This document shows, piece after piece, positions 1 through 64,000 of a DNA stretch of 64,000 bases. The translations under genes were made by a program, and so were the position numbers. The DNA comes from Stegostoma tigrinum. Lineage: Eukaryota. Location of the stretch: contig NC_081380.1 of NCBI RefSeq assembly GCF_030684315.1, forward strand, positions 44,294,771-44,358,770, in the 5' to 3' direction. Under the pieces are notes generated by a model, which was not told the origin of the DNA, did not search any database, and worked only from the letters and a program-made list of their open reading frames with translations. The first letter of the stretch is position 1. Each line of letters starts with the position of its first letter.

Positions 1-180
1 GTACCTCAAGAGAGTTGTGGATTGTATCATTGAATAGAATCAATACTGAAATTGACATAGTTTTGATCTCCCAAGGGATCAAGGATATGGGGATCAGGCA
101 AGAGAGGAGTTGAGGCAGAAGATCACACTGAATAATACAGCAGGCTGCACAGGCTGTATGGCTCAAACTTCTTATATTCA
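1..180 (+). mobile_element. CR1-type LINE 3' end remnant
   Basis: Resembles the end of ORF2 and 3' UTR (aagggatcaaggatatgggg...agcaggctg...ggctc) of other CR1 copies in the window; decayed. Confidence 0.55.
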
Positions 181-934
181 CATTCTCCCATTTCCTCTAT
201 TTCACTGATACGTTAGGTTCCTGGAGTTAACATTAGGGGAGTGTAACATCTCTGGACTCTTGTCAACTCAGCAACCTGACAATTCTGTCCTACGGACACT
301 TTCGACAATTTCCAGCCCTCCTATTTGTTTTACATAGAGCTTTCCCAGTGCTTTCCCTCCAAGTTCAAAGTATTCCAAATATAACTCATTGGCCAAGACG
401 ATTGTTGGACTCCATCAATCAGCTACTATCTTTATTTATGGGCTATATAAAAAAAAATCTCCAGAATTCAAAATCCATTTGGAGCAAAAAAAATTCTTCG
501 TGCTTTTGAAGACAAGAACAGCTTTAAATAATGAGTGCTTCATTGCCTTTGATTTTTCCGATAGATTTAAATTATTGTTCCTTTAGGTCATCTGTGTGGG
601 GCAGCATCTTTTTAAAGCCCCGCCAAGTCCCTGAAGGAAAACAGAACATTTATTGGTGATGATGATGCAACATTTATACAAGGGTTGCTTGAGAATTTTT
701 CTCATTTATTTAGATCATTTCTGTTTGGCCTAGATTGACAAAGTAAGAGGTCAAATAAGTAAGCTGTTGGCCGTTTCCTCAAGGTTGGAGCCCAAGGTTT
801 GAAGTTCTATACCCGAGAGCCAGTGACTGCCCTTCATCTTCACCCTTAACTAGACAGCTGAATTTCTATCGTGCAGTTATATATCTTGTGTGTTGTGAGT
901 ACAACCAACTGCATAGCTTTGGCACAAGCAGCAT

Positions 935-1150
935 CTTTGTGTGTGGCACCACTGGTCGCTAAACCCTCAGCTGTCAATTCTTAAACTTCAGAAATTTGTT
1001 CATAACATTATCTGCCCCTCTTCTTTTAATTCACTTGCTAAGACATCTTTGACTACCTGTCCTAATATCTCTTCATGAGGCTAGGTTTCAAATTGTTTTC
1101 TTGATAATGCTCCTTTCAATGTTAAAAGCTGTTTTGAAGTTATTGTTTTT
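935..1150 (+). mobile_element. Old L2-type LINE 3' tail
   Basis: cctgtcctaatatctc...aaattg...gataatgctcct...gttaaaagct motif, shared with 46230-46415 and 62480-62705. Confidence 0.45.
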
Positions 1151-1924
1151 CCAAGGAATGGATAGCAAGTTGGTTCTTATGTTATGAATGGCATACAACT
1201 TTGCAAAATGACCACCAAACTTTGGTCTTAACTGAGGATATTATTACATCCTTTACCTGAAGTCTCATGTTCTCAAAAGTGCAACAAAAATAATAAAATG
1301 GGCAAGAATGAGACAGTATAAATTTTTACCAATTCACCCTAAAAAAAAGTGGACATTCCCAAGCACATCATTGGCATTGAAAGATGGAGCTGTGTTTGCA
1401 TTTCCGTACGTACTTATCTCTCTCCCTCTTTACTGACAGTGATTAGTAATCAATGTGGAAAAAAGAAGGATCTCACAGACCTCAACTGCAGGAGTTATGT
1501 TCATCCCCTGTCAATTATGCAGGTTCTATCATGGCCAGACTGAGTCCACATGGAATGTTTTACCAGCCAAATACACTTTAAATAATAATCATCTGAAAGA
1601 TGTACAGTATCAACTTCCAAGACTGTGATGAGGACATTATGAGAATTAGCAGCTATCTAATCCATTCTCATTGCAAACTTAACTTGGTAGCCTTGGACCT
1701 TCAAATTGCCCTTCTGTATCCTACGGTTTTGATTAAACCCTACTTAAAGGGGCAATGTACAAATCTTTCAGGATAAAACAAGGATCTATCACAATACTGT
1801 TAATGATATCAGGAGTTACAATTTATATTTAATAATCTGTTTTGAAATAAATTATCAAGATAAGAACACAAGATAGGGTTAGGTGAAGTCTTCAGAGAAG
1901 CAGAAAGACCAGTGGTATAACATA

Positions 1925-2170
1925 GCCGGTCATTTTAATACAGCATCCCGCTCGGACACCATTCTCACACTCTGACCACTCAATCTGAACTATCAACATC
2001 TTTTCTCCATTAGCACCCTACTCCCACCAACCACGCCCCCCCAAACTACAGCATAAATGCTATCCCCTCCACACTTCACTTCAGCTCTGACGCACAGTCA
2101 TCTAGATTGGTAATGTTAGCTTGCTCTCTCTCCATGGATGCTTTCTGATCTCCAGCATCTGTTTTCAGTG
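1925..2170 (+). mobile_element. Old Penelope-like pLTR remnant (family B) with degenerate hammerhead motif
   Basis: C-rich tract, then agctctgacg..agtcatctagatt..aatgttagct and a ctctctccatggatgct...ctccagcatct tail like 50563-50692. Confidence 0.55.
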
Positions 2171-4120
2171 GTACACCTGAGATGGAGTCAGGGTACAAAC
2201 AAGGATGAGATTTTTATGTTTGATACTTATGTAGGAGTAAAATAAAAGCAAGGATCCATTTCTCATTCAGTTAAATTTAGTTAAGATTACAGTCATACAG
2301 CTATACACACAGAAACAGACCCTTCGGTCCAACTTGTCCATGCCAATCAGATGTCCGAAACTGATCTATTTATTTTCCAGCATTTGGCCCATATCACTCT
2401 AAACCCTTCCTATCCATGCACCCATCGAGATGCCTTTTAAATGATGTAATTGCACCCACATCCACCATTTCCTCTGGCATCTTGTTCCATAACATACCAC
2501 TGTCTGCGTGAAAACATTGCCTCTTAGGTCCCTTTTAAAAACCCCTCATCTTAAGCCTATGCCTCCTAGTTTTGCATTGCCCACCCCGGGAAAAAGACAA
2601 CCCTAGCCTAGCCAATCATCACCTTCATGATTTTATAAACCTCTGTAAGGTGATTCTTCAGCCTCCAACGTGCCAGGGAAAACAGACCCAGCCTATTCAG
2701 CCTCTCTCTTTCTCAAATCCTCCAATCCTGGCAGCATCCTTGTAAAACTTTTCTGAGCCCTTTCAAGTTTCACAATGTCCTTCCGCGAAAAAGGAGACCA
2801 GAATTGAATGCAATATTCCAAGAGTGGTTTATCCAGTGTCCTGTACAGCCGCAACGTCACATTCCAGCTCTTACACTCAATGCACTGACCAATGAAGGGA
2901 GGCATGCCAAATGCCTTCTTCACCACCCTGTCTACCTGCGACTCCACTTTCAAAGAACTATGCACCTGCACCCATGGGTCCCCAGGACCCTATCATTAAC
3001 GATATAAGCCTTGCCCTGATTTACCTTATCAAAATGCAATACCTCACATTTATCTAAATTAAACTTCTGCCAATCCTCGGGCTATCGGCCCATCTGATCA
3101 AGGTCCTGTTGTACTCTGAAGTAATCTTTTCACTGTCCACTACACTACCAGTTTTGGTGTCATCTGCAAACTTGCTAACCATACCTCCTATATAAAATAT
3201 ATAAATAAATAAATGTGAAAAGCAGTGGACACAGCACCAATCCTTGCGGCACAACACTGGTCACAGACATCCAGTCTAAAAAGGAACCTTCCGTCACCTC
3301 CCTCTGTCTTTTACCTTCAAGCCAATTTTGTAACCAATTGGCTAGCTCCTCCTGGGTTCCATGTGATCTAACCTTACTAACCAGTCAACCACATGGAACC
3401 TTGTTGAACACCTTGCTGAAGTCCATACAAATAGCATTCACTGATCTTGCTTTCATCAATTTTCTTTGTCACTTCTCAATCAAGTTAGCAAGACATGATT
3501 TCCCATGCACAAGGCCATGTTGACTATCCCTAATCAGTCCTTGCCTTTCCAAATGCATGTGAATCATGTCCATCAGAATCTCCTCTAACAACTTACCCAA
3601 TATGATGTCAGAATCACTGGTCTGTAGTTCCCTGGTTTCTCCTTACCACCTGTCTTAAATAATGAAACCACATTAGCCAACCTCCAGTCTTTTGGCACCT
3701 CACACGCAGCTATCGATGAAACAAATATCTCAGGAAGAGGCCCAACAATCTCGTCCCTAGCTTCCCACAAAATTCTGAAAAACACCTGATCAGGTCTTGG
3801 GGATTTACACACCTTTATGCATTTTAGGATGTCCAGCATCTCCTCTTCTGTAATATGGATTCTTCTCAAGATATCACTATTTACTTCCCAAAGTCCTCTA
3901 GCTTCCATATCCTCCACAGTAAAAACTAACCTGAAATATTTGTTTACTATCTTACCCATCTCCTGTGGTTCCACACACAGGCAGCCTTGTTGATCTTTAA
4001 GGGGGCCTAATTTCTCCCGAGTTACTCTTTATTCCTCAATGTAATTGCAGAAACTCTTTGGATTCTCCTTAACCCTATTTGTGAAAGATACCTCATGTCC
4101 TGTTTATGCTCTTCTGATTT

Positions 4121-5250
4121 CATAGAACATAGAACATAGAAAATAGAAACTTACAGCACAGTACAGGCACTTCGGCCCTCGATGTTGTGCCAACCGGTCA
4201 TACCGATCTGAAGCCCATCTAACCTACACTATTCCATGTGCGTCCATATGCTTGTCCGATGACGACTTAAACGTACCTAAAATTGGCAAATCTACTACCA
4301 TTGCAGGCAAAGCGTTCCATTCCCTTACTACTCTCTGAGTAAAGAAACTACCTCTGACATCTGTCCTATATCTTTCACCCCTCAATTTAAAGCTCTTCCC
4401 CCTTGTGCTTGCCGTCACCATCCGAGGAAAAAGGCTGTCCCTATCCACCCTATCTAACCCTCTGATTATTTTATTTGTTTCTATTAAGTCACCTCTCAAC
4501 CTTCTTCTCTCTAATGAAAACAGCCTCAAGTCCCTCAGCCTTTCCTCGTAAGACCTTCCCTCCATACCAGGCAACATCCTAGTAAATCTCCTCTGCACCC
4601 TTTCCAAAGCTTCCACATCCTTCTTATAATGCGGTGACCAGAACTGTACACAATACTCCAAGTGCGGCCGCACAGAGTTTTGTACAGCTTCACCATAACC
4701 TCTTGGTTCCGGAACTCGATTCCTCTATTAATAAAAGCTAATACACTGTATGCCTTCTTAACAGCCCTGTCAACCTGGGTGGCAACTTTCAAGGATCTGT
4801 GTACATAGACACTGAGATCTCTCTGCTCATCTACACTACTAAAAATCTTACCATTAGCCCAGTACTTTGCTTTCCTGTTACTCCTACCAAAGTGCATCAC
4901 CTCACACTTGTCTGCATTAAACTCCATTTGCCACCTCACAGCCCAGCTCGGCAGCTTATCTATGTCTCTCTGCAACCTACAGCATCCTTCGTCACTATCC
5001 ATAACTCCACTGACCTTTACTAACTACAAATATACTAACCCATTCTTCTACGCCCTCATCCAGGTCATTTATAAAAATGACAAACAGCAGAGGACCCAAC
5101 ACCGACCCTTGCGGTACACCACTAGTAACTGGTCTCCAGGATGAACATTTCCCATCAACTAACACCTTCTGTCTTCTTTCAGCAAGCCAATTTCCGATCC
5201 AAACTGCAATATCTCCCACAATTCCTTTCCTCCGCATTTTGTACAATAAA
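4121..5250 (-). mobile_element. Younger 5'-truncated CR1 LINE nested in the older CR1
   Basis: (CATAGAA)n tail at 4121-4147; RT pieces [58 protein letters not shown] with few frameshifts. Confidence 0.92.
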
Positions 5251-5618
5251 AATATAAATTTCCCTCTTAAATATAGTCCCACTGCCCTTATACTCGTCTA
5301 GGGATTCACTCAATCTCTGTTGTCTACACCTGACATATGCTTTCTTCTTTTTCTTGAACACAGCCTCAATTTCTGCAGCCATCCAGCATTTCGTTACACC
5401 TGCCAGCTTTGACCTTCACACTAACAGGAACATACTATCTCTCAACTCTCATTATTACATTTTTAAAAGCCTCCCACTTTCCAACTGTCCCTTTACCTAC
5501 AATTAGCTTTTCCCAATCAACTTTTAAACGATTTTGCCTAAGGCCGTCAAAATTGGCCTTACTCTAATTTAGGACTTCAACTTTTAAATCAGGTCTATCC
5601 TTTTCCATAACTACTGTA

Positions 5619-6564
5619 TGTTACGAAGTTGGGTAGAGTATTCATGAATTGTCAGAATTTGTTGGTAAAAATGATCACGGGGAAAAGAGTGCCATGGACC
5701 CCATAAGAGCTTGTGCTTTGTCTGTGCTTGCAAGTTTATAAATGCAGGTGCACAGAGAGTGCCCGAATAGAAACATTTTGTATAGAACAGCCAAGTGGCA
5801 GTTTTTCCAAGTCAACAAGTTTGAATTTGGTCAATTAATTTAAATGATGCACCTAGATACAGAAATCCAATTGAATTTAAATCTGATGATGTTGACAACC
5901 TGAAACCAATCATATTAAAAGAATTTGATTGTTTCATTATGGGTATAAAAGGCAAGAGCATCTGGAAAATCAGAGAGAGCCAACTGCCATCTGAAAGCGA
6001 GAGCCATCCGCGACCTGCCAGAGATAGCACCACTCAGCTCTCAGGGAAAGCCCATCTAATTAATTAAAGATACTACTGTATTTTAGCTCAAAGTCCTCAA
6101 TGAAGAAATTACAGAGATGAAACATCCCTGACAGCAGAATTAGCGGAAGAAAGGTGTTTGTGAAGAGACCAGTGACGACAAAATATTCCAGAAGACAGTC
6201 TGTGCAAAACTTGGAGAGATTAAGTTATAATTTATTGCTTTTTATTAATTGGGATTATACTTGTGGGACTTAGAATTTAGACCAGTTAGGGAGTACTTAG
6301 TAGTCTAAGGTGGAATTGTTAGTTTGTTAGTAATTTTGTTAATTTGTTCATTGTTGGGTTAAATAAATAAATTGTTTCTTGTTACTTGATCAGAGATTTT
6401 CTTTCTTTTAATCACTCCTTTAATAGATTATGAGGGGAAAGACAAGCATCTTTGGGGTTTTCGGGGGTAATTATTAGAGGGAAACCCGTAAGCATGTCAT
6501 AATAGATTGGGGCTTGTGTTTTTGATTAATTATTGGAGATGTTCGGCTATTTCCCTTTGTAACA
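5619..6564 (+). mobile_element. Solo LTR (946 bp)
   Basis: TG...CA ends with inverted termini tgttacgaag / ctttgtaaca; flanks tgta / ttta (4-bp TSD, 1 mismatch); TATAAAA at ~5944 and AATAAA at ~6362; host CR1 resumes on both sides. Confidence 0.75.
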
Positions 6565-7775
6565 TTTAAAATTAATAGAATTATGATCATTGGTCTCAAA
6601 GTGCTCCTCCACTGACACCTCAGTCACTTGTTCTGCCTTATTTCCTGAGTTAAGGTCAAGTTTTGTTCCTTCTCTAGTTGGTATACCAGCGTACTGAATA
6701 AGAAAATTTTCTTTCTACACACTTAACAAACATCGCTTTAACTAAGCCCCTAACACTGACAGTCCCAGTCTATGCTTAGAAAGTAAAAATCCTCTACCAT
6801 TACAACACTATTATTCTTTCATATATCTGAGATCTCCCTGTATTTTTGCTTCTCAATTTCCCACTGACTATTGGGAGGCCAACAGTACAATCCCAATTAG
6901 GTGATTATCCCTTTCCAATTTCTCAGTTCCACCCATATAACTTCACTGGAAGTTCTCCCAGGATGATTGTCCCTAAGTGTCACCATGATGTTATCCTTAA
7001 TCAAAAATGCCTTCCCCCTTCTCTCTTGTCCCTTTTTCACCCTACCTATAGCATCTATCCCCTCAATTAGTGAGGTGCCAGTCCTGCCTCTCCCTGAGTC
7101 ATGTTTCTGTAATAGCTTTGATTTCTCAGTCCCATGCTCCCAGATATGCCCTGAGTTCAGCTTCCTTATTTGTGAGACTTCTTGCATTGAAATAAATGCA
7201 GTTTAATTTATGAGTCTTGCTTCATTCTCTGCCTTGCTTTTAACTGCCTTGACAATTTAACTCGTTCCTCTTCTCTTCTGTACCAGCCTCAGACTTATTA
7301 TCTCTTTGGGCCACCCCTCCATTTATTTACATTCTCCTGAGTAGCACCAGAAAAGCTCCACAACAGGATATCGGTCCCATTCCAATTTAGGTACAACCTG
7401 TCCTTTGGTCATTTCTACACCAGGAGAGACACGAATGATCCAAAAATGTGAATCTTTCCCCCCTGAACCAGCCACACATTGATCTTCCCTATCTTCTTAC
7501 TTCAACTCTCATTAACGCACGTCACTGGGAATTATCCAAACATTTGTACCCTTGATGGCCTACTTTATAACCTCCTGCCTAATTTCCTATATTCTCTCTG
7601 CAGAACCTCGTCCCTTTTCTGTTCCAATATCATTCGAACCAATGTGTACAATGACCTTCTGCTGGTCTCTCTCCCCTTTGAGAATATTCTGCAACCTCTC
7701 CAAAATGTCCTTGACCCTTGTACCAGGGAGGCAATACACCATTCTGATGTTACACCACAGAAATGTCTGTCATTC

Positions 7776-7900
7776 TTGAAGCATTGGGACTGTTTCTGGG
7801 GAGGTGGGAACTGTGCAATTTGGATAGGTTACATCTGAACAGTAACGGAACCATCATCCTTATGGGCAGCTTAAAGCAGCAGGGGATTGGCATGAGAATG
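7776..7900 (+). mobile_element. CR1 ORF1 (SGNH esterase) fragment, opposite orientation to the adjacent CR1
   Basis: Across one frameshift reads LKHWDCFWG.WELCNLDRLHLNSNGT, resembling the esterase DxxHL motif region. Confidence 0.5.
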
Positions 7901-7979
7901 GAATCCTGAGAAATAGTTCAGAGCAAAGAGAACTGGAGATGAATTCCATAAAAAGAAGTTGCCTATTGTCAAAAAAACC

Positions 7980-10485
7980 TATCCTTCATGGAAGGACATC
8001 TGCCATTCTCACCTGGTCTGGCCTGCATCTGACTCCAGTCCACAGCAATACGGTTGACTTTCAATTGCCCCTTGAAATGGCATGGCAAGCCATTCAGTTG
8101 TATCAATCTCTACCAAGTTTCAACAATGGAATGAAACTAGACTGACCATCTGGCATCAACCTCGGCACCAGAAAATGAAACAGCTGAAACAGTCATGTCA
8201 ACCTGCAAAGTCCTCCTTACTAACATTGGGAGGCTAGTGCCAAAATTGAGAGGGCAGTCTCACAGACTAATCAAGTAACAGCTTGACACAGTCATATTCA
8301 TGGAACCATACCTTACAAGCACTGTACCAGACACCACCATCACCATCCCTGGAAATGTCCGGTCCCAATGGCAGGACAGGGCCAGCAGGAGTAGCAGCAC
8401 AGTGGTATACAGTGAGGAGGGGTGTTGCACTGGGAGTCCTCAATATTGACCCTGGGCCCCATGAAATCTCATGGCTTCAAGTTAAACATGGGCAAGGAAA
8501 GCTCCTGCTGATTACCACATACCATCCTCTCTCGGCTGATTATCAGTTCGCTCCCATGTTGGACAACACTTGCAGAAAGCATTGAGGGTAGTAAGGGCAC
8601 AAAATGTACTCTGGTGGAGAATTTCAATGCCCACCACTATCAATGGCTCAGTGGCACCAGTATTACTGATTGAACTGGTTGGATCCTAAAGGACATAGCT
8701 GCTAGACGGGGTCTGCAGCAGGTGGTGAAGTAACCAACAAGATGGAAAAACATACGTAACCTTATCCTTAACAATTTGTCAGCTGCAAATGCATCTGCCT
8801 ACGTCAGTATTGGCAAGAGTAGTCACTACACAGTCCTTGTGGAGATGAAGTCCTGCCTTCACATTGAGAACACATCGTATTGTGTGGCACTACTACCATG
8901 CTAAATGGGACAGACTTGGAACAGATTTAGCTACTCAAGACTGGGCATCCATGCCATCAACAGTAGCAGAACTGTACTGCAGCACAATCTGCAACTTCAT
9001 GACTCGGCATATTCCACTAAACAACCACCATCAAGCTAGGGGGTCAACTCTGATTCAATGGTGAGTGCAGGAGGGCATGCCAAGACCAGCGACCAAAAAT
9101 AAGCTGCCAACTTGGTGAAGCTACCAAACAGAACTATTAACATGCCAAACAGCATGAGTAACAAATGATAGACGGAGCTAAGTGATCCCACACCCAATGG
9201 GTTGGATCTAAACTCTGCAGCCCTGCCAATCGTAATGACGGTAGATAATTAAGCTACTCATTGGAGCGCAAGACGAGAGTGAAGTATTTGTAGCAATCTT
9301 CAGCTAGAAATGCTGAGCGGCGATCCATTTTGGCCTCCTCCAGTGGTCCCAGAATTCCAGATACCAGTCCTTGGTCAATTTGATTCACTCTATGTGACAT
9401 CAAGAAACAGTTGCAGGCACTAGATACTGCAAAGGCTATGGGCCCAGACAACATTCTGACAATAGTACTGAAGACTTGTAGTCCTGAACTTGCTGGTCCC
9501 CTAGCAAAGCTTTTCCAGTACAGTTACAACAGTGGCATCAACCTGAAAATTGCCTGCTTCATTAATGACATTTCTTCCATCTTAAAGTCAGAAGTGGGGA
9601 TGTCACTAATGATTACACAATGTTCAGCACCATTTGTGACTCCTCAGAAACTGAAGCAGTCCATGTTCAAATGCAGTAGATATGTAAAATATCTAGGCTT
9701 GGCCTACTATGTGGCAAACAACATTCACACCACATAAATGTAATGCAATGACCACCTCCAATAAGAGGCAATCTAACGACTGCGCCTTACATTCAAATGG
9801 TATTACCATCACTAAAACCCCCCACTCCAAATATCCTGAGGGTTATCATTGATCAGAAACTCAACTGGACTTGCCATAAAAACACAGTGGCTACAACAGG
9901 AGGTCAGGGGCTAGGAATACTGTGGCACGCAGCTCACTTCCTGACTTTCCAAAGCCTGTAAACTATCTACAAGGCACAAGTTACGAAGGTAATGGAATAC
10001 TCCCCACTTGCCTGGATGAGTGCAACTCCATTAACATTCAAGAAGCTTGACATCAACCAGGTAAAAGCAGCCTGCTTGATTGGTATGGCACCTACAGACA
10101 CCCACTTCCAACACCACTGGCAGTCAATAGCAGCAGTGCGTACTACCTATATGATGCACTGTGGAAATTAGCAATAGAATCTTAGACACTAACTACAAAC
10201 CCATGACCACTTCCATCTTGAACACTTATGAGAACTCCACCATCTTCAAGTACCTCTCCAAGCCACTCACCATCCTTACTCAGCAATACATCGCCATTCC
10301 TTCACAATCCCTGAGTTAAATTCCTGGGATTCCCGCCCTAAGGGCATAGTGAGTGAACCTACAACATGTGGACTGCAATGGTTTAAGAAGGCAACTCACC
10401 ACCACCTTCTCAAAAGCGACTAATTATGGGTAATAAATGTTGGCTGAGCCAGCGTCACCCACGTCTCACAAGTGAATAAAAAGAA
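7980..10485 (+). mobile_element. Decayed APE-RT LINE of a second family (clade unresolved), RT core deleted
   Basis: APE pieces (HEISWLQVKHGQGKLLLITTY, GxFNAHH), KAMGPDNILTIVLKTCSPELAGPLAKLFQYSY, IYKAQV..VMEYSPLAWM; tail gggtaataaatgttggc...gaataaaaag. Confidence 0.85.
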
Positions 10486-10524
10486 AATTACTTTGAGGAC
10501 TACTTTCATTCTTATTTATAAAAT

Positions 10525-10808
10525 CCCGAAAGCATGGAAACAGGCCCTTCAGCCCAACAAATCCACACAGACCCTGACCCATTCCCCTATAACCTATACA
10601 TCCCTTAACACTACAGGTAATTTAGCATGGCCAATCCACCTAGCCTGCACATCTTTGGATTGTGAGAGGAAACCATGCACCTGGAGGAAACCCACACAGA
10701 CACGGGAAGAATATGCACACTCCATACAGACAGTCACCTAAGGAGTAGAATTGAACCCAGGTCCCTGGTGCTGTGAGGTTGCAGTGCTAACCACTGAGCC
10801 ACCACTGA
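10525..10808 (-). mobile_element. HE1-type V-SINE
   Basis: tRNA-like head (rev. comp. gtggctcagtggttagcactgc..gggttcaattc), V-domain-like core, HER1-derived tail gaagggcctgtttcc. Confidence 0.85.
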
Positions 10809-11699
10809 CTACCTGGATGTGATGGTCAAAAGCTTCCTGGACTCATGGGGTGGTACCTTGCAAAGGAGTGTATACGTGTTGTGAAACACATTGTAAAGAA
10901 ATTTGGTGCTTCTCACGTATTCTTATTTCACCCATTCTGCACCTTCAGAGGTAAATGTTCACAATTAGAAGAACCCTTTGGGAGGAATGTCAAAGGGAGC
11001 TAAATGGGTAAGCTAATTGCTGAGACAAAAGCATGAGCAACGCAGGGTTAAAACCAACTTGAAAAAAAAGATCATAAGCCTATGAATTCCATTATGAGGC
11101 GCAAGATTTCAGAATGGAAAGCATGTGAGACACACAGATGGCTACTGTGTACTGTGTTGGAGGCAAAATATAACTGTAATGAGTTTAGTGCTGAGAATCA
11201 CAAGTCTGAGATAAGACTGTGTGATACTGTTTACGGAATCAATCCTGAGGATAATAAATTAGATGAGGATGATACTAATTAACCAGAATATACAGAGTTC
11301 ACATGGTAGTCACTTTCAATATTGAACATCAGCACTAAACATCTGACCAGCTGCCTGTACCACTTCCCATTCCTTCCCTGACCTCACTTGGCCAAACCTC
11401 CTCTAAAGCACCCCTCATTATAGTTTTGAACTTTAGTTGCTCTCTGGCTTTTCTCCTATCTTCCCTCTTGCCTCACTGAACTCATCATGTCATTGCGACC
11501 CTCCTCTGGCTTCTTCAAACTGTTTCCCAGTTTCCCTTTTAAGCTTCCCCATTAACAATATTTACTAATCAACCTGTTCACACACCTCCTCAGCTGGTAG
11601 GACCTTGAATCAAAATCCCTTAGGCCCTCAGCACCACCAATGTGTCACAAGAGCCCTAACTTCCATGTTGACTCATATGTTGATTAATGATTATCTTTA

Positions 11700-12175
11700 G
11701 GTGTTGTTTCCCATTCCTTCAAACACTGGGGAGACAAAACACAGACTGGGTGGCCACTTTGCAGAATACCTATGCGCTGTCTGTAAAAATGACGCCAAAC
11801 TTCCAGTTTCCTACCACCATGTTTCCAACACTTCTACCTTGGGCCTGTTGCAGTGTCACTGTGAGGCTCAGTGCAAACTATAAGAATAGTTTCTCATTTT
11901 CTGCTTGGAGAGCCTGCGGCCTTCAGGACTCAGTCCTAAGTCACACGACACCAGGTTATAGTCCAAAAGGTTTATTTGAAATCACAAGCTTTTGGAATGC
12001 TGCTTCACCTGATGAAGGAACAGTACTCTGAAAGCCTGTGTGACTTCTGACCTTATCAACCCTAATCCAACACTGGCACCTCCATATCCTTCAGGGCTCA
12101 GTATCGAATTCAATAACTTTTACATCCTGAGCACCACCTTCCATGTCCTTTACCCAACCCCACTCCCCAGGTCCA
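11700..12175 (+). mobile_element. Old Penelope-like GIY-YIG fragment, interrupted at 11935-12087
   Basis: TGETKHRLGGHFAEYL...LPVSYH...LGLLQC matches the EN C-terminus of the element at 28650-31294. Confidence 0.75.
11935..12087. mobile_element. Fold-back mini element, Penelope pLTR family C, with hammerhead-like core
   Basis: agtcacac...cacaagcttttgga / ctgatgaaggaacagtactctgaaagcctgtgtgact; flanked by ccttcaggactcagt (11920-11934) and ccttcagggctcagt (12088-12102). Confidence 0.7.
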
Positions 12176-12179
12176 CACG

Positions 12180-12256
12180 ACATGAAACAAAAACAGAAAT
12201 AGCTGGTGTCACTCAGCAGGTCTGGCAACGTCTGGGGGAAGAAAGAAGTGTTAAGA
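12180..12256 (-). mobile_element. Inverted Penelope pLTR fragment (family B-like)
   Basis: aacaaaaacagaaatagctgg..ctcagcaggtctggcaac is the reverse complement of the tail at 43868-43912. Confidence 0.5.
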
Positions 12257-12941
12257 GTGCGGGTGCATAGGTAAGTAGGGGTCAGGTAAGTGATGGAGTG
12301 TTCAGGGTGGATAAGGTGAGTGGGGTATTATCGGGTTTTGTGATTGGGGATTGTCAATTCCTGCAGTGGTATGAACTCTTGGCTCAGGAGAAAGGGTGTG
12401 TGTGTGGTTTGTTGTCAGAGACATAGGGTCGGCATTGGGCCCTGGATGTAGGGGCTATTGGTTCATGGGGAAGGGTGTCGAGACCTGGGGAAAAAATGTC
12501 AGTCCCAAGGGAATCCCAAGTCAGAATCTGGGGAGTGTAAAGAGTTGGGGAATGTGTTGTGAGATAGGGTTTTGTTAGTAAGTTAGAACACAAGATATAG
12601 TGGCAAAATTAGGCTATTCAGCTCATCGAATCTGCTGTGTCATTCGATCATGACCGATATATTTGTCAACTCCATTCTCCTGCCTTTATACTGCATCCCC
12701 TAATCCTCTTACCAATCCAGAACCTATCTATCTCTGTCTTAAATATGCTCAATGACTTGAGTTCCACACAATGAGTCCACAGACTAACCACACTCTGGCT
12801 GAAGGCATTCCTCTTCAACTCAGTTCTAGAGTCATGTGTTCACTCAGAGGCTATGCTCTCAGGTCCTCATCACTCCTATCGGTAGAAACATTTTCACCAC
12901 ATGCACTCTATCTAGGCCTCTCAGTATTCTGTAACTTTCAA

Positions 12942-13932
12942 GATGGTGGCAGAGTAGCAGGGCTGCATGCGAGCTCTTGAGCCCAGGGCCTATCCTCTCC
13001 TGTCTGCTTTCTTATTTTCTTCTCTTTTTACTTCTGCTCCTTTTCTTTTTTTTCCTTTTTGTTTCTTCATTTGCTTGTCTTTTCTTTAAAGCTTTTAGCA
13101 ATGGATTAATTGTCAGCATCAGCACAGCAATGAGAGTGTGCCACATGTGAATGACAGCAGCCTACTGGCGGTTAGAGGTGGCAGCAGCGATGGCAGCAAG
13201 AACATCCTCATAGCATTCAGAGCCAGGGGCAGCAATCTCCAGCAATCAGAGGTGGTGGTGGCAGCAGTGGATCTTTAAAGATGGAGATGCTGGCAGGGCA
13301 ACATCTTGGAGGTGGTAGGCTGGAGTGGTCCTCTTGGTGTGGCGGCCTGGTCTGGCAGCAGAGCTGGGGAATCCTGGCCGCAGGATGAGTGGGTTTAGCA
13401 GAGCTCCAGCGAGGTGAGCCCAGTGGTGAAGAGGTGACATCTAAAGAGTGGTGGCTCTGGCGTAGATTGCAGTGGAAGCATGGTTTAGGGCAATGCAAGT
13501 CAACTGCATTGCTGAGGTTCTGGAGTCACACGTAGGCCAGAACAGGTAGTTTCCTTCCCTGAAGGACAACTGTGAACCAGACAGGTTTTTCTCGACAATT
13601 GACAATGGATTCATGGTCATCATTAAAGTCTTAATTCCAGATTTTTAGTGAATTCATATTCCACCGTCTGCTGTGGTGAGATTCGAACCCAGATCCCAAA
13701 AAAATTCTGTAGGTCTCTGGATTAAGAGTCCAGCGATTACACCACTAGGCCACTGACTCATGGCAGAGGAAATGGAATGAAGATAGACTCTCTTTCAGTT
13801 ATATCTTTTTATTCTTAACCTATTCAAAATAGCGTCAGATTACGGTGATGGTTAAAGTTTTTTGTCATGTTCCACCGTATTATCCACTATACAATTCAAG
13901 TGACAATAAATCATTCAATTCAATTCAATTCA
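12942..13932 (+). mobile_element. Non-coding insertion with YY1-like start and Rex1-like (AATTC)n tail
   Basis: Starts (caa)gatggtggc; ends gtgacaataaatcattcaattcaattcaattc; flanked by aactttcaa (12933-12941) and aagtttcaa (13933-13941); host CR1 continuous across it. Confidence 0.6.
13500..13757 (-). mobile_element. tRNA-derived SINE (same family as 55668-55995)
   Basis: Rev. comp. head gtggcctagtggtgtaatcgctggactcttaatccagag...gggttcgaatc; body ggcctacgtgtgactccaga. Confidence 0.7.
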
Positions 13933-15262
13933 AAGTTTCAATCATATCCTCCCTCATCCTTCTAAATTCATCCAGTACAGATCCAGAATCTTCAACTGCT
14001 CCTCATATGACAAGCCTGCCATCCCTCCTCTGGACCTCCTCTGAAGCAAGCACACCCTTCCTTAGATACAGGGCCCGAAACTGCTTTCAATATTCCAAAC
14101 GTGATCAAACCAAGAGCCTCAGCAGAACATCTCTGCTCTTGTATACTAGCCCTTTGAAATGAATGTTAATATTGCATTTGCCTTCCTAATTGCAACCTTA
14201 ACAGAATCCTCAACTAGGACTCTCAAGTCCCTTTGTGCTTCAGAATTCCAAGGCCTTTTCCCATTTAGAAAATGTTCTATGCCTCTATTGTTCCTACCAA
14301 AGTGCATAACCTCACACTTTCCCACCTTGTATTCCATCTGCAACTTCTTTGTCAATCCTCCTGGCCAGGCCTTCTGCAGCCTCCCCACTTCCTCAACAAC
14401 TATCTGCCCCTGCACCTATCTTTATGTCATCTGCAATCTTAGCAAAAATATCCTCAGTTCCTTTTTCCAGATTGTTAATCTATAATATGAATAGTTGTGG
14501 TTCCACCTCTGAACCCTGCAGAACTCCACTAGTCATTGACTGCCATCCTGAAAAAGGCCCCTATATCCCTACTCTCTGCCTTCTGCCAATCAGCCAATCC
14601 TTTGTCTATGCAAGTATCTTGCCCTTAACATCATGAGATCTTATCTTATTTAGTAGTCTGCTGTGTGGCACCTTGTCAAAAGCCTCTGGAAATCCAAATA
14701 GATCACTTTTGATGACTATCTTTGTCTAACTTGCTCATTATTTTCTCAAAGAATTTTGGCAGATTTGTCAGGCATGACCTCCCCTTGATGAAGTCATGCT
14801 GACTCCGCCCTGTTTGGCACCTCACAATCTCCTCCTTAACAATGGATTCTAACATCGTACCAATGACCAAGGTCAGGCTAACTGGCTTATAATATACTGT
14901 CTTTTGTCTCTCTCTTCTTAAACAGCGGTGTTATTTTGGCCATTTTCGAATTCTCTAGGACCTCCCTCACTCCAGTCATTCCCGAAAGATCACAATTAAT
15001 GCCTTCATAATCTCCTCAGCGATCTCCTTGAGAACTCTGGTTCAGATGATTTATCCACTTTCTGACCTTCCAGTTTCCTCACCTCCTTCTTCTTAGTGAT
15101 GGTCTCTACACTCATTTCGGTCCCCTGACTCTCTTGAATTTCTGGTATACAACTGGTGTTTTCCAATAACAAAATGGATGCAAAGTACCTCTTCATTTCC
15201 TCCATCGTTTCTTTGTTCCCTGCTACTACTTCTCCAACCTCATTTTCTAGTGATCCGATGTC

Positions 15263-15332
15263 CACTCTTGCCTCTCCCATATCTTTTACATATCTAAAAA
15301 GATATGTAAAAGATATGGGAGAGGCAAGAGTG
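15263..15332. repeat. Perfect inverted repeat, 33-bp arms, 4-nt loop
   Basis: cactcttgcctctcccatatcttttacatatct-aaaa-agatatgtaaaagatatgggagaggcaagagtg. Confidence 0.95.
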
Positions 15333-16402
15333 ATCTTCTTTTATATCACAAGCTATCTTACTCTCATATTTCATCTTTTCCCCTCTTACTGCTTTTCTAG
15401 TTATCTGGTTATTACAGGCTTCCCAATCTTCTACTTTCCTACTAACGTTCATCACATCGTACCCTTTTCCTTTTGCTTTTATAGTGTCCTTGACTTTCCT
15501 TATCAGCCATGGCTACCTCATCCTCCCCTTAAAGTGTTTCTTCTTCCTTGGGACAAATTTCTGCTGTGCATCCCGAATTACCCCAGAAACTCCTGCCATT
15601 GCTGGTCCAGCATCTTCCCTGCTAGGCTTCCCTTCCAATCAATTCTGGCCAGCTCCTCCCTCATGTTGTTGTAGTTACCTTTACTTAATTGCAATAACTG
15701 TTACTTCTGATTCCTGCTTCGCCCTCTCAAATTGCAGGGTGAATTCGATCATATTATGGTCATTGCCCCCAGGGTCTCTTGCATCTTCAGCTTCCTAATC
15801 ACATTTGCCTCATTACACATCACTAAATTCAGAATTGCTTGTTCCCAAGTGGGCTATATCACAAGCTGCTTCAAAAGGGCCATCTTGTTGACATTCAACA
15901 AATGCCTTTTCTTGAGATCCACTCCCAACCATGATTATTGTAGTAATGCTTTCACGACATGCTTTTTCTACCTCCTGGTTGATTTTCTTCCCCACATCCT
16001 ACCTACTGCTAGGAAGCCTGTACACAACCCCTATCAAGGTCTTCTTGCCTTTGCGGTTCCTCAATATTACCACACAGATTCTATGCCTTTAAACTTTATG
16101 AATCACTTCTCACTATCAATTTAATTCCATTTCTTTCAAGGCAACTCCAACCCCTCTGCCCAACCTTTCGATAAGACATGCATCCTTGGATAATTAGTTA
16201 CCAGCCCTGAGCCCCTTGCAGCCACATCTCCATAACATAGTATCTGCCAATTTCAATCAGCACTACAAGCTTATTTATCTTGTTTCATATACTATGTGTA
16301 TCCAAGTACTAACACTCAAGTCCTGCATTGAATGTTTGTTTTCGTATTTGCTGTGCCTGAAATTAGGTTCCTGACCCATTCCATACATTCTGTCATACAT
16401 TT

Positions 16403-16632
16403 AGAGAGTCATATAGCACAGAAACAGACCCTTCGGTCAAACTTGTCCACGCCAACCAGGCTTTCCAAACTAAAGTAGTCTCACTTGCCTGCGTTTAGTC
16501 CATATCCCTCTTTCCTATTGATGTACCTGTCCAAATGTATTTTAAATGTTGTAACTGCACTGAATGTACTGTTTCCCCGGCAGTTCATTCCACATGAAGA
16601 CTACCCTCTGTGTGAAAAAGTTGTCCCTCACC
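16403..16632 (-). mobile_element. HER1/CR1 3' end fragment
   Basis: agagtcatatagcacagaaacagacccttcggtc...gtgaaaaagttg matches 2290-2520. Confidence 0.8.
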
Positions 16633-16679
16633 TAGAAGGCATGATTTTACCAGCATGCTGGGACTTGGGGTGCTGAGTA

Positions 16680-16912
16680 TTTATAGACTGAAGGATGGAC
16701 TTTGTAGATTTGTTACTGTGGCAGCGAAGAATCATGGCAGAGGTGAGGAGTGATTCGAACATTTCCCTTTCTTTTGGCTCTTTCTTTTCTTTCTCCTTCT
16801 GTTTTTAATTCTGTTGTATACTAAGATTGCGTGAGAGAATGGCAACTTTGTATACTTTTCACTCCACTCCTGTACTCCTGTACTCGAGTACGCGTGATAA
16901 TAAAATCTAAAT
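16680..16912 (+). mobile_element. Rex1-like 3' tail fragment
   Basis: ttttcactcc..ctcgagtacgcgtgataataaaatctaaa resembles the tails at 13860-13932 and 50255-50352. Confidence 0.4.
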
Positions 16913-17118
16913 TTAAGGTGAGAGGAGTAAGATTTAAAAGGGACCCGAAGGTAGTGAATCTGTGGAACTCTTTACCAAAGAGGACTCTCGAGGCCAGGTT
17001 AAAAAAGGAGAAGGCAGGAGAATGGGCTTGAGAAACAAATCAGTTGTGATTGAATGGTGGAGCAAACTTGATGGGCCAAATTGCCTAATCCTGCCCCTAC
17101 ACCTTATGGTCTTATAGT
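16912..17118 (+). mobile_element. CR1 3' end fragment
   Basis: FKVRGVRFKRD..VVNLWNSLP followed by 3' UTR gaatggtggagcaaacttgatgggccaa. Confidence 0.7.
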
Positions 17119-17524
17119 TATTTGGTGTTTCTCTTGAAATGAATCAGATTTGGAAGGTGTGAGGTGGCAGATAACTGCCTCAGTTCAACACTGTGCTTCA
17201 ATCAAGCACGGGTTTATCAGTTCAAGTCAGTGAATTCAAGCCAAGAAAATTACTTGGATTTTAAACAAGGAAACATGCAATTTAAAACATAACGTAAATG
17301 TGATACGGTCACATTTAAAACCGAATTTTGAATGTGGATAAGAACCTTCCGTCCTGAAGACCTGAAACAAAACAAGATAGTGGCGGACATCCACAGGCGG
17401 GCACAAGATGCAGGAAAGAGTAAAGAGTAGGTCATATTCTAGGATGTACTTGAAATGTTAACCTTCATTTCATTTAAATACAGACTGGTCTTGCATGTTC
17501 TATGTATATCCCAGTGAAAGTGAT

Positions 17525-17908
17525 AAAGAACTTCCATTTATGTACAGCCCTTCAACTTCATGCTCAGGACGTCATGCAACTTGTAACAGCCAGTTAATTA
17601 CTTAATTGGTCAATTCCCATGGTTGCATTCTAAGAAATGCAACAGAAAATTTGTGCACAGCAAGCTCCCACAATGCAATATCACTCATTTCATCTGTTTT
17701 CTTGGTGTTAGTTGAGGAATAAATAAAGGGCTCTTCTCTGAAATAATATCAAGGAACATTTTACACTGGCTAACAGAGCAGATGGGGTTCTCAATTTAGT
17801 TTCACATCTGAAAGATAGCACTTTCATAGGACTGCACTAGAGTGTTAGCTGCTTCAGTGGTACAGGCTCTTGACTGAGGGGTGAAAATGCTACCAACTGA
17901 GTCAGAAT
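17525..17908 (-). mobile_element. DeuSINE-like (SacSINE1/AmnSINE1-related) remnant
   Basis: Rev. comp. contains gtgggagcttgctgtgcacaaatt, atttattcctcaact, ctttcagatgtgaaac and a tRNA-like head. Confidence 0.65.
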
Positions 17909-18916
17909 GAAAAGTGCATTTCAGCCAGTTGTAGATTCTAATGTGCTATTCACTCTTGGTTTTATTTTAAAACCCTAGTTCCGTTCCAACTCTCCAGATG
18001 CAAATGTGTTTCTGATCCAGGCTGTATCACATCAAGTTTGCACATCGCTCCTTTTAAATTCACTGCTTGCCAAAACCAAATTTCTGCTGTTCTGAAAAAG
18101 TAGCATTAAAAAAAATCTCTTGGCGCGACAGACAGCAAAGAACTAGCTGAATACTCTGAACAATTGCTGTTAAATTTTGTCAAAAGACCCAAATCTAATT
18201 TTATGTTGATGCCTGGAATTTAATCATTTTTCTGAGGGAGGTTCTGAGTGGAAAGATCTGTAATTGAAGTGGTTAATTGAGATGTTTGCATTTTGGAAAG
18301 CTTTCACTACATATACTATGGTCTCCAGTGCACCAGTTGCAGGAGCAAGAGGCAGCTGGATGAGAAAGGAGGGCATGTCAATTCTAATCAGCAGGGATGG
18401 CTTTTCACTGCAGCTATTTGCAACCCTCTAAGGAGCCACAGAGGCTGCCCATTAAAACCCTGTTAAAACACTTCTTATGTTGTTGGTAGCAGACAGCAGG
18501 AATAGTGAGGAGAAGGCTGTACCCTCTCTGCCTAAAGCTGTTCACTGGTACTGTCAATACTATAAGCAGTAAGGTGCAAGATGAACAACAACCTAATTCC
18601 TCCATCAAAGTTTTATAAGCTCCCTGGGCGAGAGATTCGTGGGTGATCTGAAAAACCAGCAGTTCAATGCTCTCACAATGACCTTCTGCTCTGAACTGTT
18701 CAAGTTCTTTTTTGAGCAAGGTTCATTTCTTTTCCTCCAGCCTTCTTTTAAAAAGAAAGGACAAAGATTTTAAGTCTGCAGTCTGATGGCTACAATTTCA
18801 TGATTCTGAGAGATGTTATCAAATAAATTAAAAATTGTAAGAATAAATAAAGCCACATCAGCAAAATAGCCAGTGATACAAAACCTACATAAAACACAAC
18901 TTTGGTTAAATGGATC

Positions 18917-19042
18917 AGTGATAATGGGAACTGCAGATGCTGGAGAATCCAAGATAATAAAGTGTGAAGCTGGATGAACACAGCAGGCCAAGCAGCATCT
19001 CAGGAGCACAAAAGCTGATGTTTCGGGCCTAGACCCTTCATC
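18917..19042 (-). mobile_element. Solo Penelope pLTR end (family A), truncated in the hammerhead core
   Basis: Near-exact reverse complement of 31169-31293. Confidence 0.9.
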
Positions 19043-19079
19043 TGGGCCATGTTCAGGTGCAGAAAAACAAACCGATGTC

Positions 19080-19430
19080 CCTTAGTATTTGATATTTACA
19101 CCCTGGAAATAGACCCTGATCAGTCACCCATATCCAAGCCTTTCACTGTTTTGTAAACTTGAATCAAGTTCTCCCTCAGCCTCTGACATTCCGGTGAAAC
19201 AATGTAAGTTTGTCCAACCTCTCTTTATGGCTAACGGACTCAAATCCAGGCAGCATCCTGGCAAGCTTCTTTTGCACCTTCTCCAAAGCCTCCACATCCT
19301 TTCCATAATGTGGTGACTAGCCTGCACAAAGTACTCTAAATGTGACCTAACTAAAGTTTTATACAGCTGCAACATAATTGCCAACTTTATACTCAATGCC
19401 TCAGCTGATGAAGGCAGACATACCTAATGG
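19080..19430 (-). mobile_element. CR1 ORF2 C-terminal fragment
   Basis: MLQLYKTLVRSHLEYFVQ on the minus strand. Confidence 0.8.
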
Positions 19431-19871
19431 TGGAATACAGTCAATAGTAATGGCAGAGCGGGACTCACCGCAACCTGTAGCAGGTTCTCACGTTTATGTG
19501 CCATGAATACTCATTAGTATTAACATTTTTAAAATGATGTACTATCTTTAACATAAAAGTCAACAGCAAAAAGGAATCTCACGGCATTCAGATCATGCTC
19601 ATTAAAGGATTGTGTGCAAGTCAGCTTTGTGCAGTTTGCCTGAGGTCAGTGGTTTCCCTTGGTGAACTATGTAGTAAAGGATTGGGGGGGCGGGGGGACG
19701 ATATCAGTAGAATAGCTGAACGACTTCTTGCATGGAGGCTTTGGACTGGCAAGGCAGAGTCTTGCTGAGGCAAGGCTAGTGGAGTGAAGAATCTGGGGTT
19801 CGGGGCATGGAATTGTGGAAAAGGATAGGTATGGTGTCCTCAGGTGATGGCAAATTGTGGGAACAGCCAGT

Positions 19872-20192
19872 CAAGATTAGATTAGATTCCCTGCTGCGTG
19901 GAAACAGGCCCTTCAGCTCAACAAGTCCACACTGCCCTTGAAGCATCCCACCCAGACCCATCCCCCTATAGCCCACACACCCCTGAACACCACGGGCAAT
20001 TTAGCATGGCCAATCCACCCAGCCTGCAGATCTTTGGACTGTGGGAGGAAACTGGAGCACCCGGAGGAAACACACGCAGACACAGGGAGAATGTGCAAAC
20101 TCCACATAGACTGTCGCCCGAAGCTGGAATCGAACCCAGGTCCCTGGCGCTATGAGGCTGGAGTGTTAACCACTGAACCACCGTACTGCCCC
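19872..20192 (-). mobile_element. HE1-type V-SINE, full length
   Basis: Head gggcagtacggtggttcagtggttaacac..gggttcgattcc, core, HER1 tail and (AATCT)n end. Confidence 0.92.
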
Positions 20193-21611
20193 TAGGCAAA
20201 AAATTTAAGGATCTAAGTTATGGCAGTACTGTCTACATGGGGGTCCATCTCAAGGTCTTGGATAGCATAATTCTTACAAGGCTCTCAGATAACCCACAAT
20301 ATTTCAATTATTCCTACTGAGAATGATCTTAGAAAATGATTTTTTAAAATCTAAAGATGAAATGGCAAGCTGGGCCTGAAAATTCAGTCATGCACCCCAG
20401 CATGGCACTCACAACTAGACACTAACCTGAATTCATTCAAAAAGACAGAATGCTGAAATGTATCATCACTTCTTCAGCAAGAAAGTAAATCTCTCATTCT
20501 TCTGCAAACATCTGTGTGAACCAACCAAATGTGCCAGCACATTTGCTCTCTGACTAAGCTAGTCACAACAAAAAATGATGATAACATATGAATGATGCAA
20601 AACTAAAGTAATGTGAAATATTTACAAGTGAGGTTTAAATATGAAAAACACATTCTACCATTTTTGCTCTGAACAATACTTATGCTAATGGCAAGAGAGT
20701 TGGACAGGAAAGTTGTAGATGTGACAAAGAGCATCCTTGCCTATTAGGAGGTGCTTTTATAACCTGCCATACCTGCTGCATTGACATTTGATGGTGGGTA
20801 CACCACTGAAAAGCTCTCTCCTCCGTGTGTTTGCATGCATCTCCCCTGTACATTTACAGCAATTTTCAATTAGAGTTATATGGGAGCCAGCAGTAAGGAA
20901 GCAAGCAGAAGTGGTGCCCACTACCTGTTCTGCCATCAGGAATGGCATGCCACGGATCATATTCTGTCTAATGTGTGAAGAGTTCTCTGACATCAGCTCT
21001 AACTTTGCTTTTCACTAGCCTAAACCAACAATCCCTTGTCCTATGTTATCAATTGTATTTAAAGTAAAGCTTGGATTTTACTTCAGTACAGCTTTTATTA
21101 TTTCGTATCCCTCTACAATATCACCTTTCAACACTCCCTTCCAGGATGTAAAGCTAGAGCTGCTCTGGGCTTTCTTCAAATTCCTGATCTCTGAAAGGCT
21201 CCTCGATTGCACTGATATTACAGGTATGCAGAAATGATAGACTGACCCTGTTATTTGACTCTATCTTTACAGACTAACAATTCAAATGTAGAGAGGTTTA
21301 CTATCTCATTGAACACAACATTGTTAAATATAAAGAAAGGGGTTATAAAATTCTTGCAATTCACATTTAAATTTTGTGAAATCTTACTTTATGTTGATGG
21401 AAGCTGTTCTGGATCTGGATCACTGGGTCTGAATTAATTTTCAAATTTTTTGGCTTCACATTCACAATACAGATTCACCTTTTCAATCCTCTTTTTCAGT
21501 CATTACCAAAGGTTGAAATAGAGGAACTGAAAATTTTTTTTTTTGAAACCTGTACTTGCGGCTGGCTGTTTTTTAGAAACGTAACAACAGGGGTGGACCA
21601 TTTAGCCTATC

Positions 21612-21942
21612 GTGGGCAGCACAATCAGTCAGTGGTTAGTAGGTTATCACTTCTGCCTCACAGTGCCAGGGGCTGGGTTGGATTCCAGCCTCAGACAACT
21701 GTGCAAACTCCATATTGACATTCTTCTTCTGTCTCATTGGATTTTTGGCAGCTGCTCCAGTTTCCTGCCAATCCAAAATGTGGAGGATAGTTGGATTTGT
21801 CATGTTAAATTTCCCCATAGTGTCCAGGTGTGGATAAGCCATGGTAAATGTGGGGTTACAGGGATAGGGTGGGGGTCTGGGTGGAATGCGTTTCAGAGAG
21901 TCAGTGATTCTGCTCTTTCTGCTCTGTAGGGATTCCATGATC
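21612..21942 (+). mobile_element. HE1-type V-SINE, older copy
   Basis: cagtggttag..ctgcctcacagtgccaggg..tgctccagtttcctgcc..ctgtagggattccatga. Confidence 0.8.
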
Positions 21943-24262
21943 AGGCCCGTTATTCCATATCAAATAATGGTTGATCCATTTCTAAACTTATTTTGGTTCT
22001 AAGACCTTTAATACCATTTGCTATCATAATTTTCGGTTCAGTCCCTTCCCTCAACAGTTTCTTGTGGCACTGAGTTCCAGAATTCCACTTCCTTGTGTGC
22101 GGAAGTGGTTCCTGACAGCACCCCTGAACTGCCTAGTTCTAAGTTTAAAGTTGTGCTCCCTTGTCGGAAATTGCACCCTCTTCCCGGTTTTCTTCAATCA
22201 CAAGGCAAGTGTTAGATTTCTGTTCCTAACTGGCTTGCCCTACAGCTGTGCATCCTGCAGTCTTGCCATCACCTTGACTTGATGAGTTTTGATTTCTCCT
22301 GATGCTGAATGAGCCCGGAGTTTACAGACAGACTGGGTTTATTCAGTACAGCTTGTCTCCAGAGTTGAAATGTTTATGAGTGGAACTGCTTAGAAATCAA
22401 CAGTCCAGATAAATATTTCTTCAAAAATTAAAGTTAGAAAACCACAAATGAAACAAGGCAAGAGGAAAGAAAACTCAGACTGCTCACATAGCTGCCATTT
22501 TGGGAAACAGAAGATACTACTTAAGCTGCCACTCTAAGTAGAGCCACAATCACTGGCAATTAGCTGCAGTCTTTGAAAGGTCAAAGTACTAGCTCCCTGT
22601 AGATCTCAAACACCAAGGCTTGGGAAGTTAATTTAGTGCCAGCCACATTGGAAGAAAAGCTAGGAATAACATTCCCCTATCAAGCATTTCTGAGATTATA
22701 CTTACATAGGAATTCATACTTCAAATAAAGTTGGTTTTAATCCTGTTCCAAAGTGGATTTTATTAGACCCAGCACATTCCAGGATATTAAGATTCAAAGC
22801 AAACCCCGATGATAGGTTCAATGACAGAGTTAAGGCAGGTCAAATTGTTGCATTCACTATGATTTCTATTTCTTGAACAACCCTAATCTTCCATTTAAAT
22901 GCTATGCTGTTAGACATCCATTTTCTGTTATACATTCAGCTTCCTGTTACAGGGTTCATGATCTCCCACCATTTTGTTGGGGCAATGCAGGATCCCAGGC
23001 TGCTTGCCCCATGTGTGTGTTGTCCAACAATATTTCTCTTTTACCAGTAAGGAAATTGAGAGGGAAAGAATACTGTTTTCAATGCAGTACTTACATGCAT
23101 CATCGCTTGATGCATTACTGAGCCATTCCAGGGATCTTAGAAATGAACTAAAGGATGGAAAAATATAACTTAGCCCATCAAACACTTTAATTCATGCAGA
23201 CCACACTTCAATTCAGTCTACCTATGTCAAACTCAGTTCCAAGGGTGCCAAGCCAAATTTTTTTGGGGAAATGGGTTGCAGGTGAATTAAAAAATAATAT
23301 AAACATTTGAGGTCCAACTTAAAATTCACAACTATCTAAAAGAATTAAACTTAATAAAAAATCACATTAATTATAAAAGCACAGCACTTATTATGTGGCA
23401 AATAAAAAGCTCAGTAATTTCACGAGAAACGTTTTAACATTATTTTTGCATTGAATTAAATAACTGTGCTCTAGCATTGGAAGGTGTGTGAGTATGTACT
23501 CCCACACAGTTGTGTAAAAGTAGCATTGAGGGGGTTCATAGGCTCAACAGCCACAAACAACTTACTTTTCGTGACTGATGATGATTCCAAAAGAGCAAAG
23601 GTCCGCCATAGACTGTAAATTTCAAACCTAACCCTTGCCAGTGAATAGATGGAGACAGGCAAGTTCCTAGGATAAAATCCTGTTTCTCTTCTTTTAACTG
23701 ATCCCAACAGATAACAGATAAGAGGAATATTTCTGTAATCAGGTCCAAGTGTGTGTTTTGAATATTTTAGCCTTGATTCGTGATGCAGGGCACAGAAATT
23801 ATACTGACACCCGTGAGACTACATCCTATTGTGAGGTAGGACCCTCTGAATAGGAGATGGAGACTGGAATAGGAATTGCAACTCATGTCAGTGTAACCAA
23901 TATCAAAACTGTCAGTCTCACAAGGCTATGTGCAAGATTCGCTGAAGCAGTTTAAAATCTGTTGCCTGAGATCAACCTTATTCTAAAATGTTCACAGTGC
24001 TGCTTAAAAGTATTTCACATCCTTTGAAGACCCAAGTTCATTTGCCATTTCCATGTCACGTATTCTGTAATACAACATCCATGGACACACCACTGGTTTG
24101 CAGAACTAAATTAGGTAAGTGGGCAAAATGTTGGCAAATGGAATGTGTTGGAAAATGTGGAGTTGTTCACTTTGGAAGAGAGAAATTCTCCAGTAAAATG
24201 AAGAAAGCTGAAACACATAGGAACTTGGGAGTACTTGTGAACAAAATACAGAAAGCCAGCAC

Positions 24263-24571
24263 ATAGATTAGATTCCCTACAGTGTGGAAACAGGCCCTTC
24301 GGCCCAACGAGTCCACAGCGCCCTTGAAGAATCCCACCCAGACCCATCCCCCTATAACCCACACACTCCTGAGCACTACAGGCAATTTAGCATGGCCAAT
24401 CCACCTAGTCTGCACATCTTTGGACTGTGGGAGGAAACCGGAGCACCTGGAGGAAACCCATGCAGACATGGAGAGAATGTGCAAACTCCACACAGTCGCC
24501 TGAGGCTGGACTCGAACCCGGGTCCCTGGTGCTGTGAGGGTGTAGTGCTAACCACTGAGCCACTGTGCCGC
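24263..24571 (-). mobile_element. HE1-type V-SINE, full length
   Basis: Aligns end to end with 19872-20192. Confidence 0.92.
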
Positions 24572-24776
24572 AAGTAATCAAGAAGGCTAATGGAATATTG
24601 TTCTCTACTTTAAGGAGGTTGGAGTTTAACAGTAGGAAAGTTCTACTGTAATTGTACAAGGTGTTGGTTAGACCACATCTGGAGTACTGTGAGCAGTTTT
24701 GGTCTCTTTATTTAAGAAACAATATTATTTCATTCGAGGCAGTTCAAAGAAGGTTCACTAGGATGATTCCTGGTAT

Positions 24777-24847
24777 CACACGACACCATGTTATAGTTCA
24801 GCAGGTTTACCTGAAGACACAAGCTTCTGAAGTCTCCACATCATAGG
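24777..24847. mobile_element. Penelope pLTR family C remnant
   Basis: cacacgacaccatgttatagttcagcaggttta matches 11942-11975; flanked by ttcctggtat (24767-24776) and ttcctcgtat (24848-24857). Confidence 0.6.
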
Positions 24848-25264
24848 TTCCTCGTATGGTATTGTCTTATTTGCAGACGTTAAACAGGTTGGGACTCTAT
24901 TCCTTGAAATTTAGAAAAATGTGAGGTGATCTCATTGAAACAGGAGCTGAATGGTCTATTCCTGTTCCCATTTCTTATGATCTTTTCATCTAAAGCTGCA
25001 CCTAGACCACAGAAGTGCACAAATCAGAAAACAGAAAATAAACTTAAAATAGGTAACATTACTGAAATGTGTTTCCCCTTAAAAAAACCTCCACATTATA
25101 ACTACAAGGCTTCCATCTCAATTCCACAGCGACTGTACATTCATCCCCTCCCCAACACCACCCTGACCGGTGTCCCCTCTTCTCCTGATGCAGTCATACA
25201 GTGTGCCTACTGGGAGCAAGTTGCTTCACAGGAAGAATATAGAAGAAATGCTAGACTGCTTAAT

Positions 25265-25315
25265 CTGACCTGACATGCTGTCTCTAGCTAGAGAGAAACT
25301 TAGCATGTCAGTCAG
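25265..25315. repeat. Nested inverted repeat in unique sequence
   Basis: ctgac(c)tgacatgct ... agcatgtcagtcag outer arms enclosing the 14-bp palindrome tctctagctagaga. Confidence 0.7.
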
Positions 25316-26571
25316 GACTGTAAAGGTCAACTAGACCGTCAATAAAATATTCAATAAAGCACTCTGATATCATGGATCTAATACTTCCCAAAAAGGCTGC
25401 ATTCCCTAATTTCTGTCCACACAGTTTAAACGGCATCTGCTGATGCGTTCAAAGCTTGCACAACCAACGCTTTACAATTTAAGTTGCTATTGTGATGACA
25501 TTTTTCTCAAAACCATCTTTGTACAAGAGATAAAACAAATACCTTCACCCACTGCCCAAACAATTTTAAAAATTATATTTGTTATCCAGGTGTATTTCAG
25601 AAATAAGAAGTCTTGATTGCTTTCTACCATTTTTTTAAAAAAACAAAAATACTATAATTGCTACCCGAATTTATCACAATGACAGACAGACCCACCTCAG
25701 GTGACAGCTGTGCCATAAGTTGAGATCATGACACTGACTCCAAATCATGCGAACTTGACAGTTCAAACATGGGCGAAAACGCTCTTGCTAAAACCTAATG
25801 CCCCACTGTTCTCAGCTGCTTGGTCAGTTCTCCTTCATGTTGAATACCGACTGGAAGAAGTACTGAAGGTGAGCGATAGGAAACTTCAATGTCTGTCACC
25901 AAGAGTGGCTCAGTAGCAACCCTACTGGCTGAGCTAGCTGAGTTCTAAGGACATTATCTTAAAATCAACCCGTTCAGGGATATTATGACACATGTCTGGA
26001 GCAGATGGGATTTGAACCCAGGTCTCCTAGCTCAGAGAGGTCGGGATACCACCATTGTGCCCAAGAAATCAGAGTCCTAAGGATATAGGTATGTGACTAG
26101 ATTCATAACAGTTGATGAGAGAAGCAACAAGAAGGAAAGCTTACAGGACCTTGTTGTCATTGATCTGTCACAGATGGGTCTGTCCACGACAGCATCACAA
26201 GGAGTGACCACAGCACAGAAAAGTCCCATATTCACATTCAGGCTGTCCACCGTTGACTTACGTGGTCTACCACTGTTAAATGGTACAGATCTAATAACTT
26301 AAAATTGGGCAATCACGAGGCAGTGCGGGCTAACAGCAACTGTGGAATTATTTTCAACCATAATCCATAGCTTTATGACTCATTATATCTCCACTTTGGC
26401 AATACCATCAAACTGAGGCAGCAACACCAGTTCACTGAAGAGTGCAGAAGGGCTAGCCAGAAACAGAAACAGGCACATTTAAAAAGTCTCAACCTAGTGA
26501 AGTGATATCACAGAACTATTTGAATGCCAAACAGAAGTAGCATTTGACAGATACGAATTCGACCTTAAGAG

Positions 26572-27612
26572 GGTAAGACACAGGAACAGAATTAGGCCAT
26601 TCGGCCCAGTGGGTCTGCTCCACCATTCCATCATGACCGATATGTTCTGCAACCCCATTTTCCTGTCTTCTCCCCGTAATCCTTGATCCCCTTGCCAAAC
26701 AAGAACCTATCTATCTCTGTCTTAAATACACTCAATTACTTTGACTCCACAACCCTCTGTGACAAAGACTTCCACAGAGTCACCACTCTCTGGCTGACGC
26801 AATTCCCCTTCATCTCTGTTCCAAAGGATTGTTCCTTCACGCTGTGGCTGTGCACTGGGTCTGGTCTCTCCTACTTGTGGAAAAACCTACTCCACATCCA
26901 CCCTATCCGGATCTCTCAGTATCCTGAAAGTTTCAGTCAAATCCTCCCTCATCTTTCTAAAATCCATCAAGTACAGTCCCAGAGCCCTCAACTACCCCTC
27001 ATATGACAAACCCTTCATCCCCAGGATCATTCTTATCAATCTCCTTGGGCCTCTTCCAACGTCAGCACTTCTCTCCTTCTATACATGGCCCAAAGCTGCT
27101 CACAATATTCCAACTGCAGTCTGACCAAAGCCTTATATAGCCTCAGCAGTACATCTTGTAACCTACCCATTTTGAAATGAATATTAGCATTGCATTTGCC
27201 TTCGTAACCACCAAATGAGCCTGCATCTTAACCCTAAGAGAATCCTGTACGAGGACTAATTTCTGAAGCCTTTCCCCATTTAGAAAATAGTCTATGCCTC
27301 CATTTTTCCTACCAAAGTGCATAACCTCACACTTTCCTGCATTGTCTTCAATCTGCAACGTTTTTGCCCCCTCTCCTAACCTGCCTAAGGCCTTCTGCAG
27401 CCTTCCTACTTCCTCAACAACTACCTGCCCCTCCACCTGTCATTGTGTCATCGGCAAACTTGGAAACAATGTCCTTAGTCCCTTCGTCCAGCTGCCATTC
27501 TAAAAATTACCCCATTATCCCTACTCTCTGCCTTCTGTCAGTCAGTCAACCAGCCAATCTTCTATCCATGCCAGTATCTTGGCCTTAACACCATGGTGTC
27601 TTCTCTTATTTA
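26572..27612 (-). mobile_element. CR1 3' portion
   Basis: 3' UTR aggccattcggccc..; GRLQKALGRLGE..GKCEVMHFGRKN; same family as 12585-16395. Confidence 0.85.
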
Positions 27613-27684
27613 ATGATAACACAATCTACAGATCAGATTTTAGCTCTGTAGTCCTGTCAAATCCAGTATTAATGGTGGCATACA

Positions 27685-28122
27685 ATTGAACAATTATTTA
27701 AACGGACAAAAACTGCAGAAAGCTATAACACAAAGGAACATTTGGTTATTTGTGCAGCAGGTAATTAGGAAAGGTAATGGAATGCTGGCCCTTATTTTAA
27801 GGCAATTTGAGCATAAATGTACGGATGTGTTACTTGCAACTGTACAAGATGCTGGTGAGACCGTATCTGATTGCTGTGAGCAGTTTTAGTTTATTAAAGA
27901 AAGCTATAATTTCACTGGAGGCATTTCAGAGAAGGTTCACCAGGATGATTCCTGGTATGGAGAGGTTACCTTCTGAACAAAGGTATCCTTGATCAGTAGG
28001 GGAATCAGGGTTCTGGGGAAAGGGCAGGAAAATGGAATGAAGCGTGTTGAATCAGCCTAATAAATGGTGGAGCAGGCTTGAGGAGCCACACAGCCTACTT
28101 CTGTTACTATTTCTTAACGCCT
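27685..28122 (+). mobile_element. CR1 3' fragment
   Basis: LQLYKMLVRPYL..QRRFTRMIPGME plus 3' UTR. Confidence 0.75.
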
Positions 28123-28239
28123 TAACAACAAACAGAAGGAGGGGGTTTCACAAAAGTACTCCTCCTAAATGACAGGAGCTAAGCATATTTGTGCAAAAGA
28201 CAAGTCTGAAGCTTTATTTCATAAGAATTGCTGTGGATC

Positions 28240-28648
28240 ATCCATCTTGGCACTCTCGACAGGTCTTCAGCACCTCAACCACCTTCAGCATCAATGTACA
28301 GTGGTATTAGTACTTACCATTTACAAGATGCACTGTAGAACTCACCAAGGCTTTTTGGACAGCATTGTAGCAATTCAGTTTTACCAACTAGAAGTCCAAG
28401 GGCAGCAGATACATGGCAGCCCCAACCCCTGAAAGTTCACCTCCTAGCTGCAAGTTATCTTGACTTGGAAATATATCACTGTTCCTTTGTTGTCACTGAG
28501 TCAAAATCCTGTGACTTCCTCCTCATATGCACTGCGAGTGCCCTACACCACATGAACCACAAAGGTTCAAATAAACAGCTCAGTTCCACAATTTCAAGGA
28601 CAATTACAGATGGCAATAAATGGTGCCCTAGCTAGCGATGCACACATA
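28240..28648 (+). mobile_element. 3' end of the second LINE family
   Basis: HLQHQCTVVLVLTIYKMHC and tail ggcaataaatggtgccctagctagcgatgc, homologous to 10100-10470. Confidence 0.7.
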
Positions 28649-28649
28649 C

Positions 28650-31294
28650 TCCATCCACAACCTCCACAGCCAGCAACCCCAGAGAAGACAGCCACATTGA
28701 GCCCTGCTGAATTTACACCATTCCCCGAGACCTCCCCCGACGGAAGACGAGCGGTCAGTCCTCAGCAAGGGGCTCACCTTTGACACCTTCCACCCTCCCC
28801 TCACGCATCAACAATTACCAGTCACGTCTGGACATTGAGCAGTTTTCCCGCCGCCTCCACCTCCACGCTTACTTCTCTAACCGGGAGCCTAACCCTCCCT
28901 CCACTGACCCCTTCACCCACCTCCAACACAAGTCCACCTCCTGGACACCACCCCCCGGGTCTCCTACCCTCCCTCGACCTCTTCAACTCCAACTGCTGTC
29001 GAGACATCAACTGCCTCAATCTCTCTACCCCTCTCACCCACTCCAACCTCTCCCCTGCAGAACGAGCAGCCCTCTGCTCCAATCCCAACCTCACCATCAA
29101 ACCCACAGACGAAGGAGGCGCAGTTGTAGGATGGCGCACTGACCTTTACATTGCTGAGGCTGGACGCCAACTTTCTGACACCACCTCTTACCGCCCCCTT
29201 GATCATGAACCTACCCCCGAGCACCAAACCATCATCTCCCAAACCATCCATGACCTCATCATCTCAGGTGACCTCCCATCCACAGCCTCCAACCTCATTG
29301 TTCCCCAACCCCGCACGGCCCGTTTCCATCTCCTTCCCAAAATCCACAAACCCGCCTGTCCTGGTCGACCTATTGTCTCAACCTGCTCCTGCCCCACTGA
29401 ACTCATCTCCACCTATCTGGACTCCATTTTCTCCCCCTTGGTCCAGGAACTCCTTACCTACATCTGTGACACCACCCACGCCCTCCACCTCCTCCAGAAC
29501 TTCCAATTCCCTGGTCCCCAACACCTCATTTTCACCTTGGACGTCCAGTCCCTATAGACCTGCATTCCCCATGCAGATGGCCTACAGGCCCTCTGCTTCT
29601 TCCTGTCCCGCAGACCTGACCAGTCCCCCTCCACCGACAACCTCATCCGCCGAGCCAAACTCGTCCTCACCCTCAACAACTTCTCTTTCGATTCATCCCA
29701 CTTCCTACAGACAAAGGGGGTGGCCATGGGTACCCGCATGGGCCCAAGCTATGCCTGCCTCTTTGTAGGTTACGTGGAACAGTCCCTCTTTCGCACCTAC
29801 ACTGGCCCTAAACCCCAACTCTGCCTCCGTTACATTACTGTATCGGCGCCACCTCATGCTCCCAAGAGGAGCTCAAACTGTTCATCCATTTCACCAACAC
29901 CCTCCACCCCAACCTTCAGTTCACCTGGACCATCTCCAATACATCCCTCACCTTCCTGGACCTCTCAGTCTCCATCTCGGGCAACCACCTACAAACCAAT
30001 GTCCATTTCAAGCCCACCGACTCTCACAGCTACCTGGAATACACCTTCTCCCACCCACATTCCTGCAAAAATTCCATCCCCTATTCCCAATTCCTTCGCC
30101 TCCACCGCATCTGCTCCCAGGATGAGGAATTCCACTCCTGTACATCCCAGATGTCCACGTTCTTCAAAGACCACAACTTTCCCACCGTAGTGGTCGAGAA
30201 CGCACTCAACCGTGTCTCCCGCATTTCCCGCACCTCATCCTTCACATCCCACCATAACCGCCAAAAGAGAATCCCCCTCATCCTCACATGCCACCCCACC
30301 AACCTCTGGATCAACGCATCATCCTCCGACACTTCCGCCATCTACAATCCGACCCCACAACTAAAGACATTTTTCCAACCCCACCCTTGTCTGCCTTCCA
30401 GAGAGACCACTCTCTCCGCGACTCCCTTGTCCGCTCCACACTCCCCTCCAACCCCACCACACTCGGCACTTTCCCCTGCAACCGCAGGAAGTGCTACACC
30501 TGCCCCCACACCTCCTCCCTCACCCCCATCCCAGGCCCCAAGATGACTTTCCACATCAAGCAGATGTTCACCTGCACATCCGCCAATGTGGTATACTGCA
30601 TCCGCTGTACCCGGTGTGGCTTCTTCTACATTGGGGAGACCAAGTGGAAGCTTGGGGACCGCTTTGCAGAACACCTATGCTCGGTTCACAATAAACAACT
30701 GCACCTCCCAGTCGCGAACCATTTCAACACCCTCTGCCAGTCCTGAGATGACATGTCCATCCTGGGCCTCCTGCAGTGCCATAATTATGCCATCCGTAGG
30801 TTGGAGGAACAGCAACTCATATTCTGCTTAGGAACCCTGCAGCCGAATGGTATTACTGTGGATTTCACCAGCTTCAAAATCTCCCCTCCCCGAATGCATC
30901 CCAAAACCAGCCCAGCTCGTCCCCGCCTCCCTAACCTGTTCTTCCTCTCACCTATCCCCTCCTCCTGCCTCAAGCCGCACCTCCATTTCCTACCTACTAA
31001 CCTCATCCCGCCCCCTTGACTTGTCCGTCCTCCCCGGACTGGCCTATTCCCTCCCTACCTCCCCACCCATAGTCTCCTCTCCTCCTATCTTCTCCTCTAT
31101 CCATCTTCAGTCCGCGCCCCCCACCTTTCCCTATTTATTTCAGAATCCTCTCCCCATCCCCCTTTTCTGACGAAGGGTCTAGGCCCGAAACGTCAGCTTT
31201 TGTGCTCCTAAGATGCTGCTTGGCCTGTTGTGTTCATCCAGCTCCACACTTTGTTATCTTGGATTCTCCAGCATCTGCAGTTCCCATTATCTCT
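28650..31294 (+). mobile_element. Near full-length Penelope-like retroelement (Neptune-type), RT + GIY-YIG, inactivated
   Basis: TIKPTDEGGAVV, LLPKIHKP..GRPIVS, FTLDVQSL*, QTKGVAMGTRMGPSYACLF, linker CNRRKCYTC, NVVYCIRC..YIGET..RFAEH; stops and frameshifts; catalytic DD missing after LRYI (~29836); 3' pLTR with hammerhead motif. Confidence 0.95.
31163..31199 (+). ncRNA. Minimal type I hammerhead ribozyme motif in the Penelope pLTR
   Basis: CTGACGA-A-GGGT(CTAG)GCCC-GAAA-CGTC at 31167-31194; palindromic ACGT helix III; helix I very short. Confidence 0.7.
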
Positions 31295-33674
31295 AAAAAT
31301 GAACAATTGTTTGCTTTACTACTGTCAGTTATGATTAAAACTTGACACCCCTGTTGATTTTGCAACCTGGCAATACAATCCAGGTTTAACTAAGAGCAAC
31401 TTCACCGCTTGATCTCACTGTTTTGCAGATATATGAAGACCATTGGAGATTTGTCAAGAACAACCTCTTCCTGGAATGAGTTTGGCCGGACCCAAATCAA
31501 TCTCAAACAGGCTCACAGCATAAAAACTCCAATGCAGGTCTGGCAGCTGCAGCCAGTATAAATTTACTCTTCATTAAAAAGTCTTGACAGAAGAGCCCTT
31601 TCTCTCCAACTGCAGGAAACAGCTTGCACTTCTTTTACCTACCTTCTCCTGGTGATAGGGCTACAAATCTCTTAAGATTTAAGGGTGTCCAGTTGGCTCT
31701 CCAGCTATGTAAGTTCCTTCACCATTCTTAACTGGATAACAAACACTCATTCACTGCTGATTGCCTGTTTATTAAAAGAAAAAAACAACTGGCACCACAA
31801 TTCTCTGACAACCTGGTGGACTCTGGCAACCAAGCCTGAGGTTGCCACCTCAGCCAAAGCAGTCTCCGTGGTTCAGAGGCATAGCTAACACTGTTGCAAG
31901 AACATCAGTTCTTTCCCTTCTCCACCACCAGAGTAACTTTTCTGCTGTGGCATATTCATTTGATCTCAGCTCCTGCACCTACCTCCTATCAAGGCTCATG
32001 TTCTGCTGCTCTCAATATTGCCTGTAACATCTTCTCTCACTTGCTGCCTTTCTCCCCCCAGTCTTCTAGGCCACAAATCCTGCATGACCTCTGCATTGCT
32101 TAATCACTTGTCTCAGATACCTTTCAACCTCCCTGCACAAGCAATAACAGCTGTGTCACCCACCTTCATCTCACTCAATCCTGGCCTTTCTCTCATTCCA
32201 GGAGAAGACATTCCACAATGCTGTAAATGAACCGGTCAGCAATGTCTGAGGCAGAGAGATGTGCAGCACGCAGGGAACCAATACAGTAAGGCATCAGCAG
32301 CCCACAGGTTGTGTCCTGTACAGCATGGGTCTGTTGTAATGTTCTTGCCCTCTAAAAGACTTGTGGCCTCCCCTCTGAACATCCAGACACTTACCCACTC
32401 ATTCTGGGTGTGGTCAGAGTTATTTTGTTTCACAGTGAGCAGTTTCAACTTCTAGCATGATGAAAGGTAACAATGAATGAAGCAATAATCCACCTTAAAG
32501 GATAACTTGTCACTCTGCATTGAGAAACTTGCCTCAACATCCAGAATGTAGTTAAAGGATGCAACAAGTTGCTCCCTATGTTGAGATAGGCCTCATCAGA
32601 CTTATAGCCTGATTCTGCCACATATGGCTCGTTTAAAATTCCACCCATAGTTTCTGGCAGAAGTCATTCTGGAAAATAATACGCAGAGACATAGGCTTTG
32701 TACCGTAAAATTATTGAGCCATTTGTGGGAATCCAACTCACATTGCTCTGAATTCTTTATTAAACTATTTGTTAACTTCTCACCTCTTTTGGCATCAGTT
32801 CCCAACCAAAAGCAGTTGCAACTACCAGGTAGTTGGAATCCAGCCAATTCAACATCATCATTACTCGTCATCAGAAGTGAGGTTGACTCTGAATAAAGCC
32901 GATTTTGCTGCTGAATTAATCTACAAGTAACCTAACATTGAATTGTTCAAATTGAGTTCAACATGCCAGAGCATCTGTAAACTTCATCACTGACTCAAAC
33001 CAAATTATCTTGGTAAGTTTTTGTCAATAATCCTTCTAAACTTTTCTTAATTGTGTGCCATCCTTTTAGATTCCTACGCAGTTGTGATGGCGCACCTTAG
33101 AAGAAACATGTTTTTTTGGTGAACTGTTTTTTGAACTTGTTAAAGGCCCAGATAACTGAATTAGTGATAGGCAATGGTCTCTATGAGGGCACGATACAGG
33201 CTTATTCTCTGGTAATCTATCTGTCAACTCTCAACCCATCTGTAACCTCTCTAACTTCACTGTAATCCTTTTTGTCTCTCTGTTATCAATATGAAAATGT
33301 TTAACTATTTCCTGTTATGTTCCTTTGAACTTTCTCTCAGTCCTGTACAGCTGCAAATATATCACCTACATTATGTTGCTCCCTTTCTATTGTCATCGCA
33401 TTGCTATTTTACATTTGTGCCCTCCCAGTGCCTCCTACCCCAAAGCTTTCCTTCCTAAAATTCCAAAGCTATTGCTCTCTTCCTTTCTCACCTGTAATCT
33501 GCAGACTCAAGCTTGGCATTATGCAATCATTATTTCATAATTTATATCCACAACCTTTGTAGAATTCTGCTTAATGAATTTTAGCCCTTCACCTAAGGAT
33601 TTTCAATTAAAAAGTAACACAAGCTCATGAACAGGAGCTAATTTGCTAATATCTCAACCCATTACTTTATTGAA

Positions 33675-33875
33675 GACACAAAAGCAAAATTCCACAAATG
33701 CTGATGGAAATATTACATAAAAACTAAATAAAAGTGTTATCAACATACAGCAGATCTGGCAACATCTGAGGGAAAAGAAACAGAATTAACAATTTAAAAC
33801 TGTGATCCTTTTATCAATACCTTGACTTCTCACACTGCTTGACCTGCTGAGTATTTCCAACATTTTCTGTTTTAA
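33675..33875. mobile_element. Old fold-back Penelope pLTR remnant (family B)
   Basis: Inverted arm aaaagcaaaa..cagcagatctggcaacatctg..aacagaattaaca, then forward arm ctgcttgacctgctgagtatttccaacattttctgttt. Confidence 0.5.
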
Positions 33876-34340
33876 CTACTTTTATTGATGATTCCAAAAC
33901 AGACATCAACTTCCTCAAGATCACAAGTCCTTTTACAGGACAAGAGCTGAATTACTATAGCTCAATTGCTGTTTAATGGTCAATGAACATCTTGTTTCTT
34001 CCCATTTTGTGAAGTTGCAGCTTCTGTATGACTGCAAGTTGATCAAATAGCTCTCATCTTACAAAGTTTCGTCCTTTGCCCATGTATTGATCATTATGGT
34101 CTTTCTATCTCCAGTGGACTCAAACAGAACTTCCATATAGCTTCTTTGACTCAAAGTAACTGCAAGGAAACTTGGTTTCTGCTTTCAGCCAAAATGGCCT
34201 TTCCCCTTGATAATAATTAACTCTCCCTGAAGCTGATATCCAAACATCTACAAATTGATTTCTTTCCAAAACTGCCACAGTGTTCAGGGAGACTCTTTGA
34301 ACACCTCTCACTTCTTCACACCACCAACACAATACTCAAT

Positions 34341-34560
34341 ATAATAAAATGTGAGGCTGGGTGAACACAGCAGGCCAAGCAGCATCTCAGGAGCACAAAA
34401 GCTGACGTTTCGGGCCTAGACCCTTCATCTGATGAAGGGTCTAGGCCCGAAACGTCAGCTTTTGTGCTCCTGAGATGCTGCTTGGCCTGCTGTGTTCACC
34501 CAGCCTCACATTTTATTATCTTGGAATTCTCCAGCATCTGCAGTTCCCATTATCTCCTCT
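34341..34560. mobile_element. Perfect palindromic Penelope pLTR mini element (family A)
   Basis: 89-bp identical inverted arms 34341-34429 / 34431-34519, 1-nt spacer, ~40-nt tail; hammerhead motif 34429-34456; TSD acaatactcaatat 34329-34342 / 34561-34574. Confidence 0.95.
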
Positions 34561-35264
34561 ACAATACTCAATATGTATGGTTTGTTAGTGTTGAGGATTG
34601 CACACTGGAAAGAAAGAAGTAAACTCCACAGTCCTATGTAAATTTAAATTGATAAGCCCACAGGCAAAGAACATGCCTCTATGGAAATTCTGTTTAACAC
34701 AGCAGTAGAGATTGTCTCTTGTTGAGTTACCACCCCATGTGACTCAGCTGTTACTGAACTGTACTTTTAGCCCATTAGGAATCAGTATTCGGAGCATAAA
34801 AATCGAGTGTCATTCTTTATAATATTTCTGCATGATCTATTCAGCACCAGGCAACAATACTGCCTCAGTCTTTCCACAGAATGATCTGCTTGTTTCTTGG
34901 TCCTGGCTGTAACAAATAGTTACAGAGCCCATATTAACAGCTTTTGATTTCTACAAAAAAATTCCTCAATGAGACCAGTTTCTTACATTTTTTTCACACC
35001 CACACACCTCAGTACTATTTCATTTTTGTGACCTAGAATTAATCGTGGCCACAATACCCAACATCTTTGTGTCTTGCACTGAATTGGCTGATTTAATGGT
35101 ACATTATTGAAAAGATTTTATATTCACATACATGGAAAAAGATTTTATACTAAAACACTGTACAGACAGCAATCACAGCAGGCTACTTGGGTGCTTACTA
35201 GATTATGCAGGGAACCATCAGTTTCAAAATAGAACAGCAGAGAGATGAAGAGCTGTAGAATACT

Positions 35265-35420
35265 GATTCAGTACAGTGAGGCATAGTGTCAATACTGTAG
35301 CAGTGAGGCACAGTGTTGACACCATGCAGAACGCAGAGTGTCGAGACAGTGCCAGGGCCACAGTGTATTGAGACAGCACCAGGAAGGCAAAGTGTTGATA
35401 CAGTAGTGGGGAGTCAGAAC
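35265..35420. repeat. Degenerate ~26-bp minisatellite, about 5-6 units
   Basis: Recurring cagtgaggcayagtgtyrayac-like units. Confidence 0.55.
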
Positions 35421-35824
35421 ACCTGGTTTCAACCAAGGCTTTGCTAGAAGGATGTAACTGGCCTTTGTGGTGTACTTGTTTTGGAGTTATTAAGTAGATA
35501 TTATTAAATGATTTATTCAGATTATGGGTTTACAACTATAATCAAAGTTCAATTTTTTTGCATTTAAGGACAGTCTGTTAGATTAAAAGAGTAAACAATA
35601 CTTTTGTAATATAGCTGAATGTTACCATTTGAAACCTCTTATTATGACAAACCTTTTGGTTCCAGCAGGAAACCTATTAGTCATCAACATTGGAAACAAG
35701 AAATCTCACCTAAAGGTATTTTTATCTTGCCACTGACTAGAAGTTGGACTGAGAATCTCAGTGCCGATTATGCGTGTGCATTAAACAAGACTGAGTGTCC
35801 TGGCATTTCCTCTGTATTTAGTTA

Positions 35825-36050
35825 TAGTCATTATGGCACAATGGCCATTTGGCCTCGTGAATCCCTATCATCTCTCCAGTCAGTCCTTTTCTCCCATGTT
35901 ATGTCTAAACTCCTGCAAGCCTATTTGCCTTAAGTGATCATCTAGCATACTTTTGAAGTCATTAAGCATCACTGCTTCAACTACCCTTGCAGACATCAAG
36001 TTCCACGCAATTTCTACTTGCTGTAAAATAAAGCTATTCCTTATATTTTC
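35825..36050 (-). mobile_element. Old CR1 3' end
   Basis: AWNLMSARVVEAVMLNDFKSMLDDHL on the minus strand. Confidence 0.6.
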
Positions 36051-36317
36051 CCTAGCACAGGAACAAATTGAATGTTCCAGCAATGACTGTGAGAGAGAGG
36101 AGCAAAATTGGGATTTCAGAACTATCACTTAGGTTAAGACAGATTTGACAGCACAAATATATGAAGAAATACCGTCAACATAAAGGATGAATAAAATCTC
36201 CTCGTTTAAGATGTGCACCCAAAAATCAGAAGTATCTAGTAAAGTATCTCCTCAAGGAACCAGGTGAGAGTGGTTTCTCTATTTGCCCTTCCTCCACTGA
36301 GACGGTAGTTAACACTT

Positions 36318-37060
36318 ACTTTCATTCGAACACAAGTGATGCCCATGGCTGGCTAGGCCAACATTCATTGTTCATCTCTACTTATCCTGGAAAAGGTGGT
36401 GGTGATAACACAGTGTGAAGCTGGAGGAACACAGCAGGCCAGGCAGCATCAGAGGAGCAGGAAAACTGATGTTTCAGGTTGGGACCCTTCTTCAGAAAAA
36501 AATTCTTGAAGACGGGTCCTGACCTGAAATGTCCGCTTTCCTGCTCCTCTGATGCTGCCTGGAGTGCTGTGTTTCTCTAGCTCCACACTATGTTATCTCG
36601 GAATCCAGCATCAGCAGTTCTTACTATCTCAAAGGTGGCGATGAGTTGCTTTCTTGAACTGCTGCACTCCTTGGGGTATTGGTTCACACACAATTCTTTT
36701 AGGTAAGGAGTTCTAGGATTTTAACCCAGCAGCAGTGAAGGAAAGATGGTTCCAAGTCAGGATGATAACTGGCTTGCAGGAAAATGTTCCTATGTACCTG
36801 CTTCCCTTGGGCTTCTAGATGGTAGAGCTTGTCGTTTAGGAAAGTGTTCTTGAAGAAGCCTTGGTGTGTTATTGCAGTGCATCTTGGTGGTGGAACACAC
36901 TGCTACCACTGTGTGACAGAGATGAAGGGAGTAAATTTTGAACATGATGGATGTGGTGCCAGTTAAGCATCTACTTTGCCCTAGATGGTGTAAACCTTCT
37001 TGAGTAATGGAGTTGTACTCACCCAGGCATGTGGGGAATATTTTATCACATTTACCTCTT
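36318..37060 (-). mobile_element. 3' end of the second LINE family, interrupted at 36404-36630
   Basis: SLHLCHTVVAVCSTTKMHC on the minus strand; tail homologous to 10380-10470. Confidence 0.7.
36404..36630. mobile_element. Palindromic Penelope pLTR mini element (family A variant, older)
   Basis: Diverged inverted arms meeting at ttcagaaaaaaattcttgaa; TSD aaaggtggtggtga 36392-36405 / aaaggtggcgatga 36631-36644. Confidence 0.9.
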
Positions 37061-38759
37061 TGATCAAACTTATGGCCCATTTATCCTAATATCTGCTTAC
37101 ATGGCTCAGAGGGAAATTTGTTTCAGAATGCTCTTGTGCAGTAGGTTTGGATGTTTTACTATATTAAGGCAGTGCATAAATGCTAGCTGTTGCTGTGAGT
37201 TGCAGTGGAACACGCTGCCTCTTCAAAGCTGGGCACAGATTTGATCATCAGGTGGGAAGGATCACAGGCTTATGATGCAGCATATTCAATTTTCTTCTCT
37301 GTGTTCCAACCATGGCTTTACGAGATGAATGGATGAATGGTCCCAAAACCTTCTCTTACACTTGAGCTCAGGTCTGCTCATGTGACTAATGGGATGAAGA
37401 TGTCTCCTGACTGATAAGTGGAATAAATGTGAGCAGTTGCAATGCCGTTCCCTGTCAAAAGTTCTTACTATGTACAAATCTGGCTCTCACTCAATGCCAA
37501 AGTATTTGAAATGGGAATTGAGGAAAAAACTCACACTGGAGCATGAGAAGAGATTGTCTGAGGTGCAGGCTAAGGCACACTGCTGGGACAAAACAGGGAA
37601 CTTTGTATCTAACTGTATTATCTCAAAATGTCTGATGCTTCCAGCCTGAGAAGGGACAGCTTCAAAAGCAAGAAGCAATCATCTTGGTGAACATTAAATC
37701 ATACTGCCTACTCACTAGACAACTTTATACTGAAATCTATGTGCAGTACAGAAGAATCACAGTGTGGAGGGTGTGGGTGCTTCTTCACTGATTTGTGTGA
37801 ATTTAGCTGTGAAGAGGTAGCCCAGACAGCATGGATGTGCCCTGGTGATGCTTAAAAAACTTTTATTTCCTTCCTTCTAAAGCCCTGGTTCAAAGGTAAC
37901 AGGAGACAGGGATGAATTTTTGATAAATCCACAGGAAACAGCAGAGTCTAATATTGGACAGATGACAGATCCCAGATTCCCGTATTCTTGTAGCCAAGTT
38001 GAGAGGTTTTACATAAAACACTAGTGCTTTTTGTTGACTGTCCACTCTTAGCCCAGCATCAATTAAAATGCTGGCAGTAAATGAAAACTGGCCATTCAAG
38101 GTCTGCCCTGGGGTTCTAATTTCAAATCAAATTTAACTGTGGCACACAGGAACAATGGGTCCCAGTCTTCCAGCCTGACTTGAAATTTTCTTTGTCACAT
38201 TTTATAAAGAAAGCCCATTAAAGCTCTCAGAGTACAAAGGCATTCTAGACTTGAGTTGAGCTCTAGAAAGGATAAAAGTCACATACAAACACATTTTACA
38301 GACACTTACTACACAAGGCTTTTGTTATTCTGGACAATTAGGGGCTTTTCTCCCTTCAAAATATTTTAAATTTACTTTCTTTGAGACTAGTTCTGTCCGT
38401 TCATTTTTCTGACCTGCTTGAACTTTGCCATTTTAGTCCTTTTGAAAGGGTGATGATGAGAGCAGTTATAGCACTAATTATGATAATTACATTTTATTCA
38501 AAGATCCCCCTGTGCAATTAGCAACATGAGGATATCCACAGCAGCGAGCTCCCAGGCCCATAGCATAGAAGTGATTAATTCCTACATTTATCACATAACA
38601 CTGTATTTACCTTTTACAGGACCATCTTCAGAGTGTCAGTGTTATAAGGCTACATGTTTGGTGGTATGGAGTGACCCCTAAATTGACAGCTTTTTAAAAA
38701 TTCACTCGTGGGGTGTGGGTGCTGGTGGCTAAACCAGTATTTATTGCGCACCTCTAACT

Positions 38760-39120
38760 ACAGTGGCTCAATCTTGCCACTGAATCTGAGGGTCCTCAGT
38801 TCCGGCACCTATCCAGCGACATTAGCATCTCCTTCAGGTTGACGTTTCCAGTTCAGTACTGAAGAAGTGTTGCACTGTCAAAGGAGCCAATGGCTCAGCA
38901 GAGGTTTAAATTTGAAGCCTTCCAATGGAGATGACAGATCCTATGAAATAATCCCAAACCAAAGCATAAGCAAGTTCTTTCTGGTGTTCCGTGTCTGGTA
39001 TCAGTATGTGGAAGTACGCAGAGTGAAAATTAGCTACATGTCACTTGCAGTACAAAAGCAGTCACATTTCATTGGCTACAAAGTGACCGGAGAAAATAAA
39101 AGACACTTAAGTGAAGACAA
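38760..39120 (+). mobile_element. DeuSINE-like remnant
   Basis: ccagttcagtactgaagaagtgttgcactgtc...ttcattggctacaaagtg. Confidence 0.5.
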
Positions 39121-39424
39121 GGGTTTCCTCTTAAGTAAAACATTCCCACAGATGTGCAAATCTCTCAGTCACTAATTACTTTGGTTTTGTCCACATAGGC
39201 CTGAAATATGAATGAGGCAGTAGCTGTGAATCTGGCAGAATGGAACAGAATGGCCTCATGGAGGGCATTTTTTTCTGGACGTTGACATTGGTCATAAACT
39301 GCATTAATAGTGGTCACCCCGGTCCTCCTGCAGCGCTGACTGCCCCTAACTTTCCAGGATATGATTCTTCAGAGCAGTTAGATAGGCAATGCTAGAGTAA
39401 AATCATATGTACAATAATATGCCA

Positions 39425-39835
39425 TTTTTGAAAAATTCATTCATAGGATCTGGGTATTGCTGGCTGGACTATTATTTGTTGCCCATCTGTAGTTAACTTT
39501 GAGAAGTTGGTGATGAGCTGTCTACTTGAACCACTGCAGTCCATTTGCTGTCAGTAGGCCCCAATGCTGTTAGGGAGGGAGTTCCAGGATGTTGGCCCTG
39601 TAACAATGAAGGAACAGCAAAATAGTTCCAAGTTGGGTGGTGAATGGCTTAGAAAGGAATTGTCAGAAGATGACGTTCCCATGCATCTGCGTCTTGCCTA
39701 TCTAGACAGTAGTGGTCATAGGTTTTGAAGGGCTGTTAAAAGAGACTTTGTGAGTTACTGAAGTGCATTTTGTAGATGGTCCACATTGCTGTCACTGAGC
39801 ATCAGTGGCGGATGGAGTGAATGTTTGTAGATGTG
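39425..39835 (-). mobile_element. 3' end of the second LINE family
   Basis: aaaaattcattcataggatctgggtattgctggctgg..cagtccatttgctg..gtgcattttgtagatggt. Confidence 0.75.
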
Positions 39836-39837
39836 AA

Positions 39838-42800
39838 TCATAGAAGCATAGAATTTACAGTACAGAAGGAGGTCACTCAACCCATCATGTCTGTAGTTGC
39901 TCCTCAAAGGGCTACTCAGCTCATCCCATTCTCCAGCCCTATTTCCATAGCCCTTTAATCATGTTCAAATATATATCTAATTGTCTTTTGAAAACTCATG
40001 TGGAATCTGCATCCACTACTCTTCCAGGTAGCTCATTCCAAATTCTAACAACTCTCTCTGAGTAAAGAAGTTTCTCCTCATCTCAATTCTAATCCTCTTG
40101 TTTATAATCTTGAAATTGTGACCCCTAGCTGCTGACATACTAACTAGTGGAAACAGAACATCTTCTTTACCCAATTAAAATTGTTCATAATTTTGGATAC
40201 TTCAGCAAGGTCATTGCTTAATCTTGTTGCTCAAAGGCTAATAAGCCCCAATTTCTCTAATCTTTCCTTGTATTTAAAACCCCTTATTCCTGCTTTCATT
40301 CTAGTAAATGCAATTCGTACTCTCTCCAGGGCTTTAGCATCCTTAAATAAGGTGCCCAAACTGACCACAACACCCCAAATGCGGTCTGATCAATGATTTG
40401 CAGAGATCCAGCATCACTTCCTTTCCTTTATATTCCATGTCCCTGTTTATAAACCCAAGGATCCTATTAGCCTTCTTAACAACTGTTTCAATTTTCCTGG
40501 CCACCTTCAGAGAATTACACAGGTGAACCCTGCGGTCCTTGCGCTCCTGTACTCTACTCAAAATTGTACCATTGACGTTACATTGTCTCTCCATGTTGCT
40601 TTTACCAAAGTACATTACCTCACAATTCTCTTCAATGAAATTTATCTGCCAGGTGACTTCCCATTTGGCCAACTTGTCAATGTTCCCCTGAAGTCGCTTT
40701 GCGTCATCCTCACAATTCACTATTGTCAGTAGCTTAGTATCATCTGTAAATTCAGCAAGTTTGCCCTGAACACCAAATCCAAATTGTTTACATAAATCAA
40801 AAAAAAACAACAGTCCCAACATCCATCCTCTGGGGAACTTCATTTTCAACATGTCTCCAAACTGACCCACTGACTGTCATCTAAACCTACCCTGTACTTC
40901 TTATCTTTTAGCTAACTACTAATCCACGCTGTCAAAGACTCGTCGATCCCAAACATTTCAAATTTGCTAACCGACCTGCCACATGGCACAGTATCAAATT
41001 TTCCGGAAGTCCAAATATACAACATCCACAGCACAACCCTCACCCATTGCCTGTGTCACCTTGTTAAAGAACTCAGTCAAATTTGTCAGATACAAATTTG
41101 TGTCAGGTTTCCCACTACTGACATCAAGCTGACAGGTCTGTAGTTTCCTGGGTTATTGTTTGCCCTTTTCTTAAACAATAGTGTCACATTTACAATCCTT
41201 CAGTCCCCAGGGCTAATCCTGGAAAATTTCTGTCAATGGCTCCGCAATTTGTTCCTTTACCTCTCTCAGCAATCTAGGATGCAGCCCATCAGACCTAGCA
41301 ACTTTTCTATCAGGTGTGTTGCCAATGTTTTAGCACCTGTTCTTGATCTTTCACTATACTGCTCGGTTGCTCAACATCCATATTTTAAATTAAGCCGTTG
41401 TCACCATTTTCCAATTTGGTAAAGATAAAAACAAGTACTTATTTAGTACTTCTGCCATATCCTTTACTTCAGTGAGCAGCTTATCCTGCTTGTTCCTTAT
41501 GGGTCTTACTCTATCTTTCACTAACCTTTTACCATTAATAGTTTGAAGAACATTTTACTATTTGTTTTAGCATAGTCTGCCTTCTGTTCCTCATGGTTCC
41601 TTTTAGCATTCCTCATTCCAGCCTTAGTGTCTATCCTATATTTGAGATATCCTTCCTAATTTTTATTGCTATTAATATTCCGGTATGCATCATACACCGC
41701 ATTTTTCTTCCTTATTTCTTATCAATATCTTTAGTCATCCAGGATACTCTAGTTTTGGATACCCGGTATTTATTTCCTGGGGGTATATACTTTGCTTGCA
41801 CTCTATTCATTATTCTTTTGAAATTCTCCCATTTTTCATCTGTCATTTTATCCACCAAAATGTGTTTCTGATCAACCTGCTCCAGTGTGACTTTTAGACC
41901 CCTAAAATATGTCCTTTTCCTGGATGGAATCTTTATCATTGACTGATTTTTATCCTTTTCCAACTTAATATTGAACCTAATTATATTATGATTGCTATTT
42001 CCCAAAGGCTCCCTCACTCTGGTGTTCTCCATTTGGCCTGTCTTATTCCATGGGAGCAGATCTAGAACAGCTTCCTCCCCACTATGACTGGAAACGTGCT
42101 GTTCCAGAAACTTCTCCTGCACTCACTTCAGGAATTTCTCCCCCTCCATGCCCCATGTGATACTTCCCCCCCCAGTCTACCCTATAGTAACTGAAATCAC
42201 CAACTATCATAACACTCCTTGTCCTGCAAATTCCCATAATCTCCCTAGACGTCTCTTCTACTTTCTTCCCACTATTTGGAGGTCTGTAATAAATACCCAA
42301 CAAAGTCGCTGCTACCTTTCTGTTTTTCACCTACAACCAGAGATTCTATTGCAGTAACTGGCAATGATACTATCTTTGACCAAGACTGTTGCACCTCCTC
42401 CCTTTTCACCCGCCCTGTTTCTACTAAAAGTCTTATAACCCAAGATTTTAAGTATTCAGATAACAAGGTGTTGATCTGGAAGAATGCAGCAGGCCAGGCA
42501 GCATCAGTGAAGCAGGAAAGCTGACGTCTCGGGTCTGGACCCTTCTTCAAATTTGCTAACCGATCTGCCACGTGACACAGTATCAAATTTTACGCAAGTC
42601 CAAACAAACAACATTCACAGCCTTCAGAAGAAGGGTCCAGGTCTGAAACATCGGCTTTCCTGTTCCTCTGATGCTGCCTGGCCTGCTGTGTTCATCCAGC
42701 TCTACACTTTGTTATCTCAGACTCCACATCAGCAGTTCCTATTATCTCTATGTTAAGTATGCAGTCCTGTTCTGGCGATGCTTCTGTCAATACTGCCATA

Positions 42801-43135
42801 TCATATACCTCTATAGAAATGTTTGCATGCAGTTCCCCAATTATTTTCACTATATTCCGTGCATTTACATGTAAAAAATTTAACCCTGTTTTCTTTCTTG
42901 TCTGTTGGTGCACTGTCAATACTTAAGCCTTCCCTCACTTTTTTTTGTCCATTCCCCATCTTTTCCCTTTTGCCCTCTCTAGCAGTTCCAAAACTAAACC
43001 CATTAGTCAACCCATGCCTGCCTTACAAGCTTAAATCTACCCCACTACACTATTTACTCTCTCAGCCAGTAGATTAATTCCAATTCTGCTCAGGCGAAGT
43101 CCACCTCTTCTGAACAGCTTTTCCTTTCTCGGTGT
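39838..43135 (-). mobile_element. Decayed CR1 LINE covering most of ORF2
   Basis: EFTDDTKL..LQGNIDKLAKWEVTWQINF, SLIRPHL, APE pieces LLGIYYRPPNS, MIVGDF, LGNSNHNIIRF, FLHVNARNIVK. Confidence 0.9.
42458..42752. mobile_element. Palindromic Penelope pLTR mini element with captured 76-bp spacer
   Basis: Inverted arms ~42458-42549 and ~42622-42718 plus tail; TSD ttaagtattcag 42448-42459 / ttaagtatgcag 42753-42764; spacer matches 40957-41032. Confidence 0.9.
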
Positions 43136-43607
43136 GGTGTCAATCAAGCTTTTTTCCTAGATGGTGGGAAGCTCCTCGAATGTTGTTGAGCTGCACTCAT
43201 TCAGGCAAAGAGTATTCTATCACACCCCTGACTTGTGCTTGGGATGGCGTCCTGTGAAGACAGTGAGCTATGAGGATGGGCAGATCAGTCAACTGATGGT
43301 TGCAGCATTGGATGGGGGCTATTTTAGTAGAGATATCATGACATTACACCTCCAGGAATACATCCAACCGGAACTGGCCACCTTATACTGATTACCATTC
43401 TTTCTGGTGCAGTGTATGGCTCTGGGATCTGTCCCATAACATTAACAAATTAACAAGAATCCAAATGAGTAACTTTTTGATTGAAGAGATTCTAACTGTA
43501 AAGAAGAGATCCTCAGAAAATCCTGCTTTTTGTTAGCTAGTTGGGTCCCACCAGGTAAGAATACTTCATGATGTTTTGTTGAAAAAGAGTTTATTTTGGT
43601 TCTGTAC

Positions 43608-43806
43608 AATTTTTTTTATGCATTCACAGGATGAGGGCAACTCTGGTATGCAATTCCCCTATTACCCTTGAATGAGTGAGTGCTTTGCTTGGCCATTTCA
43701 AAATAAGTGAAGAGTTAACTATGTTGATGCAGAACTGAAGCCACATGTAGGTCCAGACCAGGTGTGGATGTCAGTTTTCTTTCCTTAAAGGGCATCAATG
43801 AATCAG
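43608..43806 (-). mobile_element. SINE 3' half (family of 55668-55995)
   Basis: agagttaactatgttg..gccacatgtaggtccagaccaggtg..ttccttaaagggcatcaatgaatcag. Confidence 0.6.
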
Positions 43807-43807
43807 G

Positions 43808-43912
43808 TTCCTTCTGAGGAAGGGTCACTGGACCCAAAATATTAACTCTTATTTTTTCTCTAGATATGTTGCCAGACATGCTGAGCTTTTCCAGGAAATT
43901 CTGTTTTTGTTC
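43808..43912 (+). mobile_element. Penelope pLTR fragment (family B variant) with hammerhead-like motif
   Basis: CTGAGGA-A-GGGTC(ACTG)GACCC-aAAA at 43814-43839, then tail gccagacatgctgagcttttccag. Confidence 0.65.
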
Positions 43913-43914
43913 CT

Positions 43915-44318
43915 GGATAGGTTGGGACTTTTTCACTGGAGCGTAGGAAGTCGAGGGGTGCCCATATAAAATTATGAGGGGCAGAGATAAGGTGCATAGC
44001 AAAGGTTTTTTCCCCAGTGCGGGGGAGGTCAAAACCAGCGGGGATGCTTTTAAGGTGAGAGGAGAAAGATTTGAAAGGGGCCTGCGAGGCAACTTTATCA
44101 CATTAAGGGTGGTTCGAATGTGGAATGAGCTGTCAGAGGAGGTGGTAGATGCAAGTATAGTTACAATGTTTAAAAGACATTTGCATAGGTACGTAAATAG
44201 GAAAGGTTTAGAGGGATATGGGCCAATCACAGGCTGGTGGGACAAGTTTAGTTTGGGAAACTTGGTCAGCATGGATGAGTTAGACTAAAGGGTCTGTTTC
44301 TGTTCTGTATGACTTCAT
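43915..44318 (+). mobile_element. HER1/CR1 3' fragment
   Basis: FKVRGERFERGLRGNF..RVVRMWNEL..FKRHL; tail aagggtctgtttc. Confidence 0.88.
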
Positions 44319-45656
44319 TTGTTCAGGCTCCCACATAGCCAACATAACCATTACTCTTGAATGCCTATTTGCTTGGGTCAGGCACTAGCTGTACACTTCA
44401 GTGGCTTGAACTCAAATCCACATTGGTTGAGATAAGATTGCTATCTCCATTGGTTACAAGAGTACTTCATGTAACGAGGTTCTGTATAATACTGAAAGGA
44501 CTGCATAGAAATAGCACTCGTTCTCAGAAAAGGGAGAGAAATGGGAATTTGTTTAACATTGGCAGAGTAAGATTTGCTCCCTTGAGGGCGAAGTTAGGAT
44601 GCACAGTGTCGTAGAATGGAACAATTTTTATTTGGCACTCCTGCTTCTCCTGGCCCCACAAAAATAATTTTCACACTTAGCTTGAACAGTCTCTGTTTTC
44701 TTACTGAATGAAATATTGATGGTAAATAGCTAAAATTTCTTTGAGGAGAATAGTAAGTACCTAGTAAGAGTCTTGACTTGCAATGAGTGTTGAAGCTCCT
44801 ACGTGGTGTCCAAATAGACAAAGTGATTATCTGGCTGACAGCTCTGGGAGGGAACACTTAGAAGTAATGTGGTGATAAGTCTACCACTTCCATTTTAACT
44901 TGTCTACTGCCTGTTTTCCTGTGGGTGGAGAGAGTTAAACTCATCCAACTAATTCTAGTGATGATAATAAATTGAAACAGCCGCTAACAAAACATTTACT
45001 TGCTGACTTTGCTGAAGCAATGTCAGCTGCAAAGTTTGAGAGTTTCTAGAAAAAGTTAAACACTGAATATAATGAAGACATTTCCTGTGGAGTTTCATGC
45101 AATAAATCTTCCCAAAAATCTGCTTTTTAGAAAGGAATTGGGAAAGAACAGATTTTGCAAAATAAAGTAGATATTTCCGAAAGAAGTTGTAAACAGAACC
45201 AGCTTTAAACAAGCGAAATCTGTGACTTTGACAGGAGGCTGAGGTTGGGCCATATATCAGAGATGAATAGAGTGAGGAAGTGTTTGGGAAACAGTTAGTA
45301 AATTATATGCTAGCCAGTCAGGCTGTCTCCAAGGGTGTGGAGAACCATTGCCAGAAAGGCAGCTATATGCATGCTATTCACAAGCAAGGATCTCTCTACC
45401 TGGGTTCAACACCAGTAAATTAACACAACCAGCAGGGTGGCTATTAACATACTGAATTTTAGCTGCACCCCTGCAGTCATAAGTTAGAGTTCCAAGACTG
45501 TCTCAAAATTATAAATCTGGCAGCAAGGAGAGCCAAGTTTCATCAAAGTTCTTGGTTATACATGAGTGTCACTGGTGAAATTGGTGGGCTCGGTTGTTTC
45601 ACCCTTCCAGCTTGGAGGAGAGTGAAAGCCATTAAGTGGAGAAATCTTGAAGAAAA

Positions 45657-46182
45657 GAGACAACAAAATGTGAAGATAATAAAATGTGAGGCTGGATGAA
45701 CACAGCAGGCCAAGCAGCATCCAAAACCAGCCCAGCCTGTCTCTGCCTCCCTAACCTGTTCTTCCTCTCACCCATCCCTTCCTCCCACCCCAAGCCGCAC
45801 CTCCATCTCCTACCTACTAACCTCATCCCACCTCCTTGACCTGTCCATCTTCCCTGGACTGACCTATCCCCTCCCTACCTCCCCACCTATACTCTCCTCT
45901 CCACCTATCTTCTTTACTCACCATCTTCGGTCCGCCTCCCCCTCTCTCCCTATTTATTCCAGTTCCCTCCCCCCATCCCCCTCTCTGATGAAGGGTCTAG
46001 GCCCGAAACGTCAGCTTTTGTGCTCCTGAGATGCTGCTGGGCCTGCTGTCTTCATCCAGCTTCACACTTTATTCTCTTGGATTCTCCAGCATCTGCAGTC
46101 CCCCATTATCACTAGGCCAAGCAGCATCTCAGGAGCACAAATACTGACGTTTCGGGCCTAGACCCTTCAGCCGAGACCCTTC
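45657..46182. mobile_element. Composite Penelope pLTR insertion (forward copy inside an inverted copy)
   Basis: Outer TSD atcttgaagaaaa 45644-45656 / 46183-46195; inner duplication aggccaagcagcatc 45707-45721 / 46114-46128; intact hammerhead motif 45985-46012. Confidence 0.88.
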
Positions 46183-46229
46183 ATCTTGAAGAAAATATGT
46201 CTTTCCAGGTCCGCAACTAAGAATCATTC

Positions 46230-46415
46230 TTATTGCTACCCTTTTCCTGCTTTAAGATGCTCCTTAAAATCTACACCTTTAGCCAACTTTTGTGTCACCT
46301 ATCCTCTAATATCTGCTGAAGTACTCTGTATCAAATTTTGGAAGTTAACATCCTTGTGAAGTGCCTGGGGATGTTTTACTACATAAACAGATACTATATA
46401 AACACAGGTTCTTGT
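46230..46415 (+). mobile_element. L2-type LINE 3' tail
   Basis: tttaagatgctccttaaaatctac...gtgaagtgcctggggatgttttactac...ctatataaa. Confidence 0.6.
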
Positions 46416-46789
46416 CATTGATGCAAGTGATATAAGATATTTGACAATAAAATATCTTTTTATCCTGTTTATTGTAGCTTATTGGTCCCTGGGTCTCACA
46501 CCTTAATTCAGCTGAGAAAATTATTCAGTCCTCTGGTGAAGCTGCTGCTCAGTTTGTTACTTGATGATGTGCTAGAGCAGCTGGGGTTACTTGGCAACCA
46601 GTGTCTGAAATCCCCCTCTGTCTGAAACAGCACCTGAGCTTTCACCTCATACACTATTCATGCGTTTGTCATGTGCATCCAATGTGCCCAGTAATCTCAA
46701 TAGAAATATCCAATATATGTTACAGCTATAATAACCAATTACAATGTAGGACACTGATTTTAAAACAACTGACATAGACCCTGGGGAAT

Positions 46790-47058
46790 CCCATTTTAGT
46801 GAGTTGTTGAGGGCACTGGGGAGAATTCAATTATTCTTGTTCAAAATAGCATTGTAGAGAAGTTTACATTCACCAGACAAGCCAGATGTGGCCTCAGTTT
46901 AACACTGCGTCGGAAAGGCAGCACCTCTAACTGTGTAGCACTCGCCCAGTAATGCATGGGAACATCAGACTGGAGTATTTGCTTAAGTCTGTGCCATGGA
47001 ACGTGAATCCACAGTTTTATGACTCAAAAGCAAGACTGCTACTCACTGAGTTACAGTT
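46790..47058 (-). mobile_element. DeuSINE-like remnant (5' half)
   Basis: ggcctcagtttaac..tcggaaaggcagcacctctaactgtgtagcactc. Confidence 0.65.
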
Positions 47059-47076
47059 AATACCATGTGAATACTT

Positions 47077-47292
47077 AAATAAAAGCAAAATACTATAGGT
47101 TCCAGAAATCTGAAATAAAAACAGGAAATGCTTCAGAAACTCAGCAGGTTGGGCAGCATCGGTGATGAGAGAAACAGCATTAACATTTTGAGTCTGATCT
47201 GACTCTTCTTCAGAACTAACTCAAACATGCTGGATTTGAAATGTTAACTCTTCTTCTCTCTCCATAGTCGAGTTTCTTCAGCATTCTGAATT
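47077..47292. mobile_element. Old fold-back Penelope pLTR remnant (family B)
   Basis: Inverted arm ending ttgagtctgatctgactcttcttcagaact (rev. comp. CTGAAGA-A-GAGTC..GACTC), then short forward arm gaaatgttaactc..ctctctcca. Confidence 0.6.
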
Positions 47293-47534
47293 TATACGAG
47301 CTAAATACTTGCTTGACAAAACATTTTCTGTTGCCTTTGAACATCTAAAAATATCAGCAACAACCAAAAACGAATCCTTAGATATGAATTTAGCTGTCAA
47401 CACTGAGCAACACTGTATGGAACAAAAATACTCCATAAGAGAGGCAATCAAAAACAAGGCATAGAAATTAATCATCTGTGGTGGTGCAAACAGGAGCTAT
47501 TGGATCAATTGCCTGTTACTCCAGCATCTGATAG

Positions 47535-47850
47535 TCTCATCATAGAACCCCTGAAACAGGCCCTTCAGCCCAACAAGTCCACACTGAACCTCACAGCATC
47601 CCAACCAGACCCATCCCACATAACCCACCTAATCTATACATCCCTGAACACTTTGGCAATTTTTCATGGCGAATCCACTTAGCTTGTGCATCCTTGGACT
47701 GTTGGAGGAAACCGGAGCACCTGGAGGAAACCCATGCAGACACAGGGATAATGTGCAAACTTCACACAGACAGTCGCCTGAGGATGGAATCAAACACGGG
47801 TCCCTGGTGCCGTGAAGCAGCAGTGCTAACCACTGAGCCACCATGTCACC
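47535..47850 (-). mobile_element. HE1-type V-SINE
   Basis: Aligns with 19872-20192 and 24263-24571. Confidence 0.9.
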
Positions 47851-48794
47851 CATTCTGTTTAATTGCAGTCACAAATTTCTACTCCATACTTCTTTTAGAA
47901 GAGATTGATCCTGTTAATTTGAATTTATTCAGTTGTGTTGTGTTTAATTGCAGTAATATTTCAATACTGCTTTCCAAATGCTGCTTATCCACTAATTCAC
48001 GCTCTGCAAGTAGATCTTCTTGTATTCCTTGTTGCCAAGTTTTTAAAATGGCTCACAACTATTTCTAGTCAATGAGTTTATCCATATCAGCCTTTTGTCA
48101 TCCACCTCAATGAACGCATCAAATCTAAAGCTGAGGCTGTTTATGTCTGAGTGGAGCCTCAAGTGTTGATTTTAAGTGGTTGTTCCAGGTGGGATGCTGA
48201 ATAATACCAGAAATCTCACACAGAACAGTGGTTCCCAAAGAGGAACTACCCCCTTTTATCTCCTGCAGCAGGAATACAGGGAAAGCCTTTTAGCATATAC
48301 GAATATTTAACCAGTAGTCGGGAATGGTTAGTTCACGGCTGTTTTGAAAATGTCACTGAGGATAACTGATATCTTCAATTCACCTGTGCAGCAAATTCCA
48401 GGTCATTTTGCCGTACTGTTAAATCTCAGTAAAAGTGACAACTAGTTATTCATCTCATGGGGGACGCTGTTAGTCTAAAACAGCTGCCTGATTTACCTAC
48501 ATGACAATCATCTCATCTCAAGGAATATTTCATTGCTAGAATTATTTTGAGAGGTTTGCCTGAAGCTGCATTATGTTATATAAATGCAAGGACTTTTAAA
48601 AAAAAATTCCCTTTCCATGGCACTGACTTTGTTTCACGAACTTGTGAATCCTCATATTTTTTCTTCCCTGAATAAAGCTTATCTGCTTGCTATAGTTGGC
48701 AGTCTTAATTGAAATTGTTTTCACAATGATATACTGCAATGTTCACTTTTCAAAATAGATCTCTTCGGGAAAAGTTGAAGGAATGAGCAGAAAT

Positions 48795-49075
48795 GAAAAG
48801 ACTTACATTTCTATAACATCATTCAGAACTATAGGACAGTACAAAGTATTTTGTACACAATTGATCACTTTTTGAGATGTAGTCAATATTGTAACTTAAG
48901 AAATGTGATAACCAATTTGTGGACAGATATGTTCCAAAAACAGCAATATAATAATGTCGGTCAAGGGATAAATATTAAGCAGGATGTTGAGGGGAGAACC
49001 CTAGCTCATCTCGGAGTAGTCCACGGAATACAGCTAACAGAACAGATAGGGCCTAGGTTTAATGCTCAGAAGTCT
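48795..49075 (-). mobile_element. DeuSINE-like remnant (3' half)
   Basis: gacttacatttctataac..gtagtcaatattgtaa..agggataaatatt..ggggagaac. Confidence 0.6.
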
Positions 49076-49479
49076 TAAACAGTTACAATACTAATGAACA
49101 GCTTCAAGCTTCAAATACTCTGTTAATCACAGTTAAAAGGTCAAAATGGAGCTTCCAAAGTCTTGTAATAGCAGTGGTGACTATGAAACTACCAGATTGA
49201 TATTTGCCCTTTTGGTAGGAAATGGTGGGGATTTCTACTTACTCTGACATTATCCTGCTCTCACTACACAAATATTGACACAATTCTGGGGTCACCCTAC
49301 AAATACTGGCATGGTCCAAAGGATATCCTACAACTACTGACACACTCCTGGGTCCCTGCAATCAGTAAACACATTCTTGAAAGTCCTAGAGAAAAACTGG
49401 AATGCTTTCAACAGTTTCCAGCAAAAACTAACATCCAAAGCCCATACAAATGCTGAAATAAGCCAGGGAGTCCTGCAAC

Positions 49480-50232
49480 AAATACAATACAATACAGCAC
49501 AATAAGAGGCCCTTCCACCCTCCAAGCCTGTGCCAATTCCTAATCCTTATTTAGACCGGCTACTTATTACCCATACACGGTATCTATCCAACTATTAGCC
49601 TCACATTCATGTGTCTGTCAAGATATGTCTTAAACATTGCTAACGTGCGTGCTTCCACCACATCTACTGGCAGTGTGTGAAAAAAATTTCCTTGCACGTA
49701 TCATCTGAACCTTTCCCTCTCACCTTGAACTTGTGTCCCCTTGTGGTTGATCTTTCCTCCCTGGGGAAAAGCCTCTGGCTATCCATCCTATCTGTGCCTC
49801 TCATAATTTTGTAGACCTCTATCAGGTCACCCCTTTAGCGTCCGTCTTTCCTGTGAAAACAAGATGAGTTTATCCAACCTTTCCTCATAAATATCCTGGT
49901 ACACCTTATCTGCATCCTCTCCAAATCATCCATGTCTTGTTGGTAATGTGGTGACCAGAACTGCATGCAATATTCCAAATGTGGCCTTATTAAAATTTTG
50001 TACAGCTATAACATAGCTTGCCAATTTTTATATTCAAAGTCCTGGCTGATGAAGGCAAGCAAGCTGAATGCCTCCTTGACCTCCTGATTCACCTGTGTTG
50101 CTACTTTTGGGGATCTGTCGACTTGTATGCCGGATCTCTCTGTATATCAATGCTCCTCAGAGTTCTGCCATTTATTGTATAATTTGCATCTGAATTTCCA
50201 AATGCATCACCTTGCATTTGTTTAGATTTAAA
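49480..50232 (-). mobile_element. CR1 3' portion
   Basis: Homologous to 4150-4920 (gtgaccagaactgc..tattccaaatgtggcc, aaatgcatcacc). Confidence 0.85.
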
Positions 50233-50254
50233 CATTGCAGGGAACCCACTGTCT

Positions 50255-50352
50255 TTGATTTGATTTGATTTGATTTAATTTACTATTGTCACATGTACGG
50301 AGATACAGTGAAAAGTATTGTTTTGAATACTGTCCAAATGAATCATACCTTA
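50255..50352 (-). mobile_element. Rex1-like 3' tail with (TCAAA)n end
   Basis: (tttga)n then tattgtcacatgtacggagatacagtgaaaag. Confidence 0.55.
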
Positions 50353-50562
50353 CCACGACTTCTGCTGAACGCTATAAATATCAATGGTCCTAAAGGATGT
50401 TCCTTCATTTAATCCTGTCACCCCCAATTTGGTAAAATTCGCAAATATTAACACACTTCTGAGGACGTTCTTTTTTAAGATTCAAAATATATTTTTAGTT
50501 ATCCAATGGAAAATATGACAGAAATAACACATTTATAATCAACAAAAATAGAATTCTCAAGC

Positions 50563-50692
50563 ACACTGAAGAGTCATTGGACTCGAAACAGTAACTTCAT
50601 CTTTCTCTGCACAGATGCTGCCAAACCCACTGAGTTCTCTAGCATTTTCTGTTTTTAGTTCAAATTTCCAGCATTCACAATATTTTGCTTTG
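50563..50692 (+). mobile_element. Penelope pLTR fragment (family B) with hammerhead-like motif
   Basis: ctgaaGAGTC(attg)GACTCgaaac, then cagatgctgccaaacccactgag..ttccagcattcacaatattttgcttt. Confidence 0.7.
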
Positions 50693-52421
50693 AATACAGT
50701 GTATGCTGTTTGACTGGCTGGACGGGCTGGAATCTGCTCATTCAGAAATATATACTTCATGATAATGAGAGAGATTTGAAGATTGCTGACTGAGCATCAG
50801 GGTGCATTTGCCCAGTGTTCTGGATTAGCAACTCAGAAGTTGTAGTTGAAACTTGATCATTCCATGATACAAAATACATTTCAGTAAGTCTGGTAATTAG
50901 CAGGTTGGCATCAGATAAGAAGACAGCAATGACTTTAACTTATATAACACCTTTAACATCATAATTCTTCTTTCTACGTTTTATAAAACAAAATCTGTCA
51001 CCAAACCACACAAGGGGGTAATAGAATAAGCATCTAAAAGCTTTGGCAAAAAAGTTGATTTTAAGGAAGGAGAGGTAAATCCAGACCTTAACAGCTGAAG
51101 GTAGAGGCAGCAATGATACTGCAAAGAAAAATGCTCAATGTTGTTTTAACTATGACCCTTACACTGCTAGTCCAAGACCAAAATCACTAGTTTACTATAC
51201 TTTGATGTTTCATTGACATTCTCCAAAATCATATAAGTTATCAGAATCAGAAATGCAGTGACAGAGTCCTTCAAAACACAATTTGCCAACAATTGTCCTT
51301 CATGTCAAGGAAACCAATAATCTCTACCTGATCTGGCCAATAATGAATTTAATACTGTCCTGTGTGGGTAAGTTCCCAAGGACAAGCAGGGATGGACATT
51401 ACTTACTGCCTTGTCCATTTGGTCACATTCCAAGAACAGAAAAAGAAATAAAACCAGTACATGTTTCAAACATCATTTCTCAAGATAACCAAAGCACCAG
51501 ATAAAAGTCTAAGATAAAATTTGCAAATCAGCAGGATCCCTTGATGTTGTCAGTGGAAATGTTTTATTTAAAGGTCTCACCAGGTTTATTAAAGAGTAAG
51601 TCACTCAAATCGAGAAAAAACAAAAATACCTCATGAACCACTGTTAAGAGGATGAAGGGAAGTCACTTATTTAACTTCAAAGTAAGCTGGTCATTCATGC
51701 AGGGTTTAATGATGAGTGCTCAGTAAATAAAGTCTTTAACTTAGAAATGCACCGATTAAAGGGTTTCTAATTTGATGCCTGTTGAGTGCTGTCTCCATCT
51801 TCTCGTCACCTGTGCAGTGAGCTTCTGGGTGTCTCAGAGGAAGTGGGCCCATGCTGTAGAAATAAGGGAGGCAAAAGAGAGTTAGGCCTGTGACCTTTAG
51901 GGTCACAGGGTTGTAACCTCAGCCCTGAATAGTGAAGTGGAAGTCTTTAAGGATATGCCTGATGGCTTCAGGTAGTTTTAGATTACCTCATTTCCCAAGT
52001 CTAATGTAATAGGAAATCAGATAGGATCTGGGGCAGGGACAAAGGGCAGATAACAGCAGACTGGGCTTGTACACATTGTTTGCTAATCACTGTGGTTGGA
52101 TTGAAATTAATGTGTCCTTTATAAATGCCTGATTATTTCTAAACACTCAAAAAATGGAAATGCAAATCTGAAACTGAGCAATAAATGTCATGAAATCATA
52201 CTGCAGTTTGCTGCTAGATCACTCATTATTTTAACTGTTTTGAAAAGTCAATATTTATTTCTCAATTCCTTTAATTGCTCCTGTTGGGGTGACAATGCCC
52301 TCTCAACGCTGGTTACAAACATGTTTAACACACTATGCTGAAATTCCTCCATTTTAACAGAAGCACTTCTTTCAAATATCTCAAATAATGGGTGTTTCAG
52401 TGATGTTAGGTACCAGTGGAG

Positions 52422-53345
52422 AAATCAGAGAGTTATACAGCATACAAGCAGACCCTTCGGTCCAACTTGTCTGCACTAACTAGACATCCCAATCTGACTA
52501 GTCCCATTTGCCAGTGTTTGGCCCATACTGCTCTAAAGCTCACCTATTCCCCGACTCCCCACCTACAATCACCTTTACTGGCTCCACGCTGCCTCTTTGA
52601 CCTGTCTGTCTCCTCTCCGCCTAGCTTCTCCTTTATCCATCTTTTGTCTGCCTCCCCCTCTCTCCCTATTTATTTCAGAATCCCATTCCCCTCGCCCATT
52701 TCTGAAGAAGGGTCTAGGCCTGAAACGTCAGCTTTCCTGCCCCTCTGATGCTGCTTGGCCTGCTGTGTTCATCCAGCTCTATGCCTTGTTATCTCTATTC
52801 TTATACCCATCAAGATGTCTTTTAAATATTGTAATTGCACCTGCCTCTACCATTTCCTCTGGCAGCTCATCCCATACATGCACCACCCTCTGCAAGAAAA
52901 TGTTACCCCTCAGGTCCATTTCAAATCTTTGCCCTCACCTTAAACCTATGCCCTCTAGTTTTGGACTCCCCTACCCTAGGAAAAAGACCTTAGCTATTCA
53001 CCTTATCTATGCCCCTCATGATTTTATAAACCTCTATAAGGTCACTTCAGCCTCTGACGGTCTAGGGTAAAAAGCCTCAGCCTATTCATCCTCTTCCTTT
53101 GACTCAAATCCTCTAGTCCTGGCAACATCCTTCTAAACCTTTTCTGCATTCTCTCAAGTTTAGTGACCTCCTTCCTATAGAAGGATGACCAGAATTGTAC
53201 ACAGCGTTCCAAAAGTAGCCTCACCAATGTCCACTACAGACATGATATGACGTCCCAACTCCTACCTTTACTGTTATGACCAACAAAGGCAAGTGTGCCA
53301 AATGCTGCCTTCTCCATCCTGTCTATCTGCAACTCCACTTTCTGT
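52422..53345 (-). mobile_element. HER1/CR1 3' portion with nested Penelope pLTR
   Basis: Tail gacccttcggtccaacttgtc; LVRLLLERCVQFWSSFYRKE..QKRFRRMLPGLE. Confidence 0.88.
52540..52795 (+). mobile_element. Penelope pLTR (family A) with hammerhead motif
   Basis: CTGAAGA-A-GGGTCTAGGCCT-GAAA-CGTC at 52702-52729; ends at ttgttatct. Confidence 0.85.
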
Positions 53346-54303
53346 TGATGTTTTTCACTCAGTCTCTATTCTGTGGGTTTCAGGGACAAGACTTATCAAT
53401 CAGCTGGGTTTTTAATGGAGAGCAGAAAAGGTGCTTTGTTTAATTGGGCTGCAAGGTCCTTGTGCCAAAAATGCCCTCAGTTTGGCAGTTGCAGAAGTTG
53501 CCAATGGAGGTGGGATATGCAGGCTGAAGGCAGGGGATCTAACAAAGTTAATTTTGGACATTGCTTTTCAATCAATCATATGGAAATCTCATTCCATGGA
53601 GATTGATGGACGAGAATTGGGGTTATTTATTAGTGCATCATGTTGCACAGAATCATGATTAGCACGTTTAAAGCCTGACTATCAAAGATATTTACAAAGC
53701 GAATCACATGAGCAGTGGTAACTCAACAATGGTCAGGTAAACAGCAGTTACACTACTTGCTCTGACTAACCCCTAGACTTCTGTTCCACACATGCATCTC
53801 ACCTTCAGTTCTTGCTGCAGTAGATGTTCCCTACATGGAACAATAGTCTGTCAAACATTAGATACTCAGTGAAAGAGGGAGTGAGAGCATTCCAGATCAT
53901 CTTTTATAACACCAGTAACATGACTGGCTAAAACACACTTAGAAAATTTTATTTTGAATATTCTAATTTTTTTGGGCCTTGACCTGGCAGCAAAGTGATA
54001 TCAGGTCGGAATGTTGGCGGAAATTGGCTAAATATCAATTTTGGCAAATTGTATGGAAGGTTTCTCTCCACAGGTTGAATGAGAACTTTCTTGTTATCTT
54101 CCTAAACTGGCCTCATTAAATGTGTACCATCCCCCTATCACACTGCTTGCTGTATTCTATCACTTACTATAGATAGAAGTGCTCCCCACGGCAATGACCT
54201 CCCAAATCCCCAGCATTGCTACCAGCTTTAAAGAGCAGCTGACCAGTCAAGTGCCATCAGTCCACAGCTGCCCTGAGGGAAATCAGCATTCCCCACTGCT
54301 AAA

Positions 54304-54495
54304 ATGGACATTGAGGTCCTACTGGATGAGATGATACAGAGGAAGGCTGTTCTCTTCTGTTAGGGCAATTAGCGGCAATCACACTATCAGATGCTGTAAG
54401 CCTGGGCTAAATTTGCCACGTGAGTCAGTACTGTTGGCACAGTCCAGAAGAACGCCCACCATTGCAGAAGGGACCTTTTCCACTCCACAAGGTTA
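54304..54495 (+). pseudogene. Myb/SANT-like DNA-binding domain remnant, probably from a PIF/Harbinger transposon
   Basis: Reads MDIEVLLDEMIQRKAVLF...AWAKFAT*VSTVGTVQKNAHHCRR with several stops. Confidence 0.5.
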
Positions 54496-55667
54496 AGTAC
54501 TTCCATCTTTGCTTTGCTACCTCATATTCACTCTCTCTCTCTTTTCCTGCACATATCTCTCACCAATGCTCATGGTCTACCATATGTAAAGAGAAAAAAT
54601 TCTAGAACAGTTCTAGCAGCATCTGTGGAGAGAAAAAAACATTTCCAATCTTATATGGCTCTTCTTCAGAAGACCAGGTTTGGCCGACTTCATCTCTGAC
54701 TCTCATCTGCAACAGCACTAACAGGCATAAGCAGCCACTTTCATTTCACTTAATTCCTCAATTTGTCTCATTCCTGAAGAAAAATATCACAGTAGAGTAT
54801 ACAGAATCAAGAACTGAAATGAGTGCCCAACATTGAGCTCCTCATCCCCTATGATTATGGAGGATTATGACCCTGACTGCCTTAAACAGCCAACTGCCTG
54901 GTTACAAATCCCTAGACTGATATCAGAGGCTGCCTTTGACTTACTGCGTTAGAACCCTCTGACTGAATGCTGTCTCCCTTGTTTTGACTGATAACTACAT
55001 CCCCTAGACTTTGAGAGAATACCATTTATTGGTGCACATGTAGTGTGTTTGCTGCAGAGGCCACTGGCATATGATGCATGTGAGACTGATGTAGTATGAT
55101 GGCATACAGAAACATGTCCAACCCTTGACTGAAGGCAACTGACAACCACGACAAGTTGCCTGACTTTGTGTCTGTGCTAAACAGCAAGCCGAGACAGAAA
55201 TACAGTGAGCCTTTAAGCTCCAGCTGAAGAGGCACAGTGCAACAAAAAGGTAAGACATAGCAAAGCAAGGAAAGGCAAGACAGAGGTGTTTTGAGCATCC
55301 ATATAGGTGCAAAGTAAGTAAATGCTAAGACAGCAAGTGAGGAACTCATCTCGTCATTTAACACGTGGTTGGAAAATGGGACATTTCACTCTTAATGCCA
55401 GGAAACCTTTCACTGCCGATGTCACGTGACTTTCCCAACTTTCTCTCTAATGTATACACAGTTCAGTGTTGGTCTGGCATTTACTGAAACTGGACTGCAA
55501 GCTTACACATCACAGTCCAAGTACTGAGGTAGGTCATGCCTGTCAGGGCCCTAAATTCTGGACATGCCTATTTAATGCTCTCTCTTCCCTACCATTCTTT
55601 CCTTCATTAAGATGGTCTTTAAAACCTGCCTTTTTGAGCAAATATTTGATCACCTACCGTCATATCA

Positions 55668-55995
55668 GAGGAAGATGATAGTATAGTGGTAATGTTACTG
55701 GACTAGTAATCCAGAATCCTACAATGGAAATGGTGCAGTTTGAAATCATTAAAACACCTGAAAGGTAGCCCTAATGGCAATCATGTAACCACAGTTAATT
55801 GTCATTAAAACCCATCTGATTTCACTGATATTCTTCAGGGAAGAAAATCTGTCATCTTTACCTCGACTGGCCTACACATGACTTCAGACCCAAAGCAATG
55901 TGGTTGACTTTTAACTCCCCTTTGATTAAATTGGACATGGGCAGTAAATGCTGGCTAGCTAGTGATATTGACATCACAAAACATGTAAAAAAACA
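55668..55995 (+). mobile_element. tRNA-derived SINE with bipartite LINE-like body
   Basis: Head gtatagtggtaatgttactggactagtaatccaga; body matches 7985-8075; tail matches 10425-10480. Confidence 0.7.
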
Positions 55996-57919
55996 AGTTC
56001 AATCCTTCACCAATTTGGCAGTCATGGGCCTAAGGTGAGAAATTTGGCATGGTAATTTAAAAGATAACATGGATTGGGAAAATGCAGGTTACTATATAGG
56101 ATTTTCAATGCAGTACACTTCCTTTCTCACTGGGTCAGAGAATAGTGGTCAACTGTTGCAATGTGAAGACTGACTTCTGTGGTTTCCATACAGCCAAAGG
56201 ATGAGGGTCAGGTTGCTTCTTACATTTAACAACTACATTAAAGTTGGTATAAAGAAAGAAAAATGTAATGAGTCCTCTGGAAATGGACTGCCCCCCACAA
56301 TTAATGAATGGCATGAGGAATGAAGAGAGCAGGTAGAAACAACAGTACTCATTCCTTCACAGATTCCAAGGTATTGAAATTAGGGTGGAAACACATGCCA
56401 GAAAACTATGTATTTGCTGCAAATTATGTGGAGTTGAGAATTATCAGATCTGTCATTATTTCATTGAGTGGCGGAACAGACTCAATGGGACTAATGGCTT
56501 ATTTCTGCAACTTCTTATGATATTGTATATTCTGCCCCAGATTGAAATCCATCAAAGTGAATAGAAGAAAAATATTGAGTGGGACACAATTGCCAGTGGA
56601 TGCAAAGTTGCTCGTTTTCAGTGTAACCAAAATTGAGGTTCAGGCTAACACATAAAAATCCACCACAAGGCTTTTGGCATCTCTTGAATGTCCACTCATT
56701 TGATTAAATCTGGGTATATTAAGATATTACCATTGCCTAAGAAGGGTTAACACGAGGAATTGCATTCCCTATCTTGCAGCAGACCACATTCTTGCCTTAA
56801 ATGTAGCTATTTTGCCTGACGTAAGAACTATCTGTTTTAATAATTACATGTGAATGGCATGCTCATCAGGACTCAATGTGCTGCAAGGCAAAGCTTCCAC
56901 TTAATTTATTTCAAACTAAGGCTATACTGGAATCCCATCCACAGGGACGAAATCCACAGTGACAGAGACCCACACTACCTGCGGAGAGATGGTCAATTTT
57001 ATTTAAGCAAAGACCTGATAAATAAAGGTTTGTAAATGGGAATAAATGAGATCCCTCAAAGCCAATAACATTAATCTCTGGTAACTCAGTCCCTGAGTCA
57101 TCATTAAAAGTTATTGTTACATGATAAATTTGTACCTGATCTTCACCTTCCATCCAGTTTTCAGCCTGAACAACTCAAAGTCAATAAGCAATGTTTAAAT
57201 TTGCACCACGGCAAAGAGTTAAAACGGACAGTGAAGGACTTCTGGGGATTACACTGAATGTGCACGTTCAGAATACATATGTAATACATGTGTACTACAG
57301 AAACAGGCTAGTTAGCCTATCTGGACTAGGCTCTAATGAGCTTCCTCCCATCTAATTCATCTCACTGTCTCAGCATAACATTCTATTCCTTTCTCCCTCT
57401 TTTTAGCAACTATACCATGCACCCTCAGCCACTCACTGCAGCAGCAATCACCACATTTTAACCACTTGTTCAGTTAAATGCCAAATTCCTTCTTTTATTT
57501 AGTAGTGAATATTTCGCATTTAAGAAGATTGCAAGATTGCTTTGATCTTGGGATTCATTCAGCAGTTAGAAACCAGTTGCAAAATTTTTGCTTGTCATTT
57601 ATCTTGTCCAACTCTCCACGGCCCATGAAGTTAAATTATAGCCTGGAGTTTGTCAAAATCTTTTCCATCATTAGATAATAAATACTAATACTAGAGGAGT
57701 TCCATTTCATGCCAGCACATGCTGATTATCACGCTATTGTTTTGATGCTTTTCAGACATAGATTACTGAGGGAAAAAGTGAATCTGCTGGTCAGTACTCT
57801 GCTCCCAATATTTCCAGAACTGGATGAGATCCCAACTTTTGGACTGGTGTATGTGGAGCTCAGTGCTTTGATTGTAGTCTACAAATCTGGCTACAGCACA
57901 TTCACTTCCTTCCTTGAAT

Positions 57920-58880
57920 CATTAATATATATTAGAAACAGTTGTGACCCCAGCACAGTTTCCTGCAAAACCCCAGTGGTCATGGGTCTTAAACCTGAAA
58001 AGAATCCTATAGCCCCACTTGCTGTTTCTTGCCCATGTCCCAGTTCTCTATCCAGGCCATTATTATACCTCCAACACCTTGGGCTCGTACCTTGTGATTT
58101 AACCTTATATGAGGTATCTTATCAAATTCCTTCTTTAAGTCCAAATGCAGCACACCCACTGGCTTTCCTCTGTCCAGTCACTGGTTGACACTGCTGCAAA
58201 ATAACTCCAATAAATTAGACAGACATGCTTTCCCTTTCATGAAGTCATGCTGACTTTGAGATTAGGATTTTCCAAATGTACTGCTATTACTTCCTTAATA
58301 ATTGATCCCAATATTTTCCAACAACTGAAATTAGGCTAATCAGCCTTCTAGTTAACCACTTTATGCCTCCCTCCCTTTTTGAATAAGGGTGCCATGTGCA
58401 TAGTTTCCCATTCCTCTAGTAGTTGTCCAGAATCAAAGGATTTTTGGCAAATTACAGCAAATATAGTCATGATCTCTGCAGCTACTTCCTTTATGATCGT
58501 AGGAAGCAATCAATTCCACATGATTAATCTGACTTCAGCCTCATTAGTTTGTCTGATACTACTTCTTAGAGATGGTGATGGCACTTAATTCTTCATCTGA
58601 TTTCTTTAGTATGAATAAATGTTTGAAGTGTCTTTCACTGTAAAGATTGCTGCAAAATATTTATTTAACTACATTGCTATTTTCTTGTTTCCCATAACTA
58701 TCTCCCCAGATTCATTTTCTAAGGGGCCGATGTTCACTTTGACCGCTCTCTTTTTCATTTAAAGAAGCTCTTATTGTTAGCTTTTATATTCCTTGCTAAT
58801 TTGCCCTTGTAGTTTATTCTGTCTTATATTATCTTTTTAGTCGTCCTTTGCTAGATTCTGAATTTATTCCAGCCTTCGTA
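57920..58880 (-). mobile_element. Old CR1 ORF2 fragment
   Basis: cttatcaaattccttctttaagtcc and ccctttcatgaagtcatgctgact (KAFD and SQHxFMKG motifs on the minus strand). Confidence 0.7.
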
Positions 58881-59367
58881 CTTTAGAGGTCAGTAAAGAT
58901 TTTAAAAATTAGACAAAGTGAGATCCAGGGTACTTACTGAGGGAATAAATCCACAAGATTCCATGGTTATGAACAAACAGCGATAAACTTTACGACACAA
59001 AAGTAATACAGTTGACAATCTACGCTCCATTATTTCTAACACCCAGAATTAACATGTTGTAAATGTGGCTAATCATTTGTGATCAGATAACCCACAGCAC
59101 ACATTAAACAACAAACACAATCAAGGCAAATCCCATGTATTTCTCAACAACTACCCTCGAGACATCAATGGCATGGTGGTTCATCAACTCTCATTAAACG
59201 TCACAAAGAATTATAATTCTTCTCTTTTTCCGATTTGCTCTTAAATCTCCATCTCCAGACTCATTGCATTGTGGCTGCCTCAATGGCTGCTCCCGTTCTC
59301 GTTGATCAACCTCCTCTCCTTGGCCTAAGTTCCTCTGGCCTCCAAAAACAACACTCCAGTACTTACT

Positions 59368-59561
59368 AAGATAACAAAGTGTGAAGCTGGATGAACACAG
59401 CAGGCCAAGCAGCATCTCAGGAGCACAAAAGCTGACGTTTCGGGCCTAGACCCTTCGTCAGAGCTCTCTGATGAAGGGTTTAGGCCCGAAACGTCAGCTT
59501 TTGTGCTCCTGGGATGCTGCTGGGCCTGCTGTGTTCATCCAGCCTCACATTTTACAATCTT
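59368..59561. mobile_element. Palindromic Penelope pLTR mini element with two hammerhead motifs
   Basis: Minus motif 59434-59461 (CTGACGA..GAAACGTC), plus motif 59468-59495, 6-nt spacer; possible TSD tacttact / tacttgct. Confidence 0.93.
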
Positions 59562-61604
59562 TTACTTGCTGTTTCACCACACCATTTACATGATTGACCC
59601 ACTTCAGTTTCAGCTTAATGGTTACTGCTAAGATGTTGATGATAGGGAAGTCCACTGATGGCATTGGCATTAAAATCAAGTGTGGTTAGGAGACAGACAA
59701 TTCTAACAGAGGTGTGTCAGATAACAAAGGGAAAAGACAATGTAAAACCCTGTTGTTGGACGCAGCACACGTGGCTCTGCTGCTGGAGGATGAATATTTA
59801 TTATCAGAGTCCACTACATGAAACATAACATCGCTTGGGTCACCATGACCATCATGGCTTGAATTGCTGTTAGCACCAGATAGTTGCAGACTGATTATCA
59901 CAGCAGATCCTGAGCACTTGATGGAATAACATCAAGCTTCTTTTGGAGTTGCAATGCAGTAGATTGAGGACCTCACTGTACATGTCACCTCTAGTCAATA
60001 TTGTTGTTTAAGTAGTTATGGTCTAAGAAATTAATGCTTGCTTGGGCACAAGGAGAACACTGCTCTCTTCTTCTAATAGCTTTAACCAACAAACAAGGCT
60101 TTTTTTAAAAAAATGTCTCATCCGAAGCATGGTACATCTGTAAGAATGGGATATTCCCTTGGTTAACACTTGGAAGTTCGACCTCACTTGTGTGTTCAAG
60201 CCCTGATGTATAGCTCTAAACCAATGAACTTTCAACCTACGAGACAAACTTTATACACTGAAATATCTAAAAAGCAATACATACACATATGAGGAGGGGT
60301 TACATGAATAATGTCATTTGCTTTCCACTTAAAATGAATTACAGGTTCAACTTGTCAATGATATTGTTTTGATCTGAATTCTCCCTCTGCAAGCATCTAT
60401 TGAGCCTGTAGACCAATTGAAAATGTCATAACTAAAACTGAAATTTTATTGTTAGATAAGCATACTAACAGTTATGGAGGAAAGGTGGCTAAACAGAGTT
60501 AAGATACGTATCAGGAATAATACAACTGAATTGCTTGGAGGGGCCTAAGGCTTACTCTTGTTCTGTTGGTTGTTAGAGATTAATCTTGCTTATTACTTAT
60601 ATGGGAAATTAACCCAGGAGCAAGGATGGAAGTTTATAATAACAAAGTTTGAAAAATGGTGTTTATTTTAAAAAACTGTCCGTAACAATGAGAATATCCT
60701 GAGAATAAGGCTTGTTAATGAGAAGCTTGCAATTACATACTTAGTTATAGTGAGGTTCAACTGTATCACTTAGACATTACATAGTGCAAATTTCAAGGGC
60801 AAATAGGTTAATAACCTCTTAACAAACACAGACTGTGCACGCTGATGAAATTACTGTAACAGGAACTTAGAAGGAAAGAGCGTGAAGCGGAGATTGCTAA
60901 ATGCGCTGCTTCCTTTCGGAAGGGGTAGTTTATTTGACTCAATGAGACACATAACGAGCCTAGATCTGCAGTTACAATTTGCTGTTTATCTGCCTTTTTT
61001 CCCACCCCCAGCTCCAACGGAAGTCCATGTGGAACAGCCTGGCTAGCCTCAGCCTAACCTCCCCCATCTGGAAGGAGACTAACCAGCCTCTGGGCTACTT
61101 TGAACCCTTCCCAGCTGCTGGGTTTGGTTTTTTTTTGTTTTTGCGAGGTTGAGAGAGCATATTTGTATAAATGATTGCCACATCCCCAACCAGCTGTTGA
61201 CCCCACTCTAGTCCTGTCTATGGCATGTTTTTCATTTCTCCTCACCACAGTTTTGAGCTGACCTTGGTGGAGTTAGCACGCTAACGACCATCCTTACGTG
61301 TGAATGCCGGGATGAAACAGACAAAAGATGCACAGTCTAGTTCCTGAGACCGGTGTTTCCCTGCAGGCTAGTATCAGGGACCTCAGTCAGAAAAGGTAGA
61401 ATCAGTGCACAATCATGAGATGCAGAGGTAGCTGGTTACTGCATAGTTCATTTTTGATTTTTTAAAAAAATGATTGAGCGGGTTTGATAACATCTTGAAA
61501 AAGAAAATGCAAAATAAATTCAAGAAAAGATTCCAACCAGTACACTTAGAGGAAAGAGAAAAGCAAAACTTGCCTTGTACAACACAAGAACGCAGAGTCA
61601 AAGA

Positions 61605-61975
61605 TTGAAGTCATTTCACATAAGGAATTGCTTTTTGGAGTATAGTGACTGCTGAACTGTAGAAAAACGTGGCATAAATAACTGTCCAAAGTTAATTGTG
61701 AAATGAGTAACTAGTCAATTCAGTTTATGGCGGTACTGTTTAAGGAAGCATATTTGAGTACTAACGTACCAAAAATCCTCCCAGATCTTCTTCCAGCAAT
61801 TCCAATCAGGTAGTGGCCAGTTTAATGTTTTACCGAAACATTGACACTTCTGATAATAAAATATTGGACTGAAGCATCAGCCCAGATTACGAACCTTTGG
61901 CCTAATGTGAATATAAAGCTCACAACTTATTGAGCCCCTGCCCAAGAGTGGTACCAAATGAGTAAACTTGGCACC
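61605..61975 (-). mobile_element. Very old DeuSINE-like remnant
   Basis: ttttggagtatagtgactgctg..ccagtttaatgttttaccgaaa..actgaagcatcagcccagatt. Confidence 0.45.
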
Positions 61976-62479
61976 TCAGGATGCTAGGTGAATAGAGCCT
62001 ACCTTTGCACAAGATGCCATATGCTGAGCATTGACAATTACAACATTAAATTTTGTAAGGGTTTGAAAAAGTTGTCTTATCGTAATAATTAGTCATTAAA
62101 AACACAAAAATGATAAAGATTATGGTCACAATACTGTCCAGGTACCTTTCATTGCCTCATTTGACCATGCTTCAGGGTGATTTGTAACTGATTGCTGGGA
62201 GGACATTTAGCTGATTCCTGTTCTCACCCGACATTTGTATTTTCCAGCAGGGATCATTGGATAATAGGTTACAAAGGGAAACATCTTGGAAACAATGAGG
62301 TCAAGTGTATGATCCACATTTAACCTCCTTGTTGAAAATCTGCAAATAGCACAAATTGCCAATTGCACCTCGGACTTGCATAGTTCAACTGATTATAGTA
62401 GGCTACACTGAGGCTTTGACCTTTCGCATGAGAATTGCCAAAGCTGTTGCACTTCTTTGGATTCCTGCACCCCACCATT

Positions 62480-62705
62480 AATGGTCATCAGCCACCTGGG
62501 CTTAAGCTCTGAATTCCTTCACAGAACTTCTTCAATTCGCAAGTTCCTTTCTTGTTTGAGATGTTGCTTAAAATGTGATTTTAACCAAAATTTTGATCAC
62601 TCTTTATAATGCCTCCTGTTTGGCTTGGCATAAATTTTTGTCTTATTTATACACAAAAAGTGCCTTGGAATGTTTGACCATAAAGCTACTTTATAAACTT
62701 CATAT
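62480..62705 (+). mobile_element. L2-type LINE 3' tail
   Basis: aagctctgaattcc..ttaaccaaaattttgatcac..agtgccttggaatgttt..aaagctactttataaa. Confidence 0.5.
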
Positions 62706-62866
62706 CTCAGAATAAGTTAAACAAGTGGCTTCTGATTGAGATATCTTGGGCTCATGTAGAATATGGACAGAAAGGTAACTGTTGATTTAAATTATGCTAT
62801 CCAGTACTGGTGACCTGTCTGTGGGCAGGGAATCTTTCATTCAGGCAGACCCAATTGTAGGGAATC

Positions 62867-63852
62867 CCGCTGTGGCTTCCTCTACATTGGGGAAACCAAG
62901 CGGAGGCTTGGGGACCGCTTTGCAGAACACCTCCGCTCGGTTCGCAATAAAACTGCACCTCCCAGTCGCAAACCATTTCCACTCCCCCTCCCATTCTTTA
63001 GATGACATGTCCATCATGGGCCTCCTGCAGTGCCACAAGGATGCCACCCGAAGGTTGCAGGAACAGCAACTCATATTCCGCTTGGGAACCCTGCAGCCCA
63101 ATGGTATCAATGTGGACTTCACCAGCTTCAAAATCTCCCCTTCCCCCACCGCATCCCAAAACCAGCCCAGTTCATCCCCTCCCCCCACTGCATCACACAA
63201 CCAGCCCAGCTCTTCCCCTCCATCCTCCACTGTGTTAAAATTGGTCTTGGTGAGACACAATAACAGCTCAAAGGAAGCCTGAGAAAGCAGTTACATTAAA
63301 AACTACAAGCTAGTAAATTATGCAATGCTTATAGCAACCAGAAAGATCTCTCTTTGTATTTAATATTTAAATAATTAACTTTTCTCCTTTAAAGAAAATG
63401 AACTGACATCACCAACAAACTTTGGAAGGAATCTTCTTCCATTCCATCCCCTTCTTCCATTCTGCTGCAAGAAACCCACTTTATTCCCCTTCCCCTCCAA
63501 AACCAGTCCAGCCTGTCTCTGCCTCCCTAACCTGCTCTTCCTCTCACCCATCCCTTCCTCCCACCCCAAGCCGCACCTCTATCTCCTACCTACTAACCTC
63601 ATCCCACCTCCTTGACCTGTCCATCTTCCCTGGACTGACCTATCCCCTCCCTACCTCCCCACCTATACTCTTCTCTCCACCTATCTTCTTTTCTCTCCAT
63701 CTTCAGTCCGCCTCCCCCTCTCTCCCTATTTATTCCAGAACCCTCACCCTATCCCCCTCTCTGATGAAGGGTCTAGGCCCAAAACGTCAGCTTTTGTGCT
63801 CCTGAGATGCTGCTGGGCCTGCTGTGTTCATCCAGCCTCACATTTTATTATC
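62867..63852 (+). mobile_element. 5'-truncated Penelope-like insertion (GIY-YIG end + foreign filler + pLTR)
   Basis: YIGETKRRLGDRFAEH..LQEQQLIFRLGTLQPNGIN; ~39-bp tandem units 63140-63230; filler 63231-63495; pLTR with G-to-A mutated hammerhead 63761-63788; TSD ttgtagggaatc 62855-62866 / 63853-63864. Confidence 0.9.
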
Positions 63853-64000
63853 TTGTAGGGAATCAAAGTTTGGGACACATATTTTGAAACGAATTCTCTC
63901 AATTCCAATTTCAATGAACTACTTTACGAATGCAAGGGATTTGAACAAAAAAGAAGTGGCATTATTTTCTTGATGGCTGCTCTCAAAACTGATAAGTGCT

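Follow-up and report, generated by a model that had tools for sequence, protein, structure and literature searches.

The question raised by this locus is whether a short palindrome built around a ribozyme represents a mobile element class of its own, or a product that an already known type of element makes anew at each site. The insertion lies at 34329..34574 of the window (the whole stretch of 64,000 nucleotides that was analysed) and comprises 246 bases in a mirror-image arrangement, with a palindrome of about 89+1+89 nt, a one-sided tail and a TSD. The sequence-only reading had proposed that such insertions, derived from the pLTRs of Penelope-like elements (PLEs), could form a self-propagating MITE-like or retrozyme-like class. 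We found that the feature is real and abundant, and that it represents a known insertion structure in minimal form rather than a mobile element class of its own. Head-to-head insertions of a Neptune-type PLE vary continuously in size, and the focal element is among the shortest of them. It is likely that the insertion is made anew at each site and is neither a MITE nor a retrozyme.

The insertion opens with a 14-bp TSD copy on the + strand (34329..34342), identical to the copy at its right end (34561..34574, + strand). A tail-less inverted pLTR arm on the - strand (34341..34429) spans element positions of about +1 to +91, is perfect over 89 bp and has a broken hammerhead core, CAGAUGA. The junction, which we call J1, consists of a single T at 34430 to which no strand is assigned, and is followed by the direct pLTR arm on the + strand (34431..34519), also perfect over 89 bp. 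The tail occupies 41 nt of the + strand (34520..34560) and appears to be bounded by two RT starts, at about +92 and at about +126 or slightly beyond. The palindrome, the one-sided tail of about 40 nt and the exact 14-bp TSD were therefore as first described. The site was found empty in the related organism B, in which one contig joins 34343 to 34576 without the insert, as the proposed empty-site check had anticipated, and contigs of organism A (possibly the assembly's own sample) bridge both flank-element junctions. Therefore, we conclude that the focal element is a true insertion.

Element coordinates are given with 0 at the C of CUGANGA, and the predicted cut falls between +27 and +28. A minimal type I hammerhead motif was found on the + strand at 34429..34456, with CUGAUGA, an extra A, a stem II of 4-5 bp and GAAA-CG-UC, and with its predicted cut after 34456; the centre of the palindrome, 34430, is the U of this CUGAUGA. 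A relaxed hammerhead motif (focal match 34429-34453) occurred 10 times in the window versus 1.43 expected. A stricter minimal-hammerhead descriptor was run on an unbiased sample of 1.064 Mb, made up of the window and ten blocks of 100 kb placed arbitrarily on ten contigs, and gave 60 matches versus 0 in each of five doublet shuffles, which supports the minimal hammerhead ascribed to the pLTR. The core, the extra nucleotide, stem II and the palindromic 15.2-16.2 of PLE minimal hammerheads were all present, and stem II was kept across subfamilies. Against the 4-5 bp of the PLE type, stem I measures 3-5 bp in family B, 2 bp in family A and 1 bp in the focal copy; 2 bp is also the length given for the D. 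virilis hammerhead in the relevant passage of PMC4209133. The Rfam scan of the 64-kb window gave no match to a hammerhead family, and the hammerhead was not formed in the minimum-energy fold of a single-arm RNA. In the focal copy the core is intact in the right arm only, and a through-transcript folds as one 88-bp hairpin that buries the ribozyme; the focal copy is thus no working ribozyme cassette. A fourth hammerhead family, with a long stem II and the sequence CUGAUGAUGUU..., was seen at 5883-5906 of the window and in three matches of the sample, and lies outside families A, B and C.

A pLTR of the focal type terminates an intact ORF of 1046 aa with the order RT-CxxC-GIY-YIG (locus L221). 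This ORF matched the Pfam families RVT_1 (E 6e-6) and GIY-YIG (E 0.003), both below the curated cut-offs, and a CxxC-type Zn-finger-like linker between RT and EN was read in its translation; such a linker is described as a feature of EN+ Penelope-like elements in passages of PMC8557442. In the window the same pLTR, with its tail, ends a decayed and 5'-truncated parent-type element on the + strand (28640..31293, start approximate) that retains remnants of RT, CxxC linker and GIY-YIG. These two elements bear out the Penelope origin claimed for the pLTR. By its predicted protein the parent is an EN+ Penelope-like element, Neptune-type in terms of domain layout and CxxC linker only. The ORF begins about 160 nt downstream of the hammerhead core. 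In body-bearing copies the tail sequence runs on into the 5' region of the ORF, and several of these copies begin at -4 to -8 or bear a short inverted arm at the head; we infer that the long transcript unit, too, begins with the pLTR core and tail. At L221 the 5' pLTR of the intact ORF has been replaced by rearranged body sequence, and a 426-aa ORF lies upstream (560-1840), which we take to resemble a CR1/L2-type reverse transcriptase. Partial tandems, each made of a pLTR, 250-350 bp of ORF start and a second pLTR starting at about -8 to -3 from the core, were seen at L201, L207, L208, L216, L218 and L220; their junctions differ, and they look like template jumps from an RNA 5' end onto another RNA.

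The sample contained 183 family A arms, arranged as 46 head-to-head pairs and 91 solo arms, with 3 tail-to-tail neighbours as a control; family C was represented by 17 matches. Exactly one tail was present in 43 of the 46 head-to-head pairs, none in 3 and two in 0 (p 2e-10). The 3' ends of the arms are bimodal, at +90 to +93 (about +92) and +124 to +126 (about +126). Pair size forms a continuum from about 140 bp to more than 2 kb, and the length classes of the two arms are matched (32 short-short, 11 long-long and 3 mixed). Short pairs occur at 28 per Mb outside the window, which extrapolates, for this one family, to about 9x10^4 genome-wide (Poisson 6-13x10^4). Palindromes with tails on both arms were clear in two cases (L160 and L234) among 91 junction-selected loci.

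A peak of arm 5' ends lies immediately upstream of the hammerhead core. Of 124 arms at risk, 55 end at +2 to -8; between -9 and -33 the figure is 0 of 69. BLAST ends, which in old copies are imprecise by several bases, gave a per-base probability of a 5' end of 0.5% from +45 to +13, 1.8% from +12 to +3 and 4.0% from +2 to -8, then 0 from -9 to -33 and 0.1-0.2% beyond. The peak is equal in solo (27/91) and paired (28/92) arms, which places the cause of the stop in the template and not in palindrome formation. Among 27 short pairs with a gap of <=30, the centre fell at -8 to +6 in 16, further 3' (to +42) in 10 and further 5' in 1. The centres therefore cluster at the ribozyme, as first described; the narrower statement that they lie at or just 5' of its core holds for the 16 and fails for the others. 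Two apparent stops elsewhere were dropped. Ends near +410 in the body vary from copy to copy and had been selected for by the query, and 5' ends at -283 to -287 arose from a reference copy without one repeat unit.

Copies that read through this point have C at -5 almost without exception, and 7120 A1 copies start at -4 with a base other than C before it. In the first 100 of these 7120 listed, the base at -5 was G in 70, T in 22 and A in 8 by hand count, at a background G of 25%; in A1 rows whose flank was judged by hand sort to be unrelated to the element, it was G in 25 of 42. Hand counts of 100 listed rows each gave G 55, A 30 and T 15 in family B, and G 35, A 47 and T 18 in A2, in which the G excess is weak (p 0.02) and many rows with A at -5 represent a microhomology junction. 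A control one base further in is confounded by subfamily variants at -4; in it G was counted by hand in about 27 of the 64 rows without read-through (position given as -4 or -5), and G at -5 occurred together with every one of these variants. The untemplated 5' G of retroposed copies has been attributed to copying of the cap (in passages of PMC3287187). Position -4 also resembles a transcription start: in A1 it is C+1 of a perfect TCT motif, YC+1TYTYY, as in the human-type consensus given in part of PMC5580651, and in A2 and B it is A+1 of an Inr-like word, compared with the BBCA+1BW given in part of PMC5287114. In family B, -4 is also the first base of the 4-bp stem I. The main cluster of centres is likely set by a capped RNA start 4 nt before the core and not by the ribozyme itself. 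The proposal that cDNAs end at the ribozyme would then apply to a second, smaller cluster at the predicted cut site, and not to the main one.

Identical junctions recur at unrelated loci, as had been proposed: J1 at 1071 loci, J2, in which both arms reach to -4, at 888, and a third, J3, at about 880, counts that are only roughly comparable because pattern stringency differs among J1-J6. We examined the first 50 J1 and the first 21 J2 loci among the matches listed, all on contig C1. Relative to the tail, the central base of J1 was T in 24 and A in 23 of the 47 orientable loci, about 1:1, 2 of the remainder being tail-less and 1 ambiguous. Where the gap was <=30 and the two arms of a pair differed in length by >=5 nt, the longer arm was the tail arm in 14 and the tail-less arm in 14. 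J1 and J2 share one range of haplotypes, as typed at five diagnostic sites in the 67 orientable loci. Within a locus the two arms agreed at 290 of 312 diagnostic sites, versus a concordant fraction of mean 0.59 and maximum 0.69 after shuffling, and complete haplotypes agreed between arms in 43 of 57. Evidently, each locus derives mostly from one source, and the type of junction is independent of the source. TSDs were 10-17 bp in 57 of 67 loci, with a range of 6-17 and a mode of 13-14. At many loci, the focal one included (ACAAT), the first bases of the TSD match the element sequence after the tail, which suggests that priming may be assisted by microhomology at variable points from +126 to +137.

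The model that best fits these data, and which we regard as probable, is that two internal primings take place on one RNA, with run-off at its 5' end and annealing of the cDNA ends. The RNA would start, capped, about 4 nt before the hammerhead core, and the enzyme would prime two cDNAs on the two nicked target strands, one from about +126 to give the tail arm and the other from about +92 to give the tail-less arm, usually on the same RNA. Priming in the 5' pLTR copy of the RNA would leave only about 95-130 nt to copy, in the manner of strong-stop DNA. The cap would be copied as an extra C, read as G at -5. The two cDNA 3' ends would join by 1-5 bp of self-complementarity, with trimming, to give the recurrent junctions: in J2 both cDNAs would end at -4 plus C and GC would pair with GC, and in J1 TCAGA would pair with TCAGA around an A-A mismatch, leaving either central base. 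A minority of templates would be cut by the ribozyme and yield palindromes centred at +28, and the palindromic product would likely be a dead end. Start site, cap and cleavage are in this scheme inferred from DNA copies only, and a palindrome may lose part of its tip once inserted or during assembly.

A smaller, second cluster of junctions coincides with the predicted ribozyme cut. With matched patterns there were 2712 apparent starts at +28 versus 243 at +30. About two thirds of the +28 starts are J3, centred on AGCT at +28 to +31, which was confirmed at 31 of the 50 loci listed of 1417; the corresponding figure for the self-complement ACGT was 2 of 50. The G excess seen at -5 was absent before +28, where hand sorting gave G in 3 of 18 rows; a 5'-OH end would be expected to lack it. 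We put hammerhead cleavage in vivo at about even odds from these copies. The 2-bp stem I of family A and the possibility of later tip loss count against it. In passages of an in vitro study of an anole element of another clade (PMC11167929), cleavage was unnecessary and no RNA-seq reads started or ended at the cut. In one block of C6 (40196-40396, L065) two tandem copies both start exactly at +28, with the tail joined to the cut site.

The alternative that survives best, possible but distinctly less probable than the full model, keeps the two primings and attributes J1, and above all J3, to subsequent loss of the palindrome tip by deletion between short direct repeats; J3 would then say nothing on ribozyme cleavage. 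Across a palindrome, any self-complementary word recurs in direct orientation, and symmetric deletion would likewise yield 1:1 polarity and J3-type junctions. Tip loss has occurred at one ancestral site, as loci L008 and L016 have flanks 99% identical and differ at the centre by 12 nt, absent from L008, and J1 arms are slightly older than J2 arms (1.87 versus 0.95 arm differences). Against this, CTAG, GGCC and ACGT lie nearer the tip and are several-fold rarer than J3; in the first ~51 Mb of C1 there were 19 J3 loci, 3 with CTAG and 2-5 with GGCC, at differing stringency. The 20 J3 loci retrieved are young, with on average 1.1 differences between the arms and none in 9 of them; they are of several haplotypes and have a single tail in 19 of 20, and +28 starts remain about 3-fold above +30 after removal of J3-like rows (hand estimate).

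Fold-back or self-priming, in which a cDNA (or antisense RNA, as proposed by Arkhipova et al. 2013; part of PMC3846280) reaches the RNA end and copies itself, with trimming by the endonuclease at the tail boundary, is rather unlikely. It is the reading of PLE junction palindromes published in passages of PMC3846280, the tail being taken as a product of endonuclease resolution in part of PMC8557442, and it would explain both the arm concordance at 290 of 312 sites and the matched arm lengths. It predicts, however, that the tail arm is always longer and that loop polarity is fixed, and the observed 14:14 and 24:23 speak against it as the main route. The loops of J1, J2 and J3 are 0-1 nt; a loop of this size is sterically too short for an intramolecular hairpin. 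Further, a pair at 59368..59561 (no strand assigned) has no tail on either side and has arms of two subfamilies, which differ at 4 of 5 diagnostic sites and represent two different common haplotypes. This pair therefore needs two templates.

A self-propagating non-autonomous family of MITE or retrozyme kind, in which a palindromic master would multiply as a unit after transcription or excision, is very improbable, and this part of the original proposal found no support. High copy number, the junctions shared by hundreds of loci and 25 copies of equal score would be expected of it, but each junction occurs on many haplotypes that are also found with other junction types, J1 polarity is 1:1, the longer arm is on either side equally often, and short pairs in the random sample mostly differ in junction and grade into kilobase pairs. 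TSD length is variable, unlike that of DNA transposons, and the hairpin of the through-transcript buries the ribozyme. The equal-score copies were rejected as a young family, as the 15 fetched share whole 3.2-kb flanks (one was aligned over 2.6 kb) and represent a single locus within a repeat unit no shorter than 3.2 kb; they are thus passengers in a larger repeat. This unit (L016-L030 and L008, plus 10 more equal-score matches) is present on many contigs at >99% identity and has Penelope body-like sequence around the mini-palindrome. Recurrent identical junctions do not, then, prove a propagating family. In a weaker form, short copies with the -4 start could supply the RNA and the palindrome be rebuilt each time; against this, the enzyme of the anole element required RNA reaching about 55 nt past its start sites (part of PMC11167929), a stretch that short copies lack. 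That the focal palindrome is an assembly or library artefact has a negligible chance: library preparation can create perfect palindromes and no short-read contig of organism A bridges the centre, but the exact TSD, the one-sided tail, the empty site in organism B, the read contigs across both junctions and diverged sister copies numbering in thousands count against it.

EN+ PLE insertions that combine an inverted pLTR with a tail, a TSD and a palindromic junction are already described in passages of PMC3846280, PMC8557442, PMC8969392 and PMC2377424. The insertions studied here share with them the head-to-head inverted pLTR, the optional tail of 30-40 bp at one end, the TSD, the junction palindrome, the hammerhead in the pLTR, and a parent ORF with RT, CxxC linker and C-terminal GIY-YIG in the Neptune-type layout. 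They differ in that the whole insertion consists of two pLTR stubs of about 140-250 bp, at about 28 per Mb, and in having two defined centre positions, a G-marked start at -4 and the cut at +28; the data also favour two primings, where the published reading is self-priming. A mechanistic parallel is PAc Poseidon of Anolis, in which, according to passages of PMC11167929, both strands are extended in vitro, two internal RT starts bound the tail and the hammerhead lies near the 5' region of the RNA. That element belongs to another clade and its ORF starts within the ribozyme, not about 160 nt downstream of the core, and the same passages leave its inverted products unexplained and give no in vivo sign of cleavage. 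The extra nucleotide before stem II, the G-C first pair and the palindromic 15.2-16.2 agree with metazoan PLE minimal hammerheads, and stem I is short in both, as described in part of PMC4209133; there, opposite-strand hammerhead pairs 100-700 bp apart are dealt with in a single sentence that offers neither a mechanism nor a map of junctions.

Non-LTR retrozymes are likewise small, non-coding, of hammerhead type I and kin to PLE pLTRs (parts of PMC7229834 and bioRxiv 10.64898/2026.07.22.740005). According to the same sources they are, however, direct tandem repeats, each with a hammerhead, that give rise to circular RNA, whereas we found dispersed inverted pairs with TSDs. As in L1 twin priming, the second priming would be from the opposite target end and the inversion junction has microhomology, but L1 cDNAs copy adjacent, non-overlapping parts of the RNA (passages of PMC11702581), whereas here both would copy the same stretch and give a palindrome. 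L1 also has an untemplated cap-derived G at full-length 5' ends (part of PMC3287187). Our insertions are short and non-coding, and have inverted repeats, a TSD and a high copy number. MITEs have the same five properties. The likeness ends there, since no transposase partner was found or is needed, the unit is not copied whole with an inherited junction, the TSD is variable and not of fixed length, and the ends are asymmetric, with signatures of RNA ends, and are not symmetric TIRs. Palindromes of this abundance will be filed as MITEs in annotation, and the units may be catalogued in Repbase or Dfam.

Both the formation of the inverted terminal structure of PLEs and in vivo cutting by their hammerheads are stated as open in passages of PMC3846280, PMC8557442, PMC4209133 and PMC11167929, and the value of the mini-palindromes is as evidence on this mechanism. 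Our literature search (Repbase, Dfam and subscription papers lay outside it) found no report of a cap-derived G, a G-marked start or palindromes centred on the cut site in PLEs. The testable answer given by the junction statistics is that priming occurs twice, that the cDNAs run off at a capped start at -4, and that a further end exists at +28. That the mini-palindromes record Penelope replication as a natural map in all its parts, with an inverted pLTR of PLEs formed by two RTs that prime within one RNA and meet where it begins, a cap at -4 and germline integration of ribozyme-cut RNA, has in our view slightly less than an even chance; if true, they would be genomic evidence of in vivo cleavage by a minimal PLE hammerhead.

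The window also contains, at 15263-15332, an unrelated inverted repeat that is perfect over 33 bp and closed by a loop of 4 nt; Rfam gave microRNA-like matches to this hairpin, all below the gathering score. The recurrence of the focal architecture at six further sites in the window held in that all are inverted pairs, and in one case completely: a mini-palindrome of the older subfamily A2 on the + strand at 36404..36630, with its tail at the right. The others deviate. An A2 head-to-head pair on the + strand (42458..42748), also with its tail at the right, has a unique non-element spacer of 78 nt. The pair at 59368 is tail-less and of two subfamilies, as given above. The family C pair at 11935..12090 (end approximate, + strand, TSD about 15 bp) has an internally deleted right arm. 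The family B pairs at 47077..47300 (- strand) and 33675..33890 (no strand assigned), both with approximate ends, are decayed, the latter so strongly that its centre is unreadable. An asymmetric pair was also found on the + strand at 45673..46110, with a short inverted arm from +45 and a long arm from -271 that bears the tail. The tail of a long copy is followed at 45982-46176 by a short piece of the arm in inverted orientation (about +5 to +60); the sample contains few such tail-to-tail cases.

What the first reader, a model, noticed from the sequence alone, without database searches (positions are those of the whole stretch)
42448..42764. Palindrome spacer is a templated copy of DNA 1.6 kb upstream
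Seen: 42546-42621 matches 40957-41032 in the same orientation (68/76 by my count) and joins the left arm through a 4-nt TTCA microhomology. Both copies lack the same 2 nt of the expected CR1 K-A-F-D codons, so the donor looks like this local decayed copy and not another CR1. The unit has a 12-bp TSD. Inference: during integration the nascent strand jumped from the ribozyme region to neighbouring genomic DNA or a local transcript and then returned to the element.
Basis: partly seen in the sequence, partly recalled or inferred. Interest (0 to 1): 0.75.

Follow-up and report, generated by a model that had tools for sequence, protein, structure and literature searches.

The report
Penelope insertion with locally copied filler
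An old jumping-gene insertion carries, between its two mirror-image halves, a 72-letter patch copied from DNA about 1.4 kb away; such local patches are known from other retrotransposons, so this is a clean single example rather than a new system.

Summary
42546-42621 matches 40957-41032 at 68/76 without gaps (E 7.8e-25; next hit 0.014), with a TTCA overlap into the left arm and a 12-15 nt target duplication. The 'palindrome' is a standard Penelope-like insertion: an inverted terminal-repeat copy without tail facing a sense copy with a 32-nt tail, inserted into a decayed CR1-type LINE. The spacer comes from that same LINE copy. Besides the 2-nt deletion, spacer and donor share two bases (40973, 41004) where 85-95% of the depth from related copies in four public runs reads otherwise. 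Best reading (0.72): both target strands were primed, both cDNAs stopped at the hammerhead core, and a 72-nt patch copied in cis bridged them at integration. Which end did the copying, whether the template was DNA or RNA, and which polymerase acted are open. Later repair of the palindrome centre (0.13) or a rare CR1 sublineage as donor (0.10) are not excluded. Local templated inserts are published for L1, and host-DNA capture for Penelope. What differs is a mapped cis donor 1.4 kb away. One case among five inverted units in the window; no genome was held to count more.

The parts
42448..42459 (+). Left target-site duplication (12 nt; may extend to 42445, 15 nt)
   Evidence: 11/12 or 13/15 match to the right copy; other units of the family in the window have 14, 13, at least 8 and 5 nt
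42458..42549 (-). Left arm: inverted, 5'-truncated Penelope-like terminal repeat (pLTR) without tail, ending in the decayed hammerhead core
   Evidence: 16/92 differences from the right arm; 75-82% to other copies
42546..42549 (+). 4-nt microhomology shared by left arm and donor start
42550..42621 (+). 72-nt spacer, direct copy of 40961-41032
   Evidence: 64/72; shares the deletion and the bases at 42562 and 42593 with the donor
42622..42622 (+). One base matching neither donor nor arm (untemplated or mutated)
42623..42749 (+). Right arm: sense pLTR copy starting at the hammerhead core, with about 32-nt tail (42718-42749)
   Evidence: 83% over 131 nt to 31165-31295, the 3' end of a GIY-YIG-encoding copy
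42753..42764 (+). Right target-site duplication (may start at 42750)
40957..41032 (+). Donor segment, in the RT region of the host LINE; carries the 2-nt deletion behind 40999 and rare bases at 40973 and 41004
39900..42920 (-). Host: decayed CR1-type LINE (ends approximate); insertion lies in its endonuclease region, donor in its RT region
   Evidence: translations; Pfam Exo_endo_phos_2 E 2.4e-4, below curated cutoff; RT-domain homolog P0001, 39%; the clade name CR1 is recalled from motifs
28784..31295 (+). Long decayed copy of the related Penelope-like subfamily, used to identify the arms (not part of the unit)
   Evidence: Pfam GIY-YIG 23.8 bits, cutoff 22.6; RT-like motifs by recall

Best explanation
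A Penelope-like element nicked both strands of a decayed CR1-type LINE 12-15 nt apart and primed reverse transcription from both nicks: one at the tail start site (right arm), one at the inner site (left arm). Both cDNAs stopped at the hammerhead core. Being the same sequence, they could not anneal to each other. One end copied 72-76 nt from the same LINE copy about 1.4 kb away, and the two ends were then joined. SHOWN: anatomy, duplication, match, shared rare states. FROM LITERATURE: two-strand nicking and two start sites. INFERRED: copying at integration. For direction I lean 55:45 to the right-arm cDNA moving without homology onto the top strand (exposed by resection of the left end, or a + strand RNA) and then annealing to the left arm through TTCA. 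The alternative is that the left arm's TTCA primed on the bottom strand or a CR1-sense RNA and was joined bluntly to the right arm. The unit is a fossil integration scar with no sign of function.
For: Match far above chance. The two other RT-region LINE copies in the window match the spacer at only 50/76 and 41/76. In four runs, related copies read A at 40973 in 95, 95, 95 and 85% of depth and T at 41004 in 93, 94, 95 and 87%, while donor and spacer share G and C. Contigs with 2 extra letters behind 40999 occur in all four runs (6, 6, 5, 13 contigs), and depth dips there (884 vs 2126 at 40973 and 3579 at 41004 in X1), as expected if most related copies break at the gap. Both arms end within about 3 nt of each other at the family's usual stopping point, as do the arms at 34.4k, 36.5k and 59.5k, so the centre was not eroded. 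Spacer-donor divergence 8/76 is compatible with arm-arm 16/92 (Fisher p 0.27) and with the duplication 2/15 (p 0.67). PMC11167929: an anole PLE cuts and extends both strands and starts at two sites, without homology to the cut DNA.
Against: Contigs bridging 40999 without a gap were not counted. Those with the 2 extra letters are only 11-27% of the depth there, so rarity of the deletion is inferred, not measured. 5-15% of depth does not read the majority base at 40973 and 41004, so a minor sublineage could share both. One search showed only the best-supported differences (1457 hidden); these two were the only rows inside the donor. By coding logic about 6 of the 8 differences are on the spacer, 1 on the donor and 1 open (p 0.07-0.29): lopsided though not significant. 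The arm clock is only an upper bound, since the two arms are no closer to each other than to other old copies. 72 nt and 1.4 kb exceed typical Pol theta inserts (<25 bp, PMC12426944) and L1 templated inserts (typically within 15 bp, bioRxiv 2024.08.27.596794). None of the other four inverted units in the window has such a filler.
Confidence: 0.72

Rival explanations
1. Same cis donor, later event: the insertion was first a near-perfect palindrome, which broke at its centre (hairpin or cruciform) and was repaired with a templated patch from 1.4 kb away.
For: Spacer-donor divergence (8/76) is nominally lower than arm-arm (16/92). Fillerless palindromes of this family exist at 34.4k and 59.5k. 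The unit folds as a strong hairpin, z -12.5.
Against: The difference is not significant (p 0.27). Both arms keep their ends at the family's usual stopping point, with no loss at the centre.
Confidence: 0.13
2. The spacer came from another CR1 copy or its RNA, of a minor sublineage that already had the deletion and both bases; the neighbour is similar only by descent.
For: The family is abundant. 5-15% of depth lacks the majority base at the two sites, and gapless contigs over the deletion were not counted. Most differences fall on the spacer side.
Against: It needs the insertion to land by chance in a member of that same minor lineage. If the two sites were independent, the joint share would be 0.2-1.9%; if fully linked, at most 5-13%. 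A frameshift and a change at a position recalled as a conserved leucine argue for private decay.
Confidence: 0.1
3. A ready-made arm-spacer-arm unit was mobilised as a whole from another locus, like a non-autonomous palindromic element.
For: A different arm-filler-arm unit (15 letters between) has summed depth 860, 140 and 1359 in the three organism A runs, so such units can be amplified. Penelope can move sequences held between pLTRs (PMC3846280).
Against: It does not explain why the spacer matches DNA beside this very site. The consensus of loose ends behind 42549 continues with arm-like sequence, not the spacer, in all four runs.
Confidence: 0.04

Closest known systems
Penelope-like element (EN+, Penelope/Poseidon type) inverted-pLTR insertions (PMC8557442 passages; PMC3846280 parts 1-3 of 5; PMC11167929 main text)
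   Same: Inverted 5'-truncated copy facing a sense copy; 30-40 nt tail on one end only; short target duplication; hammerhead core in the pLTR; GIY-YIG after RT in a related copy.
   Different: Here a 72-nt non-element filler sits at the inversion junction.
Host DNA captured between Penelope pLTRs in Adineta vaga (PMC3846280)
   Same: Non-element sequence between pLTRs, inside a target duplication.
   Different: In the parts read, those captures are mostly 0.9-1.5 kb spacers or whole genes between direct pLTRs, with no donor mapped beside the insertion. Here the piece is short, between inverted arms, and traced in cis.
L1 twin priming and templated insertions (bioRxiv 10.1101/2024.08.27.596794 passages and section 4 part 2; PMC11702581 passages)
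   Same: Two primed cDNAs joined by microhomology; 22 of about 3,600 insertions carry a copied genomic piece under 250 bp; three further cases near the site in PMC11702581.
   Different: L1 templates typically lie within 15 bp of the site; here 1.4 kb. L1 arms cover adjacent RNA parts; here both arms cover the same part. Different retroelement class.
Polymerase theta templated insertions (PMC12426944, PMC7407515, passages)
   Same: Direct-orientation copy of flanking DNA with a short microhomology at a break junction.
   Different: Typically under 25 bp and next to the break; microhomology is seen here at one junction only.

Membership tests
Penelope-like element (EN+) | GIY-YIG endonuclease C-terminal to RT in the family | tested here: met
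   PF01541 23.8 bits, cutoff 22.6, at 30561-30743, in a copy whose 3' end matches the right arm at 83% over 131 nt. The unit itself has no ORF.
Penelope-like element (EN+) | PLE-type reverse transcriptase | tested here: inconclusive
   RT-like motifs seen by eye in 28784-30543 (recalled); no Pfam hit on the broken frames; no tree built.
Penelope-like element (EN+) | Inverted 5'-truncated pLTR plus 30-40 nt tail on one end | tested here: met
   Arms 42458-42549 and 42623-42717; tail 42718-42749 on the right only.
Penelope-like element (EN+) | Minimal hammerhead core in the pLTR | tested here: inconclusive
   A recalled core pattern matches 9 family copies in the window but neither decayed arm of this unit. 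No Rfam hit. Folding z near 0. Cleavage not testable.
Penelope-like element (EN+) | Short target-site duplication | tested here: met
   11/12 or 13/15; host frame continuous across the empty site.
Locally templated insertion | Insert matches nearby DNA better than any other locus | tested here: inconclusive
   Met within the 64-kb window; genome-wide search not possible.
Locally templated insertion | Insert carries states private to the local donor | tested here: met
   Shared G at 40973/42562 and C at 41004/42593 against 85-95% other letters; shared deletion against gapped related contigs.
Pol theta-mediated end joining | Microhomology at priming and resolving junctions | tested here: inconclusive
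   4 nt at the left junction, none at the right; about 9% decay could have erased a short one.
Pol theta-mediated end joining | Dependence on Pol theta | not testable with these tools
   Needs genetics.
CR1 clade (host) | APE endonuclease plus RT placed in the CR1 clade by phylogeny | tested here: inconclusive
   EN hit below cutoff; RT homolog P0001; the clade name rests on recalled motifs, no tree.

The most novel reading that the evidence does not exclude
Penelope integration normally yields two identical-sense cDNA ends, sometimes from two different RNAs (as the 59.4k unit suggests), that cannot anneal. The element's own RT may then bridge them by jumping onto resected DNA or nascent RNA kilobases from the cut. 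If so, the very many palindromic copies in such genomes are a fossil library in which filler length, donor distance and strand would reveal the unsolved last step of Penelope integration.
Probability: 0.2. Interest if true: 0.6.

Novelty: new variant of a known kind. Interest (0 to 1): 0.32.

Why it matters
How Penelope-like elements finish integration and form their inverted structures is stated to be unresolved (PMC11167929, PMC8557442). A filler traced to a cis donor 1.4 kb away shows that the junction between the arms can be an open break with access to distant flanking sequence. It also suggests a cheap genome-wide test. Alone it is one old scar with no function, and its kind is known from L1.

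Tried and rejected
No genome held, so no genome-wide BLAST or filler census. Exact-motif scans found nothing: metagenome contigs, viral contigs (23), genome contigs (30). The protein search gave one distant RT (39%), useless for polarising. Rfam: 0 hits. Folding of the ribozyme region was not above shuffles. Pfam on 150 of 323 open stretches of 58 aa or more (those from 28169 to 58585) found no host exon, so a local transcript and its strand are unknown. Organism A pieces about 6.6% from the window (7 pieces that I picked as probable orthologs from the 32 shown) did not bridge the insertion site among rows shown, so presence or absence there is open. Depth over the spacer cannot test single copy, since related LINE copies also lie there. 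The change at 40982 was dropped as a shared character because the copy at 3.4k has a similar codon. Chance similarity rejected. Earlier scan findings: nothing in 4 look-ups. PMC9977147 and PMC5625713 (passages) had no bearing.

Full report
Observation. Bases 42546-42621 match 40957-41032 in direct orientation at 68 of 76 positions without gaps. In the window the hit has E 7.8e-25 and the next has E 0.014. The 72-nt core scores 64/72 at the donor and at most 36/72 elsewhere. The last four bases of the left arm are also the first four of the donor. At the right junction there is no overlap and one base fits neither side. The flanking duplication is 11/12 or 13/15. Removing the insert and one duplicate in silico leaves one host frame open across the site, with its only stop at the base where the duplicates differ. 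The donor ends 1416 nt from the duplication; 1589 is the start-to-start offset.

What the palindrome is. The arms (42458-42549, 42623-42717) belong to a repeat of which I aligned 13 arm copies from the window. The right arm matches, at 83% over 131 nt, the 3' end of a copy near 28.8-31.3 kb that encodes a GIY-YIG domain above the Pfam cutoff behind RT-like motifs (recalled). Only the right arm has the further 32 nt. This is the published Penelope layout: an inverted 5'-truncated terminal repeat and a 30-40 nt tail on one end (PMC8557442 passages; PMC3846280 parts 1-3 of 5). Nine copies match a recalled minimal hammerhead pattern, but the two decayed arms of this unit do not. Rfam finds nothing. 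Minimal hammerheads in such repeats are described in PMC4209133 (passages). The host is a decayed LINE on the minus strand, CR1 by recalled motifs; the insert is in its endonuclease region and the donor in its RT region.

Is the donor the local copy? Two other LINE copies in the window cover this RT region. Both have the two extra bases and match the spacer at only 50/76 and 41/76, but they are distant relatives. No genome is held and four motif scans found nothing. I therefore laid contigs of four of the 17 listed runs (three of organism A from three studies, one of organism B) on 40700-42900 at 80% likeness. X11 may be the window's own source; the three organism A runs are not. Related copies read A at 40973 in 95, 95, 95 and 85% of depth and T at 41004 in 93, 94, 95 and 87% (X1, X2, X10, X11). 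Donor and spacer share G and C there. These were the only two rows shown inside the donor; 1457 rows were hidden. Contigs with two letters put in behind 40999 occur in all four runs (6, 6, 5, 13 contigs). They make up 11-27% of the depth at that base. The rest includes alignments that merely end there, and gapless bridging contigs were not counted. Depth dips at the site (884 against 2126 and 3579 nearby in X1), which fits a break in most related copies but does not measure it. A minor sublineage of up to 5-13% that shares both bases is not excluded. I put cis origin at about 0.85.

Timing. Spacer-donor 8/76, arm-arm 16/92 and duplication 2/15 do not differ significantly (p 0.27, 0.67). The arm figure is an upper bound: the arms are no closer to each other than to other old copies. 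By coding logic about six of the eight differences lie on the spacer (p 0.07-0.29), a lopsidedness I cannot explain. Both arms stop at the hammerhead core, as do the arms of three other palindromes in the window, and hundreds of contigs per run leave the reference at 42549 (158-1453). An uneroded centre favours filling at integration over later breakage but does not prove it.

Mechanism. The anole element cuts and extends both strands and starts at two sites that bound the tail, without homology to the cut DNA (PMC11167929, main text). That yields exactly a tailed and a tail-less arm facing each other. The two cDNA ends have the same sequence and cannot pair, so they must be joined by microhomology, bluntly or with filler. 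The window shows a 2-nt overlap (34.4k), a blunt join (59.5k), a few A's (36.5k) and this filler. Two routes fit. In B, the right-arm cDNA moves without homology onto the top strand at 41032, which resection of the left end would expose, copies 76 nt and anneals to the left arm by TTCA. In A, the left arm primes by TTCA on the bottom strand or a CR1-sense RNA and is joined bluntly. Each explains one junction by homology. I lean 55:45 to B because it needs no strand invasion. All of this paragraph beyond the cited experiment is inference. No host exon was found in the 150 of 323 open stretches scanned, so an RNA template has no independent support.

Known cases. L1 insertions carry copied genomic pieces: 22 cases, typically under 250 bp and within 15 bp of the site (bioRxiv 2024.08.27.596794), and three near-site cases in PMC11702581. 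Their supplementary figures on distance (Supp. Fig. 4d; Fig. S10) were not seen and may hold kilobase-range donors. Pol theta inserts are generally under 25 bp (PMC12426944). Penelope captures host DNA between terminal repeats in a rotifer, without a donor mapped beside the site in the parts read. Searches showed no paper reporting a cis-mapped filler in a Penelope inverted junction. The library lacks most subscription papers, so this is weak evidence of absence.

Verdict. Real, and well supported as a local copy. It is a variant of known integration scars, unusual in element class, length and distance. It is one case among five inverted units in the window and has no sign of function. Interest 0.32; 0.6 if a genome-wide census shows the pattern is regular.

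Noticed in passing
window 59368-59561: The two arms of this young palindrome differ at 9/90. At 5 of the 9 columns both states occur in other copies: left is closest to the 18.9k and 31.2k copies (3/90), right to the 63.8k copy (5/90). This suggests two different RNA templates in one insertion. The arms at 34.3k differ at 1/90.
   Followed up: partly
window 45644-46195: Complex unit of the same family inside a 13-nt duplication: left arm restarted (16-nt repeat), joined to a longer sense copy, then a further inverted piece and a short slipped piece after the tail.
   Followed up: partly
window 28784-31295: Long decayed Penelope-like copy with RT-like frames and GIY-YIG.
   Followed up: partly
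joint 42549 to 42665: An arm-filler-arm unit with 15 letters between has summed depth 860, 140 and 1359 in the three organism A runs and 0 in X11: possibly a palindromic unit amplified in the related species only.
   Followed up: no
window 15263-15332: Hairpin with perfect arms of about 33 nt and a short loop, not of the Penelope family.
   Followed up: no
window 34337-34575 and 36392-36645: Two more inverted pairs with duplications of 14 and at least 8 nt; 2-nt overlap and a short A-rich filler at the centre.
   Followed up: partly
window 40957-41032 vs 42546-42621: About six of the eight differences fall on the spacer side, some in close pairs; not significant, unexplained.
   Followed up: partly

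Follow-up and report, generated by a model that had tools for sequence, protein, structure and literature searches.

The locus described here lies at positions 59368-59553 of the 64,000-nt stretch of Stegostoma tigrinum DNA that was analysed as a whole (the window), and consists of a head-to-head pair of two repeat ends of ~90 nt that together make up a 186-nt hairpin; an inverted repeat scan returned 96-nt arms at 59368-59463 and 59466-59561, with 91% complementarity. The left arm (59368-59463, minus strand) is a tail-less 3' pseudo-LTR end of a Penelope-like element (PLE) with the alleles of a copy at 31167, and retains 2 nt upstream of the hammerhead core. The right arm (59464-59553, plus strand) is likewise a tail-less pseudo-LTR end but with the alleles of a copy at 63761, and retains 4 nt upstream of the core. 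They meet at a perfect 8-nt palindrome (59460-59467), and the centre is in the same zone as those of the palindromes at 34341 and 36404. The right arm had earlier been extended to 59561, which is corrected here to 59553/59554, base 59554 being compatible with both element and flank. Positions 59554-59561 are common to the flank in a relative, so that two of nine apparent differences between the arms belong to the flank; these eight bases of host DNA (plus strand) match the reverse-transcription start region of the element at six positions, likely a microhomology that served in priming. On the other side, the 8-mer 59360-59367 (plus strand) matches 59563-59570 at 7 of 8 positions (31 of 1000 random site pairs do as well) and resembles a target-site duplication, a candidate that was dropped because it lies 9 nt away from the true right junction and because the matched flanks of the relative include both copies. 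No target-site duplication was found around the insert, where the best exact match is 5 nt, and neither arm carries the 31-nt tail seen on other copies.

Nine loci of the window carry pseudo-LTR units of this family, some single and some in palindromes, with inverted copies at four loci and a tail on 5 of the 13 arms scored. The family assignment is based on a long decayed copy of left-arm type (28711-31292, plus strand; the 31167 copy), which has remnants of a reverse transcriptase (RT) and a GIY-YIG endonuclease in several frames and is separate from the 59 kb locus. Its GIY-YIG match to Pfam (E=0.0002, 22.1 bits) falls just under the cut-off of 22.6 bits, while the Atlas value to GIY-YIG clusters is 0.97 and two cysteines lie inside the motif. 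The linker before the endonuclease includes a CX4CxxC motif, and the RT-like stretch, with five fragments that have no Pfam RT match, reaches an Atlas value of 0.97 to a cluster named reverse transcriptase fragment. A CX2-5CxxC linker motif is described as present in Neptune and Nematis and absent in Penelope and Poseidon in the accessible text of PMC8557442, and on the definitions given there the sequence identifies the arms as 3' pseudo-LTR ends of an endonuclease-bearing (EN+) PLE with a Neptune/Nematis linker. The tail lies between two RT start sites (PMC11167929, accessible portion), and by this definition the 31-nt extension on some copies is the PLE tail. The family is abundant, at about 126,000 contigs per run, a figure that is not a copy number, and pattern scans for the unit gave no loci in viral contigs, metagenome contigs or prokaryote genomes. 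The element is a putative Neptune rather than a Nematis.

The source of each arm was assessed over 85 aligned pseudo-LTR positions (4-88), with polymorphic sites defined from the five other young loci only. The arms differ at seven of the 85 sites, five of which (positions 6, 56, 78, 84 and 88) vary among those loci, and at all five the left arm agrees with the 31167 copy and the right arm with the 63761 copy, as the initial annotation had proposed. Over the whole alignment the left arm has three differences from 31167 and six from 63761, and the right arm three from 63761 and ten from 31167; the left arm has no private change in its 85 nt, and four of its five alleles are the ancestral state common to the older family. 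The arms of the palindrome at 34341 were confirmed to be identical (0/85 differences), with a private variant at position 72 in both. Descent of the two 59 kb arms from one template followed by point mutation could be argued from the two of seven differences that have no match in other window copies and from one differing site being a CpG. Under such a history, however, the chance of the observed agreement is 0.0009 (5 of 7 sites), or 0.0035 without position 88, which is possibly flank (4 of 6), or 0.014 when the CpG site is also removed; moreover, the replacement of 787 bases described below is left unexplained, and this origin is very improbable. Arm typing supports an origin of the palindrome from two source copies. 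The types are well separated in the body of the element, where 31167 differs from 63761 and 45985 at 36 of 255 sites and 63761 from 45985 at 11 of 256, so that on body sequence they are distinct lineages. Calling the two sources subfamilies, as was done initially, is a loose usage, since nesting of the pseudo-LTR alleles is not strict: among the eight young arms, sites 56/78 and sites 56/84 each occur in all four combinations.

Other insertions in the window provide comparators. At 34329-34574 there is an ordinary one-step palindrome with concordant arms, a one-armed tail and an exact 14-bp target-site duplication. Target-site duplications at the 34, 36 and 42 kb palindromes measure 14 bp (exact), 14 bp (two mismatches) and 12 bp (one mismatch), respectively, and in all three the tail is confined to one arm. 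Their arms appear by sequence to be single-source, clearly so at 34 kb but on weak evidence at 36 and 42 kb, where the pairs are old and the arms differ at 13 and 15 of 90 sites. Judged as a one-step PLE palindrome, the 59 kb locus has neither a duplication around the whole insert nor single-source arms with a one-armed tail. The old duplication-flanked palindrome at 42458-42748 has ~70 nt of non-element filler between its arms, and at 18919-19042 a lone tailed arm on the minus strand, for which no duplication was found, stops where palindrome centres usually lie and may be half of a broken palindrome. The 63761 copy itself, of right-arm type, is a single 5'-truncated, tail-less copy (62855-63864, plus strand) with a 12-bp duplication, and its body is interrupted by ~260 nt of unrelated sequence (63220-63480). 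Elsewhere in the genome, among the 15 joints listed of 445 (59405-59427 to 59464), a shortened inverted arm is joined to a forward arm whose first base lies 4-6 nt ahead of the hammerhead core, hinting at a preferred 5' stop in that place.

A second discordant pair, 45673 and 45985 (five differences in 47), was considered as another two-template insertion and rejected upon finding two nested duplications. The outer, older pseudo-LTR on the minus strand (45644-46195) is bounded by a 13-bp duplication (45644-45656 / 46183-46195), and the inner forward copy (plus strand) by one of 15 bp (45707-45721 / 46114-46128), the inner and outer copies having different alleles. In the one resolvable case within the window (1/1), mismatched halves accompany a second event. 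Short stuttered stubs are present at both outer ends of this nest (45657-45673 and 46169-46185), a single case in which self-targeting is possible.

Contig comparison drew on four of 18 sequencing runs, with 32 pieces listed of ~212,800, 15 joints of 445 and 40 letter rows of 102; the cover of run X11 is limited to 6 of 30 bins, all outside the flanks, and gives no information on orthology. In a relative ~5% diverged (run X1), one 2169-nt contig aligns to both flanks, 58800-59367 with 27 differences in 568 and 59554-60200 with 34 in 647; each alignment stops precisely where an arm begins, neither arm is present, and 787 other letters (contig positions 579-1365) lie in between. In this one contig of one relative, a 787-base segment stands in the place of the 186-base hairpin. 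The initial annotation had looked to an ortholog with a single arm as a check, and the finding of neither arm in the one relative examined decides nothing between the models. The X1 contig is unbroken across the segment, unlike the own-species contigs at the arms, and in a simulation which assumes that contigs break at shared 31-mers, 0 of 4000 787-mers at <=5% from a high-copy consensus were without such a word. It follows that the 787-base segment would be old or unique, and hence it is probably ancestral. The old-family letter at 59426 accounts for 95% of summed depth in X1 and for 6% in X12 and X13 (a measure of depth, not of copy number), which indicates that the young family expanded mainly after the split from the relative. 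It might be supposed instead that an ordinary palindrome had one arm overwritten later by gene conversion, the 787-base difference being a separate matter, either loss of target DNA or DNA that the relative gained at this site. The four allele combinations do show exchange or homoplasy in the family, and the 7/8 end repeat would fit, but two independent events at one site would be required, the tract would have to cover the whole arm and stop at the centre, neither arm is tailed, and the segment in the relative is not a young high-copy repeat; we regard this history as improbable.

Own-species contigs from two samples (X12 and X13) lead from unique flank into both arms without a single difference over 58800-59391 and 59533-60200, and so fix the alleles at positions 78, 84 and 88 on both sides; they stop 24-29 nt inside the arms. 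Since no X12 or X13 contig among those listed spans the palindrome centre, and palindromes are reported to trouble assemblers (PMC8557442), it could be speculated that the genome keeps two neighbouring palindromes with their spacer and that the assembler jumped between them. On the other hand, there is no N among the 64,000 bases, the complex nest at 45 kb and the perfect palindrome at 34 kb are both resolved, and X12-X15 contain 0.94-0.95 of 179 sampled words; none of this is decisive, but collapse appears more improbable still than conversion.

What the data show at 59 kb is arms of two sources and genuine outer junctions, at a place where 787 bases were replaced and where both duplication and tails are lacking. 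The reading we favour, at a probability of roughly 55%, is that two separate insertions ~0.8 kb apart were fused at the palindrome centre by a deletion, the odds given here to all readings of the locus being a matter of judgement. By this account, two PLE insertions from different source copies would have occurred at different times once the relative had split off; a later deletion would have fused them, with loss of the inner arms and the 787 bases between. PLEs often insert as palindromes of ~190 bp. Two such insertions would be direct repeats of each other and, as single strands, fold strongly into hairpins (-102 kcal/mol as DNA), so that a break at the hairpin tip with end-joining, or annealing between the copies, could leave the left arm of the first joined to the right arm of the second; the annealing route would need a crossover near the centre. 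The same product would arise in a variant where priming at 59554 gave new cDNA of the second copy, and the older element, rather than the proper target of this cDNA, was the place of its capture. In this proposal the sequence of the events, the intermediate with two insertions and the manner of repair are inferred.

Fusion of two insertions would explain the mixed arms, the lost DNA, the absent duplication and the absent tails in one step. It gains from the contrast with the other palindromes, 3/3 of which have the duplication and one-armed tail that this one lacks, and from the 45 kb pair, where the discordance is sequential, with two nested duplications. Close neighbours are common at the local density of 5-7 young loci in 64 kb, which places another copy within 0.8 kb of 6-16% of copies. 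Precedents exist for both routes: deletions between Alu elements leave a chimeric element, with a median of 615 bp and 449 of 663 below 1 kb (PMC2041999), and human palindromes are described as breaking at the centre and joining by end-joining (PMC4940405). The mark of an Alu-type deletion, a chimeric repeat where the outgroup has extra DNA, is seen here. Several observations count against fusion. The one ortholog, which has neither arm, predates both insertions, and no intermediate was observed. Each arm keeps to its own type as far as the centre, with a difference already at position 6, so that a plain homologous crossover would need a window of ~14 nt, or CpG decay, and only the tip-break route gives such purity easily; that route is documented for AT-rich human palindromes, not for those of PLEs. 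The centre falls in the zone of integration-born centres, the left arm, with no private changes, does not look older than the right, and the terminal 8-mer match does a little better than expected by chance (3%). The claim of a deletion also depends on the presence and length of a segment in one contig of one relative. The initial annotation had offered, as one of two options, a second copy inserted head-to-head at the first; the sequential order is the part retained, in a different form that includes the deletion of 787 bases.

Its other option was one integration with two RNAs. The two sources stand, but integration in one step is a second choice and unlikely, because the locus has no duplication and no one-sided tail and has lost 787 bases, which fusion explains in one step. 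In such an event, two element RNPs, or one protein dimer holding two transcripts from different loci, would have begun priming on opposite strands, either at points separated by 787 bases or at both ends of a break that had been resected. Each would have copied a pseudo-LTR as far as its usual stop, and the cDNAs would have been joined head to head with deletion of the target between them. Several features fit this: the arms are pure up to the centre, both outer ends are at the tail-less RT start, the centre is in the usual zone, and the left arm has no private change. The Anolis protein, a predicted dimer, cuts both strands and extends on both (PMC11167929), tumours contain L1 bridges in which a pair of inverted, 5'-truncated copies meets at the 5' ends (10.1101/2024.08.27.596794), and two L1 cDNAs can join (PMC13526784; two-copy bridges also in 10.1101/2024.12.14.628481). 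Set against this, mixed templates and a large target deletion are two rare things to find together, unless both came from one break. All three duplication-flanked palindromes look single-source (34 kb clearly, 36 and 42 kb weakly) with a one-armed tail. The two types differ at 36 of 255 body sites and in their share in the relative, and may not have been active together. Hammerhead cleavage is, furthermore, dispensable for insertion in vitro according to the accessible text of PMC11167929.

The junction of the arms creates a minimal hammerhead motif on the minus strand (59428-59467), with a junction-made helix I of 6-7 bp, a helix II of 4 bp, no helix III, and a predicted cut between 59434 and 59433; the minimal core of the right arm on the plus strand (59468-59495) has a helix I of 2 bp, as in ordinary copies. 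A 6-bp helix I on the minus strand had been reported initially and is confirmed (7 bp with one more G-U), the other eight of nine pattern-matched motifs having 0-2 bp. This helix arises when one arm retains exactly 2 nt upstream of the core, and a length of >=6 bp results from six of the 81 offsets modelled. The minus-strand motif has the core boxes, the helix II and the helix I of 4-6 bp expected of the minimal PLE type, and is without a partner in the same RNA or an accessible fold. In a transcript the complement of the motif precedes the motif, and the predicted hairpin fold is at -158.6 kcal/mol, with the hammerhead fold 48.9 kcal/mol worse, or 39 worse for the nascent chain. Minimal PLE motifs are stated, in the accessible part of PMC4209133, to need a second motif for helix III and not to cleave as monomers. 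Here the second motif is on the opposite strand, an antisense partner, so that one RNA cannot form the dimer. The proposal that the locus reflects a dimeric ribozyme is not supported: the helix comes from junction geometry, the transcript is predicted to fold as a long hairpin, and the partner motif is antisense. On these models we read the junction hammerhead as a by-product, sequestered in the hairpin.

An Rfam search of the window at E up to 1 gave 12 matches, all on an unrelated hairpin at 15.3 kb, and no hammerhead match. That hairpin (15258-15337) is near-perfect, 80 nt long, has sub-threshold microRNA matches and is probably another small palindromic repeat. Ordinary copies (31157-31200, 63751-63795 and 45975-46020) have a helix I of only 2 bp and, ~25 nt upstream of the core, a pyrimidine-rich run that ends in AG. 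A spliced 5' copy that supplies the helix has reportedly been described for Drosophila virilis, and might apply to the ordinary copies here.

The element, its inverted structure (PMC3846280) and the PLE hammerhead were already known, as was repeat-mediated deletion for Alu and L1. No description of mixed-arm PLE palindromes was found in a literature search whose coverage was largely outside subscription journals and supplements, and the origin of the inverted ends of PLEs is called undefined in the accessible text of PMC8557442. Because the family is abundant and its sources differ at several sites per 90-base arm, typing the arms of palindromes, split by presence of a duplication, would be a direct test of one RNA against two. 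The 59 kb locus is also a caution for such typing, as a mixed palindrome can be a deletion scar. If the fusion reading is true, PLE palindromes join the repeats that delete host DNA. It is possible, though we think it doubtful, that PLEs build head-to-head insertions from two RNA molecules, one primed per target strand by a protein dimer, even across a gap with target deletion. In that event, arms would usually match since one source locus dominates a cell, the 59 kb locus would be a place where two sources met, and mixed-arm palindromes with clean duplications should be present genome-wide, revealing the origin of the inverted pseudo-LTR. The two-source palindrome is real and is most likely the scar of a deletion.

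Among known systems, as presented in the accessible portions of the papers cited, the closest are the EN+ PLEs of the Neptune clade (PMC8557442, PMC3846280, PMC11167929), which are alike in the C-terminal GIY-YIG with two internal cysteines, the CX4CxxC linker and the pseudo-LTR, and, at the other loci of the window, in the ~31-nt tail on one end, the head-to-head inverted copy and duplications of 12-15 bp. The 59 kb locus differs from these in its two-source arms, the lack of both tail and duplication, and the replacement of 787 bases. It shares with the minimal hammerheads of metazoan PLE pseudo-LTRs (PMC4209133), for which opposite-strand pairs 100-700 bp apart have been noted, the core boxes, the extra base before helix II, the palindromic 15.2-16.2 region and the absence of helix III, but its helix I is made by the junction and its motif is hidden inside a hairpin of 90 bp. 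Alu recombination-mediated deletion (PMC2041999) offers a similar outcome, one chimeric element of two subfamilies with more DNA in the outgroup and a size below 1 kb; there, however, the outgroup keeps both parent Alus, whereas at 59 kb both parents would postdate the split, and the unit is palindromic, with the change from one source to the other in its middle. The centre-to-centre fusion of PATRRs (PMC4940405) gives the same kind of product, to which two palindromes contribute an arm each and in which these arms meet centrally, although PATRRs are >90% AT, non-homologous and on different chromosomes, while the repeats here are of ~50% GC and would be homologous neighbours. Lastly, L1 bridges formed by two synchronous insertions (10.1101/2024.08.27.596794; PMC13526784) also consist of inverted 5'-truncated copies joined at their 5' ends, with 3' ends outward and an accompanying rearrangement, but these are somatic events of human L1 that link distant sites; at the 59 kb locus synchrony is no more than a possibility.
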